From the NCBI GenBank assembly GCA_964106645.2, contig OZ067038.1: a stretch of 64,000 nt of DNA. One strand, 5' to 3'. A program made the position numbers and the translations under genes. This document shows, piece after piece, positions 1 to 64,000 of the stretch. How positions within the stretch are numbered: the stretch's first letter is position 1; the number at the start of each line of letters is the position of its first letter. A model generated the notes under the pieces. It was not told where the DNA came from. It was given only the letters and a program-made list of their open reading frames with translations, and did no database searches. Source of the DNA: Podarcis pityusensis (Eukaryota).

Positions 1-410
1 GTACGTTTCCGAGCACAATTCAAAGTGTTGGTGCTGACCTTTAAAGCCTTAAACGGCCTCGGTCCAGTATATCTGAAGGAGCATCTCCACCCCCATCATT
101 CTACCCGGACACTGAGGTCCAGCACCAAGGGCCTTCTGGCGGTTCCCTCACTGCGAGAAGCCAAGTTACAGGGAACCAGGCAAAGGGCCTTCTCGGTAGT
201 GGCACCCGCCCTGTGGAACGCCCTCCCACCAGATGTCAAAGAGAACAACAACTACCAGACTTTTAGAAGACATCTGAAGGCAGCCCTGTTTAGGGAAGCT
301 TTTAGTGTTTGTTGTATTGCAGTATTTTAATATTTTTTTGGAAGCCGCCCAGAGTGGCTAGGGAAGCCCAGCCAGATGGGCGGGGTATAAATAATAAATT
401 ATTATTATTA
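1..410 (+). mobile_element. L2-clade LINE 3' end (RT C-terminal tail, 3' stem-loop, TAT tail)
   Basis: [46 protein letters not shown] typical of the L2 ORF2 end; terminal gccgccc..gggcggggtataaataataaattattatt; same family at 2673, 37289, 58151. Confidence 0.88.
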
Positions 411-511
411 ATTTGATGAAATGGCATTTATTGCTACAGGTGCTTCCTATTACATTTGCACACAAGGAATTGCAAGTATGTCAATGTTCCCCTTTCTATT
501 TCTTTGTACAG

Positions 512-698
512 ATCCGCCAGGTCCTCCGACACGAGTTCAGCCTGTTGAGATCACTAAAGATTCTGTAACCTTGACTTGGGTAGAACCAGATGAAGATGGT
601 GGCAGCCCTATCACTGGTTATTGGGTTGAACGGTTGGACCCTGATCAAGATAAATGGGTCCGTTGCAATAAAATCCCAGTTAAAGATACAACATTCAA
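512..698 (+). CDS. TTN: TTN exon ~263, N-half of I/A Fn3
   Basis: cag|ATCCGCCA ... TTCAA|gtaaga; [15 protein letters not shown]. Confidence 0.93.
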
Positions 699-2671
699 GT
701 AAGATCATTATATGTTTCGTTTAAAAAAATATATAGCTAGGTAATTGAGAAGATTGCTATTTGTTTTTAGGTAAACAGCTGACTTTTAAATACTCTTGAA
801 CTTGACTCCTTGTCATGCATTAGAATAAAATATTAACTGGTGCTCTGTAATAGCATCAAATAATTGTATTGCTATCTATACTTTGGGTCTACAATAACCA
901 TTGAAAATATCCTTACCTAAATCATGTTCATAACCATCCACCAGTGCCACTGAATAGGACAACTGTACTATGGGTGTTATCAGTAGCACCAATTTCTGCT
1001 ATGGAAACAGTAGTGGGATTGTGACTTCTGATGTGATTCTACATCACTGCAGCTGCTCATAAGATTAGTGCTGATATCAGAACTTCTTAGAGATGAATAT
1101 AGTTTTCTGCTTTTTGAACTCCCAGTACAGTCGTACCTTGGAAGTCAAACGGAATCCATTCCGGAAGTCTGTTCAACTTCCAAAACTTTCGGAAGCCAAC
1201 GTGCAGCTTCTGATTGGCTTCAGGAAGCTCCTGCAGCCAATTGGAAGCCACGGAAGCCCTGTCAGACGTTCGGGTTCCAAAAAATGTCCGCAAACCGGAA
1301 CACTCACTTCCGGGTTTGCGGCGTTTGGGACCCAAAACATCCGAGTACCAAGGCATTCAAGATCCAAGGTACAACTGTAATATGAATTTCTAATACAAGC
1401 TAGGGATATTTATTACACCCAAGCATTATTCATCCTTAGAGTTTTAAGTAGTACCAATATATATCATCTACTAATGAATAGTACAGAAATGCAGATTATA
1501 TTACATCTGACCAGTGTCTGAGACTTTCTAGTGATACAGTAATAGGAAGGTCCTTCCTCCATGTACACAGGGAGTCTCTGGTTTGGGGTGATAGTATATA
1601 TTTGCTCTGAACAGTTCAAAGGTATTGATTTTTTTAATGCACGAGGTACACTTGTGATGATGCAGAGTATTTAATTATAGTGTTAACTAGTAATAAGTAT
1701 TACAAATTTTACATTTGGAGCATTATCATCATTACTATTAGGGTTAAAGGTCTCACGTTCCATAAGAAGTACAAGTTCCGTGTCGTGGCAGAGAATCTTG
1801 CTGGGCCAGGAAAGCCAAGCAGAGCAACAGAGCCAGTCTTAGTGAAGGATCCTATTGGTATGAAAGCATTTTTCTTAGATGAATTTTATAACTTACTCCA
1901 AGTCATAATGCTGGGTTTTCTAAACCAAGTTATCAATTCATGTCTAGATCCCCCATGGCCACCCGGCAAGCCAATTGTCAAAGACGTTGCCAAGACCTCG
2001 TGTTTCTTGAACTGGACGAAGCCAGAACACGACGGCGGTGCCAAGATTGAATCGTATGTCATTGAATTGTTAAAGACTGGCACAGACGAGTGGGTGAGAG
2101 TGGCTGAAGGCATCCCCACACCAGAACACTTCCTCAAAGGGCTTATGGAGAAACAAGAATATTCCTTCCGAGTCAGAGCTGTGAACAAAGCTGGAGAGAG
2201 TGAGCCTAGCGAGCCCAGTGATCCTGTGCTATGCAAGGAGAGACTGAGTAAGTTGGCCATTGCATTCTGCAGGAGAGCTTCTCCTGAGAGCCAGTGTGGT
2301 ATAGTGGTTAAGAGCGGTAGACTCGTAATCTGGTGAACCGGGTTCGCGTCTCCGCTCCTCCACATGCTGCTGCTGGGTGACCTTGGGCTAGTCACACTTC
2401 TCTGAAGTTTCTCAGCCCCACTAACCTCACAGAGTGTTTGTTGTGGGGGAGGAAGGGAAAGGAGAATGTTAGCCGCTTTGAGACTCCTTCGGGTAGTGAT
2501 AAAGCGGGATATCAAATCCAAACTCCTCTTCTTCTTCAAGTCCCAAAAGTATCAGAAGCCTGCTCCACAGTAACTTGGAGTGGGGCTTTCAGCGGGGCTG
2601 CCACTGTCTGTACTTGCAAAAGACAATTGAATATATTTTCGTTTCATCCTCAGTTATTCTTTGTATTGTTT

Positions 2672-2714
<43 letters not shown>

Positions 2715-5700
2715 TATTATACCCCGCCCATCTGGCCGGGCCTCCCCAGCCGCTCTGGGTGGCTCCCAACAGAATATTAAAAACATGATAAAACATCAAA
2801 TATTAAAAAACCTCCCTAAAAGGGCTGCCTTCAGATGTCTTCTAAAAGTCAGATAGTTGTTTATTTCCTTGACATCTGAAGGGAGGGCGTTCCACAGGGC
2901 AGGCGCCGCTACCAAGAATGGCCTCTGCCTGGTTCCCTGTAACCTCACTTCTTGCAGTGAGGGAACCGCCAGAAGGCCCTCGGCACTGGACCTCAATGTC
3001 CAGGCTGAATGATGGGGGTGGAGATGCTCCTTCAGGTATACTGTTTTTAGCTGCTTTTGTGATGTGATTGTAAATTGATATGTGACACATGTAAAAGATG
3101 ATACATCAATTAATACATCATCACTAATTCATTAGAACTATGGTTTGTGTTAAGGGTGCAATGGAAACATTAAAACATATTCAAATTAATAATATTTTGC
3201 TTTAATATTGTTACAGATCCTCCTTCACCACCTCGATGGCTTGAGGTCATTAATATCACTAAAAACACTGCAGACCTTAAATGGACAGTACCAGAACGCG
3301 ACGGAGGTTCTCCTATTACAAATTACATCGTTGAAAAGAGAGACGTACGACGGAAAGGCTGGCAGACGGTTGATACTACGGTTAAGGACACCAAATATAC
3401 AGTGACACCACTAACAGAAGGCTCTCTGTATGTGTTCCGTGTGGCTGCAGAAAATGCTGTGGGGCAGAGTGACTACTGTGAAATTGAGGACTCTGTTCTT
3501 GCAAAGGACACCTTCAGTAAGTTTTCAAGTGCACACACTCAGAATTCAGCTTCAACAAACTATGTCATCGTTTTTAAATTTCTGTTTTCCTAATTATCAA
3601 TATTATTTAATTTAGCTACCCCTGGAGCACCATATGCACTTACACCAGTCGAAGTGACAAAGAGACATGTCGACCTAAAATGGGAACCGCCTAAGAATGA
3701 TGGTGGCAGACCAATTCTACGGTAAAAGAGAATTGTTTTTATATTTATTTTTTTGTAAACCACTTAGAGGTTCTGTTTACAATCAAGCAGCATATACATT
3801 TTTAGATAGATAGAAAGATAGATAGATACAGACAGAATATATTGGGAAAGAGTATAAAATCTGGGGCAGGGAGAGATGATTAATAGAGAAAATTTATTTT
3901 TAAAGGTTCCAAAGTTTATTGTGTTCATTATACACATTTATTATCTATTAGATGAGCAATGTTTCAAATCTAAATGAACGATTCGTTCTTGATTAAATCT
4001 TTCTACTTGGCCTGATTTTTTATTCCCCTTCCTTCCCTCTCCCTCCCCGTTTTATGAAGATTACCCGCTCTGGATCCTGCAGCTAATTCTCCCCTGGTCT
4101 CCACACTGGCCCAAATAATTTAGCCAGCTAGCCCTGGTGATCATCTAATGTTTATTTGATGGATTTCCCCCCTAAATTGATTTTTGAATTCTGAATTTAT
4201 TGTTATTCACGTTTTATACTGTATTTTATGCTGTTTTTTGTTGCATCAATGAAGTGTTTTAGATTTGTTGTTAGCCACCCTGAGCCAGTTTTCTGAACTG
4301 GGAAGGGCGGGGTATAAATAAAAAATTATTATTATTGTTGTTGTTGTTTGAATTGTACGGATTCATGCACCTTATAAACATCTGTTCTTCACACAGATAC
4401 GTTATTGAAAAGAAAGAGAAGCTTGGCACGCGCTGGGTGAAAGCTGGCAGAACATCAGGCCCTGACTGCAATTTCAGAGTGACGGATGTGATAGAAGGTA
4501 CAGAGGTGCAGTTCCAGGTCCGTGCTGAAAATGAAGCCGGCTGTGGTCACCCTAGTGAACCGACTGACATCTTGGCAATTGAAGATCCAACAAGTGAGTT
4601 ACGAACATTGGAAATTATAATCAATGAAATATGTGTTGTGCCAAATAGAATGGCAGAAAATAACATTACTTATGTATTCCTGCAGGCCCTCCTTCACCTC
4701 CTCTGGACTTACACGTGACAGACGCAGGAAGAAAACACATTTCGATTGCGTGGAAACCCCCAGAGAAAAATGGCGGCAGTCCTATAATCGGATACAATAT
4801 AGAACTCTGTGAAGCAGGAACTGAAAAATGGATGAGAATAAATTCTCGACCAGTCAAAGATTTGAAATACAAAGCAGAAGAAGGCGTTGTCCCTGACAAG
4901 GAATATATTCTCAGGGTCAGAGCTGTCAACGCTATAGGGGCTAGTGAGCCATCAGACATATCAGAAAACGTTGTCGCCAAAGATCCAGATTGTAAGTATA
5001 GTTGTTTTCGAAACAGTCATGAAATAAATTATAAATTGTGAAATTGCTTTGGTACACTAATTGAAATTATTTTTCTGTGTTTGCTTTTTTTAAAAAACAA
5101 CAACAGGTAATCCAACTGTTGATATAAAGACTACAGACCTCGTTGTGGTTGAAGGTGAAAAGTTAAGTATCCCTGTGCCCTTCAGAGCTGTTCCAACTCC
5201 AACTATTGCTTGGCATAAGAGTGGGAAGGAATTGAAAGCCGGTGACCGAACAACAATGAAGAGCGACCACATCTCTGCCTTGCTGGAAGTAACAAATGCA
5301 GTCCATGCTGATGCTGGCGTTTACACTATTACCTTGGAGAATAAACTGGGTTCAACAACTGGTACAATCAATGTCAAAGTAATAGGTAATTTATTTTTCT
5401 TATACCGGCAATTATGTGAATTAGACTCATAATGGTGAATGGGTGACAAGATGCTCAGCTCTTAGTGTCAAGGACTGTGCTGAGGAGGGCTGCACTGAGG
5501 AGAAAGGTTGGGAGCCTCCCCCTCCGCCTCCCCATCCCCCTCCTCTGCATCCGGATCCTGAATCTTCCCAGGAGCAGGAGGAAAGTATAGATTTGGAACA
5601 GTGGTTTGCAGAGGGGCACAGTTCAGAAGGCAGAAGCTGGGAAATACTGGATAGGGAACAGCTAGGAGAAGAAACACTGAAAGAGAGAGAGTTAACAGAT

Positions 5701-8700
5701 TCACAGTCGTTGGACAGCATTCCCCCACTGCCCTCCCCAAGGTTGAGAAGAGCAGAAAGCTGCAGAACAGAAAGCACACAAAGCACAGAGAGTACAAACT
5801 CAGATTACATGACGTAGAAGTGATGTAGATTAATAGGGACATAAGGGGGTGGGATCCTTAATTGGGAGCACTGCCATTCCTAGGAGATGGGTTCTTTGTT
5901 CTATCACTGTGATTATTAGTTTCTAACTGGTAAGACAGTTTTCCATTGTTTTATCTACTGCCAGGGGGGAAGAAGCTGATTCCCTGAAGCCTGCTTTATT
6001 GATACATGTTGATACAATATTTTATTGATACATTATTGATACAATAAAGCCTGCTTTAGTGATACATATTGATACTTAGCTGCTTTATTGATACATGTAA
6101 TGTGAGCCAACGCTGATATCTCCATGTGTCTAAATAGGGAGATAGGTCAACCTGAGGAATATATAAATGTTTATCATCCATATGATTAGTGCGCACGAGT
6201 ATATATATTCTTTTAATACAGTTTTCAAACCAATTTACTTTATTAAATGCTACATGTGTACCTATTGTTCAATTAGGTGTGCCTGGACCATGCAATAGTA
6301 TTAAGGCAAGTGAAGTAACTAAAAATTCATGTAAAGTGACCTGGGAACCTCCAGAATTTGATGGCAACACTCCAATTTTACATTATGTGCTGGAGCGAAG
6401 AGAAGCTGGTAGGAGAACATACATACCAGTGATGTCTGGTGAGAACAAATTGGCATGGAATGTGAAGGATCTCATACAAAATGGTGAATACTACTTCCGC
6501 GTTAAAGCTGTTAATAAAATCGGAGGAGGTGAATACATTGAACTGAGGAATCCAGTGATTGCAGAAGATCCAAAGCGTAAGTTCTTTTTTATGATCATCA
6601 AGACTGAAAAAGGCAAATGGTTTCTCTGTGCCTTCTATTTATCCATTTTCTTTTAAATTTTCAATATGCAGAGCGTCCAGATCCACCTATTGACCTTGAG
6701 GTTCACAATCCAACATCGAAGTCAGTAACACTCACGTGGAAACCACCATTGTATGATGGAGGAACCAAGATTATGGGCTACATTTTGGAAAAGTTAGTTA
6801 AAGGAGGAGAGAAGTGGGAAAGATGCAATGACTTTTTGGTTCCTCTTTTGACTTCTCCTGTGAAAGGTCTTGAGGAAGGCAAAGAATATCAGTTCCGTGT
6901 CCGTGCAGAGAATGCTGCCGGTGTCAGCGGACCTTCTAATGTCACTCCTCTGGTGAAAGCAGTGGATCCCGTTGGTATGTTTTGCAAACTACCTATTCAT
7001 TTTTAGCAAGTGTTCAAATTCTGCTGTATGCTACAGTATCAAATATAAACTAAAACAATATTTTTATGGTTACAGAGGCTCCAAAAGTTTTCCTCGGTGC
7101 TAATCTGCAGGCTGGCCTGGAGGTGAAGCAAGGTTCTGAGATTGCACTTGAAGCACACATTTCAGGGTCACCTTACCCAACTATTGATTGGTTATGGAAT
7201 GATGAAGTTGTTAAGCCAACAGAAATTAAGAAGAGAGTTACCAAGGTTACTAGGAAGAAGAAAGGTGAAGTTGAAGAAGATGAGCCTTTCCACTTGTCCC
7301 TGCCCGAGCGTTTGAGCATTGACAACCACAGACAAGGAGATTCTGTACTGGTCGTTCGGGATTCAATCAGACCAGACCATGGCACATATACTATTCGAGT
7401 TGAAAATGATCACGGGGTTGCGAAAGCTTCATGTGAAGTCAATGTGTTAGGTATGCCCTTATACATAATGGTGTGTGATACATTTTCTTCAAAATGTTTG
7501 AAGTGACATGTGCAAAGTCGTGCTCATTATTTTTGTTTTCAAAACAGATACACCTGGACCACCGGTCAACTTTGTTTTTGAGGAGGTTCGTAAAAATAGC
7601 ATCACTTGCAAGTGGGAGCCTCCTCTTGATGATGGCGGAAGTGAAATATTGAACTACGTCCTTGAAAAGAAAGACAACACAAAATCCGACATTGGCTGGG
7701 TTACCGTTACTTCAACGCTTAGGCATTGCAAATATAATGTGCCTAAACTTATTGAAGGAAAGGAATACATATTCCGTGTGAAAGCTGAGAACAGAGTAGG
7801 AGCTGGACCTCCATGTCTTTCAAAACCTGTTGTAGCTCAAGATCCGTTCAGTAAGTCTTGTACTCTATCTAAATATGTGCTTCATTCATTTTTCCCAAAA
7901 GGCACTGCCATCATCATCATTATTACCTTACACTCATATTGTACTTTAACATTAAAACTTTAATTCTATAATAACCCAGCAGAAAAACCTTGCAGAAGGA
8001 AATGGCTAAATTACATTTGCTGATTGTTGCATCTGAGTGCAACATCCTAAAAAGAAAAAGAAAAAGCTAAGACAATCCATGCTAGTTGACTGTAAAACTT
8101 GCCATATCAGACTTTTCTATTCTGTTCTCTCCTTGTGTCTTAAAGTGTGTGAAGTGGGTGGTAATTACAAATAATAAATCCTTGAGATATATGGGTACAC
8201 TGGGCTGGTAAGATCATCATTGACAAAAGCAAATGCTTAAATAATCCACCAGTAAAATAAATTGCAGATGAATTCGTACATACAAAGCAGAAAAAGAAGA
8301 ACTGTGAAAAACACACATTTTCTTTCCATATACACAAAACCCACCCGCACTCTCTCCAAGTTTCAAGCATGCAAATCTACACATTTAGGGTATAACACAG
8401 AGATAATATTTACATATCATGAAGGCACTTCATTTCAAGTAACTGTGAATAAGATCAGGCTGCATATTGCAACTGAAGCCTCCAAGTAAAGATATGGTGG
8501 AGGAGAAAATTAGAGGCATTAAACAAATTAAATTTCTGTATGATTTGGTAAGCTCCACTAACATTTGCATATCCTCTTTTTATAGGTCCTCCTGATGCAC
8601 CTGATAAACCTCTAGTAGAGGATCCAACCAGCAGTAGTCTGTTGGTTAAGTGGAATGAGCCTAAAGACAATGGTAGCCCCATTTTGGGATACTGGATTGA

Positions 8701-11700
8701 AAAGCGTGAAATCAATGGAACCCACTGGGCTCGTGTGAACAAAGAGCGTGTGAATGCCCTGGAAACTAGAGTTGAAGGACTTTTAGAAGGTCTAACTTAC
8801 GTTTTTAGAGTTTGTGCTGAAAATGCAGCTGGCCTTGGCAAATTCAGTCCCCCTTCAGATCCTAAAACTGCACAAGACCCAATATGTAAGTTGTTAGATA
8901 GATAATATTATCCCTTAGTTTGAAAAGGGAAGTTTTCAGTCTATTAATCTCTCTTTATATGTATTTTTTTCTTTTAGTGCCTCCTGGCCCACCTGTTCCA
9001 AGAATTGTTGATACAAGCTCAACATCTATTGACGTTGAATGGGATGCTCCGCTATACAATGGGGGTAGTGAAATCACTGGCTACCATGTTTACAAGAATT
9101 TTGTCGGCTCAAATGAATGGTCTCGCTGCACAGAAAGACCTATTAAGGTTCGGAGCTATATAGTTAAAGGAATTAGAGAAGGTGCAGATTACAAACTTCG
9201 TATTACCGCCCTTAATGTTGCTGGGGAAGGACCTCCTGGAGAGACAGAACCTGTAACAGTTGCAGAGCCTCAAGGTACTGTGATTATGTAATTTAAAATG
9301 AAATCTAATGTGAAATAGTTTGTGGGATTGTAAATTAATTAATTCTCTCTCTTTTTCCTTATACAGAGCCTCCCACTGTTGAATTTGATATTTCTGTCAG
9401 GGCAGGAGTTCAGATATTGGCAGGTCAAGCTCTTAAACTGCCTGCTGTTGTTACTGGACGACCTACCCCTACAATTGTGTGGACTTTAGAGGATGCAGAT
9501 GTTGACAAAGAGCGAGTTGTGATTGAAAATGTTGGCACTTCATCTGAGCTGTTTATCAAAAATGCACTCAGAAAAGACCACGGAAGATACATGATTACTG
9601 CCACTAACGAAAGTGGTTCTAAATTTGCTGCAACCAGAGCAGAAATATTTGGTAAGAAATGCTACATAGAGTAAAACGATGAATATATTAAGTATTTGGC
9701 CTTCCTTAATTACATCTCATGTCTTCTTTTCCAGATGTTCCTGGTCCGGTTACTGACTTGCATCCTGTGGTGGTAAATAGAAAGATGTGTCTACTTAACT
9801 GGGATGATCCCAAAGATGACGGAGGAAGTGAGATCATAGGTTTCCTTGTAGAGAGGAAAGATGCCAAAATGCATACATGGAGACTAGCCGTAGATACAGA
9901 CAGATCTAAGTGTGATATAACAGGTCTTGTTGAAGGACAAGAATATAAGTTCCGTGTCTTCGCCAAGAACAAGTTTGGCTGTGGACCACCTGTTGAACTG
10001 GGACCTCTCCTTGCTGTTGACCCCAAAGGTGAAACTTCTTGTATTGATAAAAACCATCAGAACACTTGGGAACAGAGGATCCCCCTCCCGTAATTTCAAC
10101 TTTTAACACCATTCAAAATATATATTTATATCCTTTATCATCACAACACTCCGTGTGTGTGTGCGCGCGTGCGCGTGCGTGCGTGCACATTCTTGCAGTT
10201 GAACCCAGAACATGTCAGTTTCTTGAAAGAGAACTTTTCTAGAGTCGGGATAACTGAAAACCTAGTGCTTCCCATGTTCATTTCTGTGTGGAAATACTTT
10301 TTTTTAAAAAAAAAGAAAATAATCCTACAAGGGCAAAATGTTGCATGCGAAGATGCTCTGATGTAAAACTTTTCTGTAGCTGCTCTAGATTTACAAAATC
10401 CAATTTCTACACACACCTCTTTCCCACTTCCAGCAATTCACTGGAGTCGCACCAATGCATTTTGGAGTTAGTATAGCATTGTCCCATTTAATTTAGTATT
10501 TAATGACAGTTTTAAACTGAGGGTGGAGAGGTGGGTTTCAGTAAACATCTGCAGAGCTTCCCTCCTCTTTAAATAGCATGTTGCATGTCCCTAGCCTTGG
10601 AGGCAGGGGGATATAAACCGAAATAAATAAAACGATATATTTTTACCTTGTTTGCTGGTGAAACTGCTGCACAGTAAACATGACGTGAAAAAACAAGGGT
10701 TTATTTTTCAAATTTAACTTCTCATTTTTCATTCTTGCCACAACAGGTCCTCCAACTGCTCCTGAGAGGTTCATGTACACAGAGAGAACAAAAAACTCTG
10801 TTACACTTGACTGGAAGCCTCCCCGTAATGATGGTGGCAGCCCCATCATCGGCTACATTGTTGACAAAAGAAGACATGACTCAAATGAATTCGAAAGAGT
10901 CAATAAGAGACTCTGTCCAACTACATCCCTTCTTGTGGACAATCTTGCTGAGCTGCATATGTATGAGTTCCGAGTCAAGGCTGTCAACGAGATTGGAGAA
11001 AGTGAACCATCACTGCCCCTTAATGTAGTCATACAGGATGATGAAGGTGAGGCTCTTTAATATAAATGTGTACACTTTACCTATAGATGTGAACATTTGG
11101 TGTCTGCTAGAGGCCTCACTATATTTTTGAGAATTACATGGTTAATCACTTTTGCATTCATTTTCTTTTTTCAGAACCTCCCACAGTGACATTGCGTCTA
11201 TCTGTTAGAGGAGATACTATCAAAGTTATGGCAGGGCAACCAGTCAACATTCCAGCAGACGTGACAGGTCTTCCAATGCCAAAGATTGAATGGTCTAAAG
11301 ATGACGTTGTTATTGATAAAACATCAGATGCCCTTAAGATCACCAAAAAGGAAACAAGTAGAACAGAGGCGAAAACTGAACTCAGCATGCCTGCAGCAGT
11401 TAGGAATGATAAAGGCACTTACACAGTTTCAGCTTCTAATCGTCTTGGCACCGCATACCGCAATGTTCACGTTGAAGTATTTGGTATGTATCTAGCTTCT
11501 TGCTTAAACGGCCAAAGTTTTCTTACTTTATTTCTACCATAACACAATACTAAATTGGTTTTATTTAGATCGTCCTTCTCCACCGAGAAATCTCACCGTA
11601 TCGGATATTAAAGCTGAATCTTGCTGTTTGACTTGGGATGCCCCACTCGATAATGGTGGCAGTGAGATTACACACTACATTATTGAGAAGCGTGATGCGA

Positions 11701-14700
11701 GCAAAAAGAAGTCTGACTGGGAGGAAGTATCCAGCACTGTTGTGGATAGACGATTTGGGGTAATGCTTCAATCTTGATTTCATAGGCGAAAGGAATAGTC
11801 TTTAAATGAAAAATGACCATTTATAAAATTGTTGAGCTGAATGTTAACACTGTTCATCTTCCAGATTTCCTATTTTTACGTCTGCCTTCCATTTAATGCC
11901 AAAATAGGTATTCCTATACTCTGTATTGAATGGTACTTCACTCCCTTCAGAGTCGGGTTAGTAGCAGTTGGTGCAGATATGCCAATGATGTATAGAGTTG
12001 TTAAGCATCAGAGCAACAAGCAGGTGGTTTTTTCAAGAACTGTTTTAAGATGTCCATATGATGGCATCTAACTGCATGGAAAACATCCAAAATACACTAA
12101 AACCAGTTCTGAGAATTGGTTTTACACATATCATAGGATCAAACAGTTGGACGGGTCCTTTTTGAGTTTGAGGGGTCTGCCTAGTCAAATCCCTTGCTCA
12201 GTGCAGGAAAATGAGAACCTGGGCACTCCCAACTGATGGCTGTTTAGATTCTGCTTAAGACCTCCAGTGAAGAAGAACGCAATGTTCATTGACTCCACTG
12301 TCAAACTTTTAAGAGGTTTCTCCTAATGTTCAACTGAAACGTGCCCTCCTTTAGCTTATGAGATCTAGATGTTTATGCCCTCTGTATGACATCTCCTCAG
12401 GTATTTGTAATATGTTGACATGCTCCCCTTCAGACATCTCCCCACCAAGTTAAACAAACCCAATTACTTCATCCTTTCTTTTTAAGTCTTGTTTTCCACA
12501 CCACTGGCTACCTTTGTTGCCCTCCTTTGTGAGGTGACCTTTGGCTATTCTTTGTTTAAAGTCCTGGAAACAACACAGGGAATTGATATGAAACTGATTT
12601 TAAAAAATAATAATGTATCATGTTTCTTTTACTTTTCAGGTCTATAAACTGGCAACAAATGGACAATATCAATTTAGAGTGAGGGCCGTTAACAGGTTTG
12701 GGACAAGTGACGAATGCCTTTCCGAAAAGGTAGTTATTAAGGATCCTTATGGTCTTCCTGGACCCCCTGGAAAACCAAAGGTTACAGAACATACCAGGTC
12801 ATCAATGCTGGTAACATGGACACCTCCACTAGACAATGGTGGAGCTCCAATTACTGGCTATTGGCTGGAAAAGAAAGAAGAAGGAGGTGTCTACTGGTCG
12901 CGTGTCAACAGAGCTCCAGTGACAAAACCAGCAGTGAAAGGACTGGAATACAATGTACTGCGTTTGATTGAAGGTGTGAAATACCAGTTCCGAGCTATGG
13001 CTGTGAATATTGCTGGAATTGGCCCTCCCAGTGAGCCATCAGATCTTTATGAAGCTGCAGATCCAATCTGTAAGTATAAAGACAAGGAAGCAATAAGTAA
13101 CACAAAATGCCAACTTTGTAATTTTTGTTCAATTTGTCCTGAACCTGATTTGATAGAGGTTCTGTGATTTCAGTGCAAGAGCTCTGCATTTGAAGTCAAA
13201 TATTTAATGAGTTAGGCTTCATTTTATAAGTGCCTATTATCATGATAAATAGCAAATGTTCCTAATTTTGTGCAATGAAATACTGTATAGTTGATAGACT
13301 TTCCATTCACTTCAATGAAGGGGTGTTGTGCAATGGAACAAGGGAGGCATAGTCCTCACGGCAGTACATTTTGCATTTTCTCAATAGATCCTCCTGGAGC
13401 ACCATCATGCCCAGATGTCAAAGACAGAACCAACTCAACTATATCTCTTGCATGGAAACCTCCACAAAAAGATGGTGGCAGTCCTATTAAAGGATATATC
13501 GTCGAAATGCAAGAAGAAGGTAGTTTAGATTGGAAGAGTGTGAATGAACCGGACAAGCTGTTCCCTACCTGCGATTGTGTTGTACCCAATCTGAAAGAGC
13601 TCAGAAAGTACAGATTCAGAGTAAAGGCTGTAAATGCTGCAGGGGAATCTGAGCCAAGTCTTTGCACTGCAGAAATACCATGCAAGGAAGTTCAAGGTAA
13701 GGATTGTTGGAAATAATTCTTTCCACTCGAACGTGTAGACATAGAAAAATCAAAGGATTTGAAAACTGAAATGCAGGAATGGCTGTCCATTCCTTGAAAC
13801 GTTAGAGTTTTCAAGAGTAAAGAAAACTTATTGGGGGGTGTTATGGGTACAAGGGAAATCCCAACATCAATCTGATAGCAATAGAAGCTGGAGCTAGATT
13901 ATTCTGCATACATTTGAGAAGGAACTCTTCTCAAAGTGTCCCTGCCATATGAGTTAAGGCAGATAGTGATCAAAGAGAGATCCTTCTCAGTGGTGGCACC
14001 AATTCATAGAATTCTCACCTCGGAAAGCCCACCTGACACCAACATTGTTATGGATTTGGGGCCAGCAAGGGTTTTGTTTTTGTTTTTTTTACTAGGGTGT
14101 TTCATGCATTGTTCTAATTTATTATATTTTGGTGTTATATGTTGTCATGTTTTTGTAAAGCTTTGCTAAAGGGCAGTATACATTTCAAACAAGTATATAT
14201 CTTGATATCTTTGTTTATCATCAAGAGAATAATACACAACTGAGGCTGCAAGCCTACCCATTTACCCGGAAGAAAGATCCATCAATGTCAGCAAGACTTA
14301 CTACTGAGTCTACTGTACATGCATAAGTTTACCCTATTAGAGAACTTATGTAGATGAATTCTGACTATATTATTTATATGATATATTATTTGTATTTTGC
14401 AGAGGAGCCAGAAATATTTATTGATGTTGGAGCACAAGACTTACTCTCTTGCCGTACTGGTACAACAATCAGAATTCCAGCAGTTATTAAGGGACGTCCT
14501 GTTCCCAAAGTAACTTGGGAATTTGAAGGAGATGCAAAGAAAGCTGTAAAGGTCAGTGACAAAACAAAGTAAACTGTTAAGAACTTCAAGCTAAAGTATT
14601 GTGTGTGTGTGTATTTACTATTTCTTCTTTATTTAAAGGATGGACATAACATACCTGAAGATGCTACGGTAAAAAATAGCTTATATTTGAATTCGCTTAT

Positions 14701-17700
14701 TTTGCTTCTAATATTTGCATTTTTCAAGTCCTTTTTTAATTATTATTGCTAAGTAAGTTTATTTTGGTTTGTGCAGGTGGAATCAACTGATACCACATCA
14801 GTGATCACTATCCCTGCATGTAACAGAGGTCATTCTGGAAAATACACTATTACAGCAAAGAATAAAGCAGGACAGAAAACTGTAAATGTCAGGGTGAATG
14901 TCCTAGGTAAGACTAATCAATCTTAATATTGCACCATTTCACTAATTTTTGTGATACAAAAGTTCATATACTGTAAAACCCCATATAATGATTTTTCCAA
15001 TCTGTTTTCATGATGAAATAGATGTTCCAGGACCACCAAAAGACCTGAAAGTAAGTGACATAACAAGATGCAGCTGTAAACTTTCATGGAAAATGCCGGA
15101 CAATGATGGTGGAGACAGAATCAGAAACTATATTATTGAGAAAAGAACTGTTGAAGGAAAAGCCTGGACAAAAGTTAATCCCAACTGTGCTGGCACATCA
15201 TTGGTTATTCCTGATCTCATAGCTGGGCAACAATACTTCTTCAGAGTACGTGCAGAAAACCGCTTTGGTGTTGGACCCCCAGCAGATACAATTCAAAGGA
15301 CCACAGCGAGGGATCCAATCCGTAAGTTAAATCAAAGTGGGACATTCATTCATGCATTCATTCAGCCTTTGTTGGCAAAATTTAGACAATAAAATCATAA
15401 AAGAGAAAGAAAACCATCCATAAAACACTGGCAATCCAGACATATTAAACACATAAAACATATGAAAGACTCAGTAGCCACCATTAAGAAAATTAAATAG
15501 TTTTAAATTTGACTTTTAAAATCTCAACTAAATATCCTGAAACAATCTCAGTGGTTTGGGGAGTATCATTCCTCAGCAGATATTGGATTGCAGGTTCTTT
15601 GAAAATAAATACTTAAATACTTCAAGGGAGTAGCAAAGTGGGACATTTGTTTTTACTAATGATACTTTATTGTAGGGCAGTACTTACATTTTACTTTGCT
15701 CCTTTTTTAAAAAACAACAACACACAGATCCTCCTGACCCGCCTATCAAGCTCAAGATTGGTCTTATAACAAAGAACACGGTAAGCTTGACATGGAAACC
15801 TCCAAAGAATGACGGCGGTGCTCCCGTAACACATTATAATGTGGAGTGCCTTCGCTGGGACCGTACTGGTGAAGGGAAGGAAGCCTGGCGACAGTGCAAT
15901 AGACGGGATGTGGAAGAAACTAAGTTTACTGTTGAAGACCTTAAAGAAGGTGACGAATATGAATTCAGAGTGAAAGCAGTGAATGAAGCAGGTCCAAGCA
16001 GACCGTCAGCTACTGTTGGGCCAGTCGTCGTCAAAGATCAGACATGTAAGTGCTGCAAAGCATTAGTAGTTATTGCACTTCAAATATCCACTCACCTGGG
16101 GCTCCGGGGGAGCAGTGTTTTTGTCACACAGTGCAGCCGTGGGCCAGTCCCAGGGGATCTGCCATCTTCCCACACAGCCAGGCAAAGGGATGGTCACATG
16201 GCAATGCCCTCCTCACATTGGGCTGAATGCTACATTGAACAGGTACCCCGCTAAAGGGGTCCAGGAGGGGTGACTGTCTGAGAGCCCACATGATAGGCCA
16301 ATATGCCTCTTGCAATGATGCCCTGTCGTGGCACCCAGTCCATGTTGGGGGCAACTCCCCAGCACAGGGTCATCCCAAATTGGGTCCCTATCAGCCAGCA
16401 CATAGGTTGATTGATGATGGATACATGCCCATTGCCTTAGCCAAACCTACTTGTATCTGTATTGAAGGAAGTTGTGGCCTAATTCAACCCAGTATCAATC
16501 TCTTGTGTTCATTTCCACGGTCTGCCCCGCACAGGGCTGCAGACATCATGTGCCTGCAATGCAAAGCATTTTGACTTCTGCATTCATAGTGGCTCAATAA
16601 TTTTTGCTTGCTTTTGTTTGTAGGCCCTCCGTCTATTGAACTCAAAGAATTTATGGAGGCAGAAGAAGGGACAGATATCAAGATTGTAGCCAAAATAAAG
16701 GGCGTCCCCTTCCCGACATTGACTTGGGTCAAAGCTCATCCTAAGAAACCTGATGACAAATTGCCAGTGCTATATGACCAACATGTCAACAAGATTGTGG
16801 ATGAAAATTCCTGTACTTTGCTGATACAGCAATCTCGCAGAAAAGACACAGGCTTGTACACTATAACTGCTGTCAATAACTTTGGAACAGATTCAAAGGA
16901 GATGAGGCTGAATGTGCTAGGTAAATATCAATGTATTTTGGCATTGGCAACCTAATTTACTGTTTGTTATATAATGTTCAAAACATGTCTCTCCTGTTAT
17001 CAGTCTCTGCAGCCACAGCAGGCGCCGTAACTCTCCAATAGTTTGGCTTCATCCCTGAAGGCAAACTCTTCCATTTCCTCCCGAGATAGCTGGATGCCAA
17101 CCACAACAATATAACACTCAACTTTGACAACAATTAATGTTTTATAAAATGTATTTTTCAGGTCGCCCTGGACCACCAGAAGGACCCATTAAATTTGAAT
17201 CTATTTCCGCCGATCAGATGACAATTTCTTGGCTTCCTCCTAAAGATGATGGTGGATCTAAGATAACTAACTATGTTATTGAAAAAAGGGAAGCAAACAG
17301 AAGGACCTGGGTCCATGTTACCAATGAACCTAAAGAATGCATCTTCACAGTACCCAAACTACTAGAAGGGCATGAATACATCTTCCGCATCATGGCACAG
17401 AATAAATATGGCGTTGGGGAACCTCTTGATAGTGAACCTGAAACTGCCAGAAATCTATTCAGTAAGCATACAGTTATCTAAAATATCACCTGCGCTTATA
17501 TTTATTGGCAAAGCAGAACGTAAGTAATCTGATTAGATAGTATGAGAGCCCCAAGTTAAAATTGATATTTTTTTAAATCTTCTGTATGGCTAAAATGTCT
17601 ATAATAGTTTTTAAAAGCTTTTCAGAAATAGAACTTTTGTGGCTATTTTTTCTGTTTTATCTTAAAACCATATCTGTTTTAAATGTTAAATATTGAATCT

Positions 17701-20700
17701 GTACTTATATCATTTTAGATTGTATTTAGCACAGTATAGACCGTATCTTTGCCTTTCTTCACCATAAAATAATAAAACGTTCAATTATCAGTGCAATCTT
17801 GTGCTCTGCTGGACACAATGAAGCACAGTGCTGTGGCAAAGGAACCCTTCATCAGCTCCGCTATTCCAAGAAATACAAAATGCTGGCATTTGGTGCAGAG
17901 CTACTGTAAAAAGGGCTTTTCAGGCTGAAGATGCTCAGCCATGGCTCTAGCACAGGATTCTAGGACTTGACAGTTACGTATAACAAAGAAAAAGGGGGAC
18001 TTTGTATAGCCCTGCCCTACTTACTTCACAAAGGTTGTCTCTGTAGGGGCTAATGAAAGACTGGGAAAGGAAACTTCAGATGAAGGCTATAGCATAAATA
18101 CCATATATAAGTGGTCTATGTGGCCCCCAGAGCTTTGCTTTACTCTTGGTGTACTTTATTCCCTAGCTGTTCCTGGAATTTGTGACAAACCAACAGTCAG
18201 CAGTGTCACACATGACTCGATGACCGTCAACTGGGAAGAGCCAGAATATGATGGAGGCTCCCCTGTGACGGGTTATTGGCTGGAGCGTAAAGAGACCACT
18301 GGAAAGAGATGGACACGGGTTAACCGTGATCCTATTAAACCTATGACATTGGGAGTTTCTTACAAAGTACCTGGCCTTATTGAAGGTTCAGATTACCAGT
18401 TCCGTGTCTATGCTATTAATGCCGCTGGTGTTGGACCGCCAAGCATGCCGTCTGATCCAATAACTGCAAGAGACCCAATCTGTAAGTAACCAAGATCTAT
18501 TTATTTATTTGGTGTGAAAGGGGGAAATATACTAAAAGATGGTATAGATGGTATATGTTTGAGAAATAATAAATATACAGTCTTGTGACAGAATGGCGCA
18601 ATAATTTTTTTCCCCCAGCTCCACCTGGTCCTCCATTTCCAAAAGTTACTGATTGGACAAAATCTTCCGTTGACCTTGAATGGACTCCTCCATTAAAAGA
18701 TGGTGGTTCTAAAGTCACTGGTTACCTTGTTGAATTTAAAGAAGAAGGGAAAGAAGAATGGGAAAAGGTAGGTGAAATTCTGCCGTTGAAAATTTATTTG
18801 AAACATTATGTCGATTCCATAATTGAACATACTGAGGAACATACCAAATCACTGAAAGGGCTACCAACTCATCTGTGTGGCCTAGAAGCAGCAAAAACCC
18901 ATTGTTCCCCTTCCCTGTAGGTGGGTTTTAATGGTAGCATGAGTGAAAGATAAGGGAGGGAGGTAAGTGATGTGGTGTGGGGAGAGGCATGAAGTAAGGA
19001 GGTTCAGGAGGAAGGAATGAAAGGACTCAGGTACACAGCTGCAAATAAAACGTTTTGTGTTGTAAAGTGCAATATACAAGTGTGACACTAGATGGTGCCG
19101 GTGAGCTATGCAAAATCCAATGTATTTTTTGAAACGTTTTTTTAGAAAAAGCATTTCCACAGCGTCTTTAACATGTGTGTAGATTCCACCAAAGACACAA
19201 AATTTCTTTTTGTTTTCAGGCAAAAGATAAAGAAATAAGAGGGACCAAGTTTGTTTTGGCAGGATTGAAAGAAGGAGGTTTCTACAGATTTAGAGTCAGA
19301 GCAATAAATGCTGCTGGTATTGGAGAGCCTGGAGATGTCACTGAAGTCATTGAAATAAAGGACAGAATAGGTATGTCTTAGGATAAAAACAGCCTCTCTT
19401 TGTTCTTGTGTGGGTAAAAGAATAGAAACTAAATATAAAATATATTGTTTGTTTCTTCAGTTGCTCCTGATCTCATGCTTGATGCTCATGTGAAGGACAG
19501 AATCGTTGTCCATGCTGGTGGAGTGATCCGCATTATAGCTTATGTCTCGGGAAAGCCACCTCCAACAATTACCTGGAAGAGGGATGAGAGAGCTCTCCCA
19601 GAGGAGGCTAAAATCGAGGAAACTGCAATTAGTTCCTCTATGGTTATAAAGAACTGCAAGAGAAGCCATCAGGGCTTATACACTCTTCTCGCTAAAAATG
19701 CCGGTGGAGAAAGAAAGAAGACTATTATTGTTGATGTGCTAGGTAAGCACTGAAAGCTGACTTGCTGATGGCTAGACTGCTGATGAGGGCAGATGGCTGA
19801 TGGATGAATGGCAGAAAGTCACACTTTTGTTGATGCATTTGCACTGGCTACCCATATGTTACTGGATCAGGATGAACGTTCATGTACAAAGCCCTGAACA
19901 ACTTGAGTCCAAGATACCACAAGAAGTGTCTGCTCCCTTCTGTCCCATTTTGATGACTTAGATCATCTGTAGGAGGGCTGTTAGTTGTTCCCAATGTCTC
20001 AGAAACCTTAGTGTGTCATCAGTCCCATACTGCAGAAAACTCTTCCAACAGAGAATCAGTGGACTTCCTCCCCGTTAACCTTCAGACGTCTCTTGGAAGA
20101 TGTTCTTATGCAGACAGGCCTATTCAGTTGTTTAATTTCCTTTATTTAGACGAGCCAGTCATTCTTGTGATTACTTTGTATTGTTTTATAATATTTTCTT
20201 TTGTGCACTGCCTTGGTATATTATATGAGTGGGTGGGGTTATAGAAATATATAGATATGTTTTTATAAATATGTTATTGCATCTATGTTATTATTTGGGT
20301 TCCAATTACAGAAATGTTAAATGTTCGTCTTAAAACCATTCTACTGTATTTATTTCCTTCACAGATGTTCCAGGTCCAGTTGGCATTCCATTCCTTACTG
20401 AGAACCTAACCAACGACTCATGCAAACTTACGTGGTTTTCTCCTGAAGATGATGGTGGCTCAGCTATCACCAACTACGTAATTGAAAAACGTGAAGCAGA
20501 CCACAGGGCTTGGACCCCAGTGACATATACGGTCACCAGGCAGAATGCAACAGTTCAGGGGCTGATTGAGGGCAAAGCATACTTCTTCCGAATTGCACCT
20601 GAGAATATGATTGGCATGGGCCCATTTGTGGAGACAACAAAAGAGATTTTAATCAGAGACCCAATAAGTAAGACTTTATTGTCTATTTTTTTTCAGTACT

Positions 20701-23700
20701 GATGAGGAGAATTTGCCTTGAAAAAAGTACCTAACATGGTGCATGTGTTTATTTCTAGCTGTGCCAGAAAGGCCTGAGGATCTGGAAGTCAAAGCAGTAA
20801 CGAAGGATTCTGTTACACTGACCTGGAACCCACCTAAGTACAACGGTGGCTCTGATATAACCATGTATGTTTTGGAAAGCCGCCTTATTGGGAAAGAGAA
20901 ATTTACCAGAGTTACAAAAGAGAAAATGCTTGACAGAAAATACACAGTTGAAGATTTGAAAGAAGGTGACACTTATGAGTATCGCGTGAGCGCTTGCAAT
21001 ATTGTGGGACAAGGCAAACCATCATTTGTTACGAAACCCATCACATGCAAAGATGAAATTGGTAAGTTTCCATTCTGGAGCAAACCAACCAACCAAATGT
21101 GCATTGGGTGATCTGTGAATTTTTATAGATATCACTGATTCTTCTTTTCTTTAACAATACTTCTAGCTCCTCCACAACTTGAACTTGATATCCGAGAGAA
21201 GCTCACTGTCCGTGTAGGAGAAGCTTTCAGTCTGACCGGCCGTTACTCAGGCAAACCAGCACCAAAGATTACCTGGCTCAAAGATGACATTTCTGTGAAA
21301 GAAGACAAACGGACAAAGATCCAGACTACGCCAGCTACTCTTTGTTTGGGGATATTGAAATCTGTCCGTGAAGATTCAGGCAAATATTGTGTCATTGTAG
21401 AAAACAGTTCGGGAACAAGAAAAGGTTTCTGTCAAGTTACAGTAGTTGGTAAGTATTGCTATAGTGCTAAAATAAGTTATTTCCACATGTGGTATGAATT
21501 AGAGCTGATCAAATGAGGGTGGGATGGCATATCACATGATAACATTTAACCTAATGCACATTGTGAAGAACTTTTCTGATAAATATATTTCTTTTACTTT
21601 TAAACAGATCGTCCTCAACCACCAGTGGGGCCAGTTATTTTTGATGAAGTTACTAAAGATCATTTTGTTATCTCCTGGAAACCTCCCTTGGATGATGGTG
21701 GAAGTCCAATTACAAATTACATTATTGAGAAGAGAGATGCAAACAGAGACCTCTGGATGCCAGTCACGTCAGCCAATGTCAAGACAACGTGCAAAGTCCC
21801 TAAATTACTTGAGGGAAGAGATTATGTTGTCCGAATCTATGCTGAGAACTTGTATGGCATGAGTGATCCTTTAATATCTGATGAAATGAAGGCCAAGGAT
21901 CGTTTCAGTATGTAGTTTATTTGCTAATTCATTTTACTTAAGTCTTCGCCATATTTCTACTTCACTTGTATTTTCATATTATATTTTTGTATGAAATGGA
22001 TTTAAAACTTGAAAACGTTATTTCTTCAGGTGTTCCTGCTGCACCAGAGCAACCTATCATTAAAGGCGTCACCAAAAATTCTGCTTTAGTTACCTGGAAG
22101 AAGCCATATGATGGAGGAAAACCAATAACCAATTACATACTTGAAAAGAAGGAAACTATGTCTACTCGATGGGGAAGAGCCACCAAAGATCATATTTACC
22201 CAGATACTCAGTTCAGGGTAACAGATCTTCTTGAAGGCTGTGAATATGAATTCCGAGTTTCAGCAGAAAATGAAATTGGCGTTGGTGATCCTAGCCCACC
22301 CTCAAAACCATTCTTCGCTAAGGATCCAATCGGTATATTATAAAACATTTTCTCATGTATTATATTTGTGATATTACTTGGTACAAATTAATCTCTTTTT
22401 CAGATTCATGATTCCAATGTAATGGGGTGTTGTTGTTTTTTCGTTTTTACAGTAAAACCAAGTCCACCAATTAATCCTGAAGCAGTGGATAAAACTAAAA
22501 GTTCAGTGCAATTGTCCTGGCAACCACCACGTCATGATGGAGGAGGCAAGATCATAGGCTATCTCATTGAGTACCAAAAGGATGGAGATGAGGAGTGGAA
22601 AAAAGCCAACCATACAGCAGATTCTTGCCCTGAGACAAAATACAATGTCACCGGCCTCACTGAGGGTACCAAATATAGATTCAGAGTCTTTGCAGTCAAT
22701 GGGGCAGGAGAATCCGAGCCAGCTAATGTTCGTGATCCAGTTGAAGTCAAGGACAGACTTGGTAAGCAGAACATGATGTTTTAATTGGTTTTAAAGGGCC
22801 AAAGTGGATATATTTTCTGAACACGAAGTCCCTTTTTTTTTACAGAGGCTCCTGATTTAATCCTGGATGCTAACATGACACGAGAACAACATGTAAAAGT
22901 TGGAGATACATTGAGGCTAAGTGCTGTAATTAAAGGAATTCCATTCCCAAAAGTGACTTGGAAGAAAGAAGATAAGGAAGTTCCTACAAAGGCAGATATT
23001 GAGGTTACAGGAGTTGGCAGTAAGCTTGAAATTCGACACGCAGTCCATGAAGACGGAGGGAATTATTCCCTGACCGTGGAGAATCCGGTTGGATCAAAGA
23101 CTGTTTCAGTAAAAGTTCTTGTTCTAGGTAATGAATGAAATGATGTTAACACTTCTACTGGGAGATAAAACATGACAGAGGTGAATGATAGGAACATACC
23201 TATGTACAACAGAAAAGCAGGAATGAAAAATTATATTTTTCATCATCTGTTAGCAACCTTGTTCCCCAACTTTGGAAGGGAATTTTCTAAATGTTATGAA
23301 GCATTATCAGAATCCTTGCGTTGTTAAAACACACACATACCAAATATGAGTGGGTGCATAGTGGGTGCAAAGCCCATAGTCTTTGGAAAATATTAATTGT
23401 TCTCTGAGGTTCATAGTCACTGAAATTAATAATACTAATAATTTTATTATTTGTACCCTGCCCATCTGACTGGGTTGCCCAAGTCACAACACAAGCATAC
23501 ATACAGCGAAGCTACTGTAAATTTGTTGAAGAAATCGGGGTGAGGGGCGTTGTACACAAACTAGTTTGATTTTACACCCTGTACTTCATGTCAGGTTTAA
23601 TTATCCAGGTTCAGATGAAAAATGTTTAGAAATTAAAAATGGTTAGAGGCTGTCCATCCTCATTTTCTACAAATAAGAAGTATACAATCATAAGGAAAAG

Positions 23701-26700
23701 ACTCTTTCTTGCAAATAATATACAGTGGTACCTCGGTTTACGAACTTAATCCATTCCGGAAGTCTATTCTTAAACCGAAACTGTTCTTAAACCGAGGCAC
23801 GCTTTCCCTAATGAGACCTCCTGCCGCCGTTTGGCTTCCATTCGTAGACCAAGGTAAAGTTTGCAAACTGGGACACTACTTCCGGTCTTGTGGAGTTCTT
23901 AAACCGAATCGTTCGTAAACAGGACTGTTCTTAAACCGAGGCACCACTGTATTTAACACAATATTTTTATACATAGACTACATCGAACATTTATTTCAAT
24001 TTTTTTTCCAGATAAGCCTGGGCCTCCCAGGAATCTACAGGTCAGTGAAGTGAGAAGAGATTCTTGCTATCTGACTTGGAAGGAACCTGAGGACAATGGT
24101 GGCTCTGTCATTACGAATTACATTGTGGAAAGGAAAGATGTTGCTGCTGCTCAGTGGCTACCAATATCATCATCTTCTAAGAAACACAGTCTGTTGGCTA
24201 AATACCTCATGGAAGGCACTCAGTATCTCTTCCGTGTTGCTGCTGAGAACCAGTATGGAAGAGGTCCTTACGTTGAAACCCACAAGCCGATTAAGGCTAT
24301 AGATCCACTTCGTAAGCACAGTTCACTTACTATTTTGTGTTCTTTTTTAAAACAAAAACAAAAAAACCTTTGTTGACAGTGTTGATCTATACAATGTGTA
24401 TCAGCATTTGGAAATGTTTGTGTATAAAAATAGAAATGCTAATCCTGTTTTCATCTCATTTTAAAAGATCCTCCTGGCCCACCAAAGAACTTGCATCATG
24501 TAGATGTTGACAGGACACAAGTGTCTCTTGCTTGGAATTGGCCTGATCGGGATGGTGGTGCTGAAATAACTGGATTTTTGGTGGAGTACCAAGAAGAAGG
24601 GAAAGAAGACTGGACAAAATTCAAAACAGTCCCTGTGCCAGAATGTGTTGTTACTGGTCTACAACAAGGGAAGATTTACAAATTCCGCGTAAAAGCCCAA
24701 AATATTGTGGGTCTTAGTCTTCCAGATACAACCATACCAATAGAGTGCCAAGAAAAAATAGGTAACCACTGAATTTGTATGACTGTTCACAGATTTCATA
24801 TTCACTGCTGAAATGTAACTCTTGTAATGGGGAAATACCTATAATATAATCTGCGTGTTGTTGTTTTTTTATTTCAGTGCCACCATCAGTTGATCTAGAT
24901 GTGAAATTAATAGAAGGCCTTGTTGTTAAAGCTGGCAGCACAGTGCGGTTCCCTGCAATCATGAGAGGCGTACCTGTTCCCACTGCAAAATGGGTCACTG
25001 ATAATGTTGAAATCAAATCAGAAGGCAATTACAAGATTGATACTGATAATTACTCTACAGTTCTCACTATTCAAAGCTGCACAAGAAAAGACACTGGAGA
25101 ATATCTGCTCACAGTATCCAATATAGCTGGAAGCAGAACTGTTCCTGTTCATCTAACAGTTTTGGATGTTCCTGGTCCTCCAACTGGCCCAATTGATATT
25201 CTGGAAGTCACTCCCGATCATATGGTTATTGCTTGGCGACCTCCTAAAGATGATGGTGGAAGCGCTGTAATTAATTACATTGTTGAGAAACGAGAGACAA
25301 GGAAAGAAACCTGGGGAGTGGTCTCTTCAGGGACTAATCAAACTAGAATTAAAATTCCACGTCTACAGAAGGGCTGTGAATATATTTTCCGAGTTTGTGC
25401 AGAGAATAAGATAGGCGTTGGTCCACCTCTTGATTCAAAACCAACAGTTGCCAAGGCTCTGCATGATCCACCATCTCCACCTGGTAAACCAGTAGTTAAT
25501 GATATTACAGAAAATGGTGCAACTGTATGTTGGACTGTGCCAAAATCTGATGGTGGAAGTCCAATAACTGGATACATACTTGAACGCCGTGAAATCTCAG
25601 GGAAATGGATACGTGTCAACAAATCTCCAGTGCTTGATCTGAAATTTAGAGCTACAGGCCTCTTTGAGGGCAGCACATATGAATTCCGTGTTTTTGCAGA
25701 AAACAGTGCTGGCATAAGCAAGCCATCTCCACCTTCTGATCCAATCAAAGCATCACGTCCTATGACACCTCCTGGACCTCCCATTAATCCAAAACTCAAG
25801 GATAAGACCAGGGAAACAGCTGAGCTAGTATGGACTAAGCCACTCAAAGATGGTGGTAGCCCCATCCTGGGATATGTTGTGGAATGCCAGAAAAGCGGAA
25901 CTACTCAGTGGAATAGAATTAACAAAGATGAACTCATCAGACATTGTGCCTTTACAGTACCTGGGCTAATTGAAGGAAATGAATATAGATTCCGCATTAA
26001 AGCTGCTAATATTGTAGGAGAGGGAGAACCCAGAGAATTGCCAGAAACAGTTCTTGCCAAAGACATTCTCATGCCTCCAGAGGTAGAACTGGATGTGACC
26101 TGCCGAGATGTAATTACTGTCAGAGTAGGCCAAACAATAAGGATTGTGGGCAAAGTGAGGGGCAGACCAGATCCTGACATAACATGGTCTAGAGATGGCA
26201 AAAATATAACGAAAGATAAGCGTACTGACATAATTCATGAATTCCCTCATATAGAGCTGCAAATAAAACCTGCTGTAAGAGCAGACCATGGAAAATACCT
26301 AATTACAGCTAAGAATAGCAGCGGACACGCCCAAGCATCAGCTATTGTTAATGTGCTTGATAGGCCAGGACCTTGCCAGAACCTGAAAGTAACCTATGTC
26401 ACCAAAGATTCTTGCATGGTCTCTTGGGAGAATCCTGAAGATAACGGTGGCTCAGAAATTACAAACTATATAGTAGAGTATCGTCAGCCAAACCAGAGAG
26501 GCTGGTCAATAGTTTCTTCTGATCTTACTAAGAGGATAGTGAAAGCACATCTCGTTGAAAATCACGAATACTTCTTCCGTGTTTGTGCAGAAAACAAAGT
26601 AGGTCCAGGTCCAGTTGTCGAGACCAAAACTCCAATCCTTGCTATTAACCCTATTGACAGGCCAGGTGAGCCTGAAAACCTTCACATTGCAGAAACAGGA

Positions 26701-29700
26701 AAGACATTTGTATATCTGAAATGGAGGAGACCAGACTACGATGGTGGCAGCCCCAACTTAACATACCATGTTGAAAGAAAACTGAAGGATTCGGATGAGT
26801 GGGAAAGAGTGCACAAAGGTAGCATTAAGGAAACACACTATATGGTTGACAAATGCGTTGAAAATAAAATTTATCAGTTCAGAGTTCAGACAAAGAATGA
26901 AGGTGGTGAAAGTGACTGGGTGAAGACAAGTGAAGTTGTTGTTAAAGAAGAAATTCAGAAACCTGTACTTGATCTGAAGCTGTCTGGAGTACTGACTGTG
27001 AAAGCTGGTGAACCAATAAAAATTGTAGCAGGACTTAGAGGCAAGCCCCAACCAGAAGTATCTTGGGCAAAGGATTCTGCCGATCTATCCCAATCTCCAA
27101 GGGCCAAAATTGAAACAACTTCAGACTCATCTAAGTTCCTTCTCTCCAAAGCAAGGCGCACAGATGGTGGTAAATACGTTATTACTGCCACTAATCCAGC
27201 TGGTAGCTTTGTAGCATATGCTACTGTAAATGTTTTGGACAAACCAGGACCTGTCAGAAATTTGAAGGTGGCTGATGTTTCAACTGACCGATGCACAGTC
27301 AGCTGGGATGTACCTGAAGATGATGGTGGTTGTGAAATACAGAACTACATCGTAGAGAAATGTGAAAGCAGACGAATGGTTTGGACTACGTATTCCTCCT
27401 CTGTGCTAATGACCCATATACATGTAACACATCTCATTGAAGGCAATGAATATATATTCAGGGTCCGTGCAGAGAATAAAATGGGCACTGGTCCCCCAAC
27501 AGAGACTAAGCCAATTATAGCAAAAACAAAGTATAATAGACCTGGTCGTCCAGATCCTCCAGAAGTCACAAAGGTCAGCAAAGAAGAGATGACTGTAGTT
27601 TGGAACCCACCAGAATATGATGGTGGTAAATCAATCACAGGATATATATTAGAGAAGAAAGAGAAAAGGTCATTAAGGTGGGTTCCTGTTACCAAAAGTG
27701 CAATTCCAGAGAGACGCAAGAAAGTTACAAATCTCATTCCAGGATATGAATATCAGTTCCGTGTCAGGGCAGAAAATGAAATTGGAATTGGTGAACCAAG
27801 CTACCCATCAAAACCAACAATAGCGAAGGATCCAATAGGTACTGATCTTTCCAATATTTTTTTGTTAGTAATACTTCAATTTAAATTATCTTTCTCTGAT
27901 TCACTGATATGCTTACTTCTGTACTTTTCTGTCATCTTGCAGAACCACCTGGTCCTCCCATTAATCTTAAGGTTGTTGATAGCACGAAGACCTCTATTAC
28001 TCTTGGATGGGGAAAGCCAGTCTATGATGGTGGTGCTCCTATTATTGGCTATGTGGTAGAAATGAGACCCAAAACTGAAAAAGCAGGTCCTGATGAAGGA
28101 TGGAAAAGATGCAATGTTGCTACACAAGTTATTCATACAGAATTTACAGTGACAAGCTTGGAGGAGAAAGAACTATATGAGTTCCGGGTTTCTGCCCAAA
28201 ATCAAGTAGGCATTGGCCGGCCAGCTGATTTGAAAGAAGCTGTTTCTCCCAAAGAAATTCTTGGTAATTTTGCCAACAGGCCATTAAATTATTTGCTATC
28301 TTAAAAATTGCTTTCAAAATATAAACTTTTAATGTTCCTTTTCAGAACCTCCTGAAATTGACTTGGATGCAAGCCTGAGAAAGTTAGTCATAGTCAGAGC
28401 AGGATGCCCCATAAGACTTTTTGCCATTATTCGAGGGCGACCAGCCCCTAAAGTTACCTGGAGGAAGGTGGGAATTGACAATGTGATCAGAAGAGGCCAG
28501 GTTGACCTGGTTGACACAATGGCCTTCTGCGTCATCCCCGATTCTACACGGGATGATTCAGGCAAATACACTTTGACAGTTGTTAACCCTGCTGGAGAAA
28601 AGGCAGTCTTTGTGAATGTCCGTGTCCTTGGTGAGTAATGTCAATAATTTTAACATCTATTAATTTTTCTTCTGTGATTTATGAATGTCTTATTCATTGC
28701 AATTTCTTTTCCATGAGACTCTGCCCACTTACTTTGAATAATTGTGGCCTAATATTGGTTGTTTTTTGTTTCCTTTCCTCCAATAGATACTCCTGGACCT
28801 GTAGCAGAGCTCAGTGTCAAGGATGTCACAAAAACATCCTGTCAGGTTTCATGGACTCCACCTGAAAATGACGGTGGCAGTCCTGTAACACATTACATCG
28901 TGGAAAAACGTGAGGCTGAGAGAAAGACCTGGGCAAAACTTACCGATGATGTAAAGAAGACTAGTTTCAAGGTTTCTAATCTTATGCCAGGAACTGAGTA
29001 TTTCTTCAGAGTCATTGCTGTCAATGAATATGGCCCTGGTGTTCCAAGGGACACGCCCAAACCAATCCTGGCATCAGATCCGCTAAGTAAGTATTTATTG
29101 ATGTAGCTGCTGTATTATTTCATTCAGGAAATTCAGATTTTGTATGATAGTTCAGATAGTCAAAATCAGTTGTCACTGCGCATAATAATAAATAACAATA
29201 ATGAATAAATAATTTCATGAGATAACTTCACCTCCCTGCACTTATTTAATTGACTTGTTGTTTGGCAGATCTTCTATTTGCTATATTTCAAAGAATATAA
29301 CCTGTCCACAAATACATTGCCAGCTGAGTCTTCTTCCAGGGTGTGGAGGCAATGTGTGGATCACAAAAAACAATCAAACCAGAATAGAAGTACCATATTG
29401 GCCTGAATATAAGCCTCACTTTTTCTCCCAAATTCTAACTGTGAAAAGTTAAAGTGCGGCTTAAATTCGCAACCTTACAAAAATTGGCTTTTACGATATT
29501 GCTGCTAAAACAGATATACGGTAAAAAGGAACGGGTGTGAGTGCCTGTGGAATTTTAAGGGAGCAGCTTATATTTGGGTATTCTTTTTCTCTTTCCCCCT
29601 TAAATTTTAAAGGTGCGGCTTATAGTTGGGTGCGGCTTATATTCGGGCCAATACGGTACTACAAAGGTCAAAGAAACCACTGGTCTCATGACTTATGTAT

Positions 29701-32700
29701 TCAAATGAAAAAATAAAATAGTACAATATATTCTGTGTTTCCCCGCCCCCAATAAATCATGAGAAGATGTAATGATCTTAGAAATTATGTAAACTAAGCA
29801 TTTACCTGCCTGTTTTATTTTTAAGGTGAACCTGATCCTCCAAGGAAACTTGAAGTGACTGAAATCACAAAGAACAGTGCTACTTTAGGGTGGTTGCCAC
29901 CGTTGCGTGACGGTGGTTCCAAAATTGATGGCTACATCATTGCATATCAAGAAGAGGGTCATGCTGAGGATCACTGGACACAGTACTCCGTTGTCAAAGA
30001 TCTTCATATTGTTGTTGCTGGCCTAAAGGAAGGAAAGAAATACAAATTTAGAGTGGCTGCAAGGAATGCTGTAGGAGTAAGCCAGCCAAAACAAACTGAA
30101 GGCATCTATGAAGTTAAAGAGCAACTGAGTAAGTACCTAACTATGACCACTTGTACAACTGAAATATAATTCAATTATTTTGATTTTGTATCTAAATTTG
30201 GATGTCACCTCTTAAAGATATTTAAAATTAGGTCCTGTCACGTAATCTGATGTCTTTAGTGACATTCCTTTTTTAATGGGTTTATTGTTTTTTTCCCAAA
30301 ACAGCAACATACAAACAAGACATTCAAAAGGGTCTACAAAAAAACTTCACAAATAGGCTCATTGGCTCTGTGACCTTCTATAGCAAAGTATTAGGTGTTA
30401 ATTCTGGCCTGAAGAGTACTGAATGTGGGTCCCAGGCCCAGCAGGCAGTTTCTTAATAGTTCGCTTCATTTATGCACAAGTTTACCTTAAAAATTTGTGC
30501 ATCTCCCCATTATAAGATGTTGTGAAGCTTCCTGCATCTGAAGAATAGGACAGCTGTACAGTTAATTAAATAAGATAGCACACTGCTCAGACCTTAGAAT
30601 AAACCTACAAAAGAAGCTAGGAGGAAATGAATCAGGGATATTATATTTCAAGGATATTAGGGGGAATACAATTTATCGGGGCTAGTTCCTTGGTGACTAT
30701 TTGAAAACAAAGTTTTTGGTTGGTTTGGGGACGTAATATCAGACCTTTTGCCTTACTTCTGCAGAATATAGATCAGAAGTGGCTAGTCTGGGGCCTAGCC
30801 ACACCTCCAGACACTGTTAGACTGCAACTCCCATTTGCTGCAGCCAGCATGGCCAGCAGTGGCGTAGCGTGGGGGGTGCCAGGGGTGCCGGCCGCACCGG
30901 GCGCAACTTCTGGGGGGGCGCGCTCGCTGCCTCCGGAATCGCCCAGAGCCCCATGGCAGCGGCTCTCAGCGCTCGCTGCGGAAGGCGCGCCAGGCAGCCC
31001 CTCCTCACCGACGGGCAGCGTTCGCCTGCGGGGCTCGGCCAGCGCGCAGGGCTGGCCGCATGGAGTTGCCGGGGAGCCGCCGCCGCCTGCCATGCCGCCC
31101 TGGCTGCTTCAGCCGCGTCCGACAGCCGGCTCGAGGCTCCTTCCGGCCAGGTCTCCCGATGGGGTGCTGCGGGCGGAGGCTTCGGCACCAAGCGCCACGC
31201 CGCCCACCCGCCCCGACGGGGCCCGCCCACCCGCGCCGGAGGCTGGCCAACCCACTGGCCCCAGAGGCGCCCCCTCCCCGCGCCAGAAAGAAGCCGCATC
31301 AGGGCTAGCCGGGCCGGGGAGGGAGACCGAGAAGGCTGCGCCGCAACGCCCAAAGACGCGCGTCTTGGCGCAAAGGGGCCCACGGCACCCAGACGCGGAA
31401 GGGACCCTCTCCCCGTGACCCGCCACTGAACTGCAATTCCCAGCTCCCTTGGCAAATCCCAGTGCCCAATCCCCATGCTTTATTTGAGGCAGGGGTCCTT
31501 TAATTGCAAAAACAACACCACGGAGGGCAGTAGTCACTACGAAATTTGCCCCAGAGTAGAGCCGTCAGTATTAATGACCATGGTTAGGGGTTAGGGGGCG
31601 CAAATTACTTGCCTTGCCCCGGGTTAGGGGGCGCAAATTACTTGCCTTGCCCCGGGTGCTGACTACCCACGCTACGCCGCTGATGGCCAGTGGCTATGGG
31701 TGTTGGAAGTTGTCGTCCAACAACATTTGGAGAGTTGCAGGCTACCCCCAGTCAAGAGCATGAAAGCTGTCAGGAGGCTGACATTTGTTTTCAGGGGGGA
31801 AATGCATGGTTGTTTCAAGTAAGAATGATATCAGCTTAAGATTGTGAGAACTAATTCAAAATACATATACATAAGTTATTAATTTTTGTGTGTGACCTAT
31901 GTGTCTGTTTCCTATCATTTGATTTTTAATTTCAGTGCCACCTAAGATTCTGATGCCAGATCATGTCAATATAAAGGCTGGGCAGAAACTCAGGATTGAA
32001 GCACATGTTTATGGGAAACCCCACCCGACTTGTAAATGGATGAAAGGAGACAAAGATGTGGCAATATCCAGTCGCCTGGCTGTGCATAAAGCAGACAGCA
32101 CTTCGGTTCTCATCATTAAAGATGTAATTAGGAAAGACAGTGATTATTACAGTCTAACAGCTGAAAACAGCTCGGGAGTAGCTACTCAGAAAATCAAAGT
32201 GGTCGTCATGGGTACATTGAATCTTCTTTTCCATGCTTACTTCTCAACATTCTTAACATGATTCACCAATGAGCATGACCTTATTTGTACCTGTATGTTT
32301 GTCTCTTTCTGTAGATATCCCTGGTCCACCACAGCCACCATTCGAAATTTCTGACATAGATGCTGATGCTTGCTCTTTGTCATGGCATACTCCTCTTGAA
32401 GACGGTGGTAGCAACATCACCAACTACGTGGTTGAGAAGTGTGATACCAGTCGAGGAGACTGGATAACAGTGGTAGCTTCTGTTACAAAGACGAATTGCA
32501 GAGTTGGAAAACTCACCCCTGGAGAAGAATACATGTTCCGTGTTCGTGCTGAAAACCGATTTGGAATTTCTGAACCGCTTCCGTCCGATAAGATGATTGC
32601 AAGGTTTCCATTTGGTATGTCCACCTCAGACAATGGTGCAGTCTTTATTAGAATACTTCTAAGGGTGAAATGATTTTTTTTAAAAAAAAAATTCTCATCT

Positions 32701-35700
32701 CTTTCTCTACAGATGTTCCTAGTGAACCAAAGAATGCACGTGTTACCAAGGTGAACAAGGACTGCATTTTTGTGGCATGGGACAGGCCAGACAGTGATGG
32801 AGGCAGCCCAATAACTGGTTATCTCATTGAACGTAAAGAAAGGAACAGTTTGCTTTGGGTGAAGGCCAATGATACACTTGTGCGATCCACAGAATACCCA
32901 TGTGCAAATTTAATTGAAGGCCTTGAGTACACATTTAGAATCTATGCTCTGAATAAAGCTGGTGCAAGCAAGCCTAGCAAACCAACAGATTTTATTACAG
33001 CCAGAACACCAGTTGGTAAGCAAAACATTTGCATACATTGCATTATGTATAACTATTATTGTTAATACTGAGCTGACTTAAGTACCGTAACATTAGGATA
33101 ATATGGCCAAAGCTAAACTTTCTTAAACTGCACTGATTTCAACAAGGAAGGTAAGCATTTGCTTATTGAATTCCAACGAAAAGCCTTGCTTTTGGCTAGA
33201 TTGTGCCCAAAGTTTAATTTCTCTGGATTTAAAAAGAAAGAAAGAAATATACCATGGTTGTTCAGTGATATGCATCTTTTGTGTTGTGACATTTTCTATC
33301 AAATGCCATAGAATAAACCTGACCTCATTTGTTTTTAGATCCCCCTGGCAAACCCGAGGTTATTGATGTCACTAAGAGTACTGTGTCTCTTGTCTGGGCA
33401 AGACCAAAACATGATGGTGGTAGCAAGATACTTGGCTATTTTGTTGAATCCTGTAAACTGCCTGGAGAAAGATGGGTACGATGCAATACCACTCCCCATC
33501 AAATACCCCTGGAAGAGTACACTGCAACTGGTTTGGAAGAAGGTGCACAGTATCAATTTAGAGCCATAGCAAAAACAGCAGTGAACATTAGCTGGCCTTC
33601 TGAACCTTCTGATCCAATAACCGTTCAGTCAGAAAATGGTAAGGAACGCATTTGAGTACCATTAGAATTGAGCCATACTTTTATCCTTCTCATTGTTATG
33701 TGCTCATTGGAATGTATTTCCCCCCCTCCCCTTCTACATTTTTTTTTACACTGCAGTACCACCAAAAATAGAACTCGGTGTAGCTATGAAATCCTTGCTT
33801 GTAGTAAAAGCTGGAACCAATGTTTGTCTTGAGGCCAATGTGTTCGGCAAGCCTATGCCAACTATTAGTTGGAAGAAAGAAGGGGAGATCCTGAAACCAG
33901 TTGAAGGAGTCAAGATAACCACCAAGAGAAATTTATCTACTGTGGAGCTCTTCAGCGTAAATAGAAAGCAAACAGGAGATTATACTATCACAGCTGAAAA
34001 TGCAAGTGGTTCCAAATCAGCAACTATTAAACTTAAAGTACTAGGTAGGCTAAAAGTTCATTTGAATCAGTGTATTTAAACTTCAGGAAATGTAGCAGTT
34101 GTAAGACTTCACTCACCGCCTAATTTTTCTTTCCCAGACAAGCCTGGTCCTCCAGCTTCAGTTAAGATTGTAAACATGTACACAGACCGAGCAATGCTTT
34201 CTTGGGAACCTCCTCTTGAAGATGGGGGCTCAGACATTACTAATTACATTGTCGACAAACGGGAAACAAGCAGACCCAACTGGGCTCAAGTCACCGCCAA
34301 TGTCCCCATCACTAGCTGCAGCGTTGAGAAACTAATTGAAGGACATGAGTACCAATTCCGCATTTGCGCTGAAAACAAATATGGAGTAGGTGACCCAATT
34401 TTGACTGACTCAGCAGTGGCTAAGAATCCATATGGTAAGCTTCTCTCACTGGATTTTTCTATCCATTTAGTGTCAATCTATGTTTTAACATTTGCTTAAG
34501 AACATTTCAAATTATTATTTATAGATGTGCCTGGACCATGTGAACCACCTATAATTAGTAACATAACAAAAGATTTCATGTCGGTAAGCTGGAAAGCACC
34601 TGCTGATGATGGCGGCTCCCCTGTAACTGGATATATTGTTGAAAAACGTGAAACGAGGGCAGTTAACTGGACAAAAGTGAATAGAAAGCCCGTCATTGAA
34701 AGAACCATAAAGGCCACTGGACTCCAGGAAGGAACAGAATATGAGTATAGGGTAACTGCACTGAATAAAGCTGGACCCGGCAAACCTAGTGGAGTATCTA
34801 AAGCAGTATATGCACGTGATCCTCAGTGTAAGTTGAACACAAGCACATTTTTCGGTCTTCTGTGACTTTGTGAGTGTGTGCAAATGGGTTTGCCAGATCA
34901 TAATTGTGTAATTTCTTGGTGCTTTCATTCTCAGATCCTCCTGGCCCACCAGCGTTCCCAAAAGTGATTGACACCACCCGTAGCTCTATAACCCTGTCTT
35001 GGACCAAACCAGCATATGATGGTGGAAGCCCCATTATTGGCTACCTTGTTGAAGTAAAACGAGCAGATACAGATAACTGGGTCCGGTGCAATTTGCCAAG
35101 GAATTTGCCAGATACCCGTTACGTTGTGACTGGACTCACGGAGAACACAGAATACCAGTTCCGCATTTATGCTGTCAATAAGGTTGGATATAGTGACCCA
35201 AGTGATGTGCCAGACAAGCACATGGCCAAGGACATTTTAAGTAAGTTGTCCTGAAAAGAAATTGACTTGTTGACTTTTGTGCATATTGTGGGTATCGGTA
35301 TAGAAGGTTTAGTGGAGGGCCTATGAGAAACTAGGGGCTCTGTGCTGAACTGTTTCATGAACTCACACATGTCTAGTCTTTAAACCACTATTCCCTCAGT
35401 TGTTAAAAACCACACAATCTAGCCACATGCTCCTCATTCCGCTCTGTTTCTAAAATTTTCTTGAGAATGGAATCCTCAGCTTTTCTTTCCATCTGCACTA
35501 TCATTGTTGCACATTTTCCTCTACCCAGAAACACACTTGCTCCTTCTCTGTCTTGTGTGAAAGAAAACAATGTCCTCCTTCTGAATAATAATGCAATGGT
35601 ATCATGTTTTGAGTGCAAGGCAAGCACACTTTCCCAATGGGAAGCTCCTAGATAGTTGTAGAAAAGTAGGGACCGCAACTTGACTGAAAGTGTAGAGTGG

Positions 35701-38700
35701 ATTCCTCTCAAAACAAAGGGAGAGAGAAGAATATGAGAAACCACTGGTGTCTGGCTGGGTGGCATAAAAACTGGCAATTAGGGAAGGAAGGTTAGAGTAA
35801 CATTTAGAGAGATTTCCTCTCTTTTACTCATCCACTTGCTTTTTCTAAAAAAGAAAAAAGAAAGCCTGAGCTTTATTCCCCCTAACATCATTGCTTTGTA
35901 TTTTCTCTCTCTTTCCTTTCCATTCCCATCCTGCCTCAGCCACTGACACTGATTTTATTATATTTTAAATTGTTATCATCAGCATTTGACATCTACTTTT
36001 ATTTACAATGCAGTTCCACCTGAGGGAGAGCTTGATGCTGAATTGAGGAAAGTTCTGGTATTACGTGCTGGAGTCACAATGAGGATTTATGTGCCAGTGA
36101 GAGGCCGTCCACCTCCCAAGATTTCTTGGTCTAAAGTGGATGCCAACATAAGAGACAGGCAAGGACTAGATATCAAATCAACTGACTTTGACACTTTCCT
36201 GCGCTGTGAAAATGTAAATAAATACGATTCTGGAAAATATGTCCTGAGTCTGGAGAACGTCTGTGGCAAAAAAGCATACACAATGGTTGTAAAAGTACTT
36301 GGTAAGTGCTACGTGATTGCCTATTATTGTCTTAACTATCCATACACGTTTTATTTTATATATTTTAGTCATTAACTGAAATGGTTTATTTGCATCTGTA
36401 CAGATACTCCTGGGCCACCTATTAATCTGATTGTAAAAGAAGCATCTAAAGATTCTGCCTTTATTTCATGGGAACCTCCTATAATTGATGGCGGGAGTCC
36501 AGTGAAGAACTATGTGGTTGAAAAACGTGATGCAGAGAGAAAGTCGTGGTCTACAGTAGCCACAGAGTGTCCAAAAACAAGTTTCAGGATCTCTAACTTG
36601 GAGGAAGGCAAATCTTACTTCTTCAGGGTTTTTGCTGAAAATGAATATGGCATTGGCGACCCCTGTGAAACTCGTGATGCAGTTAAAGCTTCTGGTGAGA
36701 ATATTCACATGATTACTCTATCAGGCTATTGTTAAAAGGCTCTTGTGCATCTAACTTTATATTAGAGATTTGTTCATCATTATATTCTTTTCTCCCTGCT
36801 AGAAACACCTGGACCTGTTGTGGACTTAAAGGCTTTGGCTGTGACAAAGTCATCCTGCAATGTATCGTGGAAAAAGCCCATTAGCGATGGTGGAAGCCGC
36901 ATTAATGCATATATCGTTGAACTTATGACTGGTGAAAATCAGTGGCAGGAAGTTATGAGGTCAAAGAATCTCCAGTATTCAACAAGAGACTTAACAGAAG
37001 GCAAAGAATATACCTTCAGAGTGAGAGCACAAAATGAAGCTGGATATGGAACACCTAATGAAATTACAGTGCTGGCAAGGGACGATATAGGTGAGTAGAT
37101 TCATACATTTTCTCGTTCACAGAGCACACTGCATATGTCAGTATAGTGAACAATAGAACTACCCCATGAGATAGCCATGCCAGTCTAATAAAGCAAAAAT
37201 AGCAGAGGTGTCACAAAACCTTTCGTTCTTTTACAGAACAGAAGTTACTGAAATGAAGCAACTGTATTCACTGCACTGAGCATACAATAATAACAATATT
37301 ATAATAATAATTTATTATTTATATCCCGCCAATATGGCTGGGTCCCCCCAGCCACTCTGGGCGGCTTCCAACAAAACACTAAAATACAATAACCTATTAA
37401 ACATTAAAAGCTTCCCTAAACAGGGCTGCCTTTAGATGTCTTCTAAAAGTTTGGTAGTTATTTTTCTCTTTGACATCTGGTGGGAGGGCGTTCCACAGGG
37501 CGGGCGCCACTACCGAGAAGGCCCTCTGCCTGGTTCCCTGTAACTTGGCTTCTCGCAACAAGGGAACCTCCAGAAGGCCCTCGGCGCTGGACCTCAGTGT
37601 CCGGGCTGAACGATGGAGGTGGAGACACTCCTTCAGGTATACTGGACCGATGCCGTTTAGGGCTTTAAAGGTCAGCACCAACACTTTGAATTGTGCTTGG
37701 AAATGTACATACAATCATTCAATACCTTTTTGTCTTCCAGTGGCACCTGATCTTGATTTAAAAGACCTGCCAGGCTTGTGCTATTTAGCTAGAGAAGGAA
37801 GCAGTTTCCGCCTGAAAATCCCTATTAAAGGCAAACCAGCACCAACGGTGACATGGAAAAAAGGGGAAGACCTGGCTCTTACTGAGACAGGAAGAGTTGC
37901 ATTTGAAGCTACAGCAGTTAACACCTCACTCCTTGTACGTGATTGTCATAAAGATGATGCTGGGAAATATACAATCAAACTGAAGAACATTGCTGGCAGT
38001 AAAGAAGCGACTATTTCTGTGAAGGTTGTTGGCAAACCTGGAATCCCAACAGGACCTGTGAAATTTGATGAAGTCACAGCTGATGCCATGACATTAAAAT
38101 GGGCTCCTCCCAAAGATGATGGTGGTTCAGAAATCACTAACTACATTATTGAGAAGAGAGACAATGTGAATAATAAATGGGTCACATGTGTGTCTGCTGT
38201 GCAGAAAACTACCTTCAGAGTCACAAGACTTCATGAAGGCAGTGAATATACTTTCAGAATCAGTGCTGAAAATAAATATGGAGTCGGCGAAGGTCTTAAA
38301 TCTGACCCAATAATTGCAAGGCATCCATTTGGTAAGCACAAAAAATATGTTTGTTGTGAAGCATTCTGTCATTTAAGGTTCAGTCTAATTCTCTCTTACA
38401 TTTATTATATTTCTAGATGTTCCCGATGCTCCACCACCACCCAAAATTGTTGAGATTAGGCGTGATTCTGCCTATTTAACATGGACAGACCCCAAAAAGA
38501 CAGGTGGCTCACCTATCACAGGTATTTCTTTTGACATTTAATTTTGCATAAGATTCCCCAAGGTGTTAAATCTTAGGATCACAAATGCCAATCATGATGT
38601 AACACATGTTCCTACCCTCCACCAGCTTTTGCAATGTCCAGACCCAACTAACGTCAAGGCTCTGGTGTCTGTAAGGCCCGAGGGGGGCATGTTGAGAAGC

Positions 38701-41700
38701 AGCTTAGATTCAAAGCCTTCCAGTGCCACAAATCAGGGTGATATTGAGCCACATTTCCAACGGGAGGGGAAAATACAAGTGACAAAAGAGTGCAGAGTGT
38801 TCCTCTGCCCTGCTGGCTTAAGCCTGGCATGGCAATGGATAAGGCAGTGGAGCTATCTTCATATTTCACTACCACCACCTCAGGATTGTACTGCAAAGCT
38901 TGTTAAGTAGCCAGTTGCCTGATGTCCTGCGATGGTGACAGAAACCGCTCAGAGATATCAGACAAGGATGCTTTTGCAAAATAAAAAAGTTGGTTCCTAT
39001 CCGCCCCCATTTTTGTTTACCTTTTGAAATACTAAGCATGTGTTTCCTGTGCTTGTATGCTTCTGTAGGTTACCACCTTGAATATAAAGAAAGAAATAGT
39101 ATTTTGTGGAAGCGAGCAAACAAGACCCCACTAAAGATGAGAGACTTCAGAGTGACAGGGTTAACGGAAGGTTTGGAATATGAATTCAGAGTGATGGCAA
39201 TCAATCTTGCTGGAGTTGGTAAACCAAGTCTGCCTTCTGAGCCAATTGTAGCCCTTGATCCAATTGGTAAGCTTCCCAAAGTAAAGAGATAAGTCTTCAT
39301 GTGTTAGAAAACAGTGATATACACTTTTACTACTTCTGTATTCTGTTGTTTTCAGATCCTCCTGGGAAGCCTGAAGTTATCAGTGTGACTAGAAACTCAG
39401 TGACTCTGATCTGGACAGAACCAAAATATGATGGCGGACATAAATTAATTGGCTACATAGTGGAGAAACGTGATCTACCTTCAAAGACTTGGATGAAGGC
39501 AAACCATGTGAATGTTCAGGAATGTGCATATACAGTAACTGACCTTTTTGAAGGATCTAAATATGAATTCAGAATTAGAGCTAAGAATACCGCTGGTGCT
39601 ATTAGTCCTCCATCAGAATCTACCGGAGCCATTATATGCAAGGATGAGTATGGTACGTATTCCCTGTAAAGGCACACACCAGTTTTTAATATTTTAGGTA
39701 TCTTCTTTCCTAACATATTAATTCTCTTTTACAGAGGCACCAACTATTGTTATTGATCCTACTGTCAAAGAAGGCCTGACTGTTAAGGCAGGAGACACCA
39801 TCTCAATGTCTGCTATTAGCATCCGTGGCAAGCCACTTCCAACTTCAGTGTGGTCTAAAGGAGGCAAAGATTTCAAGCTTTCAGAGACTGTTCATATTGA
39901 ATCAACTCCAACTTCTTCAACGCTTTCTGTCAAGTATGCCGCTAGAAAAGATTCTGGTGAATATACGATCACTGCAACCAATCCTTTTGGTACTAAAGAA
40001 GAACACGTACATGTAAAAGTTTTAGATGTACCAGGCCCACCTGGACCAGTTGAAGTGAGCAATGTTTCAGCTGAAAAGGCTACTCTCACATGGACACCCC
40101 CAACAGAAGATGGCGGGTCACCAATCAAGTCTTATGTACTTGAAAAGAGAGAAACTAGCCGCCTTCTATGGACTCAAGTTGCTGAAGACATTCAGTCTTG
40201 TAGGCATGTTGTGACTAAGCTTATTCAAGGAAATGAGTACCTTTTCCGTGTTTCTGCTGTGAATCAGTATGGCAAAGGAGAACCATCTCAATCAGAGCCA
40301 GTTAAAATGGTGGATAGATTTGGTAAGCAAAACTAGTCAAAAGGTATATGAATTTACTGCTGTAAAAATAGAAAAACATTTATGTGTTTATCAAAATCTG
40401 TTTTCCTCCTTTTAGGGCCTCCTGGTCCACCTGGTAAACCAGAAGTATCAAATATTACGAAAAACACTGTTACTGTAACCTGGAAAAGGCCAACTGATGA
40501 CGGTGGCAGCGAAATCACAGGCTACCATGTGGAAAGAAGAGAAAGAAAAGGCGTGAGATGGGTCAGAGTTACAAAGAAACCAGTATCAGACCTTCGATGC
40601 AAAGTGACTGGACTCCTAGAAGGAAATGAATATGAATTCCGTGTCAGTGCAGAAAACAGGGCAGGAATTGGACCACCAAGTGATATTTCTCAACCAGTAT
40701 TAACCAAGGATGCTGCATGTTAGTATGATTTCTATACTTTGGGGGGGGGGGTCCCTTTATAGCATGATTATCTATAAGGATTCCAATCAAATAAAATGTG
40801 TTGCCTTTTTTCATTATTTATAGATCCACCGGGACCTCCTTCCAACCCACGAGTAACTGATACAACAAAGACAACTGCTAGCCTAGCATGGGGTAAACCT
40901 CACTATGATGGCGGACTTGATATAATCGGCTATATTGTGGAGCATCAAAAAGAAGGAGAAGACACATGGGTGAAAGATACCACGGGGACTGCTCTAAGAA
41001 TCACAGAATTTGTGGTTGCTAATCTCCAGCCAGGAGCCAAATACAATTTTAGAATTATTGCCCTCAATGCTGCTGGCGCTGGTGAACCAGCAACGATAAA
41101 AGATGTTGAAATCAGGGAACGTGAAGTAGCTCCTGATTTTGAATTAGACGCCGAGCTGAGGAAAACTCTTGTTGTTAGAGCTGGACTGACCATTCGGGTA
41201 TTTGTTCCAATTAAAGGGCGCCCAGTTCCTGAAATCACATGGACCAAGGATGATATTTCACTTAAAGGACGTGCCAGTATTGAAAATACAGACTCTTTCA
41301 CACTTCTCATTGTCACAGAATGCACTAGATATGATGCAGGAAAGTATGTCATGACCCTTGAAAATGCTGCTGGCAAGAAGACTGGTTTTGTAAATGTAAA
41401 AGTCTTGGATACACCAGGGCCACCAATAAATCTCAAGCCCAGAGACATATCTAAAGATACCATCACCCTACAATGGGATATGCCTCTAATTGATGGTGGT
41501 TCACGCATAACAAATTATATAGTTGAAAAACGTGAGTCAACACGAAAGGCATATTCAACCATCACAACAAAGTGCCCAAAATGTTCACTTAGGATTCCTA
41601 ATTTGGCTGAAGGGTGTGAATATTACTTCAGAGTATTTGCTGAAAACGAATTTGGAATTGGTGAACCTGCCGAAACTGCTGAACCTGTAAGAGCGTCAGA

Positions 41701-44700
41701 GGCGCCATCACCACCAGAGAGCCTTAATATCATGGATATCACAAGGAAGACAGTCAGCCTTGCTTGGCCAAAGCCCGAACATGATGGTGGTAGCAAGATT
41801 ACTGGCTATGTTATTGAAGCCCAGAAAAAAGGTTCAACTCAGTGGACACATATCACAACTGTGAAAGCATTAGAATGTGTGGTAAAGAATCTGACTGAAA
41901 ATGAAGAATATACTTTCCAGGTTATGGCAGTTAATAGTGCTGGAAGAAGTGATCCAAGAGAAAGCAGACCAGTTGTCGTTAAAGAGCAAATGATGCTTCC
42001 AGAATTTGATTTGCGTGGCATTTACCAGAAAACAGTAATTGCCAGAGCTGGTGACAATATCAAAGTTGAAATACCTGTGCTTGGTCGCCCAAGGCCAACT
42101 ATTACTTGGAAAAAAGAAGACCAGTTAATTAAACAAACTCAAAGAGTAAACTTTGAACATACTGCTTCTGCAGCCATCTTGACCATTAATGAATGCACTA
42201 GAAACGATAGCGGCAGATACCCAATCTCAGCTAAAAATATTGTTGGTGAAGTTAGCGATGTTATAACTATACAGGTGCATGATGTTCCTGGACCTCCCAC
42301 AGGGCCAATCAAATTTGAAGAAGTTTCATCTGACTATGTCACCTTCTCATGGGAACCTCCACTGAATGATGGAGGGGTACCAATAAGTAACTATGTTGTA
42401 GAAATGCGTAAAACCGACAGTACTGCATGGGCTGAGTTAGCAACTACTGTTATACGTACTACTTTTAAAGCTGCTCGCCTCACTACTGGGACAGAGTACC
42501 AATTCCGTGTTAAAGCTCAGAACAGATATGGTTCAGGACCATCTATCAGTTCAGAGAATGTAATTGCTAACTATCCTTTTAAAGTTCCTGGTCCTCCAGG
42601 CACTCCTCAAGTGATTGCAGTCACAAAAGATGCAATTAGCATTAGCTGGCATGAGCCTTTGACAGATGGAGGAAGCCCCATTTTGGGATATCACGTTGAG
42701 CAAAAAGAACGAAATAGCATTCTTTGGCAGACCGTAAGTAAAGCTTTGATATCAGTAAATACCTTCAAATCAAGTGGTCTTACATCTGGCCTTGCCTATG
42801 AATTCCGAGTCATAGCAGAAAATATGGCAGGCAAGAGTAAACCAAGCAAGCCATCTGAGCCAGCATTGGCCCTGGACCCTATTGATCCTCCTGGGAAGCC
42901 AGTTCCTCTCAATATTACAAGACATGCAGTAGCACTTAAGTGGAAAAAACCTGAATATAATGGAGGTTTTAAGATAACTGGCTATACAGTTGAGAAAAGA
43001 GATCTTCCTAATGGCCGATGGCTAAAGGCTAACTTCGGCAATATACTAGAAACTGAGTTCACTGTTAGTGGTCTCACAGAAGATGCTGCTTATGAATTCC
43101 GTGTGATTGCTAGAAATGCGGCTGGTGCTGTTAGCCACCCATCCGAACCATCAGATGCAATAACGTGCAGAGATGAGATTGAAGCACCAAGGATCATGGT
43201 TGATGCTAAATACAAAGACACTTTGATATTAAAAGCAGGCGAAATTTTCAAACTTGAAGCTGACGTTTCAGGTCGCCCTCCACCAACTCTGACATGGACG
43301 AAAGAAGGAAAGGAGCTTGAAGACACGGCAAAATTAGAAATTAAAATAGCTGATTTCTCAACTGTTCTTCATAATAAGGACTCTATAAGAAGAGATGGAG
43401 GTGCCTACACACTTACAGCCTCCAATCCAGGTGGCTTTGCAAAACATATTTTCAATGTCAAAGTACTAGACAGACCTGGTCCTCCAGAAGGGCCTTTGGC
43501 TGTGTCTGATGTTACCATAGAAAAATGTGTCCTGTCATGGTTACCACCTTTGGATGATGGAGGCGCAAGTATTGACCATTATGTTGTTGAGAAACGTGAG
43601 ACTAGCAGATTGGCATGGACAACTGTAGCCACAGAAGTTCCAGTAACAAAATTAAAGGTCACAAAGCTATTGAAAGGCAATGAATATATCTTCCGTGTTA
43701 TGGCTGTTAACAAATATGGCCTTGGCGAAGCCCTGGAATCAGAGCCTGTTCTTGCAGTAAATCCTTATGTAGTACCTGATCCACCGAAGACACCTGAAGT
43801 TACAGCTGCAACCAAAGATTCTATGATTGTGTGCTGGGGACACCCTGATTCTGATGGTGGAAGCCCTATAATCAATTATATTGTAGAACGTCGTGACAGG
43901 GCTGGACTACGCTGGGTGAAATGTAACAAGCGGGTTGTCACAGATTTGCGCTATAAAGTATCTGGACTCACAGAAGGTCATGAATATGAATACCGAGTGA
44001 AAGCTGAAAACGCTGCTGGTGTAAGTGAACCAAGTCTAAGCAGTCCATTCTACAAAGCTGCTGATACTGTATTTAAGCCAGGTCCACCAGGTAACCCACG
44101 TGTATTAGACACAAGCAAGTCCTCAATTACAATTGCTTGGAATAAGCCAATATATGATGGTGGCTCAGAAATCACAGGCTACATGGTTGAAACAGCATTA
44201 CCTGATGAAGATGAGTGGAAAATTGTAACTCCACCAGCAGGGCTGAAGGCGACTTCCTTTACCATCACTAATCTAAAAGAAAACCAGGAATATAAAATCA
44301 GAATATATGCTATGAACTCTGAAGGCATTGGAGAACCTGCTCTTGTTCCTGGGACACCAAAAGCTGAAGAAAGGGTACTGCCTCCTGAGATTGAACTTGA
44401 TGCAGACCTACGTAAAGTTGTGACCCTCAGAGCTTGCTGTACTTTAAGACTCTTCGTCCCAATTAAAGGAAGACCAGCGCCTGAAGTGAAATGGTCAAGA
44501 GAACATGGAGAGTCTTTAGACAAAGCCGCTATTGAATCCACAAGCTCTTATACACTACTTACAGTTGGAAATGTGAATAGATTTGACAGTGGCAAATATA
44601 TACTGACTGTAGAAAACAGCTCAGGCAGTAAATCAGCATTTGTAATTGTAAGGGTTCTTGATACACCTGGCGCCCCACAGAATCTGAAGATAAAAGAGGT

Positions 44701-47700
44701 TACAAAGTCATCTGTGACTCTCACGTGGGACCCTCCCCTCATAGATGGTGGCTCTAAAATTAAAAATTATATTATTGAAAAACGTGAGGCAACAAGAAAA
44801 GCATATTCAACAGTTATGGCCAATTGCCATAAGACCAGCTGGAAAGTGGACAATCTACAGGAAGGTTGCAACTATTATTTCAGAGTTCTAGCTGAAAATG
44901 AATATGGAATAGGGCTTCCTGTTGAAACATCAGACTCTATTAAGGCATCTGAAAGGCCTCTTCCTCCAGGAAAAATAACTATATTAGATGTGACACGAAA
45001 GAGTGTATCTTTGTCTTGGGAGAAACCTGAACATGATGGAGGAAGCAGAATTTTGGGCTACATTGTAGAAATGCAAAGCAAAGGCAGTGAGAAATGGGCC
45101 ACATGCACTACCGTAAAAGTTACTGAAGCTGTTATAACTGGACTGATCCAGGGTGAAGAATATTCTTTCCGTGTTTCAGCTCAGAATGAAAAAGGAATCA
45201 GTGATCCTCGACAATTGAGTGTACCAGTTATTGCGAAAGATCTTGTGATACCACCAGCCTTCAAACTGTTATTCACTACCTTCAGTGTACTAGCAGGTGA
45301 AGACTTAAAGGTTGATGTTCCATTTGTTGGTCGACCCAAGCCATCTGTAACGTGGCTCAAAGATGATGTGCCACTAAGACAAACTACTAGAGTAAACGAA
45401 GAAAATACAGACAACAACACTTTGCTAACAATAAAAGAAGCATGTAGAGAAGATGTTGGACAATATTTAGTAAAACTTTCTAACTCTGCTGGGGAAGCTA
45501 CTGAAATTCTTAACATTGTTGTCCTTGACAAGCCAGGACCTCCAACTGGACCAGTGAAGATTGAAGACGTAACTGCAGACAATATTACCATTTCCTGGGG
45601 ACCACCCAAATATGATGGTGGCAGTTCTATCAACAATTATATTGTGGAAAAACGAGACACCTCCACTACTGCTTGGCAGATTGTTTCAGCTACCGTTGCC
45701 CGAACAACTCTAAAAGCAGCTAGATTAAAGACTGGAAGTGAATATCAATTCAGAATTGCTGCTGAAAACAGATATGGAAAGAGTACATATCTCACATCAG
45801 AGTCTGTGGTAGCCCAGTATCCATACAAACTACCTGGGCCTCCTGGAACTCCTTTTGTACCAAAAGTCTCCAGGGATAGTATGGTTGTACACTGGAATGA
45901 ACCAGTCAATGATGGTGGCAGCAAGATTATTGGTTATCATTTGGAGCGCAAGGAAAGAAACAGCATACTCTGGGTTAAATTGAACAAAGCGGCAATTCCT
46001 GACACTAACTTTAAAACAACTGGACTTGAGGAAGGCCTTGAATATGAATTCAGAGTTTATGCAGAAAATATAGTTGGTATCGGAAAAGCAAGTAAAGGTT
46101 CAGAATGCTACAAAGCTTATGATCCTTGTGATCCTCCTGGTCGTCCAGAGCCTATCATCGTCACAAGGAACTCTGTTACTCTTCAGTGGAAGAAACCAGC
46201 ATATGATGGCGGAAGCAAGATCACCGGCTACATAGTTGAGAAGAAGGAGCTACCTGAAGGCCGCTGGATGAAAGCAAGCTTTACGAATGTTATTGAGACC
46301 CAGTTTGCAGTAACTGGCCTAGTTGAAGATCAAAGGTATGAGTTCCGTGTCATTGCGCGCAATGCTGCAGGCGTTTTCAGTGAGCCATCTGAAAGCTCGG
46401 GGGCAGTCACAGCAAGAGATGAAGTAGAGCCACCTCGCATAAGTATGGACCCCAAATTTAAAGAAACCCTTGTACTGCATGCTGGTGAATCGTTCAAGAT
46501 TGACGCAGACGTTCACGGTAAGCCGCTGCCTTCTATTCAGTGGCTAAAAGGCGACAAGGAACTAGTGAATACTGCACGCTTGGATATAAAAACCACAGAC
46601 TTTGCCACAAGCCTAAGCGTCAAAGAAGCCATTCGCGTTGACAGTGGGCATTATGTATTGCTGGCCAAGAATGCTGCAGGTGAAAAGACAGCTTCCGTTC
46701 ATGTTAAGGTTCTTGACAAACCTGGCCCACCTGAAGGTCCGGTTGTTGTAACAGGAGTTACTGCTGAAAAGTGTTACCTGGCATGGAAACCCCCATTGCA
46801 AGATGGTGGTAGTGACATTTCACATTATGTAATTGAAAGAAGAGAAACAAGCCGCTTAGTCTGGACTTTAGTTGATGGCAATGTACAAACCCTTAGTTAC
46901 AAAGTTACTAAACTTTTGGAAGGCAACGAATATATCTTCCGCATCATGGCTGTAAACAAATATGGGGTTGGGGAGCCTCTTGAATCTGAGCCTGTAATGG
47001 CTAAAAATCCATTTGTAGTGCCACTTCCACCAAAAGCCCCAGAGGTCTCGGCTGTTACCAAGGATTCTATGATTGTAGTATGGGAAAGACCACCCTCTGA
47101 TGGTGGCAGTGAAATTTTGGGTTATGTACTAGAAAAACGTGATAAAGAAGGCATTCGGTGGACAAGATGTAACAAGCGTTTGATAAGTGAACTTCGATAC
47201 AGAGTTACTGGACTTATAGAAAATCATAATTATGAATACAGAGTCTCGGCTGAAAATGCAGCTGGCCTCAGTGAGCCAAGCCTACCTTCTGTTTATCATA
47301 AGGCTTGTGACCCTATATACAAACCAGGTCCTCCCAACAATCCTAAAGCAATAGATGTTACAAGATCTTCAGTTTTTCTCTCCTGGAGTAAGCCAATCTA
47401 TGATGGTGGCTCAGAAATCCAAGGATACATTGTTGAAAAATGTGATGTGAGTGTTGGGGACTGGGCAATTTGTACACCACCAACTGGAATTAAGAAAACA
47501 AATATGGAAGTAGAAAAATTGCAGGAGAAGCATGAATATAAATTCCGCATTTGTGCTGTTAACAAAGCAGGAGTAGGAGAGCATGCCGATGTTCCTGGAA
47601 CTATTGTGGTCGAAGAAAAGCTGGAAGCTCCAGACCTTGATCTTGACTTGGAACTGAGGAAGGTTATCAATGTAAGAGCTGGTGGCTCCTTAAGATTATT

Positions 47701-50700
47701 TGTTCCAATCAGAGGACGCCCAACACCCGAAGTAAAATGGAGCAAGGTGGATGGTGACATCAGAGAGGCAGCTGTTATTGACAGCACTAGCAGCTTTACC
47801 TCGCTGGTTCTCGACAACGTTAACAGATTTGATTCTGGAAAATACACTCTTACTTTAGAAAACAGTGGTGGAACTAAGTCTGCCTTCGTCAGTGTAAGAG
47901 TCCTAGATACCCCAGGCCCCCCAGTGAACCTGAAAATTAAGGAAATCACCAAAGACTCAGTATCACTTGCCTGGGAGCCTCCTTCGATAGACGGTGGAGC
48001 TAAAATTAAAAATTATATAATAGAAAAACGTGAAGCCACAAGGAAAGCCTATGCTGCTGTTGTAACAAACTGCCACAAGACATCGTGGAAAGTGGCTCAA
48101 CTTCAGGAGGGCTGCTATTATTACTTCAGAGTTTGTGCAGAGAATGAATTTGGAATTGGCCTGCCTGCAGAAACAAGTGACCCAGTTAAAGTTGCTGAAG
48201 TTCCTCAACCTCCAGGAAAGATAACAGTGGACGATGTGACAAGAAACAGCGTTTCATTAAGCTGGGCTAAGCCTGAACATGATGGCGGAAGCAAAATTTT
48301 GCAATACATAGTGGAAATGCAAGTTAAGGGCAGCGAAAAATGGTCAGAATGTACGCGTGTGAAAGTTCTTGAAGCACTTGTTACTAACTTATCTCAAGGA
48401 CAAGATTATCTCTTCAGGGTAATGGCTGTAAATGAAAAGGGTAGGAGTGATCCACGGTCCCTTGCTGTTCCAATAACAGCCAAAGATTTAGTTATTGAAC
48501 CAGATGTACGACCAGCATTCCACAGTTACAGTATACAAGTGGGACAAGACCTAAAGGTGGAAATACCAATATCTGGTCGACCTACACCTACTATTACTTG
48601 GACCAAAGATGGCATGCCATTAAAACAGACAACTAGAGTTAATGTCATCGATTCACCTAAACTTACTGTGCTGAGTATTAAAGAGGTCACCAAAGAAGAC
48701 AGCGGGGCGTATGAAATTGCAGTTGCTAATGTTGTTGGACAGAAATCTGCAGCTGTTGAAATTATAACGCTAGACAAGCCTGATCCTCCAAAAGGCCCTG
48801 TTAAATTTGATGAAATTAGTGCTGAAAGTATTACATTATCATGGAACCCTCCAGTATATACAGGTGGCTGCCAAATCACTAACTACATTGTTCATAAGAG
48901 AGATACAACCACCACTGTATGGGAAACAGTTTCAGCTACCGTTGCAAGAACCACTCTCAAGGTGATGAAGCTCAAAACTGGATCAGAATATCAGTTTAGA
49001 ATATTTGCTGAAAATAGATACGGGCAGAGCTTTGCCCTGGAGTCTGACACGGTTGTTGCTCAGTATCCCTATAAAGAACCAGGTCCTCCTGGCACACCTT
49101 TTGTGACAACAGTTACAAAGGACTCTATGGTTGTGCAATGGCATGAACCAGTAAATGATGGTGGAAGTAAAATTTTAGGTTATCATCTTGAAAGAAAGGA
49201 AAGAAACAGCATTTTGTGGACAAAGGTAAACAAGACAGTTATTCAAGACACACATTACAAAACATCTAACCTTGAAGAAGGCATTGAATATGAATTTAGA
49301 GTAGCTGCAGAAAATATTGTTGGTGTTGGCAAAGCAAGCAAAGCTTCTGAGTGTTACGTAGCGCGTGACCCTTGTGATCCTCCAGGATGCCCTGAAGCTA
49401 TTATTGTTAAAAGAAGTTCAATTACTCTGCAATGGACAAAGCCAGAATATGATGGTGGCAGCAAAATTACAGGCTACGTAGTAGAGAAACGTGATTTGCC
49501 TGAAGGTCGTTGGATGAAAGCAAGTTTCACCAATATAACTGAAACTCAGTTTACTGTAACAGGCCTTACTGAAGACCAACGATATGAATTTAGAGTCATT
49601 GCAAGGAACGCCGCTGGAGCAGTAAGCAAGCCATCTGATAGTACAGGACCGATAACAGCAAAAGATGAAGTTGAGCTTCCAAGAATATCCATGGATCCCA
49701 AATACAAAGATGCAATTGTTGTAAACGCTGGAGAAACATTCAAACTTGAGGCTGATGTCCATGGGAAGCCAATTCCCACTATTCTGTGGTTGAAAGGAGA
49801 TAAAGTACTTGAAGATACTGCCCGATGTGAAGTAAGGAATACAGACTTTAAGGCCTTGATTACTGTTAAAGATGCCATACGTGTTGATGGTGGGCAATAT
49901 ATTTTGCAGGCCTCTAATGTTGCAGGAACAAAATCAGTACCAATAACAGTAAAAGTACTGGACAGACCAGGACCTCCAGAGAGTATTCAAGTTTCTGGAG
50001 TTACTGCTGACAAGTGTTCCTTAACATGGGCGCAACCGATCCATGATGGTGGCAGTGACATTTCTCACTACATAATTGAGAAGAGAGAAACAAGTCGCCT
50101 TGCGTGGACAGTTGTTGCTTCAGATGCTGTAGCCACAATGCTGAAAGTAACAAAACTTCTGGAAGGAAATGAGTATATCTTCCGCATAATGGCAGTTAAT
50201 AAATATGGAGTTGGGGAGCCTCTGGAGTCTGCTCCAGTATTAATGAAAAATCCATTTGTTGTTCCTGGTCCACCAAAATCCATTGAAGTAACCAACGTTA
50301 CAAAGGATTCCATGACCGTCTGCTGGCATCGTCCAGATAGTGATGGTGGCAGTGAAATAGTTAACTACATTGTCGAAAAAAGGGACAGAGCTGGTATCAG
50401 ATGGGTGAAATGTAACAAACGCCGAATTACAGACCTGCGATTAAGAGTCACAGGATTAGCAGAAGATCATGAGTATGAATTTAGAGTATCTGCTGAAAAT
50501 GCTGCTGGAGTTGGTGAGCCAAGCCAAATCACTCCCTTTTGGAAAGCATGTGACCCTATGTTCAAACCTGGCCCACCCACTAATGCCCATGCTGTGGATA
50601 CTACCAAGAATTCAATTACAGTAGCATGGGGTAAGCCTATTTATGATGGCGGCAGTGAAATCCTGGGATATATTGTAGAAATCTGCAAAGTGGATGAAGA

Positions 50701-53700
50701 AGAATGGACAATAGTTACCCCACAGACTGGTCTGAGAGTCAATCGCTTTGAGATCAAGAAACTCATTGAACATCAAGAATACAAACTTAGAGTTTGTGCT
50801 CTTAACAAAATTGGAGTAGGTGAAGCTGCAGCAGTTCCTGGCACAGTTAAACCAGAAGATAAACTTGAGCCACCTGAACTTGATATTGACTCAGAATTAA
50901 GGAAGGGAATTGTGGTTAGAGCTGGTGGATCTGTCAGGATAAACATACCTTTCAAAGGACGCCCAACTCCTGAAATCATGTGGTCTCGAGAAGAAGGAGA
51001 ATTTACAGATAAGGTTCAAATTGAAAAGGGCCTGAATTACACACAGTTATCCATTGATTACTGTGACAGAAATGATGCTGGAAAATATATCCTTAAACTG
51101 GAGAACAGCAGTGGCTCTAAGTCTGCATTTGTCACAGTTAAAGTACTTGACACACCGGGACCACCGCAAAATTTAGTAGTCAAAGAAATAAGGAAAAATT
51201 ATGCTGTACTGACGTGGGAGCCTCCAGCTAATGATGGTGGGGCAAAGATAAAGAACTATGTGATTGATAAACGCGAATCAACCAGAAAAGCATATGCAAA
51301 TGTGAGCACAAAGTGCAGCAAAACAAGTTTTAGAGTTGATAACCTTATTGAAGGGGCAATTTATTATTTCAGAGTAATGGCTGAAAATGAATATGGAATT
51401 GGTGTTCCAGTTGAAACTGCAGATGCCTCAAAAGCTTCAGAACCACCTTTGCCTCCAGGAAAAGTGACTCTCACTGATGTGACTCAGAGAAGCGCATCAT
51501 TTATGTGGGAAAAGCCTGAACATGATGGAGGTAGCAGAATTGTGGGGTACGTTGTTGAAATGCAGCCAAAAGGAACTGATAAATGGAGTGTTGTTACTGA
51601 AACCAAAGTCTGTAATGCAGTTGTGTCTGGTTTGAGTTCTGGACACGAATATCAATTCCGTGTCATGGCATACAATGAAAAAGGCAAGAGTGACCCTAGA
51701 CCACTGGCAGTTCCTGTGATTGCCAAAGATCTGACCATTCAGCCAAATATCAAACTAATGTTCAATACATACACTGTCCAAGCTGGAGAAGACCTTAAAG
51801 TAGAAATACCCTTTATAGCTCGACCAAAGCCTACTATCACATGGGAAAAAGATGGTCAGCCTCTAAGACAGACAACCAGGTTACATGTTGAAGATACACC
51901 TACATCAACTACTTTGTATATTAAAGAAAGCAACAAGGATGATTTCGGTAAATATACTGTGACAGTAACCAACACTGCAGGCACAGCAGCAGAACATCTT
52001 AATATAATTGTGCTAGAGAAGCCTGGCCCACCACAAGGACCTGTCCGCTTTGATGAAGTTAGCTCGAATTTTGTTGTTCTGTCATGGGAACCACCAGCAT
52101 ACACAGGTGGCTGTCAAATATCCAATTACATTGTAGAGAAGCGTGACACTACTACCACTACCTGGCAGATGGTCTCAGCGACTGTTGCAAGAACAACTAT
52201 TAAAGTAACAAACCTTAAAACGGGTAGTGAATATCAGTTTAGAATTAGTGCTGAAAACCGATACGGAAAGAGCACCGCACTGGATTCTAAGCCAGTTCTT
52301 GTTCAATATCCCTACAAAGAACCAGGTCCACCAGGAACACCATTTGTCAGCATCGCTACCAAAGATCATATGATAGTACAATGGAATGAACCAGTTAATG
52401 ATGGAGGAAGCAAAGTTCTTGGTTATCATCTAGAACGTAAAGATAAAAACAGCATTCTTTGGACAAAATTGAATAAGGCCCTCATTCAGGACACAAAATA
52501 TAAATCAGATGGCCTTGAGGAAGGTCTTGAATATGAGTTCAGAGTTGCCGCTGAAAATATTGTTGGCATAGGTAAGGTTAGCAAATCATCTGAACTGTAT
52601 GTTGCTCGAGATGCTTGTGATCCACCTGGCCGTCCAGATGCCATTGTTATTACAAGAAATTATATAACATTAAAATGGAAAAAACCTGAATATGATGGTG
52701 GCAGCAGAATAACTGGATATGTTGTGGAAAAGAGAGAACTTCCTGAAGGTCGTTGGATGAAAGCCAGTTTTACAAATGTAACAGAAACAGAGTTCACAGT
52801 AACTGGTCTTGTGGAAGACCAACGATATGAATTCAGAGTAATTGCAAGAAATGCAGCTGGTAGCATAAGTGAACCATCTGAAAGCACAGGACCAATTATT
52901 GCCAGAGATGAAATTGAAGCTCCAAGAGCTTCACTGGATCCAAAATACAAAGATGTCATTGTTGTTCATGCTGGAGAAACATTTGCTCTTGAGGCTGACA
53001 TCCATGGCAAACCCATTCCTGATATTATATGGTCGAAAGATGGAAAAGAATTTGAAGGAGCAACTGCAAGAATGGAAATTAAGTCTACCATTGAGAGAAC
53101 AACCCTCACAGTCAAAGATTGCATCAGAGTGGATGGAGGCATTTATACACTTAAACTGAGCAATGTTGGTGGCACAAAGTCTATACCAATCACTGTAAAA
53201 GTACTTGACAGACCTGGACCTCCGGAAGGGCCTTTGAAAGTTACAGGTGTGACTGCAGAAAAGTGTTATCTGGCATGGGGACCACCTTTACACGATGGTG
53301 GCTCTAACATTTCACATTATATTATAGAAAAGAGAGAGACAAGTCGACTTTCATGGACACAAGTGGCATCTGATGTGCAAGCTCTGAACCACAAAGTAAC
53401 CAGGCTTCTTCCAAACAATGAGTACATTTTCCGTGTAATGGCTGTCAACAAATATGGAATTGGTGAACCACTGGAATCCGAGCCTGTGTTGGCATGTAAT
53501 CCATACAAACCTCCAGGCCCTCCTTCAATACCTGAAGTTTCTGCAATCACAAAAGATTCTATGATTGTAACCTGGGGTCGTCCAGAGGATAATGGTGGTG
53601 CTGAAATTGAAGGGTACATACTAGAAAAGCGAGACAAAGATGGTATTCGGTGGACCAAGTGCAATAAGAAGAGACTAACAGACTTAAGACTCAGAGTAAC

Positions 53701-56700
53701 TGGACTTACAGATGGCCATTTCTATGAATTTAGGGTTTCTGCTGAAAATGCTGCTGGTGTTGGTGAACCTAGTGAACCATCAGTTTTCTATCGAGCCTGT
53801 GATGCAGTGTATCCACCAGGCCCTCCAAGCAATCCGAAGGTGACAGATACCTCCAGATCATCTGTGTCCCTTGCATGGAACAAGCCCATTTACGATGGTG
53901 GTGCACCTGTTAAAGGATACATTGTGGAATTTAAAGAAGCTACTGCTGATGAATGGACAACTTGCACACCTCCATCAGGTTTACAAGGAAAGCAATTCAC
54001 AGTAGAAAAACTTAAAGAGAATAGTGAGTATAATTTCCGCATCTGTGCTATGAACTCTGAAGGAGTTGGAGAACCAGCAACTATACCTGGTAGTGTTGTT
54101 GCTGCTGAAAAAATTGAACCTCCTGAAATTGAACTTGATGCAGATCTCAGAAAAGTTGTCACCGTACGTGCTAGTGGCACATTGCGATTGTTTGTCACTA
54201 TCAAAGGGAGGCCAGAGCCAGAAGTAAAGTGGGAGAAAGCAGAAGGCACTCTGAGCGACAGAGCCCAGATTGAGGCTACCAGTTCATATACAATGTTGGT
54301 CATTGATAATGTAAACAGATTTGACAGTGGTAGATATAACCTGACCTTAGAAAACAATAGTGGCAAAAAATCTGCTTTTGTTAACGTGAGAGTGCTTGAT
54401 ACACCAAGTGCACCTGTGAACTTGAACATCAGAGAAGTGAAGAAAGATTCAGTGACATTAGCTTGGGAGCCCCCACTTATTGATGGTGGTGCTAAAATTA
54501 CAAATTACATCATTGAAAAACGAGAAACCACAAGAAAGGCATATGCCACTATTACAAATAACTGTGCCAAGAATGTCTTCAGAATTGATCAGCTACAGGA
54601 AGGATGTAGTTACTACTTCCGTGTCTTGGCGGCAAATGAATATGGAGTTGGTTTGCCAGCAGAAACAACTGAACCAGTTAAGGCTTCTGAACCACCCTAT
54701 CCACCTGGAAAAGTTACCCTTGTTGATGTTACACGCCACACTGCTACTATTAAATGGGAGAAACCTGAGAGTGATGGTGGCAGTAAAATAACTGGCTATG
54801 TAGTAGAAATGCAAACTAAAGGAAGTGAAAAATGGAGCACCTGCACACAAGTTAAAACATTAGAAGCAACAGTATCAGGATTAAGTATGGGAGAAGAATA
54901 CACTTTCCGAGTATGTGCTGTCAACGAAAAAGGGAAGAGTGATCCAAGACAGCTTGGGGTTCCAGTAGTTGCGAAGGATATTGAAATCCAGCCTTCAGTT
55001 GAGCTCCTTTTCAATACTTTCAGTGTTAAAGCTGGTGAAGATCTTAAGATTGATGTGCCCATCAGAGGAAGGCCAGTTCCATCAGTTAGCTGGAAGAAGG
55101 ATGGACTGCCTTTAAGGGAGACAACAAGGGTAAATGTCCACACATCAAAGACATCAACCTCACTAACAATCAAGGAAGCATTGAAAGAAGATGTAGGGAG
55201 TTATGAATTAAATGTTTCAAACAGTGCTGGCTCTACAACAGCTTCCATTACTGTAATTGTACTGGACAAGCCAGGACCTCCAACAGCATTGCATATTGAC
55301 AATGTCAGCAATGATAATGTAACCATATCTTGGAAACCCCCGGAGTATGATGGTGGATGTCAAATTAATAATTATATTGTGGAGAAGAGAGAAACAACTA
55401 CTACAACATGGAGTATAGTGTCTGCGGCAGTTGCACGAACTTCGATAAAAATAATTCGCTTAACCACAGGATCAGAGTATCAATTCCGTGTTTCTGCAGA
55501 AAATCGCTATGGCAGGAGCACCTTCGTTGAAACTGCACCTGTTGTTGCAGAGTATCCATTTAGTCTTCCTGGACCACCTGGTACTCCCCGAGTAACACAC
55601 GCAACTAAAGCCTTCATGGTTGTAACCTGGCAAGAGCCAGTTAATGACGGAGGTAGCAGAGTACTTGGTTATCACCTTGAGCGTAAAGAAAGAAGCAGCA
55701 TCCTTTGGACTAAAGTAAATAAAACCCTTATAAGTGACACACAGATGAAGGTCACAGGCCTTGATGAAGGACTAATGTATGAATATCGTGTGTATGCAGA
55801 AAACATTGTAGGAATAGGTAAATGTAGCAAATCATGTGAGCCTGTTGCTGCAAGGGACCCATGTGATCCTCCTGGCCAACCAGAAGTGACTAACATTACA
55901 AGAACATGTGTCTCACTCAAATGGACCAAACCAGAATATGATGGTGGTGCTAAGATCACAGGCTATATTATAGAGCGGAAAGAGTTACCAGATGGTCGTT
56001 GGCTGAAGTGCAACTTCACCAATGTGCAAGAAACTTTCTTTGATGTAACAGGACTTACTGAAGACCAGCGATATGAATTCCATGTAATTGCAAGGAATGC
56101 TGCTGGACTATTTAGTGAGCCATCTGAATCAACTGGGCCAGTGACTGTAAAGGATGATGTTGAGGCTCCAAGAATTATGATGGATGTCAAATTCAGGGAT
56201 GTTGTTGTTGTTAAAGCTGGAGAGATCTTGAAAATCAATGCCGATATTGCAGGGCGACCCTTACCAGTAGTTTCATGGACAAAGGATGGCAAAGACATTG
56301 AAGAGAAAGCAAGAGTTGAAATTGTTTCAACTGACAGCACTACTGCAATAACTGTCAAAGACTGCATTCGACGTGATTCAGGGCAATATGTGCTAACATT
56401 ACAAAATGTTGCTGGAGTTAGATCATTGGCTGTCAATTGCAAAGTACTTGATAGACCTGGTCCACCAGCAGCCCCACTAGAAATCAAAGGACTTACTGCT
56501 GAAAAATGTCATCTGTCATGGGGACCGCCTCAAGAAAATGGAGGTGCAGAGATTGACTATTATATTGTGGAAAAGCGTGAGACCAGTAGAATTGCATGGA
56601 CTCTTTGTGAAGCAGAGCATCCAACAACATCCTGCAAAGTGACAAAACTACTTAGAGGAAATGAATACATCTTCAGAGTGATGGGGGTTAACAAGTATGG

Positions 56701-59700
56701 TGTTGGTGAACCTTTGGAAAGTGAAGCTGTCAAGGCCCTTGATCCATTTACTGTTCCAAGCCCACCTACATCTTTAGAGATTACTAGTGTGACAAAGGAG
56801 TCCATGACTATTTGCTGGGCAAGACCTGACAGTGATGGAGGTAATGAAATTTCTGGATATGTGATTGAAAGGCGTGAGAAAAACAGCCTGAGGTGGATAC
56901 GTGTGAACAAAAAGCCCGTTTTTGATCTAAGGGTAAAATCTTCAGGCCTTCGGCAAGGATGTGAATATGAATATCGGGTATTTGCAGAAAACGCTGCAGG
57001 TCTTAGTCTTCCTAGTGATACTTCACCACTCATTAAAGCAGAAGATCCTGTTTTCCTTCCATCACCTCCATCTAGGCCTAAGATTGTGGACTCTACAAGG
57101 TCACATATAACAATTGGATGGACAAAGCCATTATTTGATGGTGGTGCTCCTGTTACTGGATACACAGTTGAATACAAGCTAACCAGTGAAACTGATTGGT
57201 CAACTGCTATTCAAAGCTTAAGAGGTACAGAATACACTGTAATCGGTCTTACATCAGGAGCTGAATATGTTTTCAGAGTAAGGTCTATCAACAAGGTTGG
57301 CACTAGTGAGCCAAGTGATGTTTCAGAACCTCAGGTGGCAAAAGAAAGGGAAGAAGAGCCTGCATTTGATATTGACAATGAAATGAGAAAGACTTTAGTC
57401 GTGAAAGCTGGTGCCTCATTTACAATGACTGTACCTTTCAGAGGAAAGCCTATCCCTAATGTAATGTGGAGCAAGCCAGATACTGACCTTCGTACTCGAG
57501 CAAGTATTGATACTTCAGATAACCGCACCTCAATTACTGTTGAAAAAGCAACAAGGAATGACTCTGGAAAGTATACACTAACATTGCAAAATATTGTAAG
57601 CACAGCTACTTTGACATTAGTTGTCAAAGTGCTTGACTCACCGGGACCTCCGTCTAATATCGTTGTAAAAGATGTCACAAAAGAATCAGCCGTGTTATCT
57701 TGGGAAGCTCCTGAGAACGATGGAGGTGCTCCTGTGAAGAACTATTATATTGAAAAACGAGAAGCAAGCAAGAAAGCTTGGGTCACTGTAACCAACAATT
57801 GCCATCGTCTTTCCTACAAAGTTACCAGTCTGCAAGAAGGTGGAATTTATTACTTCAGAGTCTCTGGAGAAAATGAGTTTGGTGTTGGAGTCCCAACTGA
57901 AACAAAGGATGGAGTGAAAATAACAGGTTTGTTCTTTAAAATATGTTAATTATATATGCATGTGAGTGCATGACTATCTACCCATGCATACACATGCACA
58001 CTAATTGTTTACAGGACTTTAGTCTTAATGTGTAATGTTTATATTACTGTTATTAATTTATTGTAAGGCAGTAATCAAATTTTTAGGTGTCTTGAAAACA
58101 CCTAATAACTCTAATAATATTTTAATATAGGCATGCAAGATAAAACTTCACTATTTAGGGAAGTTTTTAATGTTTAATGCTGTGTTGTGTTTTTAATATC
58201 CGATTGGGAGCCGCACAGAGTGGCTGCGGAAACCCAGCCAGATGGGCGGGGTATAAATTATTATTAGTATTAGTATTATTAAAATGTACAGCTTTCCTGT
58301 GGAAAATATGTGCTTGCTGAATACATTAAAATTAAGTGGAATGCATATGACACATTTGCTCTCGATTCATCTTCTATTTATTCATTTCTTGATCATCTTC
58401 TCTTTATTTTTCAGAAAAACCAAGCCCACCCGAAAAACTGGGAGTATCAAACGTTACTAAAGATAGTGTATCTCTTGTGTGGCTAAAGCCAGAACATGAT
58501 GGAGGAAGCAGAGTTGTCGGCTACCTTGTTGAAGCCCTAGAGAAGGGGCAGCAGAAATGGGTCAGATGTGCTGTAGTCAAGACAACTCATCATATTGTCC
58601 AGGGTCTCAAGGAGAATGCGGAGTACTTCTTTAGAGTATTTGCTGAAAACCAAGCTGGTCTAAGTGACCCCAAAGAGCTTCTTCATGCCGTTACAGTTAA
58701 AGAACAACTAGGTATGTGGAAATGGTGCATTCTTCTTGGAATCACCTCGGTGACACTGATGGCAATTTGGCATCTGCTAAAAACAGATCATAATAACATG
58801 TCTATTTTGATCTAAAGTTGACTGGTATTTTACTTATTCTTTAAGTTTTGATGTAATTTTAATGTGTATGTGTATACTGCCTTGTGATGTTTACATGAAA
58901 GGTGGCATAAAAATAGTTTTAATTAATAAATAATAAATAGTTAGCATAGAGCTCATACAAATTCAGATGAAAATGCACTTGAAAACCATTGTTTATAACA
59001 TTTTGCAAATGTATTTTTTCAGAATCTCCTGAAGTCGACATGAAAGGTTTCCCGAACCACACCGTTTATGTAAGAGCAGGTTCAAACCTAAAGGTAGAGA
59101 TTCCAGTTTCTGGAAGACCATTGCCGAAGGTGACTTTATCCAGGGACGGCATTCCTCTCAAACCAACAATGAGGTTTAACACTGAAACCACAGCTGAAAG
59201 TGTCATCGTTAATCTCAAAGAAAGTGTGGCTACTGATTCTGGTAGATATGACATCACAGCTTCCAACTCCAGTGGAACTACTAAATCTTTCCTTAAGATT
59301 GTTGTCCTAGACAGACCAGGCCCTCCAGTTGGTCCTGTTGTTGTAAGTGATATCACTGAACAAGGTCTTACCCTTAAGTGGGAGCCACCTCGTTATGATG
59401 GCGGAAGTCAAGTTACCAACTACATTGTACTGAAAAGAGAAACAAGCACTGCTGTGTGGTCTGAAGTGTCTGCAACTGTTGCTAGAAACATGATTAAGAT
59501 CACGAAACTAACAACAGGAGAAGAATATCAATTCCGTATTAAAGCAGAAAATCGCTTTGGCATAAGTGACCATATTGACTCAGCATGTATAACTGTTAAG
59601 CTTCCTTACAGTAAGTGACTTTTTGTTTGCTCATTTTCTGAGTTTTTCAGGCATGTATTTATGATTTATTAACCTGTACTTAATATTCATTTAGCACCCC

Positions 59701-62700
59701 CTGGACCACCTTCCACACCATGGATCACCAACGTGACTCGAGAAAGCATCGTTGTTGGATGGCATGAACCTGTTTCCAATGGAGGCAGTGCAGTCATTGG
59801 CTACCATTTGGAAATGAAGGACAGGAACAGTATTTTATGGAAGAAAGCTAACAAAATGATTATACGCACAACTCACTTCAAGGCCTCCAATATCACCGCC
59901 GGTCTCATTTATGAGTTCAGAGTGTATGCAGAAAATGCAGCTGGTATTGGAAAAGCAAGCCATCCATCTGATGCAGTTCTTGCTATAGATGCCTGTGGTA
60001 TGTAGTCTGTAGTAAAGGATAAGAATCATATTTCAAATAATGAATTTAATAGAAAATATTTATTTGGTGAGTCATTGTTGAATGAACACATTAATTCCAA
60101 ATGTTGTTGCTGTTTCATACTGCAGAGCCGCCAAGAACCCTTCGTGTCAAAGATATTTCCAAAACATTTGTCAATCTTTCTTGGACACAGCCAGCTTTTG
60201 ATGGTGGCAGCAAAATTACTGGATATATTGTTGAGAAACGTGATCTTCCAAATGGAAGATGGACAAAAGCAAGCTTCACCAATGTCATTGAGACTAATTT
60301 CACTGTATCAGGATTGACTCAAAACTCCCAATATGAATTCCGTGTTTTTGCTAAGAATGCTGCTGGTTCAATTAGCAATCCATCTGATGTTTTAGGCCCT
60401 ATAACATGCGTGGATACATATGGTAAGAAATTAATAACGCATAACCACTGATATCCAGTTATATGTTTGAGTTTAAGGTAAATACTGTTAACAGAAATTC
60501 TAATTTGAATTCAGGGGCCTTAGCTGGGCAGCACAGTACAGTTTCAAGCTTGCCTTTCACTATCAGAGGATACTAGGAAATTATTATTTGGCACTGAATG
60601 CTGCTTTGTTATCAATCTTTCTGAGAATTTCAAAAATGTTAATATATTTTCTATTCCGCTTCTTTTTCATTAAGGTGCACCTGAAATTGATGTACCCCCA
60701 GAATATACAGAAGTAGTCAAATACAAAGCAGACACAGCAATTAAACTGAAACTTGGCATCTCAGGAAAGCCTGTGCCTACAATTGAGTGGTTCCACAATG
60801 GTAAAGAAATACATACCAGTGCCCAGGTATCCATTGAAAACACCACAGAATTTTCAGCTATACTGATCAAAGAAGCAACTCGTATTAACAGCGGAAGTTA
60901 CGAACTGAAATTAAAGAATGCCATGGGTTCTGCATCTGCCACCATTAGGGTACAGATACTTGGTATGTTTGGGGCATTTTTATATTGTTTTCTTCTGTCA
61001 ATTCAACTAGCTGTGTCCATTATTGCCTATTTAAAATATATATTTTTCTTGCATATTAAACAGATAAACCAGGACCACCAGGTGGACCTATACATTTCAA
61101 AACTGTCACCGCAGAAAAGATTACCCTTATGTGGCAACCGCCAGCAGATGATGGAGGTGCTGCTGTAACACATTACATTGTTGAGAAACGTGAGACAAGC
61201 CGTGTGGTATGGTCTGTGGTTTCAGAGAAACTTGAAGAATGCATTGTCACTACCACAAAAGTCATAAAAGGAAATGAATATATATTCCGAGTACGAGGCG
61301 TAAACAAATTTGGTGTTGGTGAGCCACTGGAATCTGACACTGTCATAGCTAAAAATGCATTTGGTAAGTTAAAGCAGATGGCCATTAATACCTTTTTTAT
61401 TATCTCTAGGTGATTACCTATTAGTTTATATTGACCTAATGTTATTTTTGTTTCAATAAAAATGCAGTTACACCTGGACAACCTGGTATACCAGAGGCTT
61501 CCATGATAACTAAACAGTCTATGACCATAGTCTGGAGCAGACCAACTGTAGATGGTGGTAGCGAGATAAATGGATATTACCTTGAGAAACGGGATAAGAA
61601 AAGTCTAAGCTGGTTCAAGGTGTCTAAAGAAACCATTCGTGACACCAGGCAGAAAGTGACGGGACTAACAGAAAACAGTGAATATCAGTTCAGAGTTTCT
61701 GCTGTGAATGCAGCTGGGCAAGGTCCCTTCTCTGATGCATCGGACTTCTACAAAGCTGAAGATCCTATAGGTAAGAAACCTTTCATTTGATTGTGCAAAA
61801 ATGCAAAGGTCAAATTATATACATTCTTGAAATTGTGTAAGGGCACATGTTGCTCTAAGTTATTGCTATTAGTTGTCAGGGTTGTCAAGTCTCATTTTTG
61901 TTACTTGCATTTTGCAGAAAAACCTGGGCCACCTCTTAAGCTAAAAGTTGTGGATACTACAAAGACATCTGTCACACTCAGCTGGACTAAACCAGCCTAT
62001 GATGGAGGAAGTGCAATTACCAGCTATGCTATTGAAAAGAGAGAAGGGGAAGAAGAAGAATGGACTCTGGTCAGTGCAAGAGGAGAAGTGCGAACCACAG
62101 AGTATGTTGTTTCTCACCTTCAGCCAGGAATCAATTACTACTTCCGTGTAGCTGCTATAAATTATGCTGGACAAGGTGAACCCATTGAAATGACAGAAGC
62201 TGTACAAGCTAAAGACATACTTGGTATGTAAATTCTATTATTATATTTAATATTCAGTATTTTCATCTTTTCCCCAAATACGAATTATTTTTCTTTTAAC
62301 TTAATTTTATTATTATTTTATTTTTTGCAGAGGAGGCACAGATTGATCTAGATGTTGCTCTCAGAACCTCCATTGTGGCTAAAGCAGGTGAAGATGTACA
62401 GATAATGATTCCATTCAAAGGAAGACCACCTCCAACTGTCACATGGAGAAAGGGTGACAAAAATCTAGGTGTTGATGAAAGATACAGCATTCAGAACACA
62501 GAATCGTCCACACTCCTTAGTATTCCTCAAGTCACTCGCAATGACACAGGAAAATATGTCCTCACTATTGAGAATGGAGTTGGAAAACCCAAAACTTCAT
62601 TTGTGAACGTTAAAGTCCTTGACACTCCATCTGCATGCCAGAGACTGCATCTTAAACATGTTTCTCGTGGAACTGTGACATTGGTATGGGACCCACCACT

Positions 62701-64000
62701 CATCAATGGTGGTTCTGAAGTAACAAATTATGTCATTGACAAAAGAGATGCCACAAAGAGAGCATGGTCCTCTGTTACAGCCAAGTGCTCTAATACATCA
62801 TTTAAGATAACTGACTTGTCAGAGAAGATCCCATACTTCTTCCGTGTTCTTGCAGAAAATGAAAATGGATTGGGTGAACCATGTGAAACTTCAGAACCAG
62901 TGAAAGCAGCAGAAGTCCCTGGACCTGTACGGGATCTGGCCATGAAAGATTCAACAAAGACGTCTGTCACTTTACAGTGGAGCAAACCTGAATTTGATGG
63001 TGGTAGTATCATAACTGATTACGTTATTGAGAAGAAACTGAAGGATGAACATGAATGGTCATATGCAGGGGCAAGTAAAGCATGCGAATTTGAAGTTGAA
63101 AAACTTAAGGAGCTTTCTGTTATGGAGTTCAGAGTTTCTGCAAAGAATGAAAAAGGAAGAAGTGATTTTTCTGTAATTGGACCCATTACAGTGAAAGACT
63201 ATGTAATAACACCTGAAGCAGACCTTTCTGATATACCTGGAGGACAAGTAACAGTGAGAATAGGTTATAATGTACATGTTGAATTACCATATAAGGGAAA
63301 GCCCAAGCCAACTATGAGCTGGCTGAAAGACAACATTCCTCTTAAAGAAAGTGAACAGGTTCGCTTCAAGAAAACTGAAAACAAAATAACTTTAAGCATT
63401 AAGAATGTGAAAAAAGAAAATGGTGGCAAATATACCTTAATTCTTGATAATGGTGTTCACAGGAAGTCATTCCCAATCACAGTTATAACACTTGGCCCAC
63501 CATCTAAGCCCAAGGGACCCATTAAACTAGACGAAATCAGAGCAGATAGTATGGTTCTTTCATGGGGTGTTCCTGAAGATGATGGGGGAGGAGAAATCAC
63601 TGGCTACAGCGTTGAGAAGCGTGAAACCTCACAGACCAACTGGAAAATGATCTGTTCTAGTGTGTCAAGGACAACCTTCAAAGTTCCCAACCTTGTTAAA
63701 GATGCAGAGTATCAGTTCAGAGTCCGCGCAGAAAACAGATACGGAGTGAGCCCACCACTAAACTCCATTGAGGTCATAGCAAAACACCAGTTCAAACCAC
63801 CAGGTTCACCAGGGAAGCCTGTTGTTTACAATGTGACAGCTGATGGAATGACCATATCTTGGGATGCTCCAGTCTATGACGGAGGAGCAGAAATTACTGG
63901 ATACCATGTTGAAAAGAAAGAACGAAATAGCATATTGTGGCAGAAAGTCAATTTGTCACCAATATCTAATAGAGAATACAGAATTACTGGATTAATGGAT
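512..64000 (+). CDS. TTN: Titin, I/A junction + A-band D-zone and C-zone (73 exons, partial gene)
   Basis: Tandem Fn3 (PGPP..W..P..DGGS.I..Y..E.R..W..Y.FRV.A.N..G) and I-set Ig domains in titin 7- and 11-domain super-repeat order; all introns GT-AG, exon phases consistent. Confidence 0.99.
1128..1377. mobile_element. Tc1/mariner (Tigger/pogo-like) MITE
   Basis: TA|cagtcgtaccttgga ... tccaaggtacaactg|TA, TIR 14/15, TA TSD. Confidence 0.88.
1742..1857 (+). CDS. TTN: TTN exon ~264, C-half of I/A Fn3
   Basis: tag|GGTTAAA ... CCTATTG|gtatga; [14 protein letters not shown]. Confidence 0.92.
1948..2247 (+). CDS. TTN: TTN exon ~265, I/A Fn3
   Basis: AG/GT, 300 nt; [13 protein letters not shown]. 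Confidence 0.93.
2286..2537 (+). mobile_element. tRNA-derived CORE-type SINE, Squam3-like
   Basis: Pol III box A tggtatagtggtt (2297), box B ggttcgcgtct (2341), gctgggtgaccttgggctagtcac core, L2-like 3' end, (CTT)n tail. Confidence 0.85.
2673..3043 (-). mobile_element. L2 LINE 3' fragment with expanded (TAT)n tail
   Basis: Reverse complement of 1-410 family; about (AAT)13 at 2673-2713; candidate TSD tgtttt. Confidence 0.88.
3217..3516 (+). CDS. TTN: TTN exon ~266, I/A Fn3
   Basis: AG/GT, 300 nt; [15 protein letters not shown]. Confidence 0.93.
3616..3721 (+). CDS. TTN: TTN exon ~267, N-half of I/A Fn3
   Basis: AG/GT; [34 protein letters not shown] (not in ORF track). Confidence 0.92.
3735..3838 (+). 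repeat. Degenerate L2-like 3' end followed by imperfect (GATA)n
   Basis: gtaaaccacttagagg..aagcagcatatacattt then tagatagatagaaagatagatagatacagacag. Confidence 0.45.
4000..4347 (+). mobile_element. L2 3'UTR fragment (second subfamily)
   Basis: T-rich UTR ending ttagccaccctgag..gggcggggtataaataaaaaattattattattgttgttg; 5' limit approximate. Confidence 0.65.
4397..4593 (+). CDS. TTN: TTN exon ~268, C-half of I/A Fn3
   Basis: AG/GT; [17 protein letters not shown]. Confidence 0.93.
4686..4991 (+). CDS. TTN: TTN exon ~269, last I/A Fn3
   Basis: AG/GT, 306 nt; [14 protein letters not shown]. Confidence 0.93.
5107..5385 (+). CDS. TTN: TTN exon ~270, Ig A1 (start of D1)
   Basis: AG/GT, 279 nt; [12 protein letters not shown]. 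Confidence 0.9.
5466..6150 (+). mobile_element. Probable solo LTR (Gypsy-like), degenerate
   Basis: Begins TGTCA, purine-rich body, AATAAA at 6044; 3' CA end and TSD not identified. Confidence 0.45.
5989..6097. repeat. Imperfect minisatellite of (t)tgataca / gcctgctttattgataca units
   Basis: About 7 tgatac cores visible. Confidence 0.75.
6277..6576 (+). CDS. TTN: TTN exon ~271, Fn3 A2
   Basis: AG/GT, 300 nt Fn3. Confidence 0.93.
6672..6974 (+). CDS. TTN: TTN exon ~272, Fn3 A3
   Basis: AG/GT, 303 nt Fn3. Confidence 0.93.
7076..7450 (+). CDS. TTN: TTN exon ~273, Ig A4 with charged insertion
   Basis: AG/GT, 375 nt Ig with [19 protein letters not shown] loop. Confidence 0.93.
7548..7850 (+). 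CDS. TTN: TTN exon ~274, Fn3 A5
   Basis: AG/GT, 303 nt Fn3. Confidence 0.93.
8586..8885 (+). CDS. TTN: TTN exon ~275, Fn3 A6
   Basis: AG/GT, 300 nt Fn3. Confidence 0.93.
8978..9274 (+). CDS. TTN: TTN exon ~276, Fn3 A7
   Basis: AG/GT, 297 nt Fn3. Confidence 0.93.
9367..9651 (+). CDS. TTN: TTN exon ~277, Ig A8 (start of D2)
   Basis: AG/GT, 285 nt Ig. Confidence 0.93.
9735..10028 (+). CDS. TTN: TTN exon ~278, Fn3 A9
   Basis: AG/GT, 294 nt Fn3. Confidence 0.93.
10152..10190. repeat. Alternating purine-pyrimidine (GT/GC) microsatellite
   Basis: cgtgtgtgtgtgcgcgcgtgcgcgtgcgtgcgtgcacat. Confidence 0.9.
10747..11046 (+). CDS. TTN: TTN exon ~279, Fn3 A10
   Basis: AG/GT, 300 nt Fn3. Confidence 0.93.
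11175..11483 (+). CDS. TTN: TTN exon ~280, Ig A11
   Basis: AG/GT, 309 nt Ig. Confidence 0.93.
11569..11759 (+). CDS. TTN: TTN exon ~281, N-part of Fn3 A12
   Basis: AG/GT; [23 protein letters not shown] (not in ORF track). Confidence 0.92.
12127..12527 (-). mobile_element. Old CR1 LINE 3' fragment
   Basis: cataggatcaaacagttgg..ctagtcaaatccc..ctgcttaagacctccagtga..tcctaatgttcaac..tttgttgccctcct resembles antisense CR1 3' end. Confidence 0.7.
12640..13069 (+). CDS. TTN: TTN exon ~282, end of A12 + Fn3 A13
   Basis: AG/GT, 430 nt. Confidence 0.93.
13388..13696 (+). CDS. TTN: TTN exon ~283, Fn3 A14
   Basis: AG/GT, 309 nt Fn3. Confidence 0.93.
13915..14185 (+). mobile_element. Old L2 fragment
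   Basis: [10 protein letters not shown] remnant (cf. QRAFSVVAP) followed by T-rich UTR. Confidence 0.55.
14243..14330. mobile_element. Degenerate short palindromic squamate MITE
   Basis: ggctgcaagccta..tttacccggaagaaag..gacttactactgagt..gcataag resembles recalled CAATCCTAT..ATAGGATTG MITE. Confidence 0.35.
14403..14551 (+). CDS. TTN: TTN exon ~284, N-half of Ig A15 (start of D3)
   Basis: AG/GT; [18 protein letters not shown]. Confidence 0.92.
14639..14668 (+). CDS. TTN: TTN 30-nt microexon ~285 ([10 protein letters not shown]) inside Ig A15
   Basis: pyrimidine tract + aag|GATGGA..GCTACG|gtaaaa; phase 0-0; resembles recalled human DGVHDIPEDAQ. Confidence 0.85.
14777..14906 (+). CDS. TTN: TTN exon ~286, C-half of Ig A15
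   Basis: AG/GT; [25 protein letters not shown] (not in ORF track). Confidence 0.92.
15022..15321 (+). CDS. TTN: TTN exon ~287, Fn3 A16
   Basis: AG/GT, 300 nt Fn3. Confidence 0.93.
15728..16045 (+). CDS. TTN: TTN exon ~288, Fn3 A17
   Basis: AG/GT, 318 nt Fn3. Confidence 0.92.
16090..16545. repeat. GC-richer intronic insert, probable degenerate LTR/DIRS-like fragment
   Basis: Abrupt composition shift from AT-rich intron; no TIR or TSD found. Confidence 0.3.
16624..16920 (+). CDS. TTN: TTN exon ~289, Ig A18
   Basis: AG/GT, 297 nt Ig. Confidence 0.93.
17162..17461 (+). CDS. TTN: TTN exon ~290, Fn3 A19
   Basis: AG/GT, 300 nt Fn3. Confidence 0.93.
18167..18481 (+). CDS. TTN: TTN exon ~291, Fn3 A20
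   Basis: AG/GT, 315 nt Fn3. Confidence 0.93.
18619..18767 (+). CDS. TTN: TTN exon ~292, N-half of Fn3 A21
   Basis: AG/GT, 149 nt. Confidence 0.92.
19220..19370 (+). CDS. TTN: TTN exon ~293, C-half of Fn3 A21
   Basis: AG/GT, 151 nt. Confidence 0.92.
19461..19742 (+). CDS. TTN: TTN exon ~294, Ig A22 (start of D4)
   Basis: AG/GT, 282 nt Ig. Confidence 0.93.
19835..20245 (+). mobile_element. Old L2 fragment
   Basis: LHWLPI..YKALNNL..P remnants and terminal gggtggggttatagaaat. Confidence 0.6.
20365..20667 (+). CDS. TTN: TTN exon ~295, Fn3 A23
   Basis: AG/GT, 303 nt Fn3. Confidence 0.93.
20759..21061 (+). CDS. TTN: TTN exon ~296, Fn3 A24
   Basis: AG/GT, 303 nt Fn3. Confidence 0.93.
21167..21448 (+). 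CDS. TTN: TTN exon ~297, Ig A25
   Basis: AG/GT, 282 nt Ig. Confidence 0.93.
21608..21907 (+). CDS. TTN: TTN exon ~298, Fn3 A26
   Basis: AG/GT, 300 nt Fn3. Confidence 0.93.
22030..22332 (+). CDS. TTN: TTN exon ~299, Fn3 A27
   Basis: AG/GT, 303 nt Fn3. Confidence 0.93.
22453..22761 (+). CDS. TTN: TTN exon ~300, Fn3 A28
   Basis: AG/GT, 309 nt Fn3. Confidence 0.93.
22846..23127 (+). CDS. TTN: TTN exon ~301, Ig A29 (start of D5)
   Basis: AG/GT, 282 nt Ig. Confidence 0.93.
23436..23487 (-). mobile_element. Very short L2 3' terminus
   Basis: ttattatttgtaccctgcccatctgactgggttgccc is the reverse complement of the family's terminal stem-loop. Confidence 0.6.
23723..23949. mobile_element. Tc1/mariner (Tigger/pogo-like) MITE
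   Basis: TA|cagtggtacctcggttta ... taaaccgaggcaccactg|TA, TIR 17/18. Confidence 0.9.
24012..24311 (+). CDS. TTN: TTN exon ~302, Fn3 A30
   Basis: AG/GT, 300 nt Fn3. Confidence 0.93.
24468..24761 (+). CDS. TTN: TTN exon ~303, Fn3 A31
   Basis: AG/GT, 294 nt Fn3. Confidence 0.92.
24878..27838 (+). CDS. TTN: TTN large exon ~304, domains A32-A41 (2,961 nt)
   Basis: AG/GT; Ig, 3 Fn3, Ig, 2 Fn3, Ig, 2 Fn3 in one open frame. Confidence 0.95.
27943..28263 (+). CDS. TTN: TTN exon ~305, Fn3 A42 (end of D6)
   Basis: AG/GT, 321 nt Fn3. Confidence 0.93.
28346..28630 (+). CDS. TTN: TTN exon ~306, Ig A43 (start of C-zone repeat C1)
   Basis: AG/GT, 285 nt; [17 protein letters not shown]. Confidence 0.93.
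28787..29086 (+). CDS. TTN: TTN exon ~307, Fn3 A44
   Basis: AG/GT, 300 nt Fn3. Confidence 0.93.
29393..29656. mobile_element. Tc2/pogo-type MITE (CCGTA termini)
   Basis: TA|ccatattggcctgaatataagcc ... ggcttatattcgggccaatacgg|TA, TIR 21/23, both mismatches are CpG decay. Confidence 0.9.
29826..30128 (+). CDS. TTN: TTN exon ~308, Fn3 A45
   Basis: AG/GT, 303 nt Fn3. Confidence 0.93.
30857..31682. mobile_element. Young non-autonomous hAT-type element with CpG-rich interior
   Basis: TIR cagtggcgtagcgtggg / cccacgctacgccgctg (16/17); perfect 8-bp TSD atggccag at 30849-30856 and 31683-31690. Confidence 0.9.
31588..31653. repeat. Perfect 33-bp tandem duplication in hAT subterminal region
   Basis: gggttagggggcgcaaattacttgccttgcccc x2. 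Confidence 0.95.
31936..32211 (+). CDS. TTN: TTN exon ~309, Ig A46
   Basis: AG/GT, 276 nt Ig. Confidence 0.93.
32315..32614 (+). CDS. TTN: TTN exon ~310, Fn3 A47
   Basis: AG/GT, 300 nt Fn3. Confidence 0.93.
32713..33015 (+). CDS. TTN: TTN exon ~311, Fn3 A48
   Basis: AG/GT, 303 nt Fn3. Confidence 0.93.
33339..33638 (+). CDS. TTN: TTN exon ~312, Fn3 A49
   Basis: AG/GT, 300 nt Fn3. Confidence 0.93.
33757..34044 (+). CDS. TTN: TTN exon ~313, Ig A50
   Basis: AG/GT, 288 nt Ig. Confidence 0.93.
34138..34434 (+). CDS. TTN: TTN exon ~314, Fn3 A51
   Basis: AG/GT, 297 nt Fn3. Confidence 0.93.
34525..34827 (+). CDS. TTN: TTN exon ~315, Fn3 A52
   Basis: AG/GT, 303 nt Fn3. Confidence 0.93.
34935..35240 (+). 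CDS. TTN: TTN exon ~316, Fn3 A53
   Basis: AG/GT, 306 nt Fn3. Confidence 0.93.
36014..36301 (+). CDS. TTN: TTN exon ~317, Ig A54 (start of C2)
   Basis: AG/GT, 288 nt; [15 protein letters not shown]. Confidence 0.93.
36404..36694 (+). CDS. TTN: TTN exon ~318, Fn3 A55
   Basis: AG/GT, 291 nt Fn3. Confidence 0.93.
36803..37090 (+). CDS. TTN: TTN exon ~319, Fn3 A56
   Basis: AG/GT, 288 nt Fn3. Confidence 0.93.
37289..37707 (-). mobile_element. L2 LINE 3' fragment with TSD
   Basis: Reverse complement of 1-410 family with open 105-aa frame; flanked by catacaat at 37281-37288 and 37708-37715. Confidence 0.9.
37741..38331 (+). CDS. TTN: TTN exon ~320, Ig A57 + Fn3 A58
   Basis: AG/GT, 591 nt. Confidence 0.93.
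38417..38521 (+). CDS. TTN: TTN exon ~321, N-part of Fn3 A59
   Basis: AG/GT; [34 protein letters not shown] (not in ORF track). Confidence 0.92.
39069..39266 (+). CDS. TTN: TTN exon ~322, C-part of Fn3 A59
   Basis: AG/GT, 198 nt. Confidence 0.92.
39356..39652 (+). CDS. TTN: TTN exon ~323, Fn3 A60
   Basis: AG/GT, 297 nt Fn3. Confidence 0.93.
39735..40322 (+). CDS. TTN: TTN exon ~324, Ig A61 + Fn3 A62
   Basis: AG/GT, 588 nt. Confidence 0.93.
40416..40718 (+). CDS. TTN: TTN exon ~325, Fn3 A63
   Basis: AG/GT (donor gttagt), 303 nt. Confidence 0.9.
40741..40751 (+). repeat. G11 run in 105-nt intron
   Basis: ggggggggggg. Confidence 0.9.
40824..57926 (+). CDS. TTN: TTN giant exon (orthologue of human exon 326), A64-A121, C-zone repeats C3-C7 intronless, 17,103 nt
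   Basis: 5,717-aa open frame in the track; tag|ATCCA ... ACAG|gtttgt; six related super-repeat-start Ig domains (E/D-L/I-D..LRK/MRK motif) at ~3.25-kb spacing. Confidence 0.97.
58151..58280 (+). mobile_element. Short L2 3' end
   Basis: tttagggaag..gagccgcacagagtggct..cagccagatgggcggggtataaattattatt matches the 1-410 family terminus. Confidence 0.85.
58415..58711 (+). CDS. TTN: TTN exon ~327, Fn3 A122
   Basis: AG/GT, 297 nt Fn3. Confidence 0.93.
59023..59610 (+). CDS. TTN: TTN exon ~328, Ig A123 + Fn3 A124
   Basis: AG/GT, 588 nt. Confidence 0.93.
59695..59997 (+). CDS. TTN: TTN exon ~329, Fn3 A125
   Basis: AG/GT, 303 nt Fn3. Confidence 0.92.
60126..60422 (+). CDS. TTN: TTN exon ~330, Fn3 A126
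   Basis: AG/GT, 297 nt Fn3. Confidence 0.93.
60675..60962 (+). CDS. TTN: TTN exon ~331, Ig A127
   Basis: AG/GT, 288 nt Ig. Confidence 0.93.
61064..61363 (+). CDS. TTN: TTN exon ~332, Fn3 A128
   Basis: AG/GT, 300 nt Fn3. Confidence 0.93.
61468..61770 (+). CDS. TTN: TTN exon ~333, Fn3 A129
   Basis: AG/GT, 303 nt Fn3. Confidence 0.93.
61918..62223 (+). CDS. TTN: TTN exon ~334, Fn3 A130
   Basis: AG/GT, 306 nt Fn3. Confidence 0.93.
62331..64000 (+). CDS. TTN: TTN exon ~335 (runs off window), A131-A136, start of C9
   Basis: cag|AGGAGGCA; [20 protein letters not shown]... open to the window end, so absent from the ORF track. Confidence 0.94.

Follow-up and report, generated by a model that had tools for sequence, protein, structure and literature searches.

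The closest described counterparts of the element reported here are the multicopy Pack-TIRs of animals, in which, as here, host sequence lies inside an element bounded by terminal inverted repeats (TIRs), the copies have distinct target-site duplications (TSDs), and a TIR-less parental locus lies far away (PMC8277862). Such multicopy cases have been regarded as rare in animals; the text of that survey gives four of them in 100 reference genomes and no Pack-TIR in the lizard anoCar2 (PMC8277862), and describes for example Pack-hAT-N8_XT, a frog hAT carrying CAPSL 5' UTR cargo in 3 copies (Tan et al. 2021, PMC8277862). Compared with the few-copy cases of Tan et al., our results revealed 55 copies, an older subfamily of at least 29 and two captures of gene starts, one after the other (PMC8277862). 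Among lizards, the hobo_AC families of Anolis resemble the present lineage in being young hATs with shared ends and variable interiors (PMC3014272), and the variation among the interiors of Anolis hobo elements stems from recombination and from the uptake of genomic DNA (Novick et al. 2011, PMC3014272). They differ in the TIR, which is TAGGCTT.., and in the cargo, which consists of old TE fragments with no donor genes named in the passages concerned; moreover, none of the Anolis TIRs listed there equals CAGTGGCGTAGCGTGGG (PMC3014272). The Helitrons of bats, with promoters and 5' UTRs among their captured cargo, are likewise high-copy carriers in a vertebrate with sequential capture and a bias to the 5' ends of genes, but they are rolling-circle elements without TIRs or TSDs, and the capture described is by read-through and not by replacement of the interior (PMC4224331). 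Pack-MULEs and Pack-CACTAs are, like the present element, TIR elements which duplicate and merge GC-rich gene sequence, though they belong to the Mutator and CACTA superfamilies with other TIR and TSD lengths (PMC5861414; PMC6379663). Pack-MULEs are described as taking GC-rich, open-chromatin and lowly methylated genes, and many of them are unmethylated and expressed, while the lizard copies here show CpG decay (PMC5861414). In the openly accessible literature we came across no account of this lineage, nor of any lizard hAT with multicopy capture of gene starts.

The window, that is the whole analysed stretch of 64,000 nucleotides from Podarcis pityusensis, contains an element of 826 bp at 30857-31682 with the following features.

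30849..30856, no strand: left TSD ATGGCCAG, an 8-bp target-site duplication
30857..30873, plus strand: left 17-bp TIR, a pattern that the genome matches exactly 5,965 times
30857..30927, plus strand: left end common to short MITEs and other subfamilies, in a derived variant also found in L141 and the 1,375-bp family
30928..31008, minus strand: remnant of the first cargo, the 5' region and start codon of the GNAL long first exon (donor G000:C7 about 50,347,608-50,347,980)
31009..31582, minus strand: second cargo, CpG-island DNA upstream of FZD5 (donor G000:C1:132,556,629-132,557,302, L140:4830-5503)
31417..31428, plus strand: TIR-like motif gacccgccactg within the FZD5 cargo, two transversions away from the donor and unused as an end
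31583..31682, plus strand: right end common to the MITE lineage
31588..31653, plus strand: two exact 33-bp subterminal units, whose number varies from 1 to about 5 among copies
31666..31682, minus strand: right 17-bp TIR, the inverted-repeat match to the left TIR
31683..31690, no strand: right TSD ATGGCCAG, an 8-bp target-site duplication

The first-pass annotation had already described 826 bp with 17-bp TIRs, an 8-bp TSD and no transposase ORF, and all of this was borne out, the two TIRs differing by one mismatch (CAGT../CAGC..). In fact none of the five long open frames over the element matched a transposase family, the one sub-cutoff match among its open frames being to DGF-1_N (E 0.0098), and Rfam gave no match for the window element. 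The GC-rich block, the ~150 bp of ordinary DNA and the repeat-bearing subterminal end that had been noticed before are all present as well: the GC content is 0.73-0.81 over about 30850-31400 and about 0.48 over 31450-31600, with most of the window flanks around the element at 0.27-0.48. As for membership in the hAT type, the YARNG-type start of the TIR (motif per PMC3014272) is seen as CAGTG/CAGCG in the 17-bp TIRs. The subterminal repeats are formed by the 33-bp units, and a GGGCGCAA motif occurs at both element ends; these units or the motif may serve as transposase-binding sites. From the likeness of the TIR, the element may have an affinity to the Tip100 group.

The element resides in an intron between Ig/fn3 exons, and titin, the name given to the host gene earlier, fits such an Ig/fn3 array. 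Both cargos are antisense to the left-to-right direction of the element, and therefore antisense to the host gene in the window. The flanks at 30818-30856 and 31691-31744 form a degenerate inverted repeat, and a similar 13-mer is found inside the FZD5 cargo; given these flanks, the target of the insertion seems to have been a short repeat of older date. In the titin intron, the copy most likely rides along as a neutral passenger.

What had been taken as a single composite element turned out to be one member of a young family. A whole-element search gave 40 scored matches, all full length at 99-100% identity, while an interior 20-mer had 54 exact matches and a 28-mer had 53 exact and 2 one-mismatch matches. 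All 54 matches of the 20-mer and one further copy sit inside TIR-bound elements, so that the family totals 55 copies in the assembly, and every one of the 55 has its own matching TSD of 8 bp, the length expected of a hAT, with no strong target consensus. This is a mobile unit and not a product of chance. Fifty of the copies are full length, two have one 33-bp unit fewer, two have a 234-bp deletion together with extra units, and one has a nested insertion. The full-length copies differ from the majority sequence by a mean of 1.5 substitutions (0.18%), 12 being identical to it, and the window copy has two private changes; a pattern holding one of these matched the window only. The 826-bp family appears to have amplified very recently, and its lineage appears recently active and polymorphic. 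The copies are spread over 19 contigs, and the one nearest to the FZD5 donor is the window copy, at 16.8 Mb. Moreover, 38 of the 55 distinct substitution sites are CpG transitions, with a per-site rate about 14-fold that of other C/G positions, and because such transitions are so frequent the copies are likely to be methylated in the germline. Any function of the copies is doubtful, as the apparent methylation argues against it.

Several variants within the family merit mention. Two variants at sites 319 and 659 are common to 9 of the 50 full-length copies and mark a secondary source within the burst. The copies L035 and L095 have the 234-bp deletion and an enlarged run of 33-bp units in common, as a derived sub-branch that still transposed. 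The nested insertion (L060:660-1422) is 763 bp long, with TG..CA ends and a 5-bp duplication, and is solo-LTR-like.

As to the source of the interior, whole-element, 159-bp-block and right-end DNA searches returned family copies alone, and the donors surfaced only with mismatch-tolerant or junction-negating patterns. The one-mismatch matches of the 28-mer were a 778-bp sister element (L141) and a CpG island (L140), whose matched part has a GC content of 0.73 and a CpG o/e of 1.0. No TIR, with up to 3 mismatches allowed, was found in 9.9 kb at this island, nor was any found in the next 10 kb beyond. Element positions 153-726 (window 31009-31582) are collinear with L140:4830-5503 over 517 of 544 columns (95% identity), with two deletions, of 18 and 112 bp, that lie between short repeats, and extras of 25, 4 and 1 bp in the element. 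Among the 27 substitutions, 16 represent a CpG that the element has lost. With respect to a Frizzled ORF of 570 codons, encoded on the minus strand, the donor segment covers the DNA from 533 to 1,206 bp upstream of the start codon; the best PDB match of this ORF is Frizzled-5 with 947 bits, the next having 595. The 826-bp family is 5.0% diverged from this donor and the sister element L141 2.8%; the latter retains stretches that the 826-bp form lost. Since both FZD5 junctions and 5 derived sites are common to the two, a single capture preceded them both.

Element positions 72-152 have no match to the FZD5 donor. A longer form of this stretch in L141 led to an older subfamily of 420-590 bp, called P here, for which 40 of 267 first-look candidates were scored; every one of the 29 non-self loci retrieved is bounded by TIRs, measures 422-589 bp and has a TSD with at most 2 mismatches. 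A pattern excluding the junction had 2 matches. One of them, L172, matches the P cargo and is broken up by other sequence. The other, L173, is a CpG island without a TIR, whose positions 1149-1521 match the P interior and cover the first 18 codons of an exon of 200 codons, preceded by 5' sequence of about 320 bp; the exon ends in RLLLLG before a GT. A short alternative first exon and exon 2 follow 40 kb downstream, and their best single-stretch match is to G(olf) with 53 bits versus 46-47 for Gs, the top row of 67 bits for the same exons being two summed stretches of a Gs construct. The gene is GNAL, which has a long first exon as one of its alternatives. From this donor the P copies differ by 2.6%; they show 159 CpG losses versus 7 gains, and 24 of the 29 retain a 46-bp tail of another subfamily of the lineage, A. 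The head of P in turn survives in the 826-bp family and in L141. In the 826-bp element the GNAL remnant has been shortened by internal deletions, and the start codon persists in the window as CAT at 30952-30954, out of frame after deletion. As in Pack-TIRs, the element ends thus flank non-TE host DNA whose parental loci, L140 and L173, carry no TIR. The first-pass annotation had proposed that foreign DNA, possibly from a CpG island, was captured and that its parental locus would lack these TIRs, all in agreement with the two islands. It has to be corrected in that the cargo has two donors, taken up in series. It had also held that a multi-copy family with no independent parental locus would speak against capture; the multi-copy family exists, and so do the parental loci.

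We hold it to be probable, with good confidence, that the family is a non-autonomous hAT of 55 members which captured two host-gene CpG-island starts serially by template switching and spread in trans. Starting from the 425-bp subfamily A, most of the interior would have been swapped for about 365 bp from the region of the long GNAL first exon to give P; in a P copy, the interior from CCTCAC to the right end would then have been swapped for 674 bp upstream of FZD5; deletions and CpG decay would have led to the 826-bp master, followed by the very recent amplification. At each capture, a break inside the parent element may have been repaired by copying an ectopic, open CpG-island template, and the products would have spread by cut-and-paste transposition, with the transposase likely supplied in trans. 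We infer this order because the junctions are nested, and the swapping of the interior with the ends kept at each step fits the template-copying repair of a broken element. Gap filling or FoSTeST has been proposed as the capture route for Pack-TIRs, with a median breakpoint microhomology of 2 bp in the cases described (PMC8277862). By comparison, the A/GNAL junctions here have GC (2 bp) on the left and CCAGC (5 bp) on the right, and the P/FZD5 junctions have C and G, 1 bp each, a length which chance gives easily. All capture junctions lie inside the ends of the parent and none at a TIR; no capture intermediate was seen among the copies examined. It also counts against the reading that the later FZD5 capture is further from its donor in the 826-bp family (5.0%) than the earlier GNAL capture in P (2.6%), although the distance in L141 is 2.8%.

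The wider lineage, to which the 5,965 exact matches of the 17-bp TIR in the assembly point, was sampled at 40 places picked to cover lengths from the first 100 listed TIR matches, all of them on the first 26 Mb of C1. They comprise 12 short MITEs (125-172 bp), 18 members of subfamily A (380-560 bp), 4 of subfamily B (545-581 bp) and 6 other forms, and have element positions 1-71 and 726-826 in common. The earlier view that hAT-type ends are common to short MITEs is thereby confirmed, the empty MITEs of 125-172 bp bearing the same ends. The interiors of A and B have a GC content of 0.61-0.69 and a CpG o/e of 0.52-0.78. Both subfamilies, A with 425 bp and B with 550-580 bp, are abundant, and their GC-rich interiors resemble 5' UTR or CpG-island DNA. 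Two members, L106:98-756 and L121:106-600, have part of the A interior and then an AT-rich stretch beside the right end, which in L106 carries AATAAA; this stretch is possibly a remnant of the 3' end of an autonomous element.

A young sister family of 1,375 bp with 52 copies (L114, L174-L225; for example G000:C1:12,544,748-12,546,122) was also found. All 52 pattern matches are element copies, 50 of them with a TSD, and the donor was not found among them. The family has the same derived left end as the 826-bp family. Its interior opens with about 540 bp of CpG-island-like DNA, in which the minus strand shows what may be a splice donor, and continues as an AT-rich block resembling a LINE tail; the right end is formed by a whole nested MITE. 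Another element of 1,046 bp with one 8-bp TSD (L113:105-1150) has an architecture like that of L114 with a different GC-rich cargo, and the first 16 cargo bases of the two are identical.

Other sequencing runs were compared as well. The cargo depth is 600-1,900 against a flank of 26 in run X2 (organism A) and 220-570 against 21 in run X6 (organism C), where a less-deleted form occurs beside the same 112-bp deletion; these depths are no copy numbers. The RNA of organism C has 4 reads with the L141-type junction. The FZD5 capture thus appears common to two species labels. Run X3 (organism B) gave 4 contigs of low depth, which is no evidence of absence, and in four runs compared with the donor no RNA reads were found on the FZD5 5' region itself. 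In one X2 contig a lineage TIR end adjoins L140:5682, about 180 bp past the cargo, where the assembly has none; it is likely a polymorphic insertion.

To template switching we would set against, with a small though real weight, the same serial capture by way of neighbouring insertions, in which elements inserted beside the CpG island and, upon deletion or incomplete excision, a left end and a downstream right end moved the DNA between them, a route described for Pack-CACTA (PMC6379663). L113 and the 1,375-bp family, with a left end, a cargo, a whole nested MITE and one TSD, look just so, and a TIR end does lie beside the FZD5 donor in run X2; the nested-MITE architecture suggests that the route stays alive for some members. 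However, the X2 end is oriented wrongly for a simple deletion, neither donor has a TIR in the assembly, and the junctions of the 826-bp family and P are internal to the cargo or ends of the parent, with no remnant of a TIR or TSD. Far less probable is that the element arose from an autonomous hAT by ordinary deletion, the supposed donors being derived from elements. The high copy number would agree with this, and GC-rich subterminal regions are common in hATs, but the interior traces to two host gene loci, which an ordinary MITE would not show; the donors stand TIR-less at single-copy gene starts, with the GNAL start codon in frame, and keep the CpGs lost in the elements (16 of 27 substitutions for FZD5; 159 versus 7 for GNAL).

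The inner terminus-like motif, which had led to the alternative of another element's end plus its flank, is indeed present: gacccgccactg at 31417-31428 matches the first 8 nt of the TIR, and the FZD5 donor reads GACCCTCCCCTG at this position, both transversions bettering the TIR match. As an element end it failed: in the FZD5 donor, one uninterrupted stretch runs from the GC block across the motif into the 150-bp block, and no family copy ends there. No match in the assembly has C, G or T after the motif, all 53 exact matches of the GC block run on to the full right end, and a TIR 8-mer (of either TIR) is expected by chance in 16.7% of 5,000 Markov-resampled interiors (2.3% for the exact 8-mer). 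A nested-end composite is accordingly hardly credible.

To sum up, a multicopy Pack-TIR is already known, and what is unusual here is the copy number together with the serial capture of gene starts. How TIR elements take host DNA, and why the cargo is GC-rich and 5'-biased, is an open problem, for which the empty MITE, A, P, L141 and the 826-bp family offer a readable series in one lineage, with donors and base-level junctions. Since this series is readable and the lineage appears recently active, template switching can be tested against neighbouring ends, and so can the CpG-island bias, which is suggested by two donors, GNAL and FZD5. In practice, such repeats will interfere with the mapping of reads to the FZD5 and GNAL promoters and with methylation calls there. 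The titin-intron copy itself is probably of little consequence. By analogy, the element may be regarded as a vertebrate counterpart of the gene-capturing transposons of plants, working much like a Pack-MULE. A bolder reading, which we offer tentatively and would lean against, is that the lineage is a still-active equivalent of Pack-MULEs, in which cargo-bearing forms account for the greater part of ~3,000 copies and promoter fragments have been scattered by the hundreds to thousands, through repeated swaps of CpG-island gene starts: those of GNAL and FZD5, and probably also those that gave A, B, L113 and the 1,375-bp family their cargos. If so, promoter fragments of developmental and signalling genes would have been dispersed through the genome, with possible seeding of promoters or silencing cross-talk with the donors.
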